Assembly: GCA_963719495.1 (NCBI GenBank)
Contig: CAVRCI010000002.1
Location: 384,001-448,000 of the forward strand
Length of the DNA: 64,000 nt
Direction of reading: 5' to 3'
Source of the DNA: an uncultured Verrucomicrobiae bacterium
GTDB lineage: Bacteria; Verrucomicrobiota; Verrucomicrobiia; Chthoniobacterales; JAATET01
How positions within the stretch are numbered: position 1 is the first letter of the stretch; each line of letters starts with the position of its first letter. A program made the translations under genes and the position numbers. The notes under the pieces were generated by a model. It saw only the letters and a program-made list of their open reading frames with translations, had not been told where the DNA came from and made no database searches. Shown here one piece after another: positions 1-64,000 of the stretch.

Positions 1-39
1 GAGGGCGGGGTGGCCGTATTGGACGATGGGCAGGATCAT
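1..39 (-). CDS. def: Peptide deformylase, N-terminal fragment (runs off the window)
   Basis: Reverse strand reads MILPIVQYGHPAL, the typical PDF N-terminus; lies downstream of exbD on the same strand. Only 13 codons visible. Confidence 0.7.
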   Translation of the reverse strand, partial: MILPIVQYGHPAL

Positions 40-82
40 GGCTCGTTTAAATTAGAAATTTGAAATGGTGAATTTGAAATGG

Positions 83-514
83 CTAGGGCTTCGCCGGGGT
101 TGGGGGGAGGGGGTTGGTGAAGGCGGGGAGGTTCTTGATGCCGGCTTCTTTGAGGGCGTCGAGGACTTGGACGATGACGCCGAAGGGGGCCTCGGTGTCG
201 GCTTGCATGGCGACTGGGCGGTCGGGGGTGGCTTCGCGGGCGGCTTTGAGGGCTTCGCCCAGGGCTTCGAGGGTGACGGGTTCGTCGTCGAGGGTGAGTT
301 CTTCGGCGGATTTGACGCGGAGGACGAGGGGTTCGGTTTTTGCCTCGGCGGCGGGGGCGGCGGTTTTCGAGTCGGGGAGTTTGATCTCGAGCTGCGGCTG
401 CGTTTTTTTGAACGTCGTGGTGACGATGAAAAAGATGAGGAGAATCGCGAGGATGTCGATGAGCGAGACGATGATGACCGCCGGGCTGCGCCGCTTGCGG
501 GTGTAGAATCTCAT
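83..514 (-). CDS. exbD: Biopolymer transporter ExbD/TolR family
   Basis: IVSLIDILAILLIFFIVTTTF TM segment with conserved Asp; ADTEAPFGVIVQVLDALKEAG C-terminal motif; start MRFYTRKRR overlaps exbB stop. Confidence 0.9.
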   Translation of the reverse strand: MRFYTRKRRSPAVIIVSLIDILAILLIFFIVTTTFKKTQPQLEIKLPDSKTAAPAAEAKTEPLVLRVKSAEELTLDDEPVTLEALGEALKAAREATPDRPVAMQADTEAPFGVIVQVLDALKEAGIKNLPAFTNPLPPTPAKP

Positions 515-1185
515 ACGTCGTCGGGCGAGAAGTCCTCGTGAATGGAGGGTTGCTCGCCGGGATTCGGATAGCACTTGACGAGGAGCTCGGCGACGACGGA
601 TTCCATCTCGACGGACATGACCTCGATTTTGCGCATGAAGTAGTTGTAGGCGATGAGGCTGGGGGCGGAGACGGCGAGCCCGACGATGGTGGTGTTGAGC
701 GCTTCGGAGATGCCGCGGGCGATGACGATCGGGTCGCCGTCGCCAACGTTGGCGAAGATTCCGACCAGGCCGGAGAGGGTGCCGAGGAGGCCGAAGATGG
801 GGGCGACGCCGGTGGTGATCTCGAGGATGACGAGCCCGCTCTCGAGGCGGGCGGTCTCGTGGCGGGCCTGGGTCGAGGTGGCTTCGGCGTTTTCGCTTTT
901 CTGCCAGGAGAGGTGGCGGAGGAGGGTGAGGAGGATTCGGGAGAGGGGGGACCGGTGTTTCGTCATGAGCCGACTTAGGTCGGTGAGCTCGTCGCCGGGC
1001 TGGAGGCGTTCCACCTCGATCTCGAGGACGCGGGGCATGACGACGTGCTCGCGCAGGGCCATGGTGCGCTGGACGATCACGGTGAGCGCCACGATGGAGA
1101 GGATGAGCAGGAACACCATGAAGATGCCGCCCTGAAGAAAAAAGCCGCCGATGCTGGTCAATGCGGATGCGAGGAAGAAGGCCAT
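511..1185 (-). CDS. exbB: MotA/TolQ/ExbB proton channel family protein
   Basis: APIFGLLGTLSGL and GISEALNTTIVGLAVSAPSLIAYNYF family motifs; paired with exbD. Confidence 0.9.
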   Translation of the reverse strand: MAFFLASALTSIGGFFLQGGIFMVFLLILSIVALTVIVQRTMALREHVVMPRVLEIEVERLQPGDELTDLSRLMTKHRSPLSRILLTLLRHLSWQKSENAEATSTQARHETARLESGLVILEITTGVAPIFGLLGTLSGLVGIFANVGDGDPIVIARGISEALNTTIVGLAVSAPSLIAYNYFMRKIEVMSVEMESVVAELLVKCYPNPGEQPSIHEDFSPDDV

Positions 1186-1194
1186 GTGGGGCGG

Positions 1195-1223
1195 AAGGTA
1201 GCGGGTGATCCGACGTTTGTGAA
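1195..1223 (-). promoter_or_regulatory. Putative sigma70 promoter of exbB (near-leaderless)
   Basis: Minus strand TTCACA-N17-TACCTT, 9 nt before the ATG, no Shine-Dalgarno. Confidence 0.4.
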
Positions 1224-1274
1224 CAGCGGAGCGGGGGAATGCTCTCGTTTGAGCTCCGCGATCAATCGGGGTTT

Positions 1275-1356
1275 TTGGACAGGATTGACGGGATTCTCAG
1301 GGCTATTCAGTTCGGAATACCCGGAGGCGGAGCCGTTGATTCTCTCGTTTCAATCC
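1275..1356. repeat. Truncated copy of the ~105-bp 9-mer-periodic hairpin element at 1811-1916
   Basis: TTGGACAGGATTGACGGGATTCTCAGG...AGCCGTTGATTCTCTCGTTTCAATCC aligns with 1811-1891. Confidence 0.75.
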
Positions 1357-1591
1357 TCTGAAGCCAGCCGAGTTCGGCGACGGATTGCCAGAGGCGGGCG
1401 TCGGTGGGGACCTCGGGGATGATGTTGAAGAAGTTCGCCATGCCGTCGCGGGCGGCGGGGGACTTGATTCCTCGGAGGACTTCGGCTCGGATGATTCCGC
1501 TATTGTGGAGGACTGCTTCGCGGAGGGGCTGCGCGAGGAGTTGGCGGACGTCGATGCCTCGGCGGAGATTGTGGCTGGAGCTGCGGGAGCG
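1357..1591 (-). pseudogene. PIN-domain (VapC-like) ribonuclease fragment
   Basis: Open frame with no start codon at its 5' end, reading LRRGIDVRQLLAQPLREAVLHNSGIIRAEVLRGIKSPAARDGMANFFNIIPEVPTDARLWQSVAELGW, i.e. the central PIN region (..IIRAEVLRG..). N-terminal DSS motif and C-terminal D motifs absent. Confidence 0.6.
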
Positions 1592-1846
1592 TCAGTAGGT
1601 GAAAAGGTCCGCTTTAGTGAAGGTCTTGCCGGTTGCTTGGTTGAGCGCGGTGAGGACTAGTTTTTGACTGTGGGGGGTCAGGCGGCGGCCTTTGGTGGCT
1701 CTTGTGATGAGCTTGTGGGTGAGGTGCGTCGGGTTGGTGGCCACCAAGTCGTGCGGCTTGAGGCTGTGGTCGGCGAGGAGCTGGGCGAGGGGTTGTTCGC
1801 CCAAGTCTCTTTGGACAGGATCGACGGGATTTTCAGGATTATTCAT
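1592..1846 (-). CDS. Small conserved hypothetical protein (possible HTH-like DNA binder)
   Basis: 84 aa, RDLGEQPLAQLLADHSLKPHDLV..LTHKLITRATKGRRLT..DLFTY; C-ending codon usage like neighbouring minus-strand genes; N-terminus (NNPENPVDPV) is repeat-derived. Confidence 0.7.
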   Translation of the reverse strand: MNNPENPVDPVQRDLGEQPLAQLLADHSLKPHDLVATNPTHLTHKLITRATKGRRLTPHSQKLVLTALNQATGKTFTKADLFTY

Positions 1847-1916
1847 TGCCGGGTCTCGGCGGCCAAGCCGCCGATCATTTCATTCCAATCCGGTATATCC
1901 TGTTAATCCTGTCCAA
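1811..1916. repeat. ~105-bp inverted-repeat element with 9-nt periodic arms
   Basis: TTGGACAGGATCGACGGGATTTTCAGGAT ... ATCCTGTTAATCCTGTCCAA; terminal 11 bp perfectly inverted. Confidence 0.75.
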
Positions 1917-1920
1917 GACC

Positions 1921-4410
1921 TCACGCTGCCTTGGCTGGCGCCTTTTTCTTGGCGGCGGGGGCTTTCTTTTTTCGTTCTTCGAATTCGAAGCCGACTTTGC
2001 CTTCTTCCAGTTTGAGAAACGCGCTAAAGGGGCGGCCCTTCTTACTGATGAATCTTGGGAGGAGATCGGTCTTGCCGGTCTCGATGAGTTTTTTGGCCTG
2101 ATCGACGAGGATTTCGCGCTGGAGGATCGTTTTGCCCATGCGGAAGGTGCACTTTTTTTCCGGCGTGTTCGTGCACATGTAGGCGTTGGGGGTGTCGTGG
2201 ACGGTGCCCGCTTTGCAGACGGGGCAGGGGCCAAGGACGGGGGCCGTGCTGAAGTCGACTTGCTCGATCTTGTCGTCGCCGAAGTCGAAGGTCTGCTTTT
2301 TGTCGTCGTCGAGTTTGACGACGGCTGCGAAGGGGCGGCCCATTTTGCTGCGGAAGTTCTCGAGCGGGCCGACCTGGCCTTTTTCGAGGAGAGTGACGAT
2401 TTCTTCGCGCTCGAGTTCGCGGCCGGCCATCGTTTTCCAGATGAGTTGGCCGCATTCGTCGGCTTTGCACTCGTAGGCTTTGAACGACTCTTTGAAGCCG
2501 GGGGATTCGCCGCACTTAGGGCACTTGGCTTCGAGGTCGTGGAAATTGCCGACGACGTCGCCGGCTTCGCCGCTGTAGTCCTTGGCTTTGCCGACGATTT
2601 CTTCGGTGAAGCGGCGGATTTCGGCCATGAAGGACGCGCGATCCATCTTGCCGGTCTCCATTTCCTTGAGCTTGTGCTCCCAGTCGCCGGTCATTTCGGG
2701 CGAGGTGAGGCTTTCGACTCCGATGCCTTTGAGCAGCGTGATGAGGCTGAGACCCTTGGCGGTCGTGATGATGTCGCGGCCCTGGCGGATGAGGTAGCCG
2801 TCGTAGATGAGGCCTTCGATGATCTGGGCGCGGGTGGCCGGGGTGCCGAGGCCGCGTTGGGACATGGCGGCGCGGAGTTCCTCGTCGTCGACGAGCTTGC
2901 CGGCTCCTTCCATCGCGGAGAGAAGGGTGGCTTCGTTGTAGCGGGCGGGGGGGCGGGTTTCGTTGCGTTTGACCTCGATGGCCTCGGTCTTGGCCTTCTC
3001 GTCTTTCGCGATGGCGACGACGGTCTCGTCGTCGGAGCCGGCGGCGGCTTTGCCGTAAACCGCGAGCCAACCCGGGTCGGTGATGATCTTGCCGTCGGTG
3101 CGGAAGGCCTCTTTTTCGACTCGGGTGACGCGGGTCGTGATTTCGAATTTTGCCGAGGGGTAGAAAACGGCGATGAAGCGGCGGGCGACCATGTCGAAGA
3201 CCTTGAGCTCCATGTCGTCGAGGGTCTTGGGGGCCGCGCCGGTCGGGATGATGGCGTGGTGATCGGAAACTTTTGTCGTGTTGAACACGCGCTTGTTGCC
3301 GCCGGTGACCCAGCCTTCTTTCAGGGCTTTTTTCGCGTGGGCGGAGAGGTCCTGATTCTGGAACTTGCCGAAGTTCTCCTTCACGTTCGCGACGTAGTCG
3401 TCGGGGAGGTAGCGGGAATCGGTTCGCGGGTAGGTGAGGACTTTGTGGCGCTCGTAGAGGGCCTGGGCGATCTGGAGGGTGCGCTTGGCGGGGAGTCCGA
3501 AGCGACCGTTGGCTTCGCGCTGGAGCGTAGTGAGGTCGTAGAGGAGGGGCGGGGCCTGGGTGGTGGGCTTCTTTTCCTCGGTGATCTCGCCGGGTTGGCC
3601 TTCGCACTTGGCTTTGAGGGCGTTGGCCTCGTCTTCGGTCCAGATGCGCTCGGCTTTGAGCTGGTCGTCGGTTTCGCTCTTCTTGAATTTTTCGTTGAAC
3701 CAGCGCCCGCGGTATTGACCGGCGGAGACGCCGAAGTCGCCGAAGACTTCGAAGTAGGGTTTGGGGACGAAGGCGCGGATCTTTTCTTCGCGCTCGGCGA
3801 GGATGGCGAGGGTGGGGGTTTGGACACGACCGACGGGGGTGAGTTGGAAGCCGCCGCCTTTGCTGTTGAAGGCGGTCATGGCGCGGGTGCCGTTGATGCC
3901 GACGAGCCAATCGGACTCGGAGCGGCAGACGGCGGCGTCGGCGAGGGGGGTCATTTCGACGCCATCGCGGAGATTTTCGAAGCCTTTGCGGATGGCTTCG
4001 GAGGTCATGGACTGGAGCCAGAGGCGGGAGGTGGACTTCTTGGAGCCGGTGAGCTCCATGATGTAGTGGAAGATGAGTTCGCCCTCGCGGCCGGCGTCGC
4101 AGGCGTTGATGACGTCGTCGATGTCCTTGCGGTTGAGGAGCTTCTTGAGGAGTTTGTAGCGGGTCTCGTTTTTCTCGATGGGCTTGAGGTCGAAGTGCTC
4201 GGGGATGATGGGGAGGTTGGCGAAGGACCACTTGCCGCGCTTTTTGTCCATCTCGCCGGGGAGGCACAGTTCGACGAGGTGACCGACCGCGGAGGTGACG
4301 ACGTAATCGTCGTTCTCGTAGAAGTCTTTCTGCTTGGTGAATTTCCCGAGGGCGCGGCTGAGGTCACCGGCGACGCTGGGTTTCTCTGCGATGACTAAGG
4401 TTTTTCCCAT
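1921..4410 (-). CDS. topB: DNA topoisomerase III (type IA)
   Basis: LVIAEKPSVA TOPRIM start, CDAGREGE, GRVQTPTL, catalytic LTYPRTDS, GLGTPATR, C-terminal FxSKxGRPF repeats and Lys/Ala-rich tail. Confidence 0.92.
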   Translation of the reverse strand: MGKTLVIAEKPSVAGDLSRALGKFTKQKDFYENDDYVVTSAVGHLVELCLPGEMDKKRGKWSFANLPIIPEHFDLKPIEKNETRYKLLKKLLNRKDIDDVINACDAGREGELIFHYIMELTGSKKSTSRLWLQSMTSEAIRKGFENLRDGVEMTPLADAAVCRSESDWLVGINGTRAMTAFNSKGGGFQLTPVGRVQTPTLAILAEREEKIRAFVPKPYFEVFGDFGVSAGQYRGRWFNEKFKKSETDDQLKAERIWTEDEANALKAKCEGQPGEITEEKKPTTQAPPLLYDLTTLQREANGRFGLPAKRTLQIAQALYERHKVLTYPRTDSRYLPDDYVANVKENFGKFQNQDLSAHAKKALKEGWVTGGNKRVFNTTKVSDHHAIIPTGAAPKTLDDMELKVFDMVARRFIAVFYPSAKFEITTRVTRVEKEAFRTDGKIITDPGWLAVYGKAAAGSDDETVVAIAKDEKAKTEAIEVKRNETRPPARYNEATLLSAMEGAGKLVDDEELRAAMSQRGLGTPATRAQIIEGLIYDGYLIRQGRDIITTAKGLSLITLLKGIGVESLTSPEMTGDWEHKLKEMETGKMDRASFMAEIRRFTEEIVGKAKDYSGEAGDVVGNFHDLEAKCPKCGESPGFKESFKAYECKADECGQLIWKTMAGRELEREEIVTLLEKGQVGPLENFRSKMGRPFAAVVKLDDDKKQTFDFGDDKIEQVDFSTAPVLGPCPVCKAGTVHDTPNAYMCTNTPEKKCTFRMGKTILQREILVDQAKKLIETGKTDLLPRFISKKGRPFSAFLKLEEGKVGFEFEERKKKAPAAKKKAPAKAA

Positions 4411-4421
4411 GATTTTTTGGT

Positions 4422-4449
4422 CCGCAGATTGAGCAGATTAACGCAGATT
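4422..4449. repeat. Solo 9-nt periodic repeat (CCGCAGATTGAGCAGATTAACGCAGATT)
   Basis: Three GCAGAT units at 9-nt spacing between dprA and topB; same geometry as the GxxExxY flanks. Confidence 0.6.
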
Positions 4450-4454
4450 TTGAT

Positions 4455-5552
4455 TTAGTTGATTCGGACGAATCGGCTGCCGGGAAGCTGTTTGACGAGC
4501 CGCCTCATTTCAAGGGCGAGCAAGCTAGAAGACACTTTGGGCATTGGCAACCCGCTTCTCGAAGCGATGAGGTCGATGTGGGTCTCGTCGTCGCCGATGG
4601 CGGTGTGAACCGCCAAGTGGTCGGGCGAGAGCTGGGCGGGGGGCGCGACCGACGCGTGGAGGTCGGGGGTTTCCCGGAAGAGGAGGCCGAAGTCGTCGAG
4701 GATGTCCTGGGCGCAGGTGACGAGCTTGGCTCCGGATTGGATGAGCTTGTTGGAGCCGAAGCAGGCGGGTTCGGTGATGCGGCCGGGGATGGCGTAGATG
4801 GAGCGGCCCTGCTCGGCGGCCTGGGTGGCGGTGATGAGGGAGCCGCTGCGCTGGCCGGCTTCGACGACGAGGAGGCCGAAGCTGAGGCCCGCGACGATGC
4901 GGTTGCGCATGGGGAAAGTCTGTTTGTCGGCGGTGGTGGTCATCGGGAACTCGCTGATGACGGCTCCGTGGCCGGCGGCGATGCGCTCGGCGAGCGGGGC
5001 GTGCTCGGCGGGATAGAGCTTGGCGAGGCCGGAGCCGATGACGGCGAGGGTGCGGCCTTTCGCGGCGAGGGCGCCCTGGTGGGCGGTGGCGTCGACGCCG
5101 CGGGCGAGGCCGGAAACGACGGTGAGGCCGGCGTAGGCGAGCTGGTAGGCGAGCTTTTTGGCGCACTCGGTGGCGTAGTGGCCGGGCTTGCGGGCGCCGA
5201 CGATGCCGATGGCGTGGTTGTCGGCGGGGGTGATCTCGCCCCAGACGTAGAGGACGGTGGGGGCGTCGTGGATCTCGCGGAGGGCGGCGGGGTAGGCGGC
5301 ATCGGCTTGGGTGAGGACGTGGCAGCCGAAGTCGGCGATGCGGCGAAGTTCGGCTTCGAAATCGGTGAGGCGCTCCCAATTCGTGATGTTGCCGGCGATT
5401 TCGGGGCCGATTCCGGGGATGGCGCGGAGGTCGGCGGGGCGGGCGGTGAGGATGGCGGCGGGGCCGCCGAAGTGCTCGGTGAGGCGCTTGACGCGGACGG
5501 GGCCGAGTTTGGGGATGAGGTTGAGGGCGATGGCGGCTTCGCGGGGGTTCAA
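4455..5552 (-). CDS. dprA: DNA-processing protein DprA
   Basis: VVSGLARGVDATAHQGAL, FPMRNRIVAGLS, VVEAGQRSGSLITA, C-terminal winged helix; probable TTG start at LNPREAA. Confidence 0.93.
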   Translation of the reverse strand: MNPREAAIALNLIPKLGPVRVKRLTEHFGGPAAILTARPADLRAIPGIGPEIAGNITNWERLTDFEAELRRIADFGCHVLTQADAAYPAALREIHDAPTVLYVWGEITPADNHAIGIVGARKPGHYATECAKKLAYQLAYAGLTVVSGLARGVDATAHQGALAAKGRTLAVIGSGLAKLYPAEHAPLAERIAAGHGAVISEFPMTTTADKQTFPMRNRIVAGLSFGLLVVEAGQRSGSLITATQAAEQGRSIYAIPGRITEPACFGSNKLIQSGAKLVTCAQDILDDFGLLFRETPDLHASVAPPAQLSPDHLAVHTAIGDDETHIDLIASRSGLPMPKVSSSLLALEMRRLVKQLPGSRFVRIN

Positions 5553-5624
5553 ATTACGTGATTGGTGAGGGGTGAATGGAGAATGGTGGGGTCGCGGCGC
5601 GGCGCGGCTTTGTTTTTCGAAAGA

Positions 5625-5652
5625 TTGATTTGGTGGCGAATACGGGTAATCT
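5625..5652 (+). promoter_or_regulatory. Putative promoter for a leaderless Uma2 transcript
   Basis: TTGATT-N16-TAATCT, 6 nt upstream of ATG 5659. Confidence 0.45.
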
Positions 5653-5658
5653 GTCCGC

Positions 5659-6129
5659 ATGAATTGGCAACAGGTTTGCGAGGATCCTTCGCTGCGGAAC
5701 CTGCCTTATAAGATTGAGACGAACTGGTATGGCCAGATTGTGATGGCTCCGGCGTCGAATCTGCGTGGGCACGTTCGCAGCCGAATCTTGGCTCTGCTTT
5801 CTCAGCAATCTTTGGGAGGAGAACTTCTTTGCGGGTGCTCGATTCAGACGGATTTGGGCGTAAGGGTTGCCGACGTGGCTTGGATGTCGCGGGAGTTTTT
5901 TAGCGAATGGGAGTTCACGACTCCTTACCCGATCGCTCCTGAAATTTGTGCTGATTTTCACTCTCCCTCGAGTTCGGAGGGCGAGTTGAACGAACGAAGG
6001 CGGCTTTATTTCGAGCAAGGCGCTCGGGAAGTTTGGATCTGCGACTCGCTTGGGAAGATGGACTTTTTCGGTCTGGACGGGTTGATGAAAGGCTCAGGGA
6101 TCGCTCCGGATTTTCCCGGGAACGTTTAG
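5659..6129 (+). CDS. Uma2 family (PD-(D/E)XK) endonuclease
   Basis: GQIVMAPA, GVRVADVAW, APEICADFHSPS, YFEQGAREVWIC motifs. Confidence 0.85.
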   Translation: MNWQQVCEDPSLRNLPYKIETNWYGQIVMAPASNLRGHVRSRILALLSQQSLGGELLCGCSIQTDLGVRVADVAWMSREFFSEWEFTTPYPIAPEICADFHSPSSSEGELNERRRLYFEQGAREVWICDSLGKMDFFGLDGLMKGSGIAPDFPGNV

Positions 6130-6135
6130 TCGCCA

Positions 6136-7143
6136 ATGCTTCCTTGTCGACTGGCTTCGTTTTTTCTGCTGACCGCATCCTTCGGCGCTTACGCGGCTGG
6201 GACGTTGACGGTGGATCTGCCGATTCGGGGGCCGCTGGTTTATCCGGAGGGGTTGATGGCGGCTCCGCGGCAGGTGGCTTCGCCGGATGGGCGGGGCTAC
6301 GCCGAGTTTCTGCTGATGCCGGGGGCGAAGGGGGAGGAACTTTTCATCACGGTGATCTTCGCGGAGGACGGGTCGGAGGGGCCGGCGATGTTCTGGATCG
6401 GTGACGTTTCGGGCGAGCAGGTGACGTTGTCAACTGGATTGGCGGAGGGCGTTTCCGGGTTGAATCGACGGACGGTGCGTTTGCCGGCGGAGGTCTTGAG
6501 GGAGGCGGGGCGGGTCTATTTGTCGGGGGATCAGCGGAAGATTCTGCGGGTGCGGCTGGACTGGGTGGCTCCGACGGGGGTCTTCGTGGCGAGCGACGTT
6601 CAGAGGCCGGATCTCATCGCGGGTGGGCAAATGCTCTTTAATCAGGAGATGACGGGAAGCGAGGTGTTGGCGGCTCCGGATGCGTGGTTTGGCGACGTGC
6701 TGGACGCTTCGTTGCTGGACGGGGTGGCGGCTTTGGACGGGAACGTCGAGTTCGTTGTGCCTCTCAGCGCGCCGGGCGAGCAGGCGTTGCTTCGGGCGAA
6801 ATTTCTGGGGATTGCGCCGGGGGGCTCGGTGAAGGTGTGGGTGAATGGGAAGGTGGCGGGTCGGTTGCAGCCGTTGGTGCCGGCGCTGACGGATCCGGGT
6901 TACGTGCGGCTGAGATCGGGCCGGATGGCATTCGCGGGGTGGCGCGAGGGGTCGATTGTCCTGGATGATGGGTTGTTGAAGGAGGGGGAAAATTCCATCG
7001 TGCTCGAGACGGCGAAGAAGCGTTCGTTCGTTCGGGACGCGGCGCTGCAGTTGCGGGTCGCTCCGGCGACGCCCGAACCGGAGATCGAGCCACCCGAACA
7101 GCCGACGGTAGAGATTTCTTCCGAATCGGTCGAAATGCGCTAG
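6136..7143 (+). CDS. Exported hypothetical protein heading the T2SS cluster
   Basis: 335 aa with Sec signal peptide (FFLLTASFGAYAA); beta-rich; VWVNG and LKEGENSIVL jelly-roll-like segments. Confidence 0.7.
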   Translation: MLPCRLASFFLLTASFGAYAAGTLTVDLPIRGPLVYPEGLMAAPRQVASPDGRGYAEFLLMPGAKGEELFITVIFAEDGSEGPAMFWIGDVSGEQVTLSTGLAEGVSGLNRRTVRLPAEVLREAGRVYLSGDQRKILRVRLDWVAPTGVFVASDVQRPDLIAGGQMLFNQEMTGSEVLAAPDAWFGDVLDASLLDGVAALDGNVEFVVPLSAPGEQALLRAKFLGIAPGGSVKVWVNGKVAGRLQPLVPALTDPGYVRLRSGRMAFAGWREGSIVLDDGLLKEGENSIVLETAKKRSFVRDAALQLRVAPATPEPEIEPPEQPTVEISSESVEMR

Positions 7144-7178
7144 GTTGCCCTCGAATCATTCCATCCATCCCCATTGTC

Positions 7179-7607
7179 ATGAAAATCTCCTCTCCCCGCC
7201 GGAATCGAGCCGGCTACACGCTCTTCGAAATCATGCTCGTGCTGGGCATCATCACCGTGATCCTCGGGTCGGCGATCTACATGATGAGCGGAAATCTCGA
7301 CGCGGCGAAGCTGCAGCGGACGGACGGGGATTTTCAGACGATCGAGTCGTCGCTGAGGCTTTACGAGATGAGCAATCGGGCGTTTCCGACGACGGCGCAG
7401 GGATTGGAAGCCTTGGTGACGAAACCTACGTCCGAGCCGATGCCTCGGCGGTGGAGCAACATCATGACGGCGGTTCCGAAGGATCCGTGGCAGAACGATT
7501 ACGGCTACGTGTATCCCGGGAAGCGGAATCCCGCGTCGTTCGACATCTATTCGTTTGGGCCGGACAAGGTCGAGGGCACCGACGATGACGTTTATCCAGA
7601 CCGATAA
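7179..7607 (+). CDS. gspG: Type II secretion major pseudopilin GspG
   Basis: G|YTLFEIMLVLGII prepilin site; FPTTAQGLEALV, PKDPWQNDY, DIYSFGPD..GTDDD motifs. Confidence 0.93.
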   Translation: MKISSPRRNRAGYTLFEIMLVLGIITVILGSAIYMMSGNLDAAKLQRTDGDFQTIESSLRLYEMSNRAFPTTAQGLEALVTKPTSEPMPRRWSNIMTAVPKDPWQNDYGYVYPGKRNPASFDIYSFGPDKVEGTDDDVYPDR

Positions 7608-8082
7608 GCCGGGTGCGGTGTGCCCGCTTCGCGCCGGCTTCACGATGCTCGAGATCGTGATCGCGCTGATGATCATTTCCGTCGTCTTCCTGGGGGTCGC
7701 ACCGATGGTGACGGCGTCTCTTCAGGAGCGGAGGATGCGGGGTGAGATGGAGGCGATCGCCGATGTCGTGCGGGAGCAACGGGTGGCGGCGGAGGCTGAC
7801 GGCGAGGAGCGCCGGATGATTCTGACGCTGGACGGCTGGGAGCAGATCGACCGGGAATCGGGGGAAGGGGTGATGCTGCTGGCGGCTCCGAGCGAGGGGC
7901 GTTTGACGGTGCGGCTGCCGGGCCAGAAGAAGTGGGAGAAAATGGACGGGCAGATCTGGCGGTTCTTTGCGGCGGGGATGGTGACTCCGTTTTCGGTGCG
8001 GTTGGCGGAGGGGGATTCGTGGGTGGAGTCGGATTTCGATTTTCTGACGGGGCGGGTGGCGGATGAGCGGTATTCGTTCTGA
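7585..8082 (+). CDS. gspH: Minor pseudopilin, GspH-like
   Basis: G|FTMLEIVIALMII N-methylation motif; position after gspG. Confidence 0.7.
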   Translation: MTFIQTDKPGAVCPLRAGFTMLEIVIALMIISVVFLGVAPMVTASLQERRMRGEMEAIADVVREQRVAAEADGEERRMILTLDGWEQIDRESGEGVMLLAAPSEGRLTVRLPGQKKWEKMDGQIWRFFAAGMVTPFSVRLAEGDSWVESDFDFLTGRVADERYSF

Positions 8083-8488
8083 ACTAGCGACGGGAATGCG
8101 GAGCGGGCGGCTGGATCGAAGGCGGGCCTCGGCGTTCACGCTGTTGGAGGTGCTCATTGCGGTGGGTGTCTTCGCGATGGCGGGGCTGGGCCTTCTCATT
8201 GCGCTGGAGGCCACGGTACGAGGTGCGGGTGCGGTGCAGCGGGAGAATGAAATCCGGGCGCAGATCGAGAGTCGGCTGGCCCGGTTGTCGGTCGGACCGC
8301 TGCAGGAAAATGCGACCGAGAGTGAGCTGGATGGAACGCTTTATCGGGAGGCGGTCGAGCGGGAGGAGGTGACGGATGCGGCGTTGACGCGATTGGAGGG
8401 GTTTTGGAAGGTGGGGGTGACGGCGACTTGGCGGGAGGCGGGGGTGGAGCAGAGCTGGGCGGTGTCGCATTTGGTTTATCAGCCGTGA
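8063..8488 (+). CDS. gspI: Minor pseudopilin, GspI-like
   Basis: A|FTLLEVLIAVGVFA motif, about 125 aa mature; start could be 8096. Confidence 0.7.
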   Translation: MSGIRSELATGMRSGRLDRRRASAFTLLEVLIAVGVFAMAGLGLLIALEATVRGAGAVQRENEIRAQIESRLARLSVGPLQENATESELDGTLYREAVEREEVTDAALTRLEGFWKVGVTATWREAGVEQSWAVSHLVYQP

Positions 8489-9285
8489 GTGTGGAACAGA
8501 GTGCGGCTTCGGTGGTTGGGTGGGTCGGCGATTGCAAATCGCCGCTCTTTGAAACTTCGACTCAGCCCACTTCGTCGCTGGCGGGAGCGCGGGCTTTCAC
8601 TTTGATCGAGGTGCTCGTCTCCGTGGCGATTTTTATCATGCTGGCTGGGGGGATTTTTTCGGCGGTTTCGGTGGCGGTGACGGCTTCGGCGGACGTTTCG
8701 GAGGCTCAGTTGGCGACGGCTCGGATGGACGCGTTCCAGCGTTTTGTGCGGGTGATGTTCCTGAATCTTCCGGCGGATGCTTCGATCGATTTGCGGATTC
8801 GGCAGGAGGCTGGGAAGGGGGCGGTGGTCGAGATGCTGGTTTGGCCGGCTCCGGAGATTGCGGATTTTGGGGGGGCGGGAGCGCGGTCGGATGGTTTGGC
8901 TTTGGCGGCCCGCCCGGATGGGGCGGGGGCGTTCACGATCTGTCTGGCGAACTTCGACGCTTCGGAGGAGGACACGGCCCGGCGGGATGCGGAGTTGGAA
9001 TCGCTCACCTGGCTGCCAATCCTACCGGAGGTGCGGACGCTGCGATGGCGGTTTGGCGAGGCGAATGGGACGCCGCTCGTGGAGACCTGGAAGCCGGAGC
9101 AGGGGCGCCCTTCGATGGTGGACCTCGAACTGACGCGGTTGGATGGCTCGGTGCTGCCGTTGCAGTTCTGGCTGCCGCCGATCGCGGACGACGAGGGTGG
9201 GCCCGGGGCCGGCGGCGCGGGTTCCGCGGAGGAAAACGGCGAGGGCGGGCTGACCGGGGATGAGGAGGAAGTGGGTGAAAATTGA
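8485..9285 (+). CDS. gspJ: Minor pseudopilin, GspJ-like
   Basis: A|FTLIEVLVSVAIF motif; GTG start overlapping the gspI stop; leader contains a palindromic repeat. Confidence 0.7.
   Translation: MSVEQSAASVVGWVGDCKSPLFETSTQPTSSLAGARAFTLIEVLVSVAIFIMLAGGIFSAVSVAVTASADVSEAQLATARMDAFQRFVRVMFLNLPADASIDLRIRQEAGKGAVVEMLVWPAPEIADFGGAGARSDGLALAARPDGAGAFTICLANFDASEEDTARRDAELESLTWLPILPEVRTLRWRFGEANGTPLVETWKPEQGRPSMVDLELTRLDGSVLPLQFWLPPIADDEGGPGAGGAGSAEENGEGGLTGDEEEVGEN
8526..8544. repeat. REP-like palindrome CGGCGATTGCAAATCGCCG (copy 1)
   Basis: Near-identical palindromes at 12053-12073 and 14975-14993; AGTGCGGCTTCG..GTTGG prefix shared with the 14975 copy. Confidence 0.75.
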
Positions 9286-9289
9286 ACCA

Positions 9290-10228
9290 ATGAACGGACT
9301 GACCCCTCGGGGGAGTGCGCTGGTGTTGACGCTTTGGTGCGTGGCGATTTTGTCGGTGCTGATCGTGGGTCTGGCGCGGGTGGTGGATGCGGACGTGGAC
9401 GCTTCGAGTCTGGCGACGAAGCGGTTCGAGGCGCGGGAGTTGGCGCTGACGGGGTTGGCTTTTGGGTTGAACCCAAAGGTGAAGCGCGGGGACGAGCTGC
9501 TGCATCAGCGCCTGGAAAATGGTGATTCGATCGACGTGGCGGTGACGAGCGAGAGTGCCCGGATCAACGTGAATGACGTGCTGAGCGACGAGAACGACGA
9601 CACTTTGAAGGATCTGTTCGAACTCTGGGAGGTGCCGGAGCAATTGAGCCGCGTGACCGTGGATTCGCTCCGGGACTGGGTGGACGAGAACGACTTGCGC
9701 TCGCTCAATGGGGCCGAGGAGGATGACTTGCGGGGGCAGACAAGATATTCGATCCCGGAGAATCGAAACTTTATCTCCGTGGACGAAATGGAAAGAGTGC
9801 GCGGGATGGACGAGGTCATTGCGCAACGATCGGGCTGGGAGGACGTGTTTTCCGTGCTCAGTTCCGACAAGCTCGACGCGCAGGACGCGGGCGGTGACGT
9901 GCTGCGGGCGGTGGCGGGCCTGTCGAACGAGCAGGTCGGGCGGCTGAACGAGTCGAGAAACGGGCCGGACGGGGAGGCGCAAACGGATGATGATCTGATT
10001 TTTGAAAACCTCGAGCAGGTGGTCGCGGTCGTCGGACTGTCGGAGGCTCAGCGGCAGGCGCTCGAGGCGCGGTTTGCGATCGGGGTCGAGCCGACCCGGA
10101 TCGAGAGCGTTGGGACGACGGGCGGGGTGAGCCACAAGATTACGGTCGTGGTGAATCGGGATGAGGCGGATGGATCCGGGAATGGTGGCGGCGGCGAGGC
10201 GTCGATCCTGAGTTGGAAGGAAGGATGA
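9290..10228 (+). CDS. gspK: Type II secretion protein GspK
   Basis: G|SALVLTLW start, SESARINVN, DSLRDWVDEND..GAE, VDEMERVRGM GspK motifs. Confidence 0.88.
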   Translation: MNGLTPRGSALVLTLWCVAILSVLIVGLARVVDADVDASSLATKRFEARELALTGLAFGLNPKVKRGDELLHQRLENGDSIDVAVTSESARINVNDVLSDENDDTLKDLFELWEVPEQLSRVTVDSLRDWVDENDLRSLNGAEEDDLRGQTRYSIPENRNFISVDEMERVRGMDEVIAQRSGWEDVFSVLSSDKLDAQDAGGDVLRAVAGLSNEQVGRLNESRNGPDGEAQTDDDLIFENLEQVVAVVGLSEAQRQALEARFAIGVEPTRIESVGTTGGVSHKITVVVNRDEADGSGNGGGGEASILSWKEG

Positions 10229-11448
10229 GTCGCGGTAAGAAGGAGCCGCCGGAGATGATCCGGCTCTGGGGGGACGTGTGGGAGCGCTGGCGTTGGCCGG
10301 GCGGCGAGGCGTCGGAACCGACTTGGGTCGAATCGGTCGAGCGGGATCCGGTGGTGTCGGGTCCGGCGACGACGCTGGCTCTGCCGGCGCGGTTGGTCGT
10401 GGCGGTGCCGATCTGGATCGACTCGACGGATCGGGAGATCGTCGACGAGACCGCGAAGCTCGAGGTCGAGGTGCGGGGGCTGCTGAGTAAACGGCAGACG
10501 GCGGGGGACGCGGTGGTTCGGCATCTGGAAGCGCGCGGGGATCGCACGCTGGTGCTGGCTACGGTCTTTCCCGCGACGATGCCGGACACGATCCCGGTGA
10601 CCTTGTTCGACCGCTACGAGGCAAGTCCGTTCCTGCGGGGATTTCAACCGGATTCGCTGACGCTCTGGCGCGAAGGGGGCGACCTCGTGGCTGCTTTCAC
10701 GCGGGGGGATCGGCTCGTCTACTGGGAAGCGATCGGGATGACGGACGATACGCGGGAGATTTCCGGGTGGTTGAATCTCGTGACTTTGCAGTTGCGGGCC
10801 GAGGCGGTGCTCGGAGGTGACGTGGAGTTGGTGAACGAGCTGGCCGGTTTCAAAGACGGTGTCATTCGGTTGCCGGCTGGAGTGGTGGGAACGGCCCCGG
10901 CCCCGGACGAGGTGAAGCCGACTTTTGCGGACGCGGTCTTCCGCTGGCGCCCGACGGCGGCGGTGGCGGCGGCGGTGGCGGCGGTGCGAGCGCGACAGAT
11001 TCGCCAGATTGCGGTCGCGGCGGTGGCGGCTTACGCGGGAATCCTGCTCATCGTGGGGCTTTATCTGGGGTGGCAGCGGCTGCAGATCGCGGGGACGGCG
11101 GGCCGGGTCGAGGATTTGCGGGCCGAGGTGACGACATTTCAACCCGTGGCGGACCAGTGGGAGCGGATCGGGGCGACGACCGAGACGGAATTTTTCCCAC
11201 TCGAGATTCTTCACCACGTTGTGGAGCATTTGCCGGAGGATGGGGTCCGGATGACGGTTTTCAGCGTCGAGGAGGGGCGGGTTCTCATCGAGGGTGACGC
11301 GTCGCCGCAGCGCCTGGCGACGCCGTTTTTCGACGCGCTGCGGGACGACCCCGACCTGGCCGGGATCCAGTGGCAGATGGGGACCCCGGCATTGCGACCG
11401 GATGGGTCGGCGAAATTTCAGATTCAGGGGACCTTCGATTTGTTGTGA
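10225..11448 (+). CDS. GspL/PilN-like assembly platform protein
   Basis: Cytoplasmic domain, single TM, coiled coil and PilN-like periplasmic domain (LPEDGVRMTVF..IEG); position after gspK. Confidence 0.65.
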   Translation: MSRGKKEPPEMIRLWGDVWERWRWPGGEASEPTWVESVERDPVVSGPATTLALPARLVVAVPIWIDSTDREIVDETAKLEVEVRGLLSKRQTAGDAVVRHLEARGDRTLVLATVFPATMPDTIPVTLFDRYEASPFLRGFQPDSLTLWREGGDLVAAFTRGDRLVYWEAIGMTDDTREISGWLNLVTLQLRAEAVLGGDVELVNELAGFKDGVIRLPAGVVGTAPAPDEVKPTFADAVFRWRPTAAVAAAVAAVRARQIRQIAVAAVAAYAGILLIVGLYLGWQRLQIAGTAGRVEDLRAEVTTFQPVADQWERIGATTETEFFPLEILHHVVEHLPEDGVRMTVFSVEEGRVLIEGDASPQRLATPFFDALRDDPDLAGIQWQMGTPALRPDGSAKFQIQGTFDLL

Positions 11449-12002
11449 GAGCGCTCAATAAAAACGAACGCATGCTGGCGCTGGCGCTGGGTGGGACGCT
11501 GCTCCTCATCGGGAATTTGCTCCTGTTCAATTGGGTGACGGGCCAGCTGCGGGCGAACGAGGCGGCGCTGCGGACCCAGCGGATCGCGATTCGCGAGTCG
11601 GAGGTGATGATCGCCGGGCGGGATTACTGGGAGGTGCGGGGCGAGTGGATCGAGCGGAATCCGCTCGAGGTCTACGACGGACTGCAGTCGGATTCGGCGT
11701 TTGCGGAATCGGTGCAGCGCGGGGTGCAGGCGGCGGGATTGTCCGTGGAATCCCAGAGTCTGCGCGAGTCGTTCAGCGCGGATGGCCTGACCACGACGGG
11801 TCTCGACCTGGACGTGCGCGGGGAGTTGCGGGCGATGGTGGAATGGCTGAACGCCCTGCAGGCTCCGGGCAACTACGTGGCGATCGAGACTTTCACGTTG
11901 AAGCGGGCGGATGCCGCTTCTACCATGCGTCTGCAGGTGCGGGTCACGAAGGTCTACCGCGACGCGGGCGACGAGGAGGTCGCGCTGTCTTCATCCCCAT
12001 GA
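11445..12002 (+). CDS. GspM/PilO-like protein
   Basis: LNKNERMLAL N-terminus, single TM, ferredoxin-like C-terminal (VRGELRAMVEWLNALQ). Confidence 0.65.
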   Translation: MRALNKNERMLALALGGTLLLIGNLLLFNWVTGQLRANEAALRTQRIAIRESEVMIAGRDYWEVRGEWIERNPLEVYDGLQSDSAFAESVQRGVQAAGLSVESQSLRESFSADGLTTTGLDLDVRGELRAMVEWLNALQAPGNYVAIETFTLKRADAASTMRLQVRVTKVYRDAGDEEVALSSSP

Positions 12003-12655
12003 GATTTTTGACCGGTTTGCGTTTTGAGACGGCGTTTCGCGCCTGGGTTGGTGCGGCGATTGCCAATCGCCGCTGCTTGAGTTGCGTTCTCGTCGGATTC
12101 GGGACGTTTGGGCCGGTCGTGGCGCGGGAGGCGGCGGAAATTTTTTCGCCGCAGACGTACGAGATTTCGCGTTACGAGCACATTTGGGAGCAGTCGCCCT
12201 TCATCGTGGAGACGCAGGTCGTGACGCAGTCCGATGGGCTGGAGAAACGTTATTCGCTCACGGGGCTGGGGAAGGTGGGCGACGAGGCGATCGCTTTTCT
12301 GCTGGACCGCAATTCGCAGGAGCGCTTCTCCGTCGCCGTGGGTGAGACGCCGGAGTCCGGGGTGGAGGTGATTTCGATTGAACTGGACCGCGACCCGCGG
12401 CAATCCACGGCAACGATCCGCGTGGGGAGCGAGCAGGCCTCCATCGGCTACGACCCAGCGGCGCTGCTGGTCACGGCCCAATCGAACTCCGGCGTGCCGA
12501 ACGGCGACGGAGCGCGGCCAGTCGACCCCGCCTCGATCGTCCAGCGACGCTCGATCCCGGCCCCGGCGGTCGTGCCACCGGCGGTCACGCCGCCAGGTCT
12601 GCCGCCCGCCGCCAAGACCATCCGGCGTCGCACGATCACCCTCGATCAGAATTGA
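11999..12655 (+). CDS. Hypothetical T2SS accessory protein (GspC/N-like position)
   Basis: ATG overlaps the upstream stop; hydrophobic N-region, RYEHIWEQSPF, beta-rich domain, Pro-rich tail. Confidence 0.55.
   Translation: MRFLTGLRFETAFRAWVGAAIANRRCLSCVLVGFGTFGPVVAREAAEIFSPQTYEISRYEHIWEQSPFIVETQVVTQSDGLEKRYSLTGLGKVGDEAIAFLLDRNSQERFSVAVGETPESGVEVISIELDRDPRQSTATIRVGSEQASIGYDPAALLVTAQSNSGVPNGDGARPVDPASIVQRRSIPAPAVVPPAVTPPGLPPAAKTIRRRTITLDQN
12053..12073. repeat. REP-like palindrome GCGGCGATTGCCAATCGCCGC (copy 2, inside CDS)
   Basis: Palindrome matching 8526 and 14975. Confidence 0.65.
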
Positions 12656-12666
12656 TCCACTTCCTC

Positions 12667-14928
12667 ATGAAACTCTCGCCCTTCCTTCTCGTCGCCTCCA
12701 TTCTGCTGGCGCTGCCTTTGGCAGCACAGCCGGACCCCGCCGCAACCGATGCCGACGGAAACGTTTCGGTGCAGTTTCCCAATAATCCCGTGCAGGACGT
12801 GCTGGATTATTACCAGCGACTGACGGGTAAGATTCTGGTGCGCGATGGGAATCTGAGTGGAGTTCAGTTGACGATCACCGCCCCCGACTTGCTGCCGAAG
12901 GAGGAGGCGGTGGCACTGATCGAATCGGCGTTGCTGCTGAATGGATACGTGCTGGTCGACGTCGACGACAAGACCGTGAAAATCCTCGGCCCGCAGAAAG
13001 TGGCCAAGAGCGAGGGGGTGCAACTTTACACTTCCCCCGTGCAGCTCCCGACCAACGAGCAGGTCGTGAGTTACTTCATGCCCTTCCGCTACCTCAAGAG
13101 CGAGGAAGCGAAGACGCTCTTCGAACAATACGTGCAGACCCGGCCGATGCTGGGCGGCATCGTCGCGGTGCCGAGCGTGAACGCGTTGGTGATCACCGAG
13201 AACGTCGCGCTGGTGCGGAGGTTGATCGATCTCAAGCAGGTGATCGACGTCGAGGGGTCGCGGAGCATTACGAAATTTTTCGAACTCACGCGCGCCGATG
13301 CCGAGCAGGTGGCCGAGACGTTGGAGAAGATCTTCGAGGTCGACCAGCAATCCAACCCGACCACGCAACAGATCCAGCGGGTCGAGGGTCAGCCGCCGGG
13401 GGTGCCACCCGACGCCGTGCCGCCGGACGGAGGTCAGCCCAACCTCGTTTCCGCCGTGCCGCAGCGCATCAAGATCATTCCGGATCTGCGGACCAACCGG
13501 GTGATCGTCACGGCGCCGGAGGGTCAGATGGATTACATCGCCGAGATCGTGCAGAATCTCGACGGGGTTGTGGAATTCGGCGAGCCGTTGGACCGCGCGC
13601 TGCAATTTGCCAACGCGGGTGAGGTGCTTCCCGTCCTGGCGAACCTTCTGGCGGAGGGCGAGGACGACGAGCAGAAGTCGTCGGACGGCGGCGGGACCGG
13701 TGACAACAACGCGAATTCGAACAACAACAACGCCAACGGCGGCGGCGACTTCGCGGGAAGCGGTGGTGCCGCGGGCAAGCCCGATCTCCTCAACGAGCCG
13801 GCGGACAGCACGTCGCCGCAGTCCATCGTGGTCGGGAAGTCGAAGATCGTGGCCGACCGGGCGGGCAATCGGATCATCGTCTTTGGGCCGCCCGAGAGCC
13901 GGATGAAAGCCGACACGCTGCTCGACATGCTCGACCAGCGTCAGAAGCAGATTTACCTCGCGGTCGTGATCGGGCAGCTGACGCTGGGGGACGGCGTGAA
14001 TTTTGGCGTGGATTACCTGATGCGATTCGGCGACGTCCGGATCCTGGGTCAGGGCGAGACGGCTGGAATCTCGAATCTGCTCTCGAATCGCACGGCGGGC
14101 ATCGATGTGCTGCCCGGGACGGACCAGGCGATCGACGCGGCGGGGAACGCCGCGGCCGCTGTGGCGCGCAACGCTTTGCCGGTGGTCTCGGGATTGACCG
14201 TCTTTGGAACCATCGCGGACTCGGTCGACATCCTGGCGCAGGCCCTCGGGACGTCGAACCGTTTCAAGGTGGTTTCCCGTCCCTACGTTTACACGGTGAA
14301 CAACAAGAAAGCGGTCATCAGCAGCGGCCAGCAGGTGCCGGTCCCGACGAGTTCGCTCACGTCGGTCGTCGACAGCTCGGTCAACAACAACGGGACCGCG
14401 ATCCAGTCGAACATCGAGTTCAAGGACGTCGTGCTCAAGCTGGAGGTGATCCCGCTGGTGAATTCGCCGAACGAAGTGACGCTCAAAATCGCCCAGCAGA
14501 ACGACAACGTGCAGAGCAACGTGACGATCGGCGGCAACAGTGTGCCGGTGATCGCGACGCAGGAACTGCGGACCACGGTGACGGTGCCAAATCGGCATAC
14601 GGTGATTCTGGGCGGGTTGATCACGGATCAGGATACGTTCACGCAGGCCGGGATCCCGTATTTGAAGGATATTCCCTACGTCGGGGCGCTCTTTGGGACG
14701 ACGCGGAAAAATCAGACGCGGCAGGAGCTGATCGTGATGATCCAGCCGTTCATCATCAACACGGACGAGGACGTGCGGGTGGTGCAGCGGATCGAGCGGG
14801 AGAACGCGTCCTTCGACGAGGGTCAGCTTTACGACCTGCCCGCGCCGGTGGAAGTGCAGCGTGGGACGCTGCCGGGCGGGCGGTTCGAGAACCGGTATCT
14901 GGAGCCGGTGCCGGAGTTGGTGCGGTGA
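12667..14928 (+). CDS. gspD: Type II secretion secretin GspD
   Basis: Signal peptide, N0-N3 domains, secretin core (NNKKAVISSGQQVPV, FKDVVLKLEVIP, GIPYLKDIPYVGALF, RQELIVMIQP). Confidence 0.93.
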   Translation: MKLSPFLLVASILLALPLAAQPDPAATDADGNVSVQFPNNPVQDVLDYYQRLTGKILVRDGNLSGVQLTITAPDLLPKEEAVALIESALLLNGYVLVDVDDKTVKILGPQKVAKSEGVQLYTSPVQLPTNEQVVSYFMPFRYLKSEEAKTLFEQYVQTRPMLGGIVAVPSVNALVITENVALVRRLIDLKQVIDVEGSRSITKFFELTRADAEQVAETLEKIFEVDQQSNPTTQQIQRVEGQPPGVPPDAVPPDGGQPNLVSAVPQRIKIIPDLRTNRVIVTAPEGQMDYIAEIVQNLDGVVEFGEPLDRALQFANAGEVLPVLANLLAEGEDDEQKSSDGGGTGDNNANSNNNNANGGGDFAGSGGAAGKPDLLNEPADSTSPQSIVVGKSKIVADRAGNRIIVFGPPESRMKADTLLDMLDQRQKQIYLAVVIGQLTLGDGVNFGVDYLMRFGDVRILGQGETAGISNLLSNRTAGIDVLPGTDQAIDAAGNAAAAVARNALPVVSGLTVFGTIADSVDILAQALGTSNRFKVVSRPYVYTVNNKKAVISSGQQVPVPTSSLTSVVDSSVNNNGTAIQSNIEFKDVVLKLEVIPLVNSPNEVTLKIAQQNDNVQSNVTIGGNSVPVIATQELRTTVTVPNRHTVILGGLITDQDTFTQAGIPYLKDIPYVGALFGTTRKNQTRQELIVMIQPFIINTDEDVRVVQRIERENASFDEGQLYDLPAPVEVQRGTLPGGRFENRYLEPVPELVR

Positions 14929-14946
14929 TGGGGGGCGCGGTGAGGG

Positions 14947-15059
14947 GGAGTGCGGCTTCGCCGTTGGTTTGGTTCGGCGATTGCAAATCGCCGGTCCTCG
15001 AGGGGGCGGCTCGCTTCGCATCGCCTACCTTCGGCGGCTGGAAGCCGCCGCTCCTCGAA
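14947..15059. repeat. Intergenic cluster of two REP-like palindromes between gspD and gspE
   Basis: CGGCGATTGCAAATCGCCG (14975-14993) and CGGCGGCTGGAAGCCGCCG (15032-15050), each followed by (G/C)TCCTCGA. Confidence 0.75.
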
Positions 15060-15112
15060 TTATATTTCTCGGCGCTCGGCGCTCGACTCTCGATTGGGAG
15101 AGAGGGCCGCTC

Positions 15113-16810
15113 ATGAGTGCGATTGCTTTGATTGCCGAATCCTTGGCGGCCAGCGGGGCTTCCGTCGCCGATGGGTTGCTCGACTCGGCTGAGGTGGCTT
15201 TCCGGTCGCAGCGGTCGCCGGTGCGGGCGGTGCTCGACGCGGAGCAAGTGTCGGAGACGACGTTTCTGAAGGATCTCGCGGAGCGATTGGGCGTGGATTG
15301 GTATGAGGCGCCGACCGAGGGGGTGGCGGATCTGCCGGATGGTTTTCCGGCTCGATTGGCGCTGCGGTATCACTTGGTGCCGCTGGCGATGGACGCGGAC
15401 TCGATCACGCTCGTGGGTTACGATCCGCTTGATCATTTGGCGCGGGCGGCGGTGCGGCAGCAATTTCCGCAGCGGGTGAAGTTTCTGCTTTCGACGCGCA
15501 AGTCGGTGGTCGCGGCGTTGCGGGCGCACTACGGCGTGGGCGCGGAGACGTTCGAGGAGTTGCTCGAAGATCGGGAGGAGGGGGCGGCCGAGCAGTCCGG
15601 CGAGGAGATCAACATCGTGGACAACGACGACTCCGAGGCGTCGGTGATGAAATTTGTGAACCAGATCCTGCGCGAGGCTCTGGTCGAGCAGGCGACCGAC
15701 ATCCACGTCGAGCCGCTGGGGACCGATCTGCGGATTCGGTATCGGATCGACGGCATCCTCCACGAGGTGCCCGTGCCGCCCAACATCAAGGTGCTCCAGG
15801 CCTCGGTGCTCTCGCGGATCAAGATCATGGCCAGCCTCGACATCGCGGAGCGGCGGATCCCACAGGACGGGCGGATTCAGCTCGAGCTGGGCGGGCAACC
15901 GATCGACGTGCGTGTGGCGGTGATCCCATCGGTGACGGGGGAGACGATCAGCCTGCGTCTGCTGGGGCAGGAGCAATTCGACTTCGCGCGGCTGGGGTTG
16001 GACCGCGACTCCGAGGCGAAGATTCTGGAATTTCTCGCGATGCCCAATGGGATCGTTCTCGTGACCGGGCCGACCGGTTGCGGTAAGTCGACGAGTCTCT
16101 ACACGTTCCTTTCGTCGCTGAACACGAAGGAGCGGCGCATCGTCACGATCGAGGATCCGGTCGAACACAAGCTGCCGGGCGTGATCCAGATCGCGGTGCG
16201 GCCGGAGATCGACCTGACCTTTGCGCGGGCGCTGCGGAGTGTGCTGCGCGGCGATCCCAACGTGATCATGGTCGGTGAGATGCGCGATCTGGAGACCGCC
16301 GAGATCGCCGTCCGGGCGGCGCTCACGGGGCACCTGGTTTTTTCCACGTTGCACACGAACGACTCGGTCGGCGGCATCACGCGGTTGATCGACATGGGGG
16401 TGGAGCCGTTTCTCATCGGCTCGTCGGTGCGGGCGTTCATCGCGCAGCGGCTCGTGCGGCGGTTGTGCCCGGACTGCCGGACGCCCGAGCACCATCCGGT
16501 CGGGAACCTCAAGCGGATCGGATTTCCGACCGAGCGGGAGGGGACGATCTACGGACCGAAGGGCTGCGACGCCTGCCGGTTCACGGGCTATCGCGGGCGG
16601 ACGGCGCTCTACGAGATTTGTATCCTGTCGCAGCGGATGCAGGACCTGGTCCAGCGGAAGGCGTCGGCCCCGGCGCTGCGGACCCTTGCTATGGCGGAGG
16701 GGATGATTCCGCTGCGAAATTACGGTTGGAACCGCGTGCTCGAGGGAATGACGTCGGTCGAGGAAGTGCTGCGGGTGACGTCGGCGGAGCTGGACGTGCT
16801 CGACGAATAA
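15113..16810 (+). CDS. gspE: Type II secretion ATPase GspE
   Basis: TDIHVEP, ERRIPQDGR, Walker A GPTGCGKST, TIEDPVE, GEMRDLETA, LTGHLVFSTLHTN, CPDC..CDAC zinc site. Confidence 0.95.
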   Translation: MSAIALIAESLAASGASVADGLLDSAEVAFRSQRSPVRAVLDAEQVSETTFLKDLAERLGVDWYEAPTEGVADLPDGFPARLALRYHLVPLAMDADSITLVGYDPLDHLARAAVRQQFPQRVKFLLSTRKSVVAALRAHYGVGAETFEELLEDREEGAAEQSGEEINIVDNDDSEASVMKFVNQILREALVEQATDIHVEPLGTDLRIRYRIDGILHEVPVPPNIKVLQASVLSRIKIMASLDIAERRIPQDGRIQLELGGQPIDVRVAVIPSVTGETISLRLLGQEQFDFARLGLDRDSEAKILEFLAMPNGIVLVTGPTGCGKSTSLYTFLSSLNTKERRIVTIEDPVEHKLPGVIQIAVRPEIDLTFARALRSVLRGDPNVIMVGEMRDLETAEIAVRAALTGHLVFSTLHTNDSVGGITRLIDMGVEPFLIGSSVRAFIAQRLVRRLCPDCRTPEHHPVGNLKRIGFPTEREGTIYGPKGCDACRFTGYRGRTALYEICILSQRMQDLVQRKASAPALRTLAMAEGMIPLRNYGWNRVLEGMTSVEEVLRVTSAELDVLDE

Positions 16811-16828
16811 CGGCGGGGGAAGACGGCG

Positions 16829-18070
16829 GTGGCGAACTTTCAATTTCGGGCGACGACGCCGGCGGGAACGGTCGAGACGGGCGTCGTCGACGCAAGGTCG
16901 AAGGCCGAGGCCTACAACGTGATCCTGGGCCGGAAGCTGCGGCCGGTCTCGATCGTCGCGACGGACGAGTCTGGGGCGGCGGTCACGTCGGCGTCGGCGG
17001 ACCAGGGTGGCGCGGTCGCTCCGGTGCGGCGGCTGGCGACGAAGGACGTTCTGCTTTTCACCGAGGAATTGTCGGAACTCCTCGACGCGGGACTGCAGCT
17101 CGAGCCCGCGCTCAAGGTGATCGAGGGGCGGAAGGAGCGGTCGCCGCTCAAGGCCGTGGCGGCAAGGGTGCGGCAGCAGGTGCGGGATGGGGTGAGTTTT
17201 TCCAATGCGCTGCGGAGCCTGGGCGATTCGTTTTCGGATCTGTTCTGCAGCATGGTGGCGGCGGGCGAGACGGCTGGGGCGCTGCCGAAGATCCTGCGGC
17301 GACAGGCGGAGTATTTTGCGATCATGACGGATCTGCGGAAGCGGATCACGATGGCGCTGGTCTACCCGAGCATCGTTTTCACGGCGGGTGTGGTGCTGCT
17401 CATCGTTTTCATGACGGTCCTGTTGCCGCAGCTCACGGTCCTGTTGAGCAAGACGGGGAAGGAACTGCCGTTCATGACGAAGATGCTGGTGGGACTGAGT
17501 TCGTTCTTCGGGTCCTACTGGTGGGCGGTGATTCTGGTGATCGGCGCGGCGGTCGCGGGATTCATGGCTTGGAAAAAAACTCCGGAAGGTCGGATGACGT
17601 GGGACCGGGTGAAGCTCGATCTGCCGCTGGTCGGGCCGGTGCTGCGGGTGCAATTTCTGGCCGAGTTCTCGCAGACGCTTTCGACGTTGGTGTCGAACGG
17701 AGTGATTCTGCTCAACGCGTTGACGCTTCTGCAGCGGGCGACGGCGAACGTTTACATCAAGGGTTTGTTGGGGCGGTTGGTTGACCGGGTGGGTGAGGGG
17801 AGTTCGCTGTCGGCGGCGCTGCGGAACGTCCCGTTTTTTCCGGCGGTGCTGATCGACATCATGAACGTCGGCGAGCAGACGGGCGATCTGGCCGGCGCGT
17901 TGCAGCGGAGCGCAGCGCGCTACGACAAGGAATTCACGAACAAGATCGCGCACATGACGACGCTCATCCAGCCGCTCACGATCCTCGTGGTGGCGATCTT
18001 CGTCGGACTGGTGGCGTATTCGATGATCACCGGGATTCTGTCGTCGGTGTCGAACTTGCGGACCCGCTAG
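16829..18070 (+). CDS. gspF: Type II secretion inner membrane platform protein GspF
   Basis: AAGETAGAL, ALVYPSIV, VGEQTGDL, LIQPL motifs; two GspF domains. Confidence 0.93.
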   Translation: MANFQFRATTPAGTVETGVVDARSKAEAYNVILGRKLRPVSIVATDESGAAVTSASADQGGAVAPVRRLATKDVLLFTEELSELLDAGLQLEPALKVIEGRKERSPLKAVAARVRQQVRDGVSFSNALRSLGDSFSDLFCSMVAAGETAGALPKILRRQAEYFAIMTDLRKRITMALVYPSIVFTAGVVLLIVFMTVLLPQLTVLLSKTGKELPFMTKMLVGLSSFFGSYWWAVILVIGAAVAGFMAWKKTPEGRMTWDRVKLDLPLVGPVLRVQFLAEFSQTLSTLVSNGVILLNALTLLQRATANVYIKGLLGRLVDRVGEGSSLSAALRNVPFFPAVLIDIMNVGEQTGDLAGALQRSAARYDKEFTNKIAHMTTLIQPLTILVVAIFVGLVAYSMITGILSSVSNLRTR

Positions 18071-18167
18071 GTCGCGCAGGGTCGAGGGAGTGCTATCGTC
18101 CGAAGGTTCGGAAGCCGCGACGCCGGGTGATGGGCGGGATGGCGCGCTGTGGTGGTCCTAGAGAGGA

Positions 18168-18333
18168 AGTTGAGAGTTCATAGTTGAGAGCCGGAGCGAA
18201 GCGGAGACCGCCGAAGGCAATAGAATGCTTCAGGATGAACGAATTTGCGGAGCCAAGGGCGTTCACCTTCCAAGTGAACTCGTGATTCGGCGCAAGTCGC
18301 TCATCCCCAACTCTCAACTCAAATTTCTCAACT
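18168..18333. repeat. Inverted pair of heptamer-periodic tracts
   Basis: AGTTGAGAGTTCATAGTTGAGAG (18168-18190) versus CAACTCTCAACTCAAATTTCTCAACT (18308-18333) around an AT-richer spacer. Confidence 0.6.
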
Positions 18334-18460
18334 CCCCACTTTCCTTTTCAGGGTGATTTCGGGCGCGCCGGTCGGAGGCGACGGAACCCGCGGCGCGGCT
18401 TCCCTACCTTGGTTGGATGCGCTTCGCGCTGGGGGGGCGTCACCGCGGTGGCGGCTGCGA

Positions 18461-19003
18461 TCACGGCTCGATGATCTCGTAGCGGCGGGTGGTCGTTTTT
18501 TCCGCCCAGCGGTAGATGGCGGGAGTCGCCAGGGTGAGGGGGGTTTCGTCGAGGGGGCGGTTGTCGAGCCACTCGAGAACGTCATCGCGTTCGTCGTCGC
18601 GGATGCGGCGGGCGGGGCGGGCGATGGTGAGGTGCGGGAGCGGGGCGCGGGTGTCGATGCGGGCCCCGGACTCGCGGCAGAGTCGGGGCATCCACTTGGC
18701 GGTTTGTTTCTCGATCTCGATCCGGCCGGTGTCGATGGATGCGGCGATGGCGGAGAATCGGCGGGGTTGGGGGAGTGCGACGAGGGGGCCGGGGGTGATC
18801 GCGACCCCTTCCAGCGGGAGGCCGCGGAGGATGCCGGCCATTTTCGCCTCGGCGGGGGCGTCGTGGGTGCCGAGGAAGGCGAGGGTGACGTGGAGATCGT
18901 CGGGATCGAGGAAATCGATCCCGGTGGGGGCGGCGGCGGAGAGGGCGGCGAGCCATTCGTTGCCATTCAAGACGGGCCAGGCGACGAACCAATTGCGGGA
19001 CAT
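18461..19003 (-). CDS. thpR: RNA 2',3'-cyclic phosphodiesterase (2H phosphoesterase, LigT/ThpR family)
   Basis: Two HxT motifs: LHVTLAFLG and PHLTIAR. Confidence 0.85.
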   Translation of the reverse strand: MSRNWFVAWPVLNGNEWLAALSAAAPTGIDFLDPDDLHVTLAFLGTHDAPAEAKMAGILRGLPLEGVAITPGPLVALPQPRRFSAIAASIDTGRIEIEKQTAKWMPRLCRESGARIDTRAPLPHLTIARPARRIRDDERDDVLEWLDNRPLDETPLTLATPAIYRWAEKTTTRRYEIIEP

Positions 19004-19192
19004 GGGGATTGAATAGGGAGTGCGAACCGAAAGAGGAAGGTTTCGTCGCGGGGGGGTGATCGGACTGGCCGGAGGTGGGGGCGTCGGCAGTGGCTCACGG
19101 TAGTGATTGCCCGAATCGTCGGGGTCGCTGAGTCAGCGAACGACCCGATATTTCCTTGTTCGGCGCGGGGCAACGGCGCAGCATTTGGACAA

Positions 19193-19636
19193 ATGCCAGA
19201 ATACTTAATTCCGTTGATCGCGGGCATCGTCGGGACCGTGGCGATGACCATTTTTCTGATCGTTCCACGGTTCATGAACGTCGAGAACGTCGACATCATC
19301 CGGGCGGTGGGTGCGCTCTGGACGAAACGGGAGGACAACGCGTGGGCTCCGGGATTCGTGATCCACTTCGGTTCCGGGATCGCGTTTGCCTACATCTATT
19401 GGTTTCTCTTCGGCCTGGCGGGGCTGCCGCTCAATACCGGCACGGGCGTGTTGGCCGGTGCGGTGCACGGTGCGCTGGTGATGCTGTTCACCAGTATCGC
19501 GGTGATGGAGCACCACCCGATCCGTAAATATCAGAAGCGTGGGCCGATGACGGGATTCATGCAGCTTCTGGCGCACGTGTTGTATGGGCTGATCGTGGGC
19601 GCGATCGTTCACGCTTTGGCTCTGCCGGTGGCTTGA
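19193..19636 (+). CDS. Small multi-pass membrane protein
   Basis: 147 aa, four hydrophobic helices, IAGIVGTVAMT start and AHVLYGLIVG end. Confidence 0.75.
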   Translation: MPEYLIPLIAGIVGTVAMTIFLIVPRFMNVENVDIIRAVGALWTKREDNAWAPGFVIHFGSGIAFAYIYWFLFGLAGLPLNTGTGVLAGAVHGALVMLFTSIAVMEHHPIRKYQKRGPMTGFMQLLAHVLYGLIVGAIVHALALPVA

Positions 19637-19643
19637 TGGAATG

Positions 19644-19692
19644 GAATCGGCTTTGGGCCGATTCTGGTTTGGTCATCGGCTGGAAGCCGATG
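19644..19692. repeat. Tandem hairpins including a GCTGGAAGC REP-like palindrome
   Basis: GAATCGGC-TTTGG-GCCGATTC and CATCGGCTGGAAGCCGATG. Confidence 0.6.
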
Positions 19693-19775
19693 GCACGGGG
19701 TGTGGGCCGGGGTGCTTGTTGGATGAGTCTTCGTTGCCGCTTTTCCTTTAGGTCGGGCGTGGTATTGGTGCGGGC

Positions 19776-21479
19776 GTGATTATCAATCAGCTCCGATCCG
19801 CGGTCGAATTCGCTTCGCACCTGCCGCGCTACAACGAAATCGTCCAGATCCTGTTCAAATACGGGTTCGCGGACGTGCTCAAGCTGGTGACGTTGCAGAA
19901 CGTCATCGGGATCGAGACGGCGACGCTCAAGGTGCACGATTCGGGTCTGCTCGCGCAGCCGCCCGAGGTCCGGTTGCGGCTGGCGTTGGAGGAGCTTGGT
20001 CCGACGTTCATCAAGCTGGGTCAGATCCTGAGTTCGCGCCGGGATCTGGTGAACGCGGAATTCTACGAGGAGCTGTGCAAGCTGCACGACAACGTGCCGA
20101 CTTTCCCGGGGAAGGAGGCGAAGCGGATTTTTCAAGAGGAACTGGGGATGACGGTCGAGGAGGCTTTTGCGGAGTTTGAAACCGAGCCGTTCGCGGCGGC
20201 GTCGATCGCTCAGGTGCATCGGGCGACTCTGCGGGACGGGACGCTGGTGGCGATCAAGGTGCAGCGTCCGGAGATTCGGAAAGTCATCGAGCGGGACCTT
20301 TCGATCATTCTCGACCTGGCAAAATTCGTCGACAAACACGTGTCGGAGATCGCGACGCTCAACCCGATCGGGGTCGTCACGGAGTTTGCGGCGACGCTGC
20401 GAAAGGAATTGGACTTCGGCAACGAGGCGTCGAACGAAGACCGTTTTCGCCAGCAATTCGACGAGAACGAGACCATTCACGTGCCGAAGGTCTACGGGGA
20501 ATTCTCCGCGGAGAAGGTGATGACGCTCGAATTCATGACCGGGATCGCGGTCGACGACGTCGAGGCGCTGGTGGCGAACGGGATCGATCCGATCGAGCTG
20601 TCGGAGCGGATGGCGCGGTTGATTTATCAGCAGATTTTCGAGTTCGGATTTTTCCACGGCGACCCGCACCCGGGGAACATGACGGTGCTCAACGATGGGT
20701 CGCTGGGGCTTTACGACTACGGGATGATGGGGTCGTTCTCGCCGGGGTTCCGGTCGAGCATCGCGCACATGATCGCGGGGCTGGCGGAGAAGGATCACCA
20801 ACAGGTCATGCAGGCCATTGTGCAGATGTCGGAGGAGGGCTACGTCGACCACGGCGAGCAGATGCTGCGTGACGTGGAGGACTTCAGCGAAACGCACCTC
20901 AATCAGCCGTTGAAAGACATCCGGCTGGGGGAGGTCCTCAACAAGCTTCTCGACGTGCTGAGGAAAAACGATCTGCGGATGAAGGGGAGCTTTTATCTCG
21001 GGATCAAGGCGCTTTCGCAGGTCGAGTCGACGGGCCGGGGTCTCAATCCGGACCTCAATTTCGTCATTCTCGGCAAGCCCTACGCGGCCACGCTCATCGA
21101 GAACAAATACCATCCGACGCACCTGCTTGGGCTCATGCGAAAGGTCGTCTCGCAGTCGATCGACTTCCTCGAGGACTTCCCGCACGACTTTCGGAGCTTC
21201 TACGAGAAGGCGAAGCGCGGGCAATTCAACATTCCGCTGCAGCACAAGATCGATCCGGATGGATTCGAACCCCTCCAGAAGACCTTGGACTCGATCGCAA
21301 ACCGGCTGACGAACGCGATTCTGGCGGCGTCCGTGCTGATCTGTTCGTCGATTCTGGTGCTGTCGAACATGCCGCCGCGGGTGTGGGACGTGTCGCTGAT
21401 CGGATTGCTCGGAATCATCTGGGGCTTCTACATGTGCATCCGGCTGGCGCTCTCGATGTGGAAGCACGGGGGGCTGTGA
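19776..21479 (+). CDS. ABC1/AarF/UbiB family atypical kinase
   Basis: LGPTFIKLGQILSSR, AAASIAQVH, VAIKVQRP, ELDF..EA, FFHGDPHPGN, DYGM; two C-terminal TMs. Confidence 0.92.
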   Translation: MIINQLRSAVEFASHLPRYNEIVQILFKYGFADVLKLVTLQNVIGIETATLKVHDSGLLAQPPEVRLRLALEELGPTFIKLGQILSSRRDLVNAEFYEELCKLHDNVPTFPGKEAKRIFQEELGMTVEEAFAEFETEPFAAASIAQVHRATLRDGTLVAIKVQRPEIRKVIERDLSIILDLAKFVDKHVSEIATLNPIGVVTEFAATLRKELDFGNEASNEDRFRQQFDENETIHVPKVYGEFSAEKVMTLEFMTGIAVDDVEALVANGIDPIELSERMARLIYQQIFEFGFFHGDPHPGNMTVLNDGSLGLYDYGMMGSFSPGFRSSIAHMIAGLAEKDHQQVMQAIVQMSEEGYVDHGEQMLRDVEDFSETHLNQPLKDIRLGEVLNKLLDVLRKNDLRMKGSFYLGIKALSQVESTGRGLNPDLNFVILGKPYAATLIENKYHPTHLLGLMRKVVSQSIDFLEDFPHDFRSFYEKAKRGQFNIPLQHKIDPDGFEPLQKTLDSIANRLTNAILAASVLICSSILVLSNMPPRVWDVSLIGLLGIIWGFYMCIRLALSMWKHGGL

Positions 21480-21955
21480 TGACCCTGGGTCCCGCGGATT
21501 GGTGACTGGTGATTGGTGATTGGTGGGAATGCGGGAAGGTTGCCTTGGAGCCGTTGGATTGCGCCTGGATCGCCCGATGTCTCGCTCGACGGTGGGGTGA
21601 TGCGAACACGGCTCGGCAGGAGCCTCGCCCTCCGGGGGTGGGTGCGCTCGCGCTAGTTGCGACCCCGTTCGACGTTTTGAATTTTGTCGGTGGAGGTTGG
21701 GCCTAGTTGGGTTTGACGGAAGGTTGGATCGTCGGGAAGCGCTAGACGGAGGCTCTCGAGGGTGTCGCCCGCGTGGGTCGAGGCGGTTGCGGCCACGAGG
21801 AACGCGATGGCGGAGCGGGAGACGAGCCTGGCCGCGAGGATCTGGCGGTCGTGCCGGACGGGCAATGCCGGAGGCTGCGGGGGCGGGGGGCGGTTCGAAG
21901 GGTGAGCGTGAGCGGGGTGGGGGTGAAGAAGTCGGAACCCGGCGGCGCGGCTCCC

Positions 21956-22888
21956 CTACCCGGGGTTGGTGTCGCTTTGCGCTGCTTCCGGCTCGAGGTG
22001 GACGGTGACGTCGGTGAGGCGGAGGTCGGCAGCCAGGAGGTGATCCTTCACTTCGTGGGAAATTTCGTGGCCGCGGTGGACGGTGAGCGTTCCCGGCACC
22101 CGGACGTGGAGGTCGGCGAGGAGCGTGAGGCCGCTTTTTCGGACCCGGCACTTTTCGGCGCTCGAGACTCCCTCGACGCGGCAGGCGACGGCTTCGATGT
22201 CGGCGGCGAGGGTGGGGGAGACCTGCTCGTCGATGACTTCGCCGATCGACGTGCGAAGCATCCGCGCTCCGTTGCGGACGATGAGAACGCAGGAAAACAA
22301 CGCCGCCCAATCGTCGGCGGCCGTCCACGCCGGACCGCCGATGAGCGCGATCGAAATGCCGGTGAAGGCCGCGAAGGACGTGATCGCGTCCGACCGGTGA
22401 TGCCACGCTTCGGCCTGGATCGCCGAGCTGCCGAGCGCTTCGCCGCGGCGGCGCAGGAGCTGGTAGAGGCATTCCTTCGTGACGATCACACCGAGGAGGA
22501 CGAGGAGCGTCCAGCCGCGGGGCATCGAGCGGGCGCTTTCGTTGCCGAGGAATTGAAGGACGATTTGGACGCCGCTGTGGACGGCGACGGTCGCGCCGGC
22601 TCCGAGGACGAAGATCGCACCCGCGACGGCGGCCAGGGATTCCAACTTCCCGTGGCCGTAGGGGTGTTCGGCGTCGGGTGGTTTGACGGCAACGCGGAAG
22701 GCGCTCCAAATGAGGACCGAGCCGAAGATGTCGACGGCGGACTCGATCCCGTCGGCGATGAGGGCGTCCGAGTGGCCCCAGAAGCCCGCGCTCACCTTGA
22801 CGACGGCGAGCGTTGCGTTGGCGACGACGCCGAGCAGGATCAGTCGTTCGCCGAGGCGGACGGGATCGGGGGTCGTCGTCGCCTTCAT
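21956..22888 (-). CDS. Cation diffusion facilitator (FieF-like) transporter
   Basis: ALIADGIES, PPDAEHPYGHGKLE, HHRSDAITS, VHLEP. Confidence 0.92.
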   Translation of the reverse strand: MKATTTPDPVRLGERLILLGVVANATLAVVKVSAGFWGHSDALIADGIESAVDIFGSVLIWSAFRVAVKPPDAEHPYGHGKLESLAAVAGAIFVLGAGATVAVHSGVQIVLQFLGNESARSMPRGWTLLVLLGVIVTKECLYQLLRRRGEALGSSAIQAEAWHHRSDAITSFAAFTGISIALIGGPAWTAADDWAALFSCVLIVRNGARMLRTSIGEVIDEQVSPTLAADIEAVACRVEGVSSAEKCRVRKSGLTLLADLHVRVPGTLTVHRGHEISHEVKDHLLAADLRLTDVTVHLEPEAAQSDTNPG

Positions 22889-22918
22889 TGGGGAGGGTCC
22901 GAGTCGAGTCGGCGAGGA

Positions 22919-23326
22919 TCAGAACGACCGCCAGGTCATCATTCCGGCGGCCGGGGCGAAGCTCGAACCGTCTTCGGCGGCTTTGAGGTAGGCGACGGTT
23001 TCGGCTTTTTCCTCCGGGACGGGCACGAGGCCGGGGCCGACCCACCCGGCGGGATGTCGCTCGCGCTGATAGCGGATCGTGATGATGTCACCCGTCGTCG
23101 CCGCGTCGCCCCGGCCGACTTTGAGCACCTCGGCGAGGATCTCGATGTCGTCGCCGGAATCGGTGGGTTGCGTGCTCACGGTGAGCACGTTGATCCGGAG
23201 AACGTCGGGAGCTTCGCGCTGCATCGCCTCGTAGGCCGACGGTGGGAGCTCGGCCCGGAGGGTGGGGGGCGCGGCCACGGTGGCGAGCAGGGCGAGGGCA
23301 AGGATGGTGAAGCGGTTTGTGCGCAT
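22919..23326 (-). CDS. Exported hypothetical protein
   Basis: Signal peptide MRTNRFTILALALLATVAA..LRA followed by ELPPSAYEAMQ; own promoter-like motif upstream. Confidence 0.7.
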   Translation of the reverse strand: MRTNRFTILALALLATVAAPPTLRAELPPSAYEAMQREAPDVLRINVLTVSTQPTDSGDDIEILAEVLKVGRGDAATTGDIITIRYQRERHPAGWVGPGLVPVPEEKAETVAYLKAAEDGSSFAPAAGMMTWRSF

Positions 23327-23331
23327 CCGGG

Positions 23332-23359
23332 AGATTACGACGGGGAGAACCGGGGGCAA
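23332..23359 (-). promoter_or_regulatory. Putative promoter, leaderless
   Basis: Minus strand TTGCCC-N16-TAATCT, 5 nt before ATG 23326. Confidence 0.4.
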
Positions 23360-23380
23360 ATCGGAAATCCGGGGCGGCGA

Positions 23381-24145
23381 CTATCGGTTGGCGTGCACGT
23401 CGGCGACGAACTCGCGGACGGCGGCTTGAATCGTCGTGGCCACGTCGGCTTTCGGTCTGGCGAAGGCGGGTCGAAACCACGGGAAAAGACCGATGATGTC
23501 GTGCAAAACTCGGATCTGCCCGTCGCAGCCTTCGCCGCTGCCGATTCCGAAAGTGGGAATTGAGAGTCGGGCCGAAAGGTCCGCCGCGAGGGACGGCTCG
23601 ACCAATTCGACGACGACCGCGAAGGCTCCGGCCGCTTCGATCGCGAGGGCGTCAGCCGTGAGCGATTCGGCCTGCTCGGGGGTGCGTCCCTTGATCTTGT
23701 AGCCGCCCTCTTCGCGAACGTGTTGCGGGAGCATGCCGATGTGAGCGAGCACCGGGATCCCCTCGGCGGTAAGGGCGGCTACGGTGGCGGCGACCTCGGT
23801 GCCGCCCTCGAGTTTCACGCCGTCGGCCCCGGCGGCGAGGGAGGCTCGAGCCGACTCGATGGCGAGCTCTGGCGTCGCGTAGGTGCCGATGGGCAGGTCG
23901 GTGACGACCGGGGTCTTCATTGCCCCCCGGGCGACCGCGCGGGTGTGGTGAAGCATGTCGGCGAGCGTCACTTCGGTGGTGTCCGCGTGACCGAGAACGA
24001 CCATCCCGAGGGAGTCACCAACGAGGATGAGGTCGAGGCCGCAGTCGTCGAGCAGTCGAGCGGATGGGTAGTCGTAAGCCGTTAAAGACGTAAAAAGCTT
24101 TTGCCGTTTGTCGACAAAATGTTGAAATTTGAGCGGTGCAAGCAT
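23381..24145 (-). CDS. panB: 3-methyl-2-oxobutanoate hydroxymethyltransferase
   Basis: LTAYDY, LVGDSLGMVVLG, VKLEGG, HIGMLPQ, GIGSG..CDGQ. Confidence 0.95.
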   Translation of the reverse strand: MLAPLKFQHFVDKRQKLFTSLTAYDYPSARLLDDCGLDLILVGDSLGMVVLGHADTTEVTLADMLHHTRAVARGAMKTPVVTDLPIGTYATPELAIESARASLAAGADGVKLEGGTEVAATVAALTAEGIPVLAHIGMLPQHVREEGGYKIKGRTPEQAESLTADALAIEAAGAFAVVVELVEPSLAADLSARLSIPTFGIGSGEGCDGQIRVLHDIIGLFPWFRPAFARPKADVATTIQAAVREFVADVHANR

Positions 24146-24204
24146 TTAACGAAAAATACGTAAAAGATGTTAGAGAAACCTAGAGGACAGGAGATAAGAT
24201 AAAC

Positions 24205-24675
24205 TCAGTATGTCGAAATCATATTAAGTATCTGGGCCACGGTGTTCTGGCTTTTTGGTAAAATCAGAGCGGGTGAAATCTCAACGATCGGCCGGAGAAC
24301 GAATTCCCGGACCGTGATTTTCGGGTGCGGGAGCGTCAATTCCGGTGTCTCGAGGACCGTGTCGCCGTGGTAGAGGAGATCGAGATCGAGGGGGCGCGGG
24401 GCGTTGGTGGCGCGGATTTTTGGACGGCCGTGGCTGGCCTCGATCCGCTGAAGTTTGTGGAGCAGATCGAGGGCGTTTCCGGGCCATTCGATCTCCATGG
24501 CGGCATTGAGAAAGGCGCCGGAGCCGGGCGGGCAGTCGACGGGCTCGGTCTCGTGGAACGTCGAGACGCGAACTTCGGACCCGGGCGGCGCGAGGGCGGT
24601 GACTTCGCGGACGGCAAGGTCGAGGTGGGCGGTCCGGTCACCCAGGTTGGACCCCAGTGATATCCCGGCACGCAT
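24205..24675 (-). CDS. folK: 2-amino-4-hydroxy-6-hydroxymethyldihydropteridine diphosphokinase
   Basis: LGSNLGDR, FLNAA, PRPLDLDLL, LTLPHP..REFVL. Confidence 0.95.
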   Translation of the reverse strand: MRAGISLGSNLGDRTAHLDLAVREVTALAPPGSEVRVSTFHETEPVDCPPGSGAFLNAAMEIEWPGNALDLLHKLQRIEASHGRPKIRATNAPRPLDLDLLYHGDTVLETPELTLPHPKITVREFVLRPIVEISPALILPKSQNTVAQILNMISTY

Positions 24676-24689
24676 CGGTCGGATCGGAA

Positions 24690-25430
24690 TCAGTCGCGAA
24701 GGCCGAGGACGTCCTGCATGTCGTAGAGGCCAGCGGGTTGATCGACGGCCCAGCGGGCGGCGCGGAGGGCTCCGTTGGCGAAGGTGTCGCGGGAGGAGGC
24801 CTTGTGGGTCAGCTCGACCCGTTCGCCGTCCGTGGCGAAGACGACGGTGTGGTCTCCGACGACGTCGCCCCCGCGGAGCGAGTGCATGCCGATCTCGGTG
24901 GCGGTGCGGGCGCCGACCATGCCCTCGCGGCCGTGGCGGACGTCGGTGGCGTAATCGAGGTCGCGGGCTTCGGCGAGGATTTCGGCGAGACGGCGGGCGG
25001 TGCCGCTGGGGGCGTCCTTTTTGTGGCGGTGGTGCAGTTCGACGACCTCGAGGTCGAAGTCGGGGCCGAGGATGTCGGTGGCCTTGCGGGTGAGCCAGAA
25101 GAGGGTGTTGACGCCGACGCTGAAGTTCGGCGCGAAGACGATCGGGATGCGGTCGGCGTGGGCAACAATGGCGGCGCGCTGGGTGTCGTCGTGGCCGGTG
25201 GTGCCGATCACGAGCGGTTTGTCGGCGGCGGCGCAGGCGTCGGCGACGTCCGCCGTGGCGGTGGCGTGGGAAAAATCGATGACGGCGTCCGCGGCACCGA
25301 GGGCGTCGGCGAGATTGTCATCGGCGTCGAGGGCGGCGGAGACTTCGAGGCCGTCGGTGGCTTCGGCGCAGCGGACGAGGGCTTCGCCCATGCGGCCGCG
25401 GGATCCGTTGATGAGAACGCGGAGGCTCAC
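24690..25430 (-). CDS. dapB: 4-hydroxy-tetrahydrodipicolinate reductase
   Basis: INGSRGRMG, IDFS, GTTG, APNFSVGVN, ELHHRHKKDAPSGTA; GTG start overlapping the dapA stop. Confidence 0.95.
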   Translation of the reverse strand: MSLRVLINGSRGRMGEALVRCAEATDGLEVSAALDADDNLADALGAADAVIDFSHATATADVADACAAADKPLVIGTTGHDDTQRAAIVAHADRIPIVFAPNFSVGVNTLFWLTRKATDILGPDFDLEVVELHHRHKKDAPSGTARRLAEILAEARDLDYATDVRHGREGMVGARTATEIGMHSLRGGDVVGDHTVVFATDGERVELTHKASSRDTFANGALRAARWAVDQPAGLYDMQDVLGLRD

Positions 25431-26308
25431 GGGGCGAGGAGGCCGTAGTCGCCGAGCACGGCGCGCAGGCGGTCGAGATGGGCGTCGGAGAGGGCGCAGA
25501 GGGGGAGGCGGACGTCGGCGGCCATGCGGCCTTGCAGGGAGAGCGCGGTTTTTACGGGGACCGGGTTGGTCTCGATGAAGAGCTCTTTGAAGAGGCGGTA
25601 GAATTGCGCGTGGAGGCGGTTGGCTTCGTCGGGTCTGCCGTCGCGCCAGGCCTGGACGAGCTGGGTGACCTCGCGGGGGATGAGGTTCGACGCGACGCTG
25701 ATCACGCCGACGGCTCCGACCGAGAGGAAGGGGAGGGTGAGCGAGTCGTCGCCGGAAATGATTTCGAACTCGGCGGACAGCGCGTGGCGGAGGGCGCTCA
25801 CGCGCTCCACCGATCCACCGGCTTCCTTGATGGCCCGGATGTTTGGGCAATCGGCGGCGAGGCGGACGACGGTGTCGACTTCGATCTCGATGCCGCAACG
25901 GCCGGGGATGCTGTAGAGAATGAGCGGGAGGTCGGTGGCTTCGGCGATGGCGCGGTAGTGCCGGTAGAGGCCTTCCTGCGAGGGCTTGTTGTAGTAGGGC
26001 GCGACGAGGAGGGCGGCGCTGGCTCCGATGCGTTCGGCCTCGCGGGTGAGCGAGATCGCTTCGGTGGTGGAATTCGATCCCGTGCCGGCGATCACGTGGC
26101 AGCGACCGGCGGCGGCTTCGACGGCAATGCGAATCGCCTCGTTGTGCTCGTCGTGCGGGAGGGTGGGGGATTCCCCGGTGGTGCCGACGGGGGCGACGCC
26201 CTGGACGCCTCCGTCGATTTGGAAATTGATCAGGTCGCGGAACGCGTCCGCGTCGATGCGGTCGTCGCGAAACGGGGTGACGAGCGCTGTGTGGGTGCCT
26301 TCGAACAT
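25427..26308 (-). CDS. dapA: 4-hydroxy-tetrahydrodipicolinate synthase
   Basis: GTTGESPTL, PYYNKPSQEG, YSIPGR, IKEA, FIETNPVPVK. Confidence 0.96.
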   Translation of the reverse strand: MFEGTHTALVTPFRDDRIDADAFRDLINFQIDGGVQGVAPVGTTGESPTLPHDEHNEAIRIAVEAAAGRCHVIAGTGSNSTTEAISLTREAERIGASAALLVAPYYNKPSQEGLYRHYRAIAEATDLPLILYSIPGRCGIEIEVDTVVRLAADCPNIRAIKEAGGSVERVSALRHALSAEFEIISGDDSLTLPFLSVGAVGVISVASNLIPREVTQLVQAWRDGRPDEANRLHAQFYRLFKELFIETNPVPVKTALSLQGRMAADVRLPLCALSDAHLDRLRAVLGDYGLLAP

Positions 26309-26324
26309 CGTGCGCGGAAATTAA

Positions 26325-27152
26325 TCAAAGCGTGATGCGACCGTCGAAGACGAAATCCGCGGGGCCGGTGAGCGTGACGTTGGCGAACGTGTCTGGGGCG
26401 GTCTTGGTGAACCCAACCGTGAGCGTGTCGCCGCCGCGGACCCGCACCGGGATCGGGGACACGGCGTCGGTGACGAGGTGGTGAACGAGCGCGCCGGCGA
26501 CAACGCCGGTGCCGCAGGCGAGGGTTTCGTCCTCGACGCCGCGTTCGAACGTGCGGATCGCGATACCGTTGCCGGTGCCGTCGGGATCGACCTGCGCGAA
26601 ATTCACGTTCGTCCCGGCGGGGGCAAAGTGTTCGTGGCGGCGGAGGCCGGAGCCGATGCGGACGACGTCGGTGGTCTCGACGTCCTGGACGAAGACGACC
26701 GCGTGGGGGACGCCGGTGTTGAGGAAGTGGACGGACGCGAAGGCCCCGTCGACGGTGAGGTCGACCGGGTCGGCGAGGGAATGGGGGACGCTCATGGCGA
26801 GTTCGACGTTCTCGCCGAGGAGACGGGCTGAGATCACGCCGGCGATGGTCTCGAAGGAGACGCCATCCGGGGAGGTGGCGTCGAGTCGGGCGGCGTAGCG
26901 GGCGAAGCAGCGGGCGCCATTGCCGCACATCTCGGCTTCGCCGCCGTCGGCGTTGTAGTAACGCATGCGGTGGGTCGCGCCGTTCTCGGCGGGTTCGACG
27001 GCGAGCAATCCGTCGGCCCCGACGCCGCGGTGGCGGTCGCAGAGGCGGGCGATGGTGGCCGGGTCGAGGACGTCGGAGAGCGAGCCGTCGCGGTTGTCGA
27101 CGAGAATGAAGTCGTTGCCGGCTCCGTTCATTTTGGTGAAGGCGAGTTCCAT
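26325..27152 (-). CDS. dapF: Diaminopimelate epimerase
   Basis: KMNGAGNDF, EMCGNGARC, ERGVEDETLACGTG. Confidence 0.96.
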   Translation of the reverse strand: MELAFTKMNGAGNDFILVDNRDGSLSDVLDPATIARLCDRHRGVGADGLLAVEPAENGATHRMRYYNADGGEAEMCGNGARCFARYAARLDATSPDGVSFETIAGVISARLLGENVELAMSVPHSLADPVDLTVDGAFASVHFLNTGVPHAVVFVQDVETTDVVRIGSGLRRHEHFAPAGTNVNFAQVDPDGTGNGIAIRTFERGVEDETLACGTGVVAGALVHHLVTDAVSPIPVRVRGGDTLTVGFTKTAPDTFANVTLTGPADFVFDGRITL

Positions 27153-27239
27153 GGTTTGTGTCGTGGGAGGTTGAGCTTAGACGATGTGCGGGGATCGGCA
27201 GGTCTTTTCTTTTCGGGCGCGCTGGGTGGTTCGGATGAG

Positions 27240-27320
27240 GGAAGTGCCGCCTTCGGCGGGTTGGTGACGAGTCTCGGGCGGGACGCCCTCGACGGCAGGC
27301 GGGACGCCCGCCGCTCCCCC
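27240..27320. repeat. REP-like double hairpin in the dapF/allE divergent spacer
   Basis: GGAAGTGCCGCCTTCGGCGGGTTGG prefix then GGGCGGGACGCCC and GGCAGGCGGGACGCCCGCC followed by GCTCCCC, the same layout as 30149-30224. Confidence 0.55.
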
Positions 27321-27384
27321 TGAGTCGGCGAGAGTCCGTTTTGGCTTGAGGGTGGGTGGGGTGGGCGCATTGACTTGCGGGGCA

Positions 27385-28134
27385 ATGAAGGACATGGCTT
27401 TTGGGGAGACGCGGACTCGGGTTGGATTGCGACACGCGCTGATCGCGCCCGATGGGCTGGTGCCGAGCGTCGTGCCGGGATTCAGCGGGGCGGTGGTGAA
27501 CGTGATTCTGTCGCCGGCGATGGGGGCGGGACTCACGCAATTGCTGGTGACGTTCGAGGCCGGGGGACGGGCGGAGTTCGATTCCGAGGACGTGGAGTCG
27601 GCGGTTTACGTGATGGCGGGCGGTTGCTCGGTGCGGATCGGGGACGGTGCGGATGAGCTGGCGGCGGGTGGTTTTGCCTTCGTTCCGGCGGGGACTCCGT
27701 GGGAGCTGCGGGACGCGGAGGCGGGGACGCGGGTGACGATTTTTCAGAAGGATTTCGAGGAGATGGAGGGCGCGGCTCGACCGAAGCCGGTGGTGGGGAA
27801 CGCGGCGGACGTGGAGGGCGTGCCGTTTCTCGGCGATCCGGATGCGCGTCTGCAGGTGCTGTTGCCGGAGGGGATGGAATACGACTTTGCGATGAACGTG
27901 TTCACGTATCAGCCGGGGGGGCGGCTGCCGTTCGTCGAGACGCACATCATGGAGCACGGGCTGATGATGCTGGCGGGCGAGGGGGTGTATCGGCTCGAGG
28001 ATTCGTGGTATCCGGTGCGGGCGGGAGACGCGATCTGGATGGCGCCGTATTGCCCGCAGTGGTTCGTGGCGATGGGGAAGGGGCCGTCGAGTTACGTGTA
28101 TTGCAAGGACGTGAACCGGAACCCGATGGGCTGA
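27385..28134 (+). CDS. allE: (S)-ureidoglycine aminohydrolase (AllE/YlbA, bicupin)
   Basis: LPFVETHIMEHGL..LAGEGVYRL..WYPV..GDAIWMAPYCPQWF..Y..KDVNR signature; start could be 27394. Confidence 0.9.
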   Translation: MKDMAFGETRTRVGLRHALIAPDGLVPSVVPGFSGAVVNVILSPAMGAGLTQLLVTFEAGGRAEFDSEDVESAVYVMAGGCSVRIGDGADELAAGGFAFVPAGTPWELRDAEAGTRVTIFQKDFEEMEGAARPKPVVGNAADVEGVPFLGDPDARLQVLLPEGMEYDFAMNVFTYQPGGRLPFVETHIMEHGLMMLAGEGVYRLEDSWYPVRAGDAIWMAPYCPQWFVAMGKGPSSYVYCKDVNRNPMG

Positions 28135-28161
28135 CGGCGGCGGGAATCGGGGGGAATTGAA

Positions 28162-29382
28162 ATGAATCGGCTGGACGCGGAAATCGAGGAATTGGCGAGG
28201 ATTTCGTCGTGGGAGGCTCCAGCCATCACGCGGGTGCTCTTTTCGAAGGAGGATCTGGAGGCGCGGGCCTGGTTGGTCGGGAAATTCGAGGCGGCGGGGC
28301 TCGTGGTGCGGACCGACGCGGTGGGGAACATTTTTGCGACGTGGGTCGGGAGCGAACCGGACCTTTCGGCGGTGGCGACGGGGTCGCACATCGACGCGAT
28401 TCCGAATGCGGGGCGCTTCGACGGAGTCGTGGGCGTGCTCGGCGGTTTGGAGGCGGTGCGGCGTTTGCGGGAGGCGGGATATCAGCCGCGGCGCTCGATC
28501 GAAATCGTGATGTTTACGGCCGAGGAGCCGACGCGCTTCGGACTTGGGTGTTTGGGGAGTCGGCTGCTGGCCGGGACGCTGGCCGTCGAGCGGGCGGCGC
28601 GATTGACGGACGAAGCGGGGAATTCGCTCGAAGCGCTGCGGCGGGATGCTGGGTGTGCGGGCGGTCTGGCCGACGTGCGGCTCGGGGAGGGTTTTTACGA
28701 GGCGTTCGTGGAGTTGCACATCGAGCAGGGCCCGATCCTGGAGCGCGAGGGCGTCGCGATCGGCGCCGTGGAAAAGATCGCGGCACCGGCGGCGTTCCGG
28801 GTTCGGATCGAGGGTGAGGGGGGGCACGCCGGGGCGGTGCTCATGCCGGTGCGCAAGGACGCGGGGTGCGCGGCGGCGGAGATCACGCTGGCGGTCGAGC
28901 GGGCGGCGAAGGAGTCGGGGAATGCCGACACGGTGGGGACGACGGGCGTCTTGCGGCTTGAACCGGGCGCGATCAATAGCGTGCCGGTGCGCGCGACGCT
29001 GGAGATCGATCTGCGGGACACGGATTTGGAAACCCGCGACGGCGCGGAGGCGGCGATTCGGGCGGCGGTCGCGGACGTGGCGGCGCGGCGGGGAGTGGAG
29101 ATCTCGGTCGAGACGATCAACTCGGATCCGCCGGCGATTTGCGACGCGGGCTTGGTGCAGTCGATCGTCGCGGTAGCGGACGCGGAGGGGCTGACGTCGA
29201 TGCGGATGATCAGCCGGGCCTACCACGACTCGCTCTTCATGGCGCAGGTGTGCCCGACGGCGATGGTGTTCATCCCGTGCCGGAATGGATGGAGTCATCG
29301 ACCGGACGAGTTCGCGGCCTCGGAGGCGATCGACGCGGGCGTGCGGGTGCTTGCGGGGGTTCTGAGGGAATACAGTGGGTGA
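28162..29382 (+). CDS. M20 amidohydrolase, ureidoglycolate amidohydrolase (plant UAH)-like
   Basis: TGSHIDAIP..DGVVGVLG, EEPTRFG..CLGSRLLAG, ELHIEQGP, GGHAGAVLMP, MISRAYHDSLFMA, SH.P.E; adjacent to allE. Confidence 0.8.
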   Translation: MNRLDAEIEELARISSWEAPAITRVLFSKEDLEARAWLVGKFEAAGLVVRTDAVGNIFATWVGSEPDLSAVATGSHIDAIPNAGRFDGVVGVLGGLEAVRRLREAGYQPRRSIEIVMFTAEEPTRFGLGCLGSRLLAGTLAVERAARLTDEAGNSLEALRRDAGCAGGLADVRLGEGFYEAFVELHIEQGPILEREGVAIGAVEKIAAPAAFRVRIEGEGGHAGAVLMPVRKDAGCAAAEITLAVERAAKESGNADTVGTTGVLRLEPGAINSVPVRATLEIDLRDTDLETRDGAEAAIRAAVADVAARRGVEISVETINSDPPAICDAGLVQSIVAVADAEGLTSMRMISRAYHDSLFMAQVCPTAMVFIPCRNGWSHRPDEFAASEAIDAGVRVLAGVLREYSG

Positions 29383-29383
29383 A

Positions 29384-29412
29384 AACCACGGATTGATCCG
29401 GATGACACAGAT
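29384..29412. repeat. Solo 9-nt periodic repeat AACCACGGATTGATCCGGATGACACAGAT
   Basis: Resembles the AACCGCGGAT-nnnnnnGAT-nnnnnnGAT GxxExxY flank; directly after a stop codon. Confidence 0.55.
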
Positions 29413-29601
29413 GGTAGTCGTTGGATGGCAGGCCCGGCCCGGCGGGAACGTGACGCTTCGGACCGTGGGCGGGGAGGTTGGCTGGTTGGCGTCGACAGGG
29501 CTGAATTGGTTGCCTGGGAATTCTGACGTTGAACGTCGGCGCCCGCGGCTTCGTGGCTGGCTGGGGGTGAAAATTTGCCGACGCTGAGGCGTTGCGGGCC
29601 G

Positions 29602-29629
29602 TTGGCATCGGGCGTGCTCGCGGTATAGT
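29602..29629 (+). promoter_or_regulatory. Putative promoter for a leaderless xdh transcript
   Basis: TTGGCA-N16-TATAGT, 6 nt upstream of ATG 29636. Confidence 0.5.
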
Positions 29630-29635
29630 CGAACC

Positions 29636-32600
29636 ATGCCGGAAGTATTGATCGCGGGGGCCGTCGAGCCATTTGAGCTGACCGTGAACGGTCGGAATAC
29701 AACGGTGAACGGGGTGTCGGCGGAGACCACTCTGCTGGAATGGCTGCGCGAGAATCGGGGGCTGACCGGGACGAAGATGGGCTGCGCCGAAGGAGATTGC
29801 GGAGCGTGCACGGTGTCGCTCGTCGACGCGGACGCGGGGGGGAAGCGGGTCGTGCGGTCGATCAATTCCTGCATCGCGTTGGTGGCGACTCTGGCTGGCC
29901 GCGAGATTCTCACCGTCGAGGGGCTGGCGGGCGCGGGCGGAGAATTGCATCCGGTTCAGTCGGCGATGGTGGAGTGCAATGGGTCGCAGTGCGGGTTCTG
30001 CACGCCGGGGTTCGTGATGTCGCTTTACGAGGGGTATGAGCGGGGGATTCTCGGCGATCCCTCGAAGGTGGCGGATCAGCTCAATGGAAACCTTTGCCGG
30101 TGCACGGGGTATCGGTCGATCGCGGAGGCTGCGGTGGTGGCGGGTGAGGGAAGTGCGGCTCCGCCGGTTGGGTCGGGTCCCGGGCTGGAAGCCCGGGACG
30201 GCGAGCTGGAAGCTCGCGCTCCCCAGCTTTCGCTGGCGCGGCTTTTGGAGATTCGGGCGGCGCATCCGGAGGCGGTGCTGGTGGCGGGGGCGACGGAGGT
30301 AGGCGTTGAGGTGACGAAGCGGTTTCGGCGGCTGCCGATGGTGGTGTCGCTGGACGGTGTCGCGGAGTTGAAGGGGTGCGCGCGGACGGCGGATGGGTGG
30401 CGGATCGGGGCCGGGGCGACGCTCACGGAGGTGGAGGATTTTTTGGCGGGCGAGTTGCCTGTCTTCGACGAGGTGCTGCGGTGGTTCGCCTCGCGGCAGA
30501 TTCGGAACCGGGCGACGCTGGGGGGAAACCTGGTGACCGGGTCGCCAATCGGGGACACGGCTCCGGTGCTGCTGGCGCTCGGCGCTTCGGTCGAGTTGGC
30601 GTGTGTGCGGGGCACGCGCGTCGTGGCGCTCGCGGAATTTTTCCTGGGATACCGTCAGACCGCCCTCGCGCTGGACGAGGTGATGACGGCGGTGCTGGTG
30701 CCGCGGCTGGCCAACGGGGCGGTGGCGGAGTTCGCAAAAATTTCGAAGCGGCGCGAGATGGACATCTCGATCGTGTCGGCAGCCTTCGTCCGAACGGAGG
30801 ATCGGGTCCGCTGCGCTTTTGGCGGCGTCGCCGCGACCCCGGTGCTGTGCGAGGTCAACTGGACGCCGGGCAGCGACCCCGAGCCGGTCGCCGCGGAACT
30901 TACCCGACGCTTCGACCCCCTGACGGACGCCCGCGGATCGGCCGCCTACCGCCGCAGCCTCGTCGCGGACATCTGGCGGAAATTCTGCGAAGGCGGCATG
31001 GCCGCGCTCCACCATTCACCATTCACGGCTCACCATTCACCAACCGAAGCTCTCCCCCACGAGTCGGCGATCGGCCACGTAACCGGAGCGGCGAAATACG
31101 TGGACGACATCGCGCTCTCGCGCGGGACGCTGACGATGTGGCCGGTCTGCTCCGAGCACGCCCACGCGCGGATCCTGAGTCTGGACGTGTCGGCTGCCGA
31201 GACGATGCCCGGGGTGTCCGTGGTGCTGACGGCGGCGGACGTGCCGGGGGTGAACGACGTGGGTTGCTCGCGGCCCGACGAGACGCTGCTCGCGAGCGAA
31301 ATTGTGGAATTTCACGGCCACCTCGTGGCGATGGTGATCGGGGAATCCGAGGCGGCTTGCCGGGCGGCGGCGAAGGCGGTCGTCGTGGAATACGAACCCT
31401 TGCGGCCAATTCTCACCATCGCCGAAGCGCGGGAGGCGGAGAGTTTTCACACCGATTCGAACGCGATCCGGCGCGGCGACGCGGCGTCAACGGTCGCGGG
31501 GGCGGCCCGGCGATTGGAGGGGGAATTTTCTCTCGGAGGGCAGGATCATTTTTACCTTGAGACGCAGGCCGCGTGGGCGGAAGTGACGCCGGACGGCGGG
31601 ATTCACGTGTGCTCTTCGACGCAGCATCCGACCGAAATTCAGATCATCGTGGCGCGGGTGCTGGGTCTTTCGCGCAACGACGTGGTCGTGGAAGCGCCTC
31701 GGATGGGCGGCGGCTTCGGCGGCAAGGAAACGCAGGGGAACACGTGGGCGGCGCTGGCGGCATGGGGTGCCGTGAAGACCGGGCGGCCGGTGCGGGTGAT
31801 GCTCGACCGCGATCTTGATCTTCGACTGAACGGCAAACGGCATCCGTTCTGGTCGCGATTCGAGGTGGGGTTCGACGACGAGGGCGTGCTGGTCGGTGCG
31901 ACGGTGGAATTGATTTCCAACGGCGGGTGGTCGCTCGACCTGTCGATGCCGATTCTCGACCGGGCGCTGTTTCACTTGGATAACGCGTATTACGTGCCGG
32001 CGGTGGATTTCTCCGGGCGCGTCGCGAAGACGAACCTCGTCTCGAACACCGCGTTTCGCGGCTTCGGCGGTCCGCAGGGGATGTTGGTGATGGAAGAGAT
32101 TCTCGATCGTGTCGCGCGGGAGTTGGGTTTGCCGCCGGAGGTCGTGCGGGAGCGCAACCTTTACCGGGGCAGCGGCGAAACGAACACGACGCACTACGGA
32201 CAGGAAATCGGCGACAATCGCGTGCGGGAAATGTGGGGCTCGCTCAAGGAGTCGGCGCGGCTCGCGGAGCGGCGGGCGGAAATTTCTCACTGGAACGCCG
32301 GGAGCGCGATGGTGAAGCGGGGGATTGCGATGACGCCCGTGAAATTTGGGATTTCCTTCACCTACACGCCCTACAACCAGGCGGGCGCGCTCGTGCTCAT
32401 TTACGCGGATGGGACCGTGCAGGTGAATCACGGCGGTACGGAGATGGGTCAGGGTCTGCACACGAAAATTCTTGGAATCGTGATGCGGGAGCTCGGCGTG
32501 CCGCGCGAGCGGGTGCGGATGATGTTCACGCGCACCGACAAGGTGCCGAACACGTCGGCGACGGCGGCGTCGAGCGGCGCGGATCTCAACGGGGCGGCTG

Positions 32601-33355
32601 TCGCCGATGCTTGCCGGAAGTTGGTGGAGCGGATGCGTCCGATCGCCGCGGAGATGCTGGGGGGCGGCGACCGGCCGCTGGTCTGGGGAGCAGGGAAAGT
32701 TTGGTTCGAGGGCGACCCGGGAAAGACGTTGGAATTCCCACAGCTTTGCAATGCGATGCACATGCGACGCGTTTCGCTGTCGGCGACCGGGTTTTACAAG
32801 ACGCCCGGGATCGAGTGGGACCGGGCCACGGGGAAAGGACGGCCATTTGCCTACTTCGCGTGCGGCGTGGCGGTGAGCGAGGTCGAGGTCGACGGGCGGA
32901 CGGGGATGCACCGCGTGCTGCGGACGGACATTCTCCACGACGTCGGGGATTCGCTGAACGAGCGCGTCGACCGGGGCCAGATCGAGGGTGGGTTCGTGCA
33001 GGGAATGGGCTGGCTCACGCGGGAGGAACTGAAGTGGGACGGGGAGGGGAAGCTGCTGACGAGCGGGGCCAGCACTTACGCGATTCCGGCGTTCAGCGAT
33101 CGGCCGGTGGATTTTCGGGTGAGCCTGCTGCCGAACGCGCGGCAGGAGGGCGTGATCGGTGGGAGCAAGGCCGTGGGGGAGCCGCCGCTCATGCTCGCGA
33201 TCTCGGTGCGGGAGGCGATTCGCGACGCGGTCGCGGCGTTCGGCGGCGAGGGGCGGGTGGAATTGGCTTCGCCGGCCAGCGTGGAGCAGATCTGGTGGGC
33301 GGTGCGGCGGCGGTTGGACTCGGGTGAAATTTTAACCGCGGATGGCGCGGATTAA
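29636..33355 (+). CDS. Xanthine dehydrogenase, single-chain XdhA-XdhB fusion (2Fe-2S, FAD, molybdopterin domains)
   Basis: GCAEGDCGACT, QCGFCTPG, NLCRCTGY; ASRQIRNRATLGGN FAD region; PHESA..HVTG, GGGFGGKE, TAFRGFGGPQG, KAVGEPP catalytic Glu; one uninterrupted 1239-aa frame. Confidence 0.92.
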   Translation: MPEVLIAGAVEPFELTVNGRNTTVNGVSAETTLLEWLRENRGLTGTKMGCAEGDCGACTVSLVDADAGGKRVVRSINSCIALVATLAGREILTVEGLAGAGGELHPVQSAMVECNGSQCGFCTPGFVMSLYEGYERGILGDPSKVADQLNGNLCRCTGYRSIAEAAVVAGEGSAAPPVGSGPGLEARDGELEARAPQLSLARLLEIRAAHPEAVLVAGATEVGVEVTKRFRRLPMVVSLDGVAELKGCARTADGWRIGAGATLTEVEDFLAGELPVFDEVLRWFASRQIRNRATLGGNLVTGSPIGDTAPVLLALGASVELACVRGTRVVALAEFFLGYRQTALALDEVMTAVLVPRLANGAVAEFAKISKRREMDISIVSAAFVRTEDRVRCAFGGVAATPVLCEVNWTPGSDPEPVAAELTRRFDPLTDARGSAAYRRSLVADIWRKFCEGGMAALHHSPFTAHHSPTEALPHESAIGHVTGAAKYVDDIALSRGTLTMWPVCSEHAHARILSLDVSAAETMPGVSVVLTAADVPGVNDVGCSRPDETLLASEIVEFHGHLVAMVIGESEAACRAAAKAVVVEYEPLRPILTIAEAREAESFHTDSNAIRRGDAASTVAGAARRLEGEFSLGGQDHFYLETQAAWAEVTPDGGIHVCSSTQHPTEIQIIVARVLGLSRNDVVVEAPRMGGGFGGKETQGNTWAALAAWGAVKTGRPVRVMLDRDLDLRLNGKRHPFWSRFEVGFDDEGVLVGATVELISNGGWSLDLSMPILDRALFHLDNAYYVPAVDFSGRVAKTNLVSNTAFRGFGGPQGMLVMEEILDRVARELGLPPEVVRERNLYRGSGETNTTHYGQEIGDNRVREMWGSLKESARLAERRAEISHWNAGSAMVKRGIAMTPVKFGISFTYTPYNQAGALVLIYADGTVQVNHGGTEMGQGLHTKILGIVMRELGVPRERVRMMFTRTDKVPNTSATAASSGADLNGAAVADACRKLVERMRPIAAEMLGGGDRPLVWGAGKVWFEGDPGKTLEFPQLCNAMHMRRVSLSATGFYKTPGIEWDRATGKGRPFAYFACGVAVSEVEVDGRTGMHRVLRTDILHDVGDSLNERVDRGQIEGGFVQGMGWLTREELKWDGEGKLLTSGASTYAIPAFSDRPVDFRVSLLPNARQEGVIGGSKAVGEPPLMLAISVREAIRDAVAAFGGEGRVELASPASVEQIWWAVRRRLDSGEILTADGAD

Positions 33356-33363
33356 CGCGGATG
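33333..33363 (+). repeat. 31-bp 9-mer-periodic repeat, left flank of GxxExxY gene
   Basis: TAACCGCGGATGGCGCGGATTAACGCGGATG; contains the xdh stop and supplies the GxxExxY ATG. Confidence 0.85.
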
Positions 33364-33741
33364 ATTCATGAGGATTTGAGCGGTGGGATTCTCGGAGCTT
33401 CGATGACGGTCCTGAATGCCCTGAAGCCGGGGTTGGATGAGAAGGTCTACGAGAATGCCTTGGTGGTCGAACTCCGGAAGCAGGGTCACGTCGTCGAACA
33501 GCAGCGGATTTTTCCGGTCCACTACGACGGGGTGTTGGTCGGGAAGCTGGTGCCGGATCTGATCGTCGATGGCTCCGTGATCGTGGACCCCAAAGTGGTG
33601 AGGGATTTTTCCGAATCTCATTTCGCGCAAATGATCGGATATCTCGCGATCACCGGGCTGGAATTGGCTCTTTTGGTGAACTTCAAATTCGCGCGCCTCG
33701 AATGGAAACGGGTTGTGCGTGAGCACCGGGCGGGTGGATGA
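33361..33741 (+). CDS. GxxExxY family protein (PD-(D/E)XK nuclease-like)
   Basis: LKPGLDEKVYENAL, PDLIVDGSVIVDPK, AQMIGYL, LLVNF..LEWKR. Confidence 0.9.
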   Translation: MIHEDLSGGILGASMTVLNALKPGLDEKVYENALVVELRKQGHVVEQQRIFPVHYDGVLVGKLVPDLIVDGSVIVDPKVVRDFSESHFAQMIGYLAITGLELALLVNFKFARLEWKRVVREHRAGG

Positions 33742-33747
33742 GGTTTC

Positions 33748-33829
33748 TAACCGCGGATGGCGCGGATTTGCGCGGATGGTGTCCTGATTTTTTTTCATTA
33801 TCCGCGTTTATCCGCGTCATCCGCGGTTA
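33748..33829. repeat. Right flank of GxxExxY gene: direct copy plus inverted copy forming a hairpin
   Basis: TAACCGCGGATGGCGCGGATTTGCGCGGATG (33748-33778) and ATCCGCGTTTATCCGCGTCATCCGCGGTTA (33800-33829). Confidence 0.85.
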
Positions 33830-33839
33830 AATTCATTCC

Positions 33840-35441
33840 ATGCAGGTTATTTCGGGGCAGTTCGTGGATTTGGTGGCGCGGGAGATTTATCCGGCGGCGG
33901 TGACGGTTTTTGATGGGAGGATCGCGGCGATTGCGCGGGTCGAGGAGGCGGTGGGTGGGTTTCTCATTCCAGGCTTCGTGGATGCTCACGTTCACGTGGA
34001 GAGTTCGATGCTGCCGCCCTGCGAGTTCGCTCGGATCGCGGTGCGGCATGGATCGGTTGGGTCGGTGAGCGATCCGCACGAGATTGCGAACGTGCTGGGG
34101 GTCGAGGGGGTGGCGTTCATGTTGGCGGAAGGGGCGCGGACGCCTTTCAAGTTCTGCTTCGGTGCGCCGAGTTGCGTGCCGGCGACGACGTTCGAGACGG
34201 CGGGGGCGGAATTGGACATCAATGCGGTGGCGGCGCTGCTGGCGCGGGACGACGTGGGGTATCTGAGCGAGGTGATGAATTGGCCGGGCGTGCTGGGCGG
34301 CGATCCCGGGATGATCGCGAAGATCGCGGCAGCGAAGGCGGTCGGGAAGCGGGTCGACGGCCACGCGCCGGGGTTGCGCGGAGACGATGCGCGGGCTTAC
34401 GCGGCGGCGGGGATCGAGACCGACCACGAGTGTTTCACGCTGGACGAGGCATTGGATAAGATCGACGCCGGGATGCAGATCGCGATCCGCGAGGGATCGG
34501 CGGCGAAGAATTTCGAGGCGCTCGAGCCGCTGCTCACGTCGCACCCGGATTCGTGCATGCTGTGTTCCGACGACGTGCACCCGAACGCGCTCGTCCGCGG
34601 CCACATCGATCGCCTGGTGGCGCGGGCCGTGGCGGGCGGCGCGGACGTGTTCGACGTGCTGCGGGCCGCGTGCGTCCGCCCGGTCGAACACTACGGGCTA
34701 CCGATCGGCCGGCTGCGGGTGGGGGACGCGGCGGACTTCGCGATCGTGGAGGATCTCGTCGATTTTCGAGTTCGGGAGACTTGGATCGATGGCGCTTGTG
34801 TGGCCAGGAATGGAACGTCGCTGATCGAGCGTCGGGAAGTGCTCGAGGTCGTGAATCGGTTCGAGGCGAACGAAGTCGCGGCGTCGGATCTCGCGGTCGA
34901 CGCGGAGCGGGTGAACGTGATCGTCGCCCGCGACGGGCAGCTGATCACCGGCGCCGAGGTTGCCGACGTCTCGGATTCGGATGTTCTCAAGATCGTGGTC
35001 GTGAACCGCTACGCCGCGGCGGAGCCAGCCGTCGGTTTTGTCCGCGGATTCGGACTCAAACGCGGAGCGATCGCGTCCACGGTCGCGCACGATTCGCACA
35101 ACGTCGTGGCGGTCGGAACGACTGACGAGGAGTTGGCAATCGCGATCAACGCGGTGATGCGGTCGCGAGGCGGGATTTGCGCGGTCGCTGGGGAGGACAT
35201 TCGATTGCTGCCGCTGGAGATCGCCGGACTGATGGCGACGGGCGACGGGGACGAGGTGGCGGCGGCCTACGAGCGGATCGCGGAGTTCGCGACGAACGAG
35301 CTCGGATCGACGCTGCGCGACCCGTTCATGACGCTTTCGTTCATGGCGCTGCTCGTGATCCCGAATCTAAAGATGAGCGACCGGGGACTGTTTTCCGGCG
35401 CGGCGTTCGAGTTTCGTGACGTGGTCGTCCAGAATGGCTGA
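33840..35441 (+). CDS. ade: Adenine deaminase
   Basis: PGFVDAHVHVESSM, DPHEIANVLG, DGHAPG, DHE, REGSAAKN, STVAHDSHN, LSFMALLVIP. Confidence 0.95.
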   Translation: MQVISGQFVDLVAREIYPAAVTVFDGRIAAIARVEEAVGGFLIPGFVDAHVHVESSMLPPCEFARIAVRHGSVGSVSDPHEIANVLGVEGVAFMLAEGARTPFKFCFGAPSCVPATTFETAGAELDINAVAALLARDDVGYLSEVMNWPGVLGGDPGMIAKIAAAKAVGKRVDGHAPGLRGDDARAYAAAGIETDHECFTLDEALDKIDAGMQIAIREGSAAKNFEALEPLLTSHPDSCMLCSDDVHPNALVRGHIDRLVARAVAGGADVFDVLRAACVRPVEHYGLPIGRLRVGDAADFAIVEDLVDFRVRETWIDGACVARNGTSLIERREVLEVVNRFEANEVAASDLAVDAERVNVIVARDGQLITGAEVADVSDSDVLKIVVVNRYAAAEPAVGFVRGFGLKRGAIASTVAHDSHNVVAVGTTDEELAIAINAVMRSRGGICAVAGEDIRLLPLEIAGLMATGDGDEVAAAYERIAEFATNELGSTLRDPFMTLSFMALLVIPNLKMSDRGLFSGAAFEFRDVVVQNG

Positions 35442-35501
35442 CCTTAGCGGAGAGTAAGAAGCCAGAGATGTTTCGCTTCGCTGCCAGGCTGGGGGGAGGC
35501 A

Positions 35502-35533
35502 AAGACTACGCCTTGGGAAGACTACGCCTTGGG
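35502..35533. repeat. Perfect 16-bp tandem duplication over the epsI stop codon
   Basis: AAGACTACGCCTTGGG twice. Confidence 0.8.
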
Positions 35534-36268
35534 AGCCTCGGATTTCATGATGTCGGGCGCGATCTTTTGGATGAAGTCTTCGAGCATCTCGAGGGTCTCG
35601 GCCTCGTTCTTACCGTTCGGTTTGAATCGATCCAGGATGGTCGAACTTGCGATCACGTAGGCCCAACGGTGGTTGGTATTGGTGAGGAGGACGTCGAGGT
35701 TGGTCTTGAGGACGCGGACGAGGTGGCTGGCCGTGACCGTGTCCTTTCCGACGAACCAATAGAGGTAAATGCTGTCGAGCTCGGCGGTTTTCCCGTCGAC
35801 CTCGATGGGGCGCGAGATCCGGAGCATCGTGACCGGGAGTTTCGAGCCGCTGGGGAGATCGATCCGAAGGGTTTCGGTTGATTTGATCGTCCAGCCCTGG
35901 CCGGGCAGACAGAGTTCAGGGCGGTGGATGCTTCGACGTTCAGCTCCAGCGAGGACGATCTGAGCGTTGACCGAGTCGCCCTGAGCGTCCGAGTAGAGCA
36001 TTTTCTGAAATTCCGTATCGTCCGGGAGGACAATGCGTTCCGCTTCGGACACTTCCTGCGGGATCCCGGCGAAATCGCCGACGGTCGAGGGCAGGTTCAT
36101 CTGAATGCCGGTCTCGGGTCCCGCCACGATGGAACTCCCCCCCAGTAGACAGAATGCGATCACGCCCGCGGTGAGCGTGAGAAGGACGGCTCCGGTTGCA
36201 AGCAAACGCCGGAAGCCCGGGAAAGTCGCGGTCGGGGAACTTGCGATGGAGTGGATGTCAGTAGGCAT
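35522..36268 (-). CDS. epsI: Exosortase-associated EpsI family protein
   Basis: N-terminal TM, SIHRPELCLPGQGW motif, YLYWFVG; downstream of the exosortase. Confidence 0.85.
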   Translation of the reverse strand: MPTDIHSIASSPTATFPGFRRLLATGAVLLTLTAGVIAFCLLGGSSIVAGPETGIQMNLPSTVGDFAGIPQEVSEAERIVLPDDTEFQKMLYSDAQGDSVNAQIVLAGAERRSIHRPELCLPGQGWTIKSTETLRIDLPSGSKLPVTMLRISRPIEVDGKTAELDSIYLYWFVGKDTVTASHLVRVLKTNLDVLLTNTNHRWAYVIASSTILDRFKPNGKNEAETLEMLEDFIQKIAPDIMKSEAPKA

Positions 36269-37310
36269 CTTCGAAGTTTGTTTTGCTCTGGATCCCGGTG
36301 TGGCGGCGCCCTGGAGCGGGTTTCTCATGGTGGAACGCTTCCCGCACGCGGGCGGTGGCGTTCTGGATTGCACTGGACCAATTCATCATGAGCAGGTGAC
36401 CGAGGCCGAGCATCCCGGCCAAGGCGACCACGAAGACGGCGTAGCCGGCAGCGTGGTGAAAGACGGTGGGGTGCTCGAGCGATCCGATGGCAAATTCCGG
36501 ACCAAACGCGATGGTTCCCAAAGTGAGCAACATGATGCGCGCCATGTTGCCAACCACCGCCAGCGGGACGGCGCAGGCAAAGAGTAGCCACTGTTTCCAC
36601 ACGGGCCGCACGGCGAACCAAGCGTAGAGAGCTGTCACCATGGTCAGCGCGAAGAGGGACCTGATGCCGCTGCACGGATCGGCAACGTCCACGGAAAATC
36701 CCGAACCCCGCGGGAGCTGGAGGAGCGCGTTCGGAGCGGAAAGGATTGCGGTGCCTTGTTGGACGGTCGCGATGCCGAGGCCATTGAGCAGGACGACGCT
36801 GGCGTCCGACATGATGAGGCGGAGTCGGAAGGCCAGCATAGTCTCAAGGAAAATGAGCGGGAGCGCGAAGCAGAGAAACGCCCACGGGAAAGCCAACTCG
36901 CGCATCCAGCGCCAGCCGAAGATAAGAATGATCCCGCCGAGGAGGATCAACATCAGCGACGTGATGCCGATGAAGTAATTGTCGACGCGGTAACCCACCC
37001 AGTAGCTGAACAGACCGAACGCGAGCGGCAGGACTCCCAGGAAAGCGCCGCGCACGGGCAGCGCCGCCAAGCTCTCCCGTTTTCGCCACACCAGAAACGC
37101 GACGATTCCGGGCACGAGAAAACAGTGTTGCCATTCCTCGCCCCGCCAAAACTTGAAGGTGTAATAGGTGAGCGGAAAGCGATCCGGACTGTAGCCAGTG
37201 GCGTAGGGGACGGCCGCGAACAGCACCGCAAAAACCGCTAGAACGAGGACGGATCCAATCCAAGCGGCGCGATATTTCGGAGACAGGAGGAGAGACTTGA
37301 AGGTGGACAC
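36258..37310 (-). CDS. Exosortase (EpsH family)
   Basis: Multi-TM; VADPCSGIRSL (catalytic Cys), GNMARI (Arg), FHHAAG (His). Confidence 0.9.
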   Translation of the reverse strand: MSTFKSLLLSPKYRAAWIGSVLVLAVFAVLFAAVPYATGYSPDRFPLTYYTFKFWRGEEWQHCFLVPGIVAFLVWRKRESLAALPVRGAFLGVLPLAFGLFSYWVGYRVDNYFIGITSLMLILLGGIILIFGWRWMRELAFPWAFLCFALPLIFLETMLAFRLRLIMSDASVVLLNGLGIATVQQGTAILSAPNALLQLPRGSGFSVDVADPCSGIRSLFALTMVTALYAWFAVRPVWKQWLLFACAVPLAVVGNMARIMLLTLGTIAFGPEFAIGSLEHPTVFHHAAGYAVFVVALAGMLGLGHLLMMNWSSAIQNATARVREAFHHEKPAPGRRHTGIQSKTNFEDAY

Positions 37311-37485
37311 AAGATGCTTGCCTCAGATGATGACAGAAAAGCGGGACATTGCCAGCGACGGAAATTCCGTCTCTGCCTCCCTGCGATCGGGGTGGGAGGG
37401 TCACGCGATGCGATGCGGCTTTCCGCGGGGTTCGCGAGCGGATTCAGGCTTGAATGTCGTCCCGAATGATCCAGTTTTCGACGCG

Positions 37486-38268
37486 ATGAAGGAACGAGCC
37501 CCGGCCCCGCGCGTCAACATTCTCGGCGTGGGTGTGAGCGCAGTTTCCCTGTATCAGGCGACCCGCCTCATCGTCGACGGATTGGCTGGGGGCGCGCGCG
37601 GCTACGTCACCGTGACGGGCGTGCATGGGGTGACCGAAGCTCAGACCGACCCCAAATTTCGAACGATCCTCAACGAAGCGTGGATGACGACGCCCGACGG
37701 GATGCCGCTTTCTTGGATCGGGCGTTCCCAGGGTTTCGGCTCGATGGATCGGGTTTACGGGCCGGATCTGATGTTGCAGGTCTTTGCCGCCACCCAGGAT
37801 GGATCGGTCCGGCATTTTTTCTACGGGGGCAATGACGGAGTCGCGGAGGATCTCAAGTCGGCCATGGAGAACCGATTTCCCGGCGTCAATGTCTGTGGGA
37901 CCCTTACGCCGCCGTTCCGACCGCTGACCGACGAGGAAGAGTATGGATTGAGCGAAAGCGTACGGGCCTGTCGCCCCGATCTTCTCTGGATTGGCCTGAG
38001 CACGCCGAAGCAGGAACGCTTCATGGCATCCCACCTTGGGAAACTCGACGTTCAAATGATGGTCGGGGTGGGGGCGGCGTTCGATTTTCACACCGGACGA
38101 GTTTCCCAGGCTCCGTATTGGATGCAGATGGCCGGTTTGGAGTGGCTCTACCGGCTGTGCCACGAACCCCGGCGTCTCGGCCGAAGGTATCTGGTCAATA
38201 ATCCCTTGTTCATTGTCCGGATGATTGGGCAATATTGCGGGTTCCAACGGCAATTGCCGTTCAACTGA
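37486..38268 (+). CDS. WecB/TagA/CpsF family glycosyltransferase (GT26)
   Basis: PDGMPL, RVYGPDLM, FFYGG, GLSTPKQE, GVGAAFDF, GLEWLYRL..EPRRL.RRY. Confidence 0.92.
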   Translation: MKERAPAPRVNILGVGVSAVSLYQATRLIVDGLAGGARGYVTVTGVHGVTEAQTDPKFRTILNEAWMTTPDGMPLSWIGRSQGFGSMDRVYGPDLMLQVFAATQDGSVRHFFYGGNDGVAEDLKSAMENRFPGVNVCGTLTPPFRPLTDEEEYGLSESVRACRPDLLWIGLSTPKQERFMASHLGKLDVQMMVGVGAAFDFHTGRVSQAPYWMQMAGLEWLYRLCHEPRRLGRRYLVNNPLFIVRMIGQYCGFQRQLPFN

Positions 38269-38301
38269 GGTCCGTTTAGGGCCCTCGAAACCTTTATTCT
38301 T

Positions 38302-39297
38302 ATGTCGAACAGTTCACTCATCGTTGTCACCGGAGCCGGCGGGTTTATCGGCGGTCACCTCGTTCGGGCGCTGTGGAACGACGGCCATCGAAACATTCGG
38401 GCGGTCGACAAGAAGCCGCTGGACGAATGGTTTCAAGCCCTCGACGGCGTGGAAAATGTCGTGCTCGATTTGCAGCTGCTCGAAGCGTGCCACGCCGCGG
38501 TGAAAGATGCCGGGATCGTCTACAACCTGGCCGCCGACATGGGCGGGATGGGTTTCATCGAGTTGAACAAGGCCCTGTGCATGCTGAGCGTGTTGATCAA
38601 CACGCACTTGCTGGTCGCCGCCAAGGAGGCCGGGGTCGAGCGGTATTTTTACGCCTCTTCCGCGTGCGTCTACGCCGCGGACAAGCAAGTCGACACGGCG
38701 GTGACCGCTTTGAAGGAGTCGGACGCTTATCCCGCGATGCCGGAGGACGGGTATGGCTGGGAAAAATTATTCAGCGAGCGGATGTGCCGCCATTACCAGG
38801 AAGATTTTGGTCTCGTGACGCGGGTTGCGCGATACCACAACGTTTACGGCCCGGAGGGAACCTACGACGGCGGCCGGGAGAAAGCGCCCGCGGCGATCTG
38901 CCGTAAGGTGATCGAAGCAAAATTGTCCGGCAATCACGAGATCGAAATTTGGGGCGACGGCGAGCAGACGCGTAGCTTCCAATTCATCGACGATTGCGTG
39001 AAGGGAACCCGGATGTTGATGGAGAGCGATTTCAGTGATCCCATCAATCTGGGGAGCAGCGAAATGGTCTCGATCAATCAGCTGGTCGACATCGTCGAAG
39101 AAATCGCGGGGATCAAATTGGAGCGAAAATACAATCTTTCGGCTCCCAAGGGTGTCAACGGACGAAACAGCGACAACGAATTGATTCAAGAGGTTCTCGG
39201 ATGGGAACCCTCGACGCGCTTGAAGGACGGACTCGCGATCACCTACCAGTGGATTCTCGAGGAAATCGAGAAGAAGAGCGTTCACGAGATGGCCTGA
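38302..39297 (+). CDS. NAD-dependent epimerase, GDP-mannose 3',5'-epimerase-like
   Basis: TGAGGFIG, AADMGGMGFI, SSACVY, PEDGYGWEK, GGREKAPAAICRK, WGDGEQTRSF, GRNSDN. Confidence 0.85.
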   Translation: MSNSSLIVVTGAGGFIGGHLVRALWNDGHRNIRAVDKKPLDEWFQALDGVENVVLDLQLLEACHAAVKDAGIVYNLAADMGGMGFIELNKALCMLSVLINTHLLVAAKEAGVERYFYASSACVYAADKQVDTAVTALKESDAYPAMPEDGYGWEKLFSERMCRHYQEDFGLVTRVARYHNVYGPEGTYDGGREKAPAAICRKVIEAKLSGNHEIEIWGDGEQTRSFQFIDDCVKGTRMLMESDFSDPINLGSSEMVSINQLVDIVEEIAGIKLERKYNLSAPKGVNGRNSDNELIQEVLGWEPSTRLKDGLAITYQWILEEIEKKSVHEMA

Positions 39298-39453
39298 GAT
39301 TTTCAGGTGTTCGAAGTGGGTCGGATACCGGCTCGTCTTTTCTCCGCCTGCTCGCTCGATTCCCGTCCCAAACTCAAGAGATCGTTCAGCCCGCGCAATC
39401 CTGGGCTCGTCTCTACGCTGGACATCATGGAGAGGCTGGGATCTTTACAGTGA

Positions 39454-41292
39454 ATGCTTTCATCTCCTCGCCAAGTTCCAAAGTGGGCTTTGTTGTTGCT
39501 CCTGCTAGGAACGGTTGTCGGCCTCGGATTGGTGGTCGGTCCAATCATGCACGAGTCCGACCAGGCGTCGTTCCTGCGGGGAGCGGAGCGCTTGAGTTCT
39601 GGAAAGGATTCGCCGTGGGCGGCGTCGTTTTACAATTACGATAAGCAATTCGGGGCGTATTGGATCGTTGCGGCGGTGCGATGGGCGGCTCCCGGCGCGG
39701 ATCTGGTGCTCCTGGGCAATGTCGTGAGCTTCGCGATTTTCTGGGGAGGTTTGGCGGTGTTGTTGGTTGTCCGCCCATGCCGGAGCTGGCTGCAGGTGGC
39801 GGCGGTGGCCAGCTGTTTTCTGGCACCCGCGTATCTCATCCACACGCCGTTTCTGGCGTCGGCCTTCATGGCCAATGGATTTTTGTTTCTCGCGGCGGCT
39901 TGCTGGGGTGGGGGACGCTTTCGGCTCTCGCGGCGGATGGGTTCGCTGGTGGCGCTGGCGTTGGCGACCGCGTGCCGGGCGGATGCGCTTCTCGTGCTGC
40001 CACTCTTCGCGTGGCTGGTGATCCCGGTGAGCGGACCGATGGGGTGGCTGCGGCGGAAATGGGTTTACGCGATCGCGTTTTCCGGGATCGTCGTTGTGGT
40101 GTTGGGTCGGTGGGTTTATTCCGGCGATCCGATCGACCTTCATCCGCCGTTTTTCTATCCAAAGATTTTTGCGGCGTTCTTCGTGTTTGGAATGGGGGCC
40201 GCGGCGCTCGTCTCGGCACTCCTCGGGGCGAGGCTGCTCGGGGTGGCGATCCGACGGATGCGCCGGGGGCCGCGGCTGGCAATTTTCTACGCCGGGGGCC
40301 TTGTCGCGCTGTTTGTCCCGATGGGATATTACTCGGTGCAATTGTTCTCACCGCGCTACTGGGCGGTTTTTCTGGCGGGGATGATCCTGTTTCTTGCGAG
40401 TCGCCGGGGCGAGCGATTGCTGCGTTCGATTGCGGGCCGTTGGCAACTGCCAATGGCGATCGCTCTAATGATCGCGTCGCTGGCACCGGTGTGGGTCGGT
40501 GTTCGGTTGCCGGATATGCGGCATCCCGCTCTGACTTCGAATTCTCCGACCCTTTTCCCTTCGGCGGATGGCTGGATTCCGATGGGTGCCTTTGCGAGTC
40601 ATTTGGCTCGAACGCGGTCGGGTGCGGAGGGTGGCGTCGATCACAATCAGGCGACGTGGTTGGCGGCAATGTCGGCGGATTACGGTGAGGGATCCGGCGC
40701 GGTCCCGGTGCTGCAGACTCCGCTCCAGACCTACCTCGAATTGGCGATCGAGCTGAAGGGGCGGACGTGGCGACAGTCCCGCGATGGGGATCCGACGATG
40801 ATGACGGACCTTCGGCAGCTGCTTCGTGAAAACAACGCCTTCACGGGACTAGCGGATCAGGATGTCGGTGCGTTGCGGTCGGTTTATGGCATCGAGGTGG
40901 TCTCGGACGTCGTGGATGGCTATTGCATCGTGCGCCTCGAGCGGGGGGCGGCGACCTCGCCGGAGGTCGAACGGCTGTTCGGGCTGAGTCGTTTGTTCGG
41001 CGGGAACGAATTCGAGCTGATCGATGGGGGCGGTGAAATCTCGGAGCGCCTCGGCGGACCGGAATGGGCGGGCAAATCGGTCGTGCTCTACGGTCCGGTT
41101 GCATTCACGGTCGAGACGACGGGACCGGATGGAATCCCGAGGAGCGTCACGGCCAAGAAGGACGCGGATATTGGCTACGGCCTCGTTTTGACCGGGGCCG
41201 ACCGGCTGGAAGCGAGTTTTTCCGTGGCGGGAAGCCTGCCGCGGGCCGCGGTCGCGAGACTGCCGGACTACATGAGGGTCCAGGGGCTCTAG
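39454..41292 (+). CDS. Large multi-pass membrane protein, possible GT-C glycosyltransferase
   Basis: About 10 hydrophobic segments, acidic ESDQ after TM1, soluble C-terminal domain; function inferred from context only. Confidence 0.6.
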   Translation: MLSSPRQVPKWALLLLLLGTVVGLGLVVGPIMHESDQASFLRGAERLSSGKDSPWAASFYNYDKQFGAYWIVAAVRWAAPGADLVLLGNVVSFAIFWGGLAVLLVVRPCRSWLQVAAVASCFLAPAYLIHTPFLASAFMANGFLFLAAACWGGGRFRLSRRMGSLVALALATACRADALLVLPLFAWLVIPVSGPMGWLRRKWVYAIAFSGIVVVVLGRWVYSGDPIDLHPPFFYPKIFAAFFVFGMGAAALVSALLGARLLGVAIRRMRRGPRLAIFYAGGLVALFVPMGYYSVQLFSPRYWAVFLAGMILFLASRRGERLLRSIAGRWQLPMAIALMIASLAPVWVGVRLPDMRHPALTSNSPTLFPSADGWIPMGAFASHLARTRSGAEGGVDHNQATWLAAMSADYGEGSGAVPVLQTPLQTYLELAIELKGRTWRQSRDGDPTMMTDLRQLLRENNAFTGLADQDVGALRSVYGIEVVSDVVDGYCIVRLERGAATSPEVERLFGLSRLFGGNEFELIDGGGEISERLGGPEWAGKSVVLYGPVAFTVETTGPDGIPRSVTAKKDADIGYGLVLTGADRLEASFSVAGSLPRAAVARLPDYMRVQGL

Positions 41293-41430
41293 AGCATTTC
41301 TAGTAATGGCGTGGCAGCTCAGAGCTATTGTGGTCGCCGTGTCGGCGACTTGGCGCTTGTGTGACGTGACTACTACGTCCAGAGAATGCGTCGCAAAGCG
41401 ACGCGACTACAGAATTCTTAAAAATGCTCT
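41291..41430. mobile_element. Possible MITE-like element (~140 bp)
   Basis: Ends AGAGCATTT ... AAATGCTCT (9 bp perfect, extendable with mismatches); internal palindromes GTCGCCG..CGGCGAC and GCGTCGCAAAGCGACGC. Confidence 0.4.
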
Positions 41431-41446
41431 CTTTGGTCAAGTTCGG

Positions 41447-42544
41447 TCAGGCCAGATCGTCGAACGTCTTGAGAGCAAACGCGACCACTTGGTCCATGTT
41501 GTAATACTTGTATTGCGCGAGTCGCCCAACGAAGTGGACGTTTGGCTCGGCGGCTGCGAGGGATTGGTATTTCTCGAATTGCCGCTGACAGTCGGGCGCT
41601 GGGATCGGGTAGTAGGCTTCCCGGCCTACCGTGTATTCCTCCGGGAATTCGCGGACGATGGTGGTGTTGGGAGCCCGCTGGCCGGTGGCGTGCTTGATCT
41701 CGACGATGCGGGTGAAGTCGTGGTCGTTCGGGTAGTTGATCTGCATCGCGGATTGGAAAAATTCGACCGGGAGGGATTCGCGCTCGAATCGCAGGGACCG
41801 ATAGGGAAGGGGGCCGAACCGAAAATCGAAATACTCGTCGATCATCCCGGTGAAGATCAGGGAATCGAACGAGAATTGGTCCAGGGCCGAGCGGAAATCG
41901 AGGCCGAGTTCGACGGTGATGAGCGGGTGGTCGAGGAGTCGGCGGAAGAGTGCCGTGTAACCTTCCTTCGGGAGGGCTTGGAAGCGCTCGGAAAGATACC
42001 GATCGTCGCGATTGAAGCGAAGCGGGATGCGGCCGCACACCGAGGCGTCGAGATCGCGCGGGTGCCGGTTCCATTGTTTCAAGGTGTAACCTTCGAAGAA
42101 CATCTCGTAGAGCGGGCGGCCCACTTGCGAAAGGATGACCTCCTCGGAATTCGTTGGATTGGGAATGTCCATCCGCCAACCGGCCAGGGTCGACTCCATT
42201 TCTTCCGGCGTCGAATGATGACCGACGAATTGCTCGAACGTATTGAGATTGATCGGGAAGTTCCACAGGCGGCCGTGCGTGTTGGAGAGGATGCGGTAAT
42301 CAACCGGATGCCAGTCGGTGAACTGGCTGAGATAATCGATGATCTTCTGTGAGTTCGTCCGAAAATAATGCGGTCCGTAGCGGTGAACGAGGATTCCGGA
42401 GGGATCGAATTCGTCGTAGGCGTTGCCGCCGATGTGGTCCCGGCGGTCGATGAGTAGACATTTCTTACCGGCGACGCTGGCGAGGCGTTCGGCGAGGACG
42501 GCACCGGCGAACCCGGCTCCGACGATGAGGTGGTCGAAATGCAC
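41447..42544 (-). CDS. glf: UDP-galactopyranose mutase
   Basis: IVGAGFAG, HIGGNAYD, HRYGPHYFRTN, GYTLKQW, LPYRSL, YYPIP, GRLAQYKYYNMDQ. Confidence 0.95.
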   Translation of the reverse strand: MHFDHLIVGAGFAGAVLAERLASVAGKKCLLIDRRDHIGGNAYDEFDPSGILVHRYGPHYFRTNSQKIIDYLSQFTDWHPVDYRILSNTHGRLWNFPINLNTFEQFVGHHSTPEEMESTLAGWRMDIPNPTNSEEVILSQVGRPLYEMFFEGYTLKQWNRHPRDLDASVCGRIPLRFNRDDRYLSERFQALPKEGYTALFRRLLDHPLITVELGLDFRSALDQFSFDSLIFTGMIDEYFDFRFGPLPYRSLRFERESLPVEFFQSAMQINYPNDHDFTRIVEIKHATGQRAPNTTIVREFPEEYTVGREAYYPIPAPDCQRQFEKYQSLAAAEPNVHFVGRLAQYKYYNMDQVVAFALKTFDDLA

Positions 42545-42557
42545 GTTCAGTGTGGGA

Positions 42558-43280
42558 TCACGAGATCGATTGGAGATGCGTGCGCAGTTCGAGCGCTTTG
42601 CTGCCGAAGCTGCTGAGAGCCACGTGGGGCTCGCCACCGTAACGCTCACGAAACCGGATCGGAACGTAACCGTGGCGAACATCGGAAGCCCGCCCGAGCA
42701 GGACAGCGAGGCCGATATTCACGAGAGAAAACGACGCGGGCATCCGGTCGATCTCGGGTTGGAGCGCGGTCGTTCGCATCAAACGATATGGGACGTTTGC
42801 GTCGCGACAATTCACGCGGGTCGTGGCGAGCAGGAAAATTCTTAGCACGAGGCTGGCGACGACGCGCTTGAAGCCGTCGTCACGATGTTTGCGGACGCCG
42901 TAGATGACATCAAAGGCTTCCCGTTCCCGCCAGAATTTGAAGAAATATTGCGGATCGCACTGACCGTCGGAATCGATTTGGAGGATGTGGCGCGCGCCCC
43001 GTTCGGCGGCCATTCGGTAACCGTGCAGGCAGGCTTGTCCGTGCCCGGCGTTTTTTTGCGTGACGACCTGAAGCCGGGTTCCGATGGCTTGCTGAAGCCG
43101 CTCGAGGATCTCCAAGGTCCCGTCGGTGGAACCGTCGTTGATCACCAGAATTTGGAAATCTTCGGTCCACCCCGCGATCTCCTCGTTCCACTCGATGATG
43201 ACCTTCCGGATGGACGCGTGCTCGTTGTAAACCGGGATGACGACGGTGAGCTGAGGCTGGGTGGACGGATCGGCCTGCAT
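42558..43280 (-). CDS. Glycosyltransferase family 2, polyprenol-phosphate glycosyltransferase (DPM1-like)
   Basis: VVIPVYNE, INDGSTDGT, NAGHGQA, QIDSDGQCDP, VPIRFRER.GG. Confidence 0.85.
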   Translation of the reverse strand: MQADPSTQPQLTVVIPVYNEHASIRKVIIEWNEEIAGWTEDFQILVINDGSTDGTLEILERLQQAIGTRLQVVTQKNAGHGQACLHGYRMAAERGARHILQIDSDGQCDPQYFFKFWREREAFDVIYGVRKHRDDGFKRVVASLVLRIFLLATTRVNCRDANVPYRLMRTTALQPEIDRMPASFSLVNIGLAVLLGRASDVRHGYVPIRFRERYGGEPHVALSSFGSKALELRTHLQSIS

Positions 43281-43411
43281 GAGAAAAGGGTGCCGATATC
43301 AACATTTGACGCGGGGATGTCGATCCCTAATCCCGGATCGGCGATGGGCTGGCTAACGAGGGAGCGGGCGAGCCGAAGAGCCGTTGATCCTGATTGGCGA
43401 AGGCCCGCTTT

Positions 43412-44527
43412 TCAGCGGGTGAGATGGCTTATGGCGACTTGTTCGTAGACGGCGAGCGTCCGTTCGGCAATTTTTCGCCACGCGTATTTTTCCCGGAGGC
43501 GAGCGGCGAGTTCGCGAGCGGTGTCGGGCGACATCGAGAGAACGGCAGCGACCGCCGACTCGAAAGAATCCGGATCGGCGTGAGAGAATCCGCCGATCGC
43601 CGGATGATCGAGAATTTCCGCCGTCGCGGTTTCTTCGACGAATACGACGGGGGTGCCGACGAACGTAGCTTCCAAGGCCGGGAGGCCGAATCCCTCGATC
43701 TCGGAGGGAAATATCAGGGCGCGGGCGGAGGCGAATGTCTCAAGGAGTTCGGAGGTGGTCGGGATGGTCTGGCTCTGAACGTTGCGACAGCTCGATGCCA
43801 GCATCTTTTGGTGGGGAGTGAGATCGCCGACGAGGAGCAGTCCGGGGTGGTCGGGGTGTCGGGTTTCGAACAATCGCCAGAGTTCCAGCAAGCGGTCGAT
43901 TTTTTTGTGGGGAAGCGGCGAGGCCAGAGCGACGACTTGGTTCGTCTGTTTCGCGGTGCGATTGGTGGCCACCGGATCATCGAAACACCCTTGGTAAGTT
44001 ACGGTAATGGGGGGCGGGCGGATGGCGAACCGGTCGCAGAAGGACAGGATTGCCCGACGTGAAAATTCCGAGACGGTGATCACGTGGTCGGAGCGAGCGA
44101 TCGAGTAGCGAAGCAGGTGCGACCAGTAGGCACCGGCAGAGCGACTCCGGGCAGCCGGGTAATGGTCGACGTAATGCTGAATGATGGTGTCGTGAATCGT
44201 CGTTACGCGAGGGGTCGACGGCAGGAAGAAAGGGAGAAATCCCTTGGGGTAGTGGCAGAGGGTGGCCGGGGGCAGAAAGGGCCCGTGCAGGTGATCAACG
44301 GCGAGGCGGAGGATCGGCCCGTCGGTAGCGACCGGCAGACATCGAGAGTGGTCGGAACGGGCGGGCGCGGCGGACGACTTCGATGTGAGATAGCGAAGCT
44401 CGACCCGGCTGAGGCGCTCGAGGGCTTCCGCGAGTTGGAGCGAGTAACCGGTGATGCCGCGACTGCGGTCGCGGTGGGGGTTTTGGTCGGCCAGATAGAA
44501 GGCGACGCTCGGCGGCGAGAAGATCAT
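43412..44527 (-). CDS. Glycosyltransferase family 4
   Basis: TIHD, ITVSEFS, HKK, FPSEIEGFGLPALEA. Confidence 0.88.
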   Translation of the reverse strand: MIFSPPSVAFYLADQNPHRDRSRGITGYSLQLAEALERLSRVELRYLTSKSSAAPARSDHSRCLPVATDGPILRLAVDHLHGPFLPPATLCHYPKGFLPFFLPSTPRVTTIHDTIIQHYVDHYPAARSRSAGAYWSHLLRYSIARSDHVITVSEFSRRAILSFCDRFAIRPPPITVTYQGCFDDPVATNRTAKQTNQVVALASPLPHKKIDRLLELWRLFETRHPDHPGLLLVGDLTPHQKMLASSCRNVQSQTIPTTSELLETFASARALIFPSEIEGFGLPALEATFVGTPVVFVEETATAEILDHPAIGGFSHADPDSFESAVAAVLSMSPDTARELAARLREKYAWRKIAERTLAVYEQVAISHLTR

Positions 44528-45585
44528 CGCGTGGATTCGCGGTAGACTTCAACCGTTTCGGCGGCGCAGCGATCCCAAGTGAATCGCCGGGCGTTGATCA
44601 AGCCGCGCTCGATGAGTTCGTGGCGAAGGGCTTCGTCCGACAGAATTCGTTTCATCGCGGTAACGTATTCCCGAGGCGTGGGATCGGCGAAAAGCACCGC
44701 GTCGCCGGCGACTTCTGGGAGGCTAGCGACGGGCGAGCAGATGACCGGGGTGCAGAGGCTTTGGGATTCGACGATGGGAAGGCCGAACCCCTCGTATCTC
44801 GTCGGGAAGAGCAGTGCCCTCGCACGGCCGAGAAGCGTGAACGTGACGTCGTCGGTTTGGTGACCGAGGAATAGCCAGCTGGCGGGCGGCGAAAGGGTCT
44901 CACCGACGCCCTGCCACCGGGTGCCCACGACGATGAGCGGCGGGAGCGCGATCTGGTTGGACTCGGCGTGGCGGTAGGCATCGAGGAGGAGCGCGAGGTT
45001 TTTGCCGGGTTCCAACGATCCGATGAAAAGGAAGAACTCGTCGGGTGTCCCGGGGGGGAGGGCGACGTCCATCGGCGGGGCGGCGACGGCTCCGCCGTTC
45101 GGCACGACTTCGATCCTGCTGGCGGGAAGACTCAATAATTCCATCGCTTCGTCCGCTGTGAAACGGCTGATGCAGATGATCCGATGGGCACCGTGGGTGC
45201 GGGCAAGAATGTGATTGGCAAGGGCTCGCTGCCAGGCTCGATACCGCCGGGGGAAGCGGACGGCCGCGAGGTCGTGAATGGTCAACACCTCCCGCGTTCG
45301 ACCGGCGGGCACCCGGATCATCCGGGCGTGAGTGTGGTGCACGATGTCGGGCCGGAGCTGGCGCAGGCGGGCTGGCGCGACCAGTGGTCCCCAGATGAGC
45401 TCGCGGAATCCGGTCTTGATGGCTCGCGCTGGTTGGCGATAACCGAAATTATCCACCTCCCACGCGACGGACGTGATGTTGACGGATGGGGCGACTATCG
45501 GGATCGCGGCGGTCAGCTCGCGAACGTAGCGGGCAACGCCGGCACGGGCGGTGTGAAGCGGGCAGGTGTCGATCGCGACGTTCAT
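44524..45585 (-). CDS. Glycosyltransferase family 4
   Basis: GVARY, TIHDLA, GSLEPGKN, FPTRYEGFGLPIVES, SLPEVAGDA, FTWDRCA. Confidence 0.9.
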   Translation of the reverse strand: MNVAIDTCPLHTARAGVARYVRELTAAIPIVAPSVNITSVAWEVDNFGYRQPARAIKTGFRELIWGPLVAPARLRQLRPDIVHHTHARMIRVPAGRTREVLTIHDLAAVRFPRRYRAWQRALANHILARTHGAHRIICISRFTADEAMELLSLPASRIEVVPNGGAVAAPPMDVALPPGTPDEFFLFIGSLEPGKNLALLLDAYRHAESNQIALPPLIVVGTRWQGVGETLSPPASWLFLGHQTDDVTFTLLGRARALLFPTRYEGFGLPIVESQSLCTPVICSPVASLPEVAGDAVLFADPTPREYVTAMKRILSDEALRHELIERGLINARRFTWDRCAAETVEVYRESTR

Positions 45586-45645
45586 ATTCAAATCACCCGG
45601 CTGTTTCCGACGTCGGTTCTTGCAAATCGACCGCGAGCGGACGAA

Positions 45646-47175
45646 TCAAGCCGCGTAGGTGGATTCGGGTTCATCGATCGGCTCGAGATCGTCGCTCACG
45701 GGGCCACCCCCGATTTCCTCGCGATAGGCTAGGTCGGATTGGTAGAAGGATTCGACGAAGGCCAAGGTACAGAAGATCGACGAGTAGGTCCCGATGACGT
45801 CCCCGTAGAGAGTCACGTAAGTAAGCGCCTGCACGGCGAAGTAGGCGAAGAAGAGCAGGTGGAACTTCTTGAGTTCCGGGTCGGCCCACTCGATTCGCTG
45901 AATTCGCGTGTGCCGGATGAAGAAACTGACGAGGACTCCGATGCCCGTCACGTAGCCGCCGACGCCGAGGCCCAGCAGGAGGCTGAGGTGGCCGTTGTGG
46001 TAAGCGGAGGCGACCAGAGCCCAAGCGATATCGTCGGAAAATTGATACCACATCAGACGTTCGAGCTCGACCCCGGTAAAAACGAAGCCCTTCCCGATGA
46101 GCCAATGGTCGGGGAGTGTTTTAAGGGCTTCTCCCCACAGGAGAATTCGCCAACTGACGCTGTCGGCCGCGTTCTCCGCCGCCATGGCATCGAGATCGAG
46201 GAAGGGTAGGAAGCTGACCGCCCGCTGCACGCCGCCCGGAAGGTAACGGGCGAAGACGAACAGGAAGAGGTAGCCGAGCATCGCCGCGGCGAAGAACTGC
46301 AGGACAACTTTGCGATCCAACGTTCTGGTCTGCCAAAGAATGAAGAGCGCCACCAAGCCGATCTGAAGGGTGAAGACCCGGCCGCCACTCGGGAGCGAGA
46401 TCAGCACCGCAAGTCCGGCCAGGAACAAAAACCACGTCCGATGGGCGACGTAGTTGTTCTGGATATCCATCCGTGAATAGCAGGCAAGGAGGCAGGCGAG
46501 CGCGAGTGGCGACAGGCTGTAGATGCGCACCACACCGATGTCGGAGCGCATCGCGACTTCGGACATGCCGATCTGCGAAGAAGTCTGAATGAAATTCGCC
46601 ACGAAATTCGTCAGCATTCCGAGCGTGGCGAGAACGTCGGCGATGGCAGGGAAAATTGCGAACGCCGCGAGGAAAAAAAGGACGACCCTCCAGGTCCGGG
46701 TCGTCAGGGGGATTGCCGGCGCGGCGAGCAGGAATCCTGCTGAGAGGAAAAGCTGAACGTAGGAAAAACCTCCCCAGGCCGAGCTTCCAAAGATCTTCAA
46801 GCCAATCCCGTGAACGGCAATCACGGGGATAAAACTCGCCACGAAAAGTAGCAGCCACGTGTGGGACGAGGACCAGGTGAACGAAGAAGAGACTTTGAAC
46901 GTGATCCGACCCAGGACGGCTGCCAGAAGAATGATGACCAATCCGTAGAAGATGGTCAGTTTGGCACCCGTCCCCGGAATCAGGAATCCCGAGAGCCAGA
47001 CGGAAAACGTGAGCGCCGCCAGCGTCTGGGACAGCAGCAGAAGTGGAAGGCAGATCGTGACGCCCGCGATGACCGCGAGACGCAGGTAATCGCCATCGCT
47101 GATCGCCATCGCGATCAGCGGAATGATCACAACGCAGCAGACCGTGGTGAAGAGGATGGCGAAAATGCGATTCAC
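45646..47175 (-). CDS. wzy: O-antigen polymerase/ligase-family membrane protein (Wzy-like)
   Basis: 12+ TMs, SGGR, WRILLW..LIGKG, YHNGHLSLL Wzy_C-type motifs; lies among GTs and a flippase. Confidence 0.7.
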   Translation of the reverse strand: MNRIFAILFTTVCCVVIIPLIAMAISDGDYLRLAVIAGVTICLPLLLLSQTLAALTFSVWLSGFLIPGTGAKLTIFYGLVIILLAAVLGRITFKVSSSFTWSSSHTWLLLFVASFIPVIAVHGIGLKIFGSSAWGGFSYVQLFLSAGFLLAAPAIPLTTRTWRVVLFFLAAFAIFPAIADVLATLGMLTNFVANFIQTSSQIGMSEVAMRSDIGVVRIYSLSPLALACLLACYSRMDIQNNYVAHRTWFLFLAGLAVLISLPSGGRVFTLQIGLVALFILWQTRTLDRKVVLQFFAAAMLGYLFLFVFARYLPGGVQRAVSFLPFLDLDAMAAENAADSVSWRILLWGEALKTLPDHWLIGKGFVFTGVELERLMWYQFSDDIAWALVASAYHNGHLSLLLGLGVGGYVTGIGVLVSFFIRHTRIQRIEWADPELKKFHLLFFAYFAVQALTYVTLYGDVIGTYSSIFCTLAFVESFYQSDLAYREEIGGGPVSDDLEPIDEPESTYAA

Positions 47176-47254
47176 GAGATAATTGGCTGATCGATGGGAA
47201 GTCGCGACGGACTTCGAGTGTCCGACCGACGTTTGGAGTGGCGATCCGATCCAA

Positions 47255-48307
47255 TCATTGGACGGAAGCCGGTCGGTTCGTTGTGGGTGGTGCGGGGAGG
47301 CGGCGAGGACGGAGGAATCGTGCGAGGGCTCGCACTCCTTTGATCATGGGAACGGGGATAAGGATGAAGGGAAGCAGGTGGGTGTAGAACTCCGGAGTCC
47401 GGCCGTAAGCGCGGAAGACGCGAGGAACGATACCCCAGAACTCTCGCAACGAAAGATTCTGATGCATCGTCCACACCCGGGGCCGGATGTGCATCCGGCA
47501 AATCTTTCGATGGAAGCGCCGCGTCGTGTCGGATTCTTCGCCGAAAAGCGCGACCGCGATTTCGTGGTAACCCTCAATGTCGAGTTCCATCCGGCGGATC
47601 TCGCCTTCGACGAGAAACGAGTCGTTGCCGGCGCGGTAGGCGATGGCAACTTCGTCGCGGTAGGCCCAGGCGGGGCTCGACCGCATCATTCGACCGAAGA
47701 TGTAAACGTGGACATAGGCGTTGAAGAATGGCGAGGGGTCGAACTGCGCAATGGCTTCGAGCCACGCCGACCGACGGAAAATGTGCCCGGTGAGGAAGCC
47801 GAAATATTCACCAACACTCAGAAACGTCTCTTCGGCTGTCTCGAACCGCGTGACGACGTCGTGGTGAGGAAACGAGCCGCCGATCGTGGCGAGGGATTCG
47901 GTGAGGGAAAAATTGCAGGTGAGCGCGGGAAAGCTGAGGCCCGATATGCCGGGATGAACGTCGAAAACATCCAGGAGCGGGTCGACCGGAGAGATCAACT
48001 GATCGTCGCTCCCGAAGAGCCAGCAGTAATCGCCGCTGGCCAACGAGACGGCTTGCAGGAAATTTCGATCCGCGCCGACGTTTTCGTCGAACCGGTGGTA
48101 GACGATGGGGCGCTGGGCTCGAAGACGTTCGACGACCTGCCGGGTCTCGTCCGCCGAGGCGTTGTCGCTGACGACGATCTCGACCGTTGCATCGGTGCGA
48201 TCGAGGATGCTTTGGATGGTTTGCCCGATGTAGGCTCCGCGATTGTAGGTCGGAATGCAGATGCTTAACCGGGGCGGGGTAATTGGCGATGGGACGGGCG
48301 GGCTCAC
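47255..48307 (-). CDS. GT2, RfbV/WbaV (dideoxyhexosyltransferase)-like
   Basis: LSICIPTYNRG, VSDNASAD, NVGADRNFL..ASGDYCWLFGSDD; GTG start overlapping the upstream stop. Confidence 0.8.
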   Translation of the reverse strand: MSPPVPSPITPPRLSICIPTYNRGAYIGQTIQSILDRTDATVEIVVSDNASADETRQVVERLRAQRPIVYHRFDENVGADRNFLQAVSLASGDYCWLFGSDDQLISPVDPLLDVFDVHPGISGLSFPALTCNFSLTESLATIGGSFPHHDVVTRFETAEETFLSVGEYFGFLTGHIFRRSAWLEAIAQFDPSPFFNAYVHVYIFGRMMRSSPAWAYRDEVAIAYRAGNDSFLVEGEIRRMELDIEGYHEIAVALFGEESDTTRRFHRKICRMHIRPRVWTMHQNLSLREFWGIVPRVFRAYGRTPEFYTHLLPFILIPVPMIKGVRALARFLRPRRLPAPPTTNRPASVQ

Positions 48308-49317
48308 TGAGCGGGAGCCTTCTGAAGAAGGGGTTTGACGGTCCGCTGGTAAACGAAATCGGCCACGCGGAGCACGGGACGCGGCGCGATCAGCCAGGGC
48401 AGAAGCCGGGCGTAGAACGCCGGGAATCGCCAGTAGTAGCGCAGAAGCATCCGGCGCGCGGCCCGATGGTATCCGGGATCGACGGGGTGAAACGCCGCAA
48501 ACCGGAGCGCGGCCTGGCAGGGCACGGCGCACACGCGCCGATCGATCGCGCGCACTTCCGCCGAATTCTCTCCGAAGAGGCCGGCGGCGACTTGGTGGTA
48601 GCCGACGACGTCGATCTCGAGGCGGCGGAAGAAACCGGACGCCAGAAAGGAGTCGTTGCCCGACCGCCATCCCACCACCGGATCGGCCAGACCCAGCCAG
48701 CTCGGGTGGGATTGCAGCATTCGCCCGATCACGTAGACGTGGACGTAGGCGTTCAGGTAGTCGCCGAGCTCGTTGTCGCGGCACGCGTCGAGCCATCGAC
48801 GTCGATGGACGACCTGGGCGGAGAGGTAGCCGAAGTAATCGCCGACTGCCCGAAAACACTCCGACGCGGATTCAAAGTGTCGATTCTCGAACCAGGGTTC
48901 GATCCCGGGGGCTGGCTCCTCGAGCGTGCGGGTCAAATCGAACGAAAGTCCATGACGGTTGCACGAGATGCCGGAGAGTCCGGGGGTGGCCGCGAGCGCC
49001 GACCGGATCGTGGCGATCGAATCGGGAAGGCAGACGTCGTCACTGCCCAAGAGCCAACAGTAGTCGGTTGTGGCGAGCTCGACGACCTTGAGGTAGTTGC
49101 GATCCGGGCCGATGTTCTCCGGGGATCGGTGAACGATCAGGCTCGCGAACCGGTCGCGGAAGCTCTCGACGACGGCCACCGTGTCGTCCGTCGAGGCGTT
49201 GTCCGAGACGACGACCTCGACGTCCGACGTCTGCCGCGCGATGCTCTCGAGCGCCTCGCCGATGAACGCCGCCCGGTTGTAAGCGGGGATGCAGATGGAC
49301 AACGTCGGTGGGATCAT
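48304..49317 (-). CDS. GT2, RfbV/WbaV-like, paralog of the downstream gene
   Basis: LSICIPAYNRA, VSDNASTD, NIGPDRNYL..DYCWLLGSDD. Confidence 0.8.
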   Translation of the reverse strand: MIPPTLSICIPAYNRAAFIGEALESIARQTSDVEVVVSDNASTDDTVAVVESFRDRFASLIVHRSPENIGPDRNYLKVVELATTDYCWLLGSDDVCLPDSIATIRSALAATPGLSGISCNRHGLSFDLTRTLEEPAPGIEPWFENRHFESASECFRAVGDYFGYLSAQVVHRRRWLDACRDNELGDYLNAYVHVYVIGRMLQSHPSWLGLADPVVGWRSGNDSFLASGFFRRLEIDVVGYHQVAAGLFGENSAEVRAIDRRVCAVPCQAALRFAAFHPVDPGYHRAARRMLLRYYWRFPAFYARLLPWLIAPRPVLRVADFVYQRTVKPLLQKAPAQ

Positions 49318-50636
49318 GGCGTCAAAGGTGACGGTCTTGTGTCTCGCGTTTTCCGAATCCGGGCAAACACAGAATGCGGCAAAAACCAGGCGGTCGTCAG
49401 AAGGAAGGACGCCGTGAGCGCGAGGGTGACTCCCATTTCCCGATAGATCGGGACGAGGACGAGTTGGAGGCCCAGAGAGATCGCGGCTTGGAACGGGACG
49501 GCGACGTAAAGTGGGGTGAGAACATTCTGACTGGTGAGCACGCAGGCGAACGTGTCGGTCCAGATACGGAGAAGCAGGTAGGCGGCGTAGGAAATGACGA
49601 AGGCGGTGCCAGGATGGGCGTTGGTCCCGGGAGCGAGGATGTCGAAGATGGCGGCGGAATATCCCAAGAGGACGACCGTGGCGACCACGACGACCACGAT
49701 CCCGAACGCCACGTTCAGTCGCAGGAGTCGAAATGCGCCGGTCCATTCGTTGCGGGCGGCAGCCTGGGTGATCGACGGCGCGATGGCCAGGAGCACCGCG
49801 TTGAAGACGAAGAAGACGAGCGTGAAAATCTTCGCCGTCACGGAATAGGTGATGATTTCGTTGGCGGCGAGCGATTGAGAAATGACCAGGTAATCGATGC
49901 TGAGGACCGCATTGGCCATTGCGGCAAAACCCCAGTGCTTGAGTCCCTGACGGACGAGATGGTCGTAGGCCGATTCCCCGCCATCGACCGCAGCGCGGGC
50001 GGGTCGGCGTCGGAACAATCGGGCGCAGTATCCGACGCAGAAGAGCACCCCGAGCGGGACGAAGAAACAGCCGCACGCCAAGGGAAGCCGGGCGGTGTCG
50101 GGGACGGCTTCGTGGCTGAGCACGTAGGCGACCAGGCCGGATGTCGTCGCCACGGCGGGCAGGACATTGGCGTAATAGCCACGGTTCTCGGCGAACCAGA
50201 CCCCGCTGATGAGCCCGAAGACCGACTGCGCGATGAATCCGAGCGAAGTAATTAGAAATGCGGCGGTGAGGGTCTCGCGGGAGCTTTGGGTGAATTTTCC
50301 GAGTAAGGCCTCGGCCAGCGGGGCCGCAAAAACCACGAGCCCGACCGTTGCCACGACAGCTGGAAGCAGGGCAGCGAGAAACCCGCGGCGAACGAGGAAG
50401 GAATATTCCGCACCGTGCGCGATTCGGTAGGCAACGGCATTTTGCAACGCGGCGCCGAATCCGAACTGGACCAGACCGATCCAAGGGGCCAGACCGGCGA
50501 GCACGGCCCAGGCGGCGTAACCTTCTTCCCCGAGCGAGGAAATCAGGATCGGCGTCGAGACGAGCGCGACGCTTGAGGTGACAATACGCGCGATCCAGGA
50601 AGAGGAGGCGACCAGCGCGATGCGCGAACGATTCAC
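49314..50636 (-). CDS. wzx: Polysaccharide flippase (Wzx/RfbX-like)
   Basis: About 12 TMs, LGEEGYAAW..FGFGAALQN, IDYLVISQSL; GTG start inferred. Confidence 0.8.
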   Translation of the reverse strand: MNRSRIALVASSSWIARIVTSSVALVSTPILISSLGEEGYAAWAVLAGLAPWIGLVQFGFGAALQNAVAYRIAHGAEYSFLVRRGFLAALLPAVVATVGLVVFAAPLAEALLGKFTQSSRETLTAAFLITSLGFIAQSVFGLISGVWFAENRGYYANVLPAVATTSGLVAYVLSHEAVPDTARLPLACGCFFVPLGVLFCVGYCARLFRRRPARAAVDGGESAYDHLVRQGLKHWGFAAMANAVLSIDYLVISQSLAANEIITYSVTAKIFTLVFFVFNAVLLAIAPSITQAAARNEWTGAFRLLRLNVAFGIVVVVVATVVLLGYSAAIFDILAPGTNAHPGTAFVISYAAYLLLRIWTDTFACVLTSQNVLTPLYVAVPFQAAISLGLQLVLVPIYREMGVTLALTASFLLTTAWFLPHSVFARIRKTRDTRPSPLTP

Positions 50637-50716
50637 GAATGGAGCGGTGGGCTGGAGCGGTCGGCTGGTTGTGATGGTTCCGAAGTCGGCAATTGGGCCT
50701 TGGGGAGCGGAGGTCG

Positions 50717-51781
50717 CTACGCTCCCTCGGCTTCGGTGGCCAATTGCCGAGCCCAGTCGAGCATGCGATCCAAGCCTTGGTTGGTCGTCACCCGCGGGGA
50801 CCAATCGAGGAGCGATTTTGCCTTGGCGACGGCGGCCACGAAGAAATCCTGATCGCTCTGGCGGCGAGGGAGCTTTTCGTATTGGAGGGCGTCGAGGCCG
50901 ACTTTGTCGGCGAGGATGGCGAGGAGTTCGAGGAGACTCAGGCTGTTCGCGGTTCCGCCGCCGATGTTGAAGATCTGGCCGCTGGCCTGGTCGCGGTGGT
51001 CGTAGGCGGCGCGGTAGAGGGCAACAAGATCGTCGGCGTGGAGGACGTCGCGGACCTGCTTGCCGGAACCGGAGATGGTGAACGGCTCGATGACTCTACC
51101 CTCCGCCGCCGCGTTGGATTGCTCGATGGCCTTCTGGCAGAACCAGCCGATCCAGCCCTGATCGAACGAGGCGAATTGGCGGCCGCCATAGATAGACGAA
51201 TGGCGAAAGACGACTGTCGAGAGGCCGTAGACGCGCGACCAATCGCGGACGTATTGGTCGGCGGAACCCTTCGAGCATCCGTAGGGCGTCGAGAAGTCGA
51301 GCGGCAAAGTCTCGGGGATGCCTCCGGGGAAGGCGGGTAGCGTGTATCGGGTGGGGGTCTCGAAGTAATCGAGGTGCTCGAGGTCGCCGTAGACTTTGTT
51401 GGTCGAGCTGTAAGCGACGAGCGCGCGGGGGCTGAATCGGCGGGTGGCCTCGAGGACGTTGAACGTGCCGAGGATGTTCGTCATCAGATCGCGGCGGGGA
51501 TCCTCAAGGGACGTGGTCATGGCGACCTGACCGGCGACGTGGCAGATGAAATCGAAGGGGCCGTGCTCCTCGAAGATCTCGTCGACGAGGGCGGGCTCGG
51601 CGATGTCCATTTCGTGGAAGTGGAGGGTGCCGGTGGCCCGGGATTGGAGCCACTCGAGGTTGGCGTGGGTGCCTTGACGGAAAAGGGCGTCGGCGATGAC
51701 GACTTCCTCGCCGCGGTCGAGGTGGGAGGCAGCGAGGTTGGAGCCAAGGAAGCCACAGCCTCCGGTAATCAAAATTTTCAT
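50717..51781 (-). CDS. rfbE: CDP-paratose 2-epimerase (CDP-tyvelose epimerase)
   Basis: MKILITGGCGFLGSNLA, HVAGQVAMTTS, YSSTNKVYGDL, STPYGCSKG.ADQY, GRQFASFDQGWIGWFCQKA, GKQVRDVLHA. Confidence 0.9.
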   Translation of the reverse strand: MKILITGGCGFLGSNLAASHLDRGEEVVIADALFRQGTHANLEWLQSRATGTLHFHEMDIAEPALVDEIFEEHGPFDFICHVAGQVAMTTSLEDPRRDLMTNILGTFNVLEATRRFSPRALVAYSSTNKVYGDLEHLDYFETPTRYTLPAFPGGIPETLPLDFSTPYGCSKGSADQYVRDWSRVYGLSTVVFRHSSIYGGRQFASFDQGWIGWFCQKAIEQSNAAAEGRVIEPFTISGSGKQVRDVLHADDLVALYRAAYDHRDQASGQIFNIGGGTANSLSLLELLAILADKVGLDALQYEKLPRRQSDQDFFVAAVAKAKSLLDWSPRVTTNQGLDRMLDWARQLATEAEGA

Positions 51782-52611
51782 AAGGATTCGGTCAGATCGG
51801 GAACGTAGCGCATGACTTCGTTGGGGCGGTAGAGCAAAGCGCCGACCTTGAGGTCCCCGGTGGCGCCAAATTTTTCCCACCACTCCGTCGCGAAATCTCG
51901 CAAGGTGGTGGCGTGGCCGCTGCCGACGTTGGCGACGTGGAGGCGAGCGGGCCGCACGTCGGTGCGGGTGGCGTAGGCGAGAAATTTTGCAGCAACGTCC
52001 GCGACCGGGCTGAAGTCGCGGATCTGATCGCCTTCGGTCATCAAAAAATTTTCACCCGACTCGGCGGCGCGGCGTAGGGAGGGCCAGAAATTGTCCGCGT
52101 GCTGGTGGGGGCCGTAGATTTGAAAAGGTCGCAGGACGGTCACGTTCGTGCCGGACTCCGCGGCGAAGGCGGCGGCGGCGACCGTGGCGGCGGCTTTCGA
52201 GGCGCCGTATGCGGTGGTAGGCTCGAGCGGAGCGTGGGTCGGGATGAAATCGTAGTCCGCGGCGGAGCGTCCGTATTCGAAGCAGGATCCGCAGAGGACG
52301 AAGCGTTTCACCCCGGCTGAGGCGGCGGCACGCCAGAGCGCCACGGAATCGCTGACGTTGGTTTGAAAGAGTTCGGGCCAATCGGCTTTCTGTGGACTGA
52401 CGCCGACGGCCGCCAAGTGGACGAAGACATCGCAGTCGTCGAAGGCGGCAGGTTCTACGAACGAAAGATCGGCCAGAACCCATCTGGGGTTCACGCATTC
52501 GCGGGACCGAATGTCGCGGTGAATGGCGTTCAATTCGTGCCCGGCGTCGAGCGCGGCCTGGATGAAGGCACCGCCGAGGAAGCCGGTGCCGCCGGTGAGG
52601 AAGATCCTCAT
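51778..52611 (-). CDS. NAD-dependent epimerase/dehydratase, probable CDP-3,6-dideoxy-4-ketohexose reductase
   Basis: TGGTGFLG, GSCFEYG, YGASK, GDQIRDF; located between rfbH and rfbE. Confidence 0.7.
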   Translation of the reverse strand: MRIFLTGGTGFLGGAFIQAALDAGHELNAIHRDIRSRECVNPRWVLADLSFVEPAAFDDCDVFVHLAAVGVSPQKADWPELFQTNVSDSVALWRAAASAGVKRFVLCGSCFEYGRSAADYDFIPTHAPLEPTTAYGASKAAATVAAAAFAAESGTNVTVLRPFQIYGPHQHADNFWPSLRRAAESGENFLMTEGDQIRDFSPVADVAAKFLAYATRTDVRPARLHVANVGSGHATTLRDFATEWWEKFGATGDLKVGALLYRPNEVMRYVPDLTESL

Positions 52612-52615
52612 GGTA

Positions 52616-54394
52616 TCAGTGGGATTGGACGAACTTGTGGATGGTGTCCAGCTCGTAGGCGAGCATGTCGGACGACAATCCCGGGTAGGTCCCGAGGAAG
52701 AGGGCGGTGTTCATGATCTCGTCGGCACCGGTCGTCTCGACGGCGACGCGGAGGGCGTCGGGTCGGTCGCGCTTGAGCTGCACGAAGGCGGGTTGACGCA
52801 GGAGATTGCCGCCGAAGAGCATTCGGTTGCCGATCTTTTGCTCGTCGAGGTGGCGGCCGAGCTGACTGTGGGTGAAGGGGGAACCGGGTCGGACGCGGAT
52901 CATGAAGCCGAACCACGACGGATCGGCGTGGTGGCCGCTGCCGTCGGGTGTGAAGTGGCCGTCCGCCCAACCCGAGGCGTGGGTGGGCAGTGAAAAGGCA
53001 AAGAATTCGCCGAGGTCGTCGAGTCCCGCGCGGAGCGTCTGCCAGTTCTCGCGGCGGGCCTGACTGAACTCCGGAAGTCGCTTGAGCTGTCGGCGACCGA
53101 TGGCGGCCTGGGGGTCGAGCGGTTTCAGATTATAGCCGATGTGGCTGTAAATGTATTTGTGGTCGTAGCCTTCGGGCAGCTCGCCGAGCTGCCAGCCAAA
53201 CCGTTTGCCGCAGGTGTTGTCGACGCCGCTGGCGCACCAGCAGTCGCGGCCCCAATCGCGGAAACTCTCGGCGTAGGTCTTGAGCGGGGGGCGGCGGATG
53301 ATGTTGACCGCGCCGCCTTCGCCCATCGTGAGGTGGTGGGGGGGGTAGAAGGATTGGGTGGAAATGTCGCCCCAGGCTCCGGACGGGGCCGTGAGCGTGG
53401 CCGAATCGTCGCCTTCGAAGCCGATGAGTGGATTCGTCCCGGTCTCCGCGATTTTGAGAAGGTGATCGAGGCCAAGGTCGCGGGCGCGGGCGGTCGGCAT
53501 CGAATACGTGCTGCCGAGCGCGTCGCAGTTGTCCTCGATGAGCCAGAGTTCGTGGGCTTGGCAAAATTCGAGCACGGCCCCGATGTCGAACGGGTTGCCG
53601 AGCGTGTGTGCCATCATGACGGCTTTTGTTTTGCCAGGAACGAAGGCGTCTTCGAGCTGTTCGACGCGGGCGTTGCCGTTCTCGGGATCGTTGTCGATGA
53701 AGACGGGGACTGCCCCGGTCTGGAGGATCGGCGAGACCGTGGTCGGGAAGCCGGCGGCGACGGTGATGACTTCGTCGCCGGGTTGAATGCGGCGGTGGTC
53801 GGGGAGTTTGTGCGTCGTGAAGGCCGAGGCTGCGATGAGGTTGGCGGACGAGCCGGAGTTTACCAGGAGGCTGTGCTTCACGCCGAGGGTGGCGGCGAGT
53901 TCTTCCTGAAAGGCCTCGCCTTCGTGGCCAAGCGTGAGCCAGAAGTCCATCGTAGCGCCGACGGCGGCTGCGACTTCGTCCTCGGTGAAGACGCGTCCGG
54001 CGTAGGGGACGGTTGTGCTTCCGCTGACGAAGGCGGGACGGAGCGGGTCGTTGCCGGGGCGATTCGCGGCGTGGGCGAGGGCGGAGAAGGCGCGCGTCTC
54101 GCGGAGGGCGAATTGCTTGTGGAGGCGTGCGAGGAACGCGGGCTTCAAGCGGGCGTCGAGCGGGCGGAGCTGGTCGGCGGTGACCCAAAGGCGTCGATCC
54201 GTGCGGACGGCTGCGGGGTGGGGCAGGACGGCGTCGTCGGCGTAGTCGTCGCCGGCGACCGCGAGTGCGTGCTCGTGGGCGGTGTCTTCGGTGACGAGGA
54301 GAAGCTCCAATTCGCCGGATTGATCGGGCGGCGAAAGGACGACGACGGTATGCGGATTCGGGGATTCGAGCTGACAGAATTGGCCGGGATTCAT
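52616..54394 (-). CDS. rfbH: CDP-4-keto-6-deoxy-D-glucose 3-dehydratase (E1) with N-terminal extension
   Basis: LVNSGSSANL, AAGFPTT, HTLGNPF, EDNCDALG, SFYPPHHLTMGEGG (His in place of PLP Lys), RDCWC..DNTC 2Fe-2S ligands, YDHKYIYSHIGYNLK. Confidence 0.92.
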   Translation of the reverse strand: MNPGQFCQLESPNPHTVVVLSPPDQSGELELLLVTEDTAHEHALAVAGDDYADDAVLPHPAAVRTDRRLWVTADQLRPLDARLKPAFLARLHKQFALRETRAFSALAHAANRPGNDPLRPAFVSGSTTVPYAGRVFTEDEVAAAVGATMDFWLTLGHEGEAFQEELAATLGVKHSLLVNSGSSANLIAASAFTTHKLPDHRRIQPGDEVITVAAGFPTTVSPILQTGAVPVFIDNDPENGNARVEQLEDAFVPGKTKAVMMAHTLGNPFDIGAVLEFCQAHELWLIEDNCDALGSTYSMPTARARDLGLDHLLKIAETGTNPLIGFEGDDSATLTAPSGAWGDISTQSFYPPHHLTMGEGGAVNIIRRPPLKTYAESFRDWGRDCWCASGVDNTCGKRFGWQLGELPEGYDHKYIYSHIGYNLKPLDPQAAIGRRQLKRLPEFSQARRENWQTLRAGLDDLGEFFAFSLPTHASGWADGHFTPDGSGHHADPSWFGFMIRVRPGSPFTHSQLGRHLDEQKIGNRMLFGGNLLRQPAFVQLKRDRPDALRVAVETTGADEIMNTALFLGTYPGLSSDMLAYELDTIHKFVQSH

Positions 54395-54460
54395 GAGAAA
54401 AATTGCGGGCGCCGAGGGATGCGCCGGTTGGAAGAAACGCCCGTGGGCGGGACTAGGAGT

Positions 54461-55567
54461 CTACCGAGTGGCACAATAGGCCTCGATCTGGGACCGGGTC
54501 AATTCGGCGACGCCGTCCGGGCTCGCTGCGGTATCGGCTTCCCGATACCAATCCGAAGTCCGGGCGATGGTCTGCGCGAAATCCCAGCGCGGACCCCAGC
54601 CGAGGAGGTGGTGGGCTTTATCGGTGGCGAGATTGAGGAGGGATGCTTCGTGAACGGCGTTCGAGTCGGAGCCGTCGATCCAGGATCCGGGCGCGTGGGA
54701 GAGAAGTTCGACGACGAGGTCGGCGACGGTCCGATTCGACGAGAGGGGTGGGCCGAAATTGAACGCCGTGGCGTAGGCGGCGGGCGGCAGCGGGAAGTCG
54801 CCTCCGCCGGCGAGCGCCGCGCCGAGGAGAAGGTAGCCACCGAGGGGTTCGAGGACGTGCTGCCACGGGCGGGTGGCCGTCTTGTTGCGGACGCGGATGG
54901 GCGAGCCTTCGCGCAGAGCCCGGAAGCAATCGGGAACGATGCGATCCTCGGCCCAATCGCCGCCGCCAATGACGTTCCCCGCGCGAGCGGACCCGAGGCG
55001 GACCGGGGAGTCCTCCGCGGAAAAATACGATCGGCGATACGCCTCGATCACGATCTCGGCTGCTCCCTTCGACGAGCTGTAGGGATCGTGGCCGCCGAGT
55101 GGATCGGTCTCGCGGTAACCGTGAACCCACTCCCGGTTGTCGTAGCACTTGTCGGTCGTGATCGCGACGATCTGGCAAGGGCGGGAGAGTCGGCGGCAGG
55201 CGTCGAGGACGTGGACGGTTCCCATGACGTTCGTCGCGTAGGTCTCGACCGGCTCGCGGTAGGAGAGGCGAACGAGCGGCTGCGCGGCGAGGTGAAAGAC
55301 AAAGTCGGGATCGGCGGCGGCGACGGCCGCCTCGACGGCGGGTAAGTCGCGGACGTCGCCTTCCGTGTGATGAAGGCGCGCGGCGAGTTGAAGTTGCCCG
55401 AAGAGCGCGGGCGTCGTCGCGGGAGCCAGCGCGAAACCGTGAACCTCCGCTCCGAGCGAGAGCAGCCACTCGGCGAGCCAACTTCCCTTGAAGCCGGTGT
55501 GCCCGGTGAGGAAAACGCGCTTGCCCCGGTAGGCTGCGGCGAGGGTGGCGGCGTGGCGCTCGGTCAT
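54461..55567 (-). CDS. rfbG: CDP-glucose 4,6-dehydratase
   Basis: LTGHTGFKGSWL, HLAAQPLVRLSY, TTDKCY, DPYSSSK, RAGNVIGGGDW, RPWQHVLEPL. Confidence 0.95.
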   Translation of the reverse strand: MTERHAATLAAAYRGKRVFLTGHTGFKGSWLAEWLLSLGAEVHGFALAPATTPALFGQLQLAARLHHTEGDVRDLPAVEAAVAAADPDFVFHLAAQPLVRLSYREPVETYATNVMGTVHVLDACRRLSRPCQIVAITTDKCYDNREWVHGYRETDPLGGHDPYSSSKGAAEIVIEAYRRSYFSAEDSPVRLGSARAGNVIGGGDWAEDRIVPDCFRALREGSPIRVRNKTATRPWQHVLEPLGGYLLLGAALAGGGDFPLPPAAYATAFNFGPPLSSNRTVADLVVELLSHAPGSWIDGSDSNAVHEASLLNLATDKAHHLLGWGPRWDFAQTIARTSDWYREADTAASPDGVAELTRSQIEAYCATR

Positions 55568-55572
55568 TTCAC

Positions 55573-56358
55573 TCAATCCCAGACTTTCCACGGCGCTTTG
55601 CCGTCGGCCCAGAGGCGGTTGAGGAGGCCGAATTCGGCGTAGGTGTCCATTGGCTGCCAGAAACCTTGGTGTCGGAACGCGCCGAGCTGCCCGTCGGCGG
55701 TGAGGTTTTTCATAGGCTCGGCTTCGAGCATCACGGACGGATCGTCCGGGAGGTAGTCGAAGATCCGGCGATTGCAGACCATGTAGCCGCCATTGATGAA
55801 GCCGACTTCGGTCTGCGGTTTTTCGTTGAAGCCTTCGACAAGCCCTTCGGTGGAGATGCCGAGCTCGCCGAAGCGGCCCGGGGGATGGACGGCCGTGAGG
55901 GTGCAAGTCTTGCCCAAGCGGCGGTGGGTGTCGATGCTGGCGGGGAGGTCGACCGCGCCGACGCCGTCGCCGTAAGTGAGAAGAAATTCCTCGTCGTCCC
56001 CGAGGTAGTCTTTGACCAACCGGATCCGGTAGGCGGTCATGGAGTCTTCGCCGGTGTCGGCGAGAGTGACGGACCAATCTTCTTCGGTGTGGCGGGTGTG
56101 GAATTTCACCGACGGGTTGCGCCCGAGCATGAGGGTCGTGTCGCAGGTGTTCCAGAGGTAGTTCCGGAAGTAGTCCTTGATGATCTCGCCCTTGTAGCCG
56201 AGGCAGACAATGAACTCCTTGTGCCCATAGTGGGCGTAGGTCTTCATAATGTGCCAGAGGATCGGGCGGTTCCCGATCGGCACCATGGGCTTGGGGCGGT
56301 ATTCGGTTTCTTCCCGAAGCCGGGTTCCCTTGCCTCCACAGAGGATGATGACTTTCAT
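55573..56358 (-). CDS. rfbF: Glucose-1-phosphate cytidylyltransferase
   Basis: ILCGGKGTRLREETEYRPKPM, LGYKG, LTYGDG, INGG, GFWQPMDT, APWKVW. Confidence 0.95.
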   Translation of the reverse strand: MKVIILCGGKGTRLREETEYRPKPMVPIGNRPILWHIMKTYAHYGHKEFIVCLGYKGEIIKDYFRNYLWNTCDTTLMLGRNPSVKFHTRHTEEDWSVTLADTGEDSMTAYRIRLVKDYLGDDEEFLLTYGDGVGAVDLPASIDTHRRLGKTCTLTAVHPPGRFGELGISTEGLVEGFNEKPQTEVGFINGGYMVCNRRIFDYLPDDPSVMLEAEPMKNLTADGQLGAFRHQGFWQPMDTYAEFGLLNRLWADGKAPWKVWD

Positions 56359-56566
56359 GGTTTTTCGAAGGTTGGTCGGGTCGGCGTTGCCGATTACGAG
56401 GGCGACGAAAACAACGCGGTCGGCACTTGGGCAAGGAAAACTTTTCCGGTTGGCTGCTGGCGGCTTCCGATCTCCGCTTGCCAGGAGATTAGGCAAGTCG
56501 ACTGGCTACCCCGCTGCAAAGAAAGTGCGTGCGTGAACCCGTGGCTCGGTTATTTGTCCCCGTCCT

Positions 56567-58555
56567 ATGCGCGTCTCGGTAGCAATTCTGGTTGGACTGG
56601 CGGTGTTCTTCTGCCAAGTGGCGCACGGGGGCGCGCTTGTGCCGTTTCTGATGATCCCGAGTCTGGGGATCGTTTTTCTGGCACTGCTGGCCGCCGTCCC
56701 CGCGCAATTCCGCACTCCAGCGCCCCCCGTTCATTTGATTCTCGTCGGCGCAGCGCTGGCGGTTTACTCCGGTTGGCGTTGTTTCGTTTCGCCCGAAGAG
56801 GAGTCCGCTCGGATCGACCTGGGGATGATTCTGCTCTACGGCGGGGCCTGGCTGGCCGTCGCGATGGCCGTGACGAGCCGGGTGTCTCGCTATTGGTTGA
56901 TCGGCATGCTGCTCTTGGGAGGGCTCATCGAGGCGGGCTTCGCGACCATCCAGTCGACGCAAACGGACGGCTCGCTGATACCGTTTTGGTTCTCGGAGGA
57001 GCTTCGGGGTCTCTATTTCGGTCGGTTCGTCAACCGCCCGCGGGGTTTGTATCTCAACCCGAACCAGTTGGCCTGGGCGATGAACGTCACGGCGCTGCTG
57101 GCGCTCGGGTTGGGCACTTGGGGGAGGCTGCGGGCTGTGCCGCGAATCGTGGTGCTTTACCTGGCAGGGTTCTTTGTAGTGATGACGATTCTGACCGGGA
57201 GCCGAGGGGGCATCCTTTCGCTCGTTGTTGGGGTGTCGGTCTTCGCCGGCACGAGCTTGTTCGCGATCGGCGGGCTAGACCGGGCGCACCGCCTGAGAGC
57301 CATCCTGACGGGCGTGGCCGCGGCGGCGGTCGGGTTGGGGCTGTTGGCGTTCGTCTTCGCGCGCAACTGGGTGGCGCAAGGGCGCATCGATTCTTTGCTG
57401 GATCCCGATGTCCGGCTGGCGCTGGCTGAACATGCGGTCCGGGCTTTTCAACAGGAGCCGCTCACGGGGATTGGCGCAGGGCAGTATCGCTACTATGCGC
57501 GGCTCTTCCGCGAGTTCGGCGAGCACCGGGACGCCATCTTCGCGCATAGCGACTGGCTGCAATTCCTCGCGGAATACGGCTTCGTCGGGATCGCTCTCGT
57601 GTTCGTGTTTCTCGCGTTCTCGTTTCGCGCTGGTTGGCGGAATTTCTCAGGTTCGATCGAGGCTGCGATGCGGCAACGTGGGCGCGCGCTGAGCAACCGG
57701 GCGGGGATCGCGGTGGGTGCCGTCGCGGCGAGCGCGGCGTGCGTGGCGCACAGCGTCTTCGATTTCAATCTGCACATCGCCGCCAACGGGCTACTGGCGG
57801 CGGTGGTCTTCGGGTTGATGGCGGAGCCGTATCGGGACGCGATCCACGCCGGGACGGGGCGATTTTGGCTGGGTGGAGTGGGGCGGTCCGTCGCGGTCGT
57901 TTGCGTGCTCGCGAGCTTGGGCGGCTTTTTGTTTCGCTACGCGGCCTCGGATTACCATGGCTTGATCGCGACGAACGCGCTGATGAAGGGCAAAGCTGGA
58001 TTGGCGATCGAGCTGGCCGAGCGGGGACTCACGAGCCGCCCGGACGACCCCACACTCAACTTCGCCCTCGGCGAGGGCCACTTGGGCTACCAAGCCTCTT
58101 TGCGAATGAGGTCGATCGGGGATGACTCAACCGAGGACTTGATCATCGACGGCCCGGAAGTCGAGTTGCCAGGCGACGATGCCGGTTACGCGGCGGCGGG
58201 CGAGCTCTCGGAGGCGGAGTTCGTTCGTCGCCTGGGGGAGGCGGAGAGGTTTCTGGGGAAAGCGGTTGAGGCCCAGCCGCGGGAGCGGCTCTATCGCTTC
58301 GCGCTGGGCGGCGTCCTCGGCGAATCCGGCAAGTATCGGCGGGCGGCTGCGGAAATGAGGCGAGGCATCCGGTGGGATCCGGCTCATGGATCGTCGTGGG
58401 GTGTCTTCGCGGAAATGGAAGAATCGCGGGATCGTTTGCGCTCGGCTCTGCGTCTTTACGAGATCGGAGCGGTCCTGAGCGGAGGGGAGGCGAACCTCTG
58501 GGCGGTGGAGGATCTGCGGGAGGAAATCGCCTCGGAACAGCAGGATTCCGAATGA
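56567..58555 (+). CDS. O-antigen ligase family protein with C-terminal TPR-like repeats
   Basis: GLYLNPNQLA, TGSRGG, GIGAGQY, AHSDWLQFLAEYG, HSVFDFNLH; helical C-terminal region. Confidence 0.85.
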   Translation: MRVSVAILVGLAVFFCQVAHGGALVPFLMIPSLGIVFLALLAAVPAQFRTPAPPVHLILVGAALAVYSGWRCFVSPEEESARIDLGMILLYGGAWLAVAMAVTSRVSRYWLIGMLLLGGLIEAGFATIQSTQTDGSLIPFWFSEELRGLYFGRFVNRPRGLYLNPNQLAWAMNVTALLALGLGTWGRLRAVPRIVVLYLAGFFVVMTILTGSRGGILSLVVGVSVFAGTSLFAIGGLDRAHRLRAILTGVAAAAVGLGLLAFVFARNWVAQGRIDSLLDPDVRLALAEHAVRAFQQEPLTGIGAGQYRYYARLFREFGEHRDAIFAHSDWLQFLAEYGFVGIALVFVFLAFSFRAGWRNFSGSIEAAMRQRGRALSNRAGIAVGAVAASAACVAHSVFDFNLHIAANGLLAAVVFGLMAEPYRDAIHAGTGRFWLGGVGRSVAVVCVLASLGGFLFRYAASDYHGLIATNALMKGKAGLAIELAERGLTSRPDDPTLNFALGEGHLGYQASLRMRSIGDDSTEDLIIDGPEVELPGDDAGYAAAGELSEAEFVRRLGEAERFLGKAVEAQPRERLYRFALGGVLGESGKYRRAAAEMRRGIRWDPAHGSSWGVFAEMEESRDRLRSALRLYEIGAVLSGGEANLWAVEDLREEIASEQQDSE

Positions 58556-60141
58556 ATCCTCCGATCATCCTCCTTCGCCTGCTCGTGGTCGCCGCACTAG
58601 TATTGACCGTTCACGCGCAGACTCCGGGCTTGGAGAACACCGTCGTCGACCTGACCTCGGATTTGGGTCCAGCGCCGACGCCGATCCCGCGACCGACACC
58701 GCAGGCCCAGCCGCCGACCGCCCCGACCGCCCCGACCGCCACTCTCCGACCGACAGTTGTCCCGGAACCCGTCCCTCAGGAGGCCTTCGTGGTGCCCGCA
58801 CCCACGGTCGATCCGGTGCGACCGGCTGTGACGCCGAGATTACCGATTCCGCTCGATTCCTCCCTCGCGGCGTCCCGTCCGACGACCGTCGATTCAATCA
58901 GCCCGGAACTCACGGTGCCCGGGCTGTCCGTCCCGATCGAGTCGGCGGTGGAGGCCAACGCGGTTCTCGTGGACGAAGAAGGTGACTTCCTGGCCGACAC
59001 GGGCAGCTCGCTCTTAAACTTCATCTCCCCGACCGACCCCAACGGTCGCGACAACTTCACGGTTTCGGTCGGCACGTCCCTTGGTTACGACACGAATGTC
59101 CTCTATTCGCCGAATCAGAAGATCGCCAGCGCGACGGCTACCCTTTCCGGAAGCCTCGGTTTCGCTGGGGGGACGCCGAGGTTCGAAGTGCGGACCCGGC
59201 TGGACCTGCGGAGCACGAATTATCAGGAGCGACCGGGCGGGAAACAGGATAATTCGGTACTATTTTCTCTCGGAGCCCGCTATCAGGCGCAGGAGCGGCT
59301 GGTTCTCGATCTTACGACGGTCGCTGGGTATCAGTCCGTCCCTGATACCCAATTGCTTGGCGGTTCGTTTGCCCTGAACGGAAGCTTTCTTTTCGCGGAT
59401 TTGCGGCTCTCCGCGACCTACCAACTCCGGCCGCGACTCTCCCTGTCCTTCGCCTATTCCTTCAACTCGATCAAATATGACGACGAGATCGTCGACCGAC
59501 AGTCGGGCTTCACCTCCCAGGTTTTCTCGCTCAGTACGAATTATTTGCTTTCACCGACGACAAGTTTCCTCACCGAATACCGCTACAATCCGGTTAGCTA
59601 CTCGGCACCAGGGCAGGCGACCACGGGTCAGATCTTCCTGGTTGGGCTGAGTCGCAGCTTTAGCCCGCGATTCAATGCGACGATGCGGGCGGGTGCTGAA
59701 TTTCGAGCTATCGAGAATCCCAACACCGACCTCGACGCGCCCACGGAATACATCGGACCGTTCGTCGAGGGCGAAGCCAACTACAATCTCGGGCTGGATT
59801 CCGAGCTCATCTCGACCCTCCGCTTCGGAACCGAGCCATCCGGCGTTTCGGGTATCACGATTCGACAGTCTTTCCGGATGAGTCTGGGTATCGAGAAAGC
59901 AATTGGGAAACGGCTGTCGGCCCGGGCTTCGGTTAATTTTCTACGCGATAACTTCGACCAACCTGGGTTGGCACCCGACAGCACTCAGGACGTTTATTCC
60001 GGGATTCTCACCCTCCGCTACCAGTTCAACCCCTCGATCGCCACCGTCTTGTCCTACGATTATCTGCTGTTCAAATCAAGCGTGCAGGATGCGGACTACG
60101 ATCGAAGTTTCAGCTCCTTCGGGCTCGAAGTAAACTTCTGA
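58552..60141 (+). CDS. Outer membrane beta-barrel protein (EPS-locus associated) with Pro-rich N-terminal region
   Basis: Signal peptide, Pro/Thr-rich linker, GYDTNV start of barrel, alternating strands, terminal ..GLEVNF Phe. Confidence 0.8.
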   Translation: MNPPIILLRLLVVAALVLTVHAQTPGLENTVVDLTSDLGPAPTPIPRPTPQAQPPTAPTAPTATLRPTVVPEPVPQEAFVVPAPTVDPVRPAVTPRLPIPLDSSLAASRPTTVDSISPELTVPGLSVPIESAVEANAVLVDEEGDFLADTGSSLLNFISPTDPNGRDNFTVSVGTSLGYDTNVLYSPNQKIASATATLSGSLGFAGGTPRFEVRTRLDLRSTNYQERPGGKQDNSVLFSLGARYQAQERLVLDLTTVAGYQSVPDTQLLGGSFALNGSFLFADLRLSATYQLRPRLSLSFAYSFNSIKYDDEIVDRQSGFTSQVFSLSTNYLLSPTTSFLTEYRYNPVSYSAPGQATTGQIFLVGLSRSFSPRFNATMRAGAEFRAIENPNTDLDAPTEYIGPFVEGEANYNLGLDSELISTLRFGTEPSGVSGITIRQSFRMSLGIEKAIGKRLSARASVNFLRDNFDQPGLAPDSTQDVYSGILTLRYQFNPSIATVLSYDYLLFKSSVQDADYDRSFSSFGLEVNF

Positions 60142-60155
60142 CCACGGTGCGGACA

Positions 60156-61418
60156 CAGGGCCGACGCATCAAAAAAGATCGCGATGGAGGAAGTTTGGGC
60201 TGGTACTATATTTTCCCGTGCGTAGATGGAGGAGATGCCCGAAACGCATCCCATCCAAAAAAGCCTGATCGAAGAGTTCAAACGCATAGAAGATCCGCGA
60301 GTATCGCGCACTCGCTACCATGAGTTGAGCGACATTCTAGTGATCGCGATCTCGACGCTTTTGTGCGCGGGCACGTCTTTCTACGACATGGAAGAGTTCG
60401 GTCGGGCCAAGGAAAAATGGTTCCGAACGTTTCTGAAGTTGCCCAACGGCATCCCCAGCCACGACACGTTCAATCGCGTGTTTTCGCTGATCAATCCGGC
60501 GAGTTTTCACGAGTGCTTCATGAGGTGGACGCAGAGCGTGCGCGAACACATCGACCGGGAAATCGTCGCCGTCGACGGCAAAGCCCTCCGCGCAGCCTGC
60601 CAGGACGGCGGGAATGTGCGCTTCATCGTCAATGCTTGGGCAACCAGCAATCGACTTGTCCTGGGGCAGCTCGAAGTGCCCGACAAAACCAACGAAATCA
60701 CGGCGGTTCCCACGCTGCTGCGAGCGTTGGAACTGCGTGGCTGCATCGTGAGCACCGACGCGATGGGGTGCCAGAAAGAGATCGCCCGAGAAATCATCGA
60801 GGCCGACGCCGATTACGTTCTCGCTCTCAAAGGCAATCACCAAACCGTCCATGAGGAAGTCAAAAGCTTCCTCGATGCCGAATTTGATCGCGAGCTCCAG
60901 AGCCCTCCAGTGCCCAAACCATCCACGAAGAAACCACCAAGCGCTCCCACTTTCGCATTCCTGGAAACCGTCGACAAAGGCCACGGGCGCTTGGAAATCC
61001 GGCGCTATTTCCAAAGCGTCGCCATCGACTGGTTCGCAGACATCAGCCAATGGGAAGGGCTGCAGAGCGTCGGAATGGTCGAATCCAGCCGCGAAATCAA
61101 AGGTCAAATCAGCGTGGAAAGACGCTACTTCCTGAGCAGCCTGCCCCTCGACGTCGGACTTTTCGCTCAAGCCGTCCGTGGACATTGGGGCGTGGAAAAC
61201 TCCTGCCACTGGGTCTTGGACGTCATCCTGCGCGAAGATGGTTCCCGCGCTCGAACCGCTCACGCCGCCGAGAATCTCGCCACCCTGCGCCGCCTCGCCC
61301 TAAACCTGCTCTCTCGCGAAAAGTCCAAAAAACGCAGCATCAAGACCAAACAACTCGTCGCAGCCTGGGATCACGACTTCCTCCTGCACCTCCTCAATTT
61401 TTAGATGCGTCGGCCCTG
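60156..61418 (+). mobile_element. ISAs1 family insertion sequence (1263 bp)
   Basis: Terminal IRs CAGGGCCGACGCATC (60156-60170, 61404-61418) and 10-bp target duplication GGTGCGGACA (60146-60155, 61419-61428). Confidence 0.95.
60226..61404 (+). CDS. ISAs1 family DDE transposase
   Basis: DPR, GIPSHDTFNRV, AVDGK, KTNEITA, TDAMGCQ, YVLALKGN, HGRLEIR, VRGHWGVEN.HW.LDV..ED. Confidence 0.95.
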   Translation: MEEMPETHPIQKSLIEEFKRIEDPRVSRTRYHELSDILVIAISTLLCAGTSFYDMEEFGRAKEKWFRTFLKLPNGIPSHDTFNRVFSLINPASFHECFMRWTQSVREHIDREIVAVDGKALRAACQDGGNVRFIVNAWATSNRLVLGQLEVPDKTNEITAVPTLLRALELRGCIVSTDAMGCQKEIAREIIEADADYVLALKGNHQTVHEEVKSFLDAEFDRELQSPPVPKPSTKKPPSAPTFAFLETVDKGHGRLEIRRYFQSVAIDWFADISQWEGLQSVGMVESSREIKGQISVERRYFLSSLPLDVGLFAQAVRGHWGVENSCHWVLDVILREDGSRARTAHAAENLATLRRLALNLLSREKSKKRSIKTKQLVAAWDHDFLLHLLNF

Positions 61419-61481
61419 GGTGCGGACAGGTGTCCCGTTGACACAGCCGACGAACGCCACTACCTACTTAACTCCCGCTAT

Positions 61482-63656
61482 ATGAGTGTAGGTCCGAAGC
61501 CATCCGAGAATCAGCAGGTCCATTTTTTCGATTACCTCCGGGTCGTCGCAGTTCGGTGGCCGATTATTTTAGTAATATTTTTACTGGTCGTCACGACCAC
61601 CGGCGTCCTGACGTATCTAATGCCGCGACAGTATCTAGCGAACGCCCTGATCCAAGTTCAGCAGAACGCCGATTTCGAAATTTTTCAGCGAAGTTCGGGT
61701 TCCATGGGGGTCGATCCCCGGTTTACTTCGACTCAGTTCGAGATCATCAAGAGTAAGGAAATTCTAGATCCAGTGATCGAAGAGCTTGGGCTGGCCGCCA
61801 AGTGGGCGGAGGAATACGAACTGCGTTCCCCCGCGCTCATCGCTCGAAAATTGGACAGCATGCTCGGCCTCGAGGAGGTCCGAAACACCGATCTCATCTC
61901 GATCTCGGTGCTGAGCCCGGAGAAGGCGGAGGCCGCTCTCATCGCGAATACCATCGCCGACCAGTATCAAAAGGCTCGGATCCGCGAGCAGCAGCAGTGG
62001 GTCTCTCGATCGCTCGCGACCCTTGAGGCCGAGGTCGAAAAGCAGCGCAGCAAGACCGAGAAATTTCGGCAGCTGGCCGCGGAGATTCGGGTTAAATATT
62101 CCATCAATGATCTCAATCCAGAGAGCTCCGAGGGCGAGATGCAGGCCAGCGAGCGAGTGCTGCTCTCCGTCGAGCAGGACGTTTCGACCCAACGCCTGCA
62201 GACGGCGTCGCTTCGGGCCAAATACCGGCAGCTTTCGCAGATGACGGACGACCAGATCATGCGAAGCGTGGCGACGCTCGAGATCGAGGATTCGACCATC
62301 TTGCAGATTCTCCCCCTCTATCAGGAGTCCGCATCCGAAGAGGCCCGCCTACTCAACGAGGGACTCGGCGAAAATCACCCAACGGTCAAATCGCAGCGAG
62401 CGAAGAAAGCCACTTATTGGGAGCAATTGACCAGTCAGATCGCCAGCCTTCGGACCGCCCTTGCCGTGAACCTCGCCATCGAAGAGGAGTCCCTCTCGAA
62501 CCTCGAAGAAAAGCTGAATGAGACTCGGGACGATCAGCAAAGCACGAAAACCCGGTCGGCCCAATATTCCGAAGCGAAGAACAACTACATCCAAGCCAAA
62601 AACGTCCTGGAAGCCGCGGAGACCCGCTTCTGGACGGAATCCATGCAGCGCAGCATGCCGCTGAACCCGGCCATCATTTGGAGTCGGGCCGACGTGCCGG
62701 AGTTCCCGGCGCGGCCGCGGATCTACCTCAACATGGCGCTAGGAATCTTCTTCGGGATGATCGTCGGCGTCGGTGTCGCCTTCTTCATCGAATACCTCGA
62801 CACCAGCGTGAAGACGATGGAGGACATCGAGCGCTACTTCGAGCTTCCCGTCCTGGCCGTCGTCCCTAAGGGCACCGGGATCCTCATGGACCTTCCGCCC
62901 GACGCGATGGACGCCGAGCCGTATCGAATTCTCCGCACGAACATCGAGTTCAACCGCAAGGCATCGAACGCCAAGATCATCACGCTGGTCAGCGGCGGCG
63001 CGGGCGAAGGGAAATCGACCACGCTCTCCAACCTCGCTTACACGTTCGCCCAATCCGGCTTGAAAACGCTAATCCTCGACGCCGATCTCCGTCGTCCTTC
63101 GCAGCACCGGATTTTCGGTTTTTCCAACTCCAGAGGTTTGACCGACTACCTCTCCAAGGGAGTGCTAATCGACGATCTCGTCATGGACACCAAGGTAGAG
63201 AATCTTCAACTCGTCCCGAGTGGCAAATTGCCCGCAGGTGCGATCGCGATGCTGAACTCCCGCCGCATGGCGGATCTCCTCGCCGAACTGCGCGAGAAAT
63301 TCGACATGGTTCTGGTCGACGCACCGCCAATCCTGGGCGTCAGCGACTCGTCGGTGATCGTCCGCTCCGTCGACATGACCGCCATCGTGATCCAGCACCG
63401 TCGCTTCCCGCGCGCGATGCTTGTCCGCGTGAAGGACGCCGTCCTGTCAGTCGGCGGTAATCTCCTTGGCGCCGTCCTTAACAACGTCGATATCCGGATG
63501 GACCAGTATTACCAATACCAGACCAACTATTATTCCTACCACGAAGAGGGTGGACGCGGAACCGGCGGAAGCCCGAAGCCGCCGCCAAAGAAAGCGGCGC
63601 CGAATCGCCGCGAACAATTGGTCGCAACGAAGCCGACCAGCTCAGGGGACTACTGA
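61482..63656 (+). CDS. wzc: Polysaccharide co-polymerase / BY-kinase (Wzc-like)
   Basis: Two TMs around a coiled-coil periplasmic region, Walker A GEGKST, DADLRRP, VDAPP, C-terminal Tyr cluster QYYQYQTNYYSY. Confidence 0.92.
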   Translation: MSVGPKPSENQQVHFFDYLRVVAVRWPIILVIFLLVVTTTGVLTYLMPRQYLANALIQVQQNADFEIFQRSSGSMGVDPRFTSTQFEIIKSKEILDPVIEELGLAAKWAEEYELRSPALIARKLDSMLGLEEVRNTDLISISVLSPEKAEAALIANTIADQYQKARIREQQQWVSRSLATLEAEVEKQRSKTEKFRQLAAEIRVKYSINDLNPESSEGEMQASERVLLSVEQDVSTQRLQTASLRAKYRQLSQMTDDQIMRSVATLEIEDSTILQILPLYQESASEEARLLNEGLGENHPTVKSQRAKKATYWEQLTSQIASLRTALAVNLAIEEESLSNLEEKLNETRDDQQSTKTRSAQYSEAKNNYIQAKNVLEAAETRFWTESMQRSMPLNPAIIWSRADVPEFPARPRIYLNMALGIFFGMIVGVGVAFFIEYLDTSVKTMEDIERYFELPVLAVVPKGTGILMDLPPDAMDAEPYRILRTNIEFNRKASNAKIITLVSGGAGEGKSTTLSNLAYTFAQSGLKTLILDADLRRPSQHRIFGFSNSRGLTDYLSKGVLIDDLVMDTKVENLQLVPSGKLPAGAIAMLNSRRMADLLAELREKFDMVLVDAPPILGVSDSSVIVRSVDMTAIVIQHRRFPRAMLVRVKDAVLSVGGNLLGAVLNNVDIRMDQYYQYQTNYYSYHEEGGRGTGGSPKPPPKKAAPNRREQLVATKPTSSGDY

Positions 63657-63657
63657 T

Positions 63658-64000
63658 ATGAATTTCGTGATCGCGCCGCTCCGTTTCTGGTCGCCAACCC
63701 TCGCGCCCACGGTGTTCATCTCGCTGGTTGTCAGCCTCGGAGGATGCCAATCCACCAAGACCGAAGTCCCCATCTTGGATGTTGTGCGCGTTCAAGACGG
63801 AGCGGCGGGCGACGCCGTCTACCGCGGGATTCGTCTACGGACGGGCGACTTGGTCGAAATCCGGCTCGGCGGGGTGCCTCCGGATGAGACGGTTCAGGTC
63901 AACGGCGTCTACACCGTCGACAGCGAAGGCAACGTGAATATGCCCCAGATCGGCTCCGTCAGAGCCCAAGGGGAGACTCAGCAGCAACTTCAATCGGCGA
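63658..64000 (+). CDS. wza: Polysaccharide export lipoprotein (Wza/OPX family), partial
   Basis: Own translation: lipobox-like SLGGC, then LRTGDLVEIRL..YTVDSEGNVNMPQIGSVRAQGET Poly_export motif; runs off the window. Confidence 0.8.
   Translation, partial: MNFVIAPLRFWSPTLAPTVFISLVVSLGGCQSTKTEVPILDVVRVQDGAAGDAVYRGIRLRTGDLVEIRLGGVPPDETVQVNGVYTVDSEGNVNMPQIGSVRAQGETQQQLQSA

Follow-up and report, generated by a model that had tools for sequence, protein, structure and literature searches.

The cassette between xdh and ade

The window, a 64,000-nucleotide stretch of the genome referred to here as G000, contains a gene for a 126-residue GxxExxY protein between xdh and ade, surrounded by two direct copies and one inverted copy of a periodic repeat, which we call arms (Table 1). 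The arm coordinates and the matches of the open reading frame to TIGR04256 (GxxExxY, 120 bits against a cut-off of 35) and PF13366/PDDEXK_3 (112 bits against 22) bear out the initial annotation of this locus. Each arm has three CGCGGAT units, as had been noted, but the period is not a constant 9 nt: in 3/3 arms the spacing is 9 nt and then 10 nt. A two-unit arm pattern has three matches in the window against 0.26 expected, and three or more were reached in 0 of 100 shuffles.

The left and middle arms are 34 nt long each and 91% identical in direct orientation. As previously described, the left arm holds the xdh stop codon (33353-33355) and ends in the ATG of the GxxExxY gene. In the congener G001 the xdh stop lies 5′ of the arm, so a stop inside the arm is not required. 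The middle and right arms form a hairpin 3′ of the gene (-33.6 kcal/mol, z -8.8); the left arm alone folds weakly (z -1.4). It had been proposed that loss of the gene between the direct repeats would leave a single hairpin. Pairing with the right arm is better for the left arm (35 nt, 91%) than for the middle one (30 nt, 87%). The left and right arms are likely the two ends of the element, and in our reading these outer, inverted arms make up the unit, to which the middle arm was added. A change common to both outer arms of G001 is absent from its middle arm, which marks the outer pair as the unit.

The GC content of the GxxExxY gene is 56% and that of the neighbouring genes 66-67%. Open reading frames and a profile search of the cassette revealed no transposase or integrase, in agreement with the initial annotation. 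Upstream in the window, profile matches indicate a ureidoglycine aminohydrolase and an allantoate amidohydrolase-family gene; 3′ of ade, at 35522-44527, lie what we take, by their translations alone, to be exosortase-like genes and a polysaccharide cluster.

Table 1. Positions of the genes, arms and hairpins in the window and, by contig, of four-helix-bundle genes elsewhere in G000
Feature	Position	Strand	Remarks
xdh, fused XdhA-XdhB xanthine dehydrogenase	29636..33355	+	Host gene; TIGR02965, 972 bits over cut-off; TIGR02963, 426 bits, below cut-off
Left arm	33330..33363	+	Three CGCGGAT units after T-rich lead, 9 and 10 nt spacing
GxxExxY gene	33361..33741	+	126 aa; PD-(D/E)XK fold (predicted)
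Middle arm	33745..33778	+	Direct copy of left arm; half of local hairpin
Loop of local hairpin	33778..33799	no strand	22 nt
Right arm	33797..33831	-	Inverted copy; end 8 nt 5′ of ade start
ade, adenine deaminase	33840..35441	+	Host gene; TIGR01178, 563 bits over cut-off
Single gene-less arm	4415..4450	+	Same arm family, CGCAGAT subtype
Gene-less hairpin	1811..1916	no strand	CAGGAT arm type, as flanking the gyrB-gyrA paralog
Four-helix-bundle gene within inverted arms	C13:633290-634125
Four-helix-bundle gene within inverted arms	C9:195998-196415
Four-helix-bundle gene within inverted arms	C4:181381-181795
Four-helix-bundle gene within inverted arms	C13:564532-564965
Four-helix-bundle gene within inverted arms	C2:716152-716723
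Four-helix-bundle gene within inverted arms	C1:196160-196664

The GxxExxY protein

The structure of the GxxExxY protein was predicted with a pLDDT of 95. Foldseek matches to the model were led by LHK-Exo (3syy) and the Cas4 protein SSO0001 (4ic1), with E values of 3e-4 to 7e-4. By structural comparison SSO0001 (Z 8.0, rmsd 3.2, 98 aligned residues) ties with BpuSI (Z 8.0), and Hjc (1gef) follows with a Z score of 7.1 (rmsd 3.1, 85 aligned). The protein is thus similar in fold to the RecB/Cas4/lambda-exonuclease-like and Hjc nucleases, but differs from them in its length of 126 residues, in having no Fe-S cluster, since it contains no cysteine, and in sequence, the identity to the fold matches being 12-21%. 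Conserved positions are Glu-27, Pro-65-Asp-66, Asp-76-x-Lys-78 and Gln-90-x3-Tyr-94; of these, Glu-27, Asp-66, Asp-76, Lys-78, Gln-90 and Tyr-94 recur in 80-82 of the 82 members of the clade (Asp-66 in 82, Asp-76 and Lys-78 in 81 each). RecB-type nucleases are known to have a QxxxY motif. According to the model, the protein has the PD-(D/E)XK nuclease fold recognized earlier, with conserved active-site residues, and nuclease activity is predicted. Because the Z scores are middling and the fold is common to restriction and tRNA-splicing endonucleases, it does not fix the substrate. A homodimer prediction scored 0.00 and gave no answer.

Between G000 and G001 the GxxExxY proteins are 87% identical (xdh 90%, ade 83%) with a dN/dS of 0.076 (xdh 0.11, ade 0.14). 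This identity in step with the flanks and the low dN/dS indicate that the cassette was inherited in place in these two genomes, under purifying selection. The family is present in 91 of the 121 genomes of the order. A phage collection contained no match to the protein, seven plasmid records matched it, all at less than 60% identity, and anti-phage defence models (PADLOC) gave 0 families at E 0.1. At loci L037 and L044 the GxxExxY reading frame continues in frame through the right arm into the next gene, giving open reading frames of 388-397 residues; L263 has the same layout.

Arms across the genome

A matrix search of G000 found 79 arm matches above 16 bits and 71 above 20 bits, compared to two and none in a shuffled genome. 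The arm thus occurs about 70 times, mostly without a gene. The 71 arms, with the three of the cassette among them, group into 49 sites, of which 29 are single arms, 19 are convergent pairs and one is a double pair. Divergent pairs number one, versus the 19 convergent ones. Paired arms have a median score of 37.1 bits (n = 43) and single arms one of 35.1 bits (n = 28; p = 0.16). Each of the four GxxExxY genes of G000 has an arm type of its own, copies of which are also found elsewhere without a gene. As judged by eye, three of the four paralogs have the layout arm-gene-arm-inverted arm. Some hairpins at different loci have loops in common.

Around 19 hairpins, whose ends are undefined and whose copies are old, no excess of 2-4-nt direct repeats was found at nine offsets that would indicate a target duplication. 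The arm position matrix lacks a GTAG/CGTC tag. Rfam yielded no family at gathering score, its two chance miRNA matches reaching 22 and 21 bits against 95. By a crude gene caller, whose calls span 68% of the genome and do not include ade, most single arms are right-hand, inverted arms just 5′ of a start codon. One single arm lies at C7:1478-1513 and C16:3265-3300 and also at locus L213, beside a gene that, judged from its start, presumably resembles cas4. The near-identity of this arm in G005 suggests that transferred blocks may carry arms with them.

Arm type follows the protein clade

In the bacterial family, we sampled 53 of 73 GxxExxY matches (all 27 of the genus and, of the 46 others, the 26 with the best E-values). 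An inverted pair with at least 20 matches in 26 nt encloses the gene in 46 of the 53 cassettes and in 0 of 103 controls. With an arm matrix built from 68 arms that lie outside both the window and the C15 cassettes, the window-type arm was found at 7/7 paralogs at least 50% identical to the window protein and at 1/46 below this identity.

Metagenomes and genomes yielded 118 loci, 99 of which passed the filters (55% identity, full flanks). The arm is present at 97 of the 99, compared to 17 of 166 distal control windows, and at 62 of 64 after removal of near-copies. Therefore both expectations of the initial annotation, that homologues generally have such flanks and that the repeat is not placed at random relative to them, hold in these samples. 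Its direct-gene-direct-inverted layout is not the general unit: 67 of the 99 loci have an enclosing inverted pair, 18 have a downstream direct arm in addition, and six have the exact layout of the window. As the inverted pair is common and the direct repeat in the minority, the general mechanism is not excision between direct repeats. Altogether the gene takes 13 layouts relative to the hairpins.

The 99 loci and the window represent 64 gene contexts, and xdh-ade is the context at none of the 99. Record titles name Verrucomicrobiota in 39 and Planctomycetota in 28 of 74 named rows. In the clade tree the phyla are mixed but clustered, and with 8 of 72 branches starred it is too poorly resolved to establish cross-phylum transfer. 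A broad alignment contained no stretch conserved enough for a locus scan, and the cross-phylum sample is therefore that of the window protein's clade. The match of clade and arm is not exclusive, as a second GxxExxY clade has near-identical arms.

Within a locus the arms co-vary (23.5 of 28 versus 20.0 ± 0.5 when shuffled), and the sense strand shows no excess of G-T (20 vs. 15, 13 vs. 14, 32 vs. 38), which fits pairing of DNA rather than of RNA. A reading of the arms as an RNA-level hairpin or intervening sequence is made less likely by this result and by the Rfam search.

Gene-less arms in the order

Across the 121 genomes, with clade membership set at more than 185 bits and three arms per cassette subtracted, the median number of gene-less arms is 18 in the 17 genomes with the window clade, 0.5 in the 74 with other GxxExxY genes only and 0 in the 30 without GxxExxY. 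Permutation within five families gave p = 2e-5 for arm number against clade, the kin genomes not being independent. Arms are nevertheless present in eight of the 30 genomes without the gene, and no GxxExxY match was found in G082 (98% complete, 26 arms) or G084 (91%, 21 arms). G077 (131 arms) and G124 (43 arms) lack the window clade and have the second clade that uses near-identical arms. Arm-enclosed stretches, four from G077 and one from each of G027, G082 and G064, appear by eye to be nested hairpins or other repeats. In G077, hairpins are nested in the loops of other hairpins.

Turnover at gene junctions

The xdh-ade junction differs among five congeners. G001 has the cassette, G002 and G005 have a lone CAGGAT-type arm and no gene, and G003 and G004 have no repeat; in other family genomes where xdh adjoins ade the gap is mostly 7-48 nt. 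Relatives thus do not keep the gene stably here (1/5), as the initial annotation implied, and of the alleles it anticipated the empty one occurs in two congeners, but a hairpin-only allele of the window arm type was found in none of the five. Contigs from sequencing runs (one DNA run with a quarter of the query words; two runs of the same study; no RNA run was among those listed as matching) did not span the cassette. One read joint across it was discarded, having 28 letters on a side and coming from a run with almost none of the query words.

From 41 arm sites of four congeners, 24 were mapped to G000. By eye, 12 of these have the same arm family, six another periodic type (one of them a four-helix-bundle cassette) and four none, and two are ambiguous. 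At one junction, followed by a gene we take to be cysN, G001 and G010 have GxxExxY and G000 has a four-helix-bundle cassette. At another, preceded by a gene we take to be cysS, G001 has an intact cassette, G003 a decayed one and G004 a short remnant. The loop was inverted in one of four hairpins compared between congeners (C8:32407-32508 of G000 vs. L225).

The four-helix-bundle genes (TIGR02436; nine matches in G000, eight of them full genes) have a parallel class of arms, mostly of 7-nt period, which also occur without a gene elsewhere in G000 (Table 1). At shared junctions these cassettes and GxxExxY cassettes or hairpins replace one another. The four-helix-bundle proteins are not known to be nucleases, and arms can thus accompany a non-nuclease gene.

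How might the arms and the gene spread?

We hypothesize, and give it an even chance, that the gene and its arms are a partnership similar to REPIN/RAYT that would be run by a RecB/Cas4-like nuclease and host repair. The GxxExxY protein would recognize its own arm type and cut at arm pairs, and gene junctions would receive copies of the pair, made by host repair, that may or may not include the gene. The protein may act in cis on its cassette and on gene-less hairpins in trans. Decay of cassettes and copying of hairpins are both likely sources of the gene-less copies. The clade-arm match, the dispersed gene-less copies, the junction turnover and the replacement at gyrB-gyrA described below support this reading. 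It is also favored by the enclosing inverted pairs, the 64 contexts, the near-invariant active-site residues and low dN/dS, the co-variation of the arms, the lack of Y1 genes near arms in G000, and the nested hairpins, common loops and inverted loop. Against it are the arm-rich genomes without GxxExxY, the non-exclusive arm type, the four-helix-bundle arms, the lack of target duplication at the 19 hairpins and the lack of a significantly higher score for paired arms than for single ones (p = 0.16), where better-conserved doublets would be expected of REPINs. It also counts against it that a stand-alone nuclease has no ligating chemistry. Because gene and arms are inherited together, the clade-arm match can be hitchhiking.

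A wider form of the hypothesis falls somewhat short of an even chance. Here GxxExxY proteins would be the enzymes of widespread, undescribed mobile DNA, in which a PD-(D/E)XK nuclease of about 120 residues reads a clade-specific periodic arm and cuts pairs, and host repair alone spreads its gene and gene-less hairpins into operon junctions. The four-helix-bundle genes with their 7-nt arms would be a parallel class competing for the same junctions.

Could the gene instead home into arms that are already in place? In this unlikely alternative, cleavage by the nuclease at a gene-less hairpin or a resident cassette would be followed by copying of the gene into the site by recombination, the homology being provided by the arms or by conserved flanking genes; one special form of this would be an arm-gene circle that integrates into a hairpin. 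The gyrB-gyrA junction favors it. A GxxExxY cassette is found there in the ten family genomes examined and in G124, and the G000 copy (C14:135968-136408) is only 56% identical to that of G001, compared to 99% for GyrA. Two host sister pairs that have support of 100/100 and 98/98 in the flanks are rejected by the tree of the cassette, with p-AU values of 0.0004 and 0.0001 at the protein level and 0.0002 and 0.001 at the DNA level; for the gyrB flank the DNA tree was used, the G007 row being spoiled in the protein tree. By these trees, a paralogous cassette was replaced at this junction. Two further groupings are, however, not rejected: G000 with G001 (p-AU 0.09 and 0.15) and the four congeners (0.06 with protein; with DNA they form one clade anyway). 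The 13 layouts of gene and hairpins and the arrangement of three of the four G000 paralogs also fit homing, while the lack of a hairpin-only allele at xdh-ade in five congeners and the divergence of the gene there in step with its flanks do not. Moreover, homing leaves unexplained how gene-less arms reach new junctions and why their number follows the gene.

It is less probable still that the protein serves the host by binding paired arms to organize the chromosome or regulate operons, with the arms spreading slowly by ordinary recombination. Strong purifying selection in place and long residence at junctions such as gyrB-gyrA would agree with this, and so would the position of the arms, which by the crude gene caller lie between co-directional genes at 33 of 49 sites (32 of 55 were co-directional on both sides in a second test, a weak one by a method 85% right on known genes). 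Regulator or IHF/HU sites have been proposed for paired periodic arrays in Geobacter (PMC2700814). But in congeners one and the same junction may carry an unrelated arm type or another small gene, or be empty, the 64 contexts have no common neighbour, a cassette decays at the presumed cysS junction, and the nuclease residues are nearly invariant.

Similarly improbable is that a RAYT-like or IS transposase, or a factor that also serves the four-helix-bundle cassettes, moves the arms and that GxxExxY is cargo. This would account for arm-rich genomes without the gene (G082, G084) and for two unrelated small gene families that have the same layout and swap at one junction, and the arm-rich G000 and G001 have nine and 12 Y1 transposase (PF01797) matches. 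However, the nine in G000 are all more than 5 kb away from any arm, the numbers of Y1 matches and of arms do not track each other (16 matches and three arms in G007, two and 22 in G014, none and nine in G016), arm number follows the cognate clade within families, and no other gene is evident by eye in the enclosed stretches of G077, G027, G082 and G064.

Relation to known systems

REP, REPIN and RAYT features, REPtrons and TIRtrons are defined in the excerpted parts of PMC3733652 and PMC3116915. REPIN/RAYT and the system described here have in common that repeats flank one or a few genes for an enzyme and also occur as dozens of extragenic inverted doublets without a gene, that a genome has several enzyme-repeat pairs, and that there are nested and tandem clusters. 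In contrast, the enzyme here is of the PD-(D/E)XK type (PF13366) and RAYT is a Y1 HUH enzyme; the arms consist of tandem 8-10-nt units and REPs are short palindromes with GTAG/CGTC tags; the GxxExxY gene itself occurs in many contexts; and the doublets do not score significantly above singlets (p = 0.16). The Geobacter arrays resemble the arms in their three tandem units per arm on opposite strands, variable loop and location in intergenic gaps, and in one pair the two arms are separated by 438 nt, which is cassette size; their unit sequence differs, and PMC2700814 lists no gene between the 438-nt pair.

Free-standing homing endonucleases likewise are small nuclease genes in a junction that are replaced across host lineages, but GxxExxY has no single fixed site (64 contexts) and no intron or intein. 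The cassettes share with MITEs the short, non-autonomous inverted-repeat unit and differ from MITEs and IS elements in that no target duplication was found and no DDE transposase is in the cassette. We rate the cassette with its arms as lying outside every family tested: its layout is like that of REPIN/RAYT with no component in common, and we regard it as a new kind, for which the mechanism is proposed.

In the excerpts of earlier work, PF13366 is listed as ‘Unknown’ with multiple transfers (PMC3424549), GxxExxY is named once, beside a reverse transcriptase (bioRxiv 2021.01.26.428298), the term is contained in PMC12085832, and multicopy repeats are mentioned in PMC2996986 and PMC3543383. No description of the gene-arm link was found in the literature searched, which left subscription journals mostly uncovered. 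GxxExxY is a large family without an assigned function, and the link gives each clade a predicted DNA substrate, so that function becomes directly testable with a 126-residue protein and a 100-nt oligonucleotide. If the hypothesis of a nuclease acting with host repair is true, short repeats would spread without HUH, DDE or recombinase chemistry, intergenic repeat families once read as regulator sites would be explained, and the family would offer very small sequence-directed nucleases with natural specificity variants.

As seen by eye, a Y1/RAYT-like open reading frame in G000 (C13:379474-380114) lies within its own 48-nt inverted repeat, which is unrelated to the arms. The junction at 24675-24690 of the window, between genes that we take to be dapB and folK, is short and empty; in G051 (L265) this place is occupied by a GxxExxY cassette whose arms are of another type.
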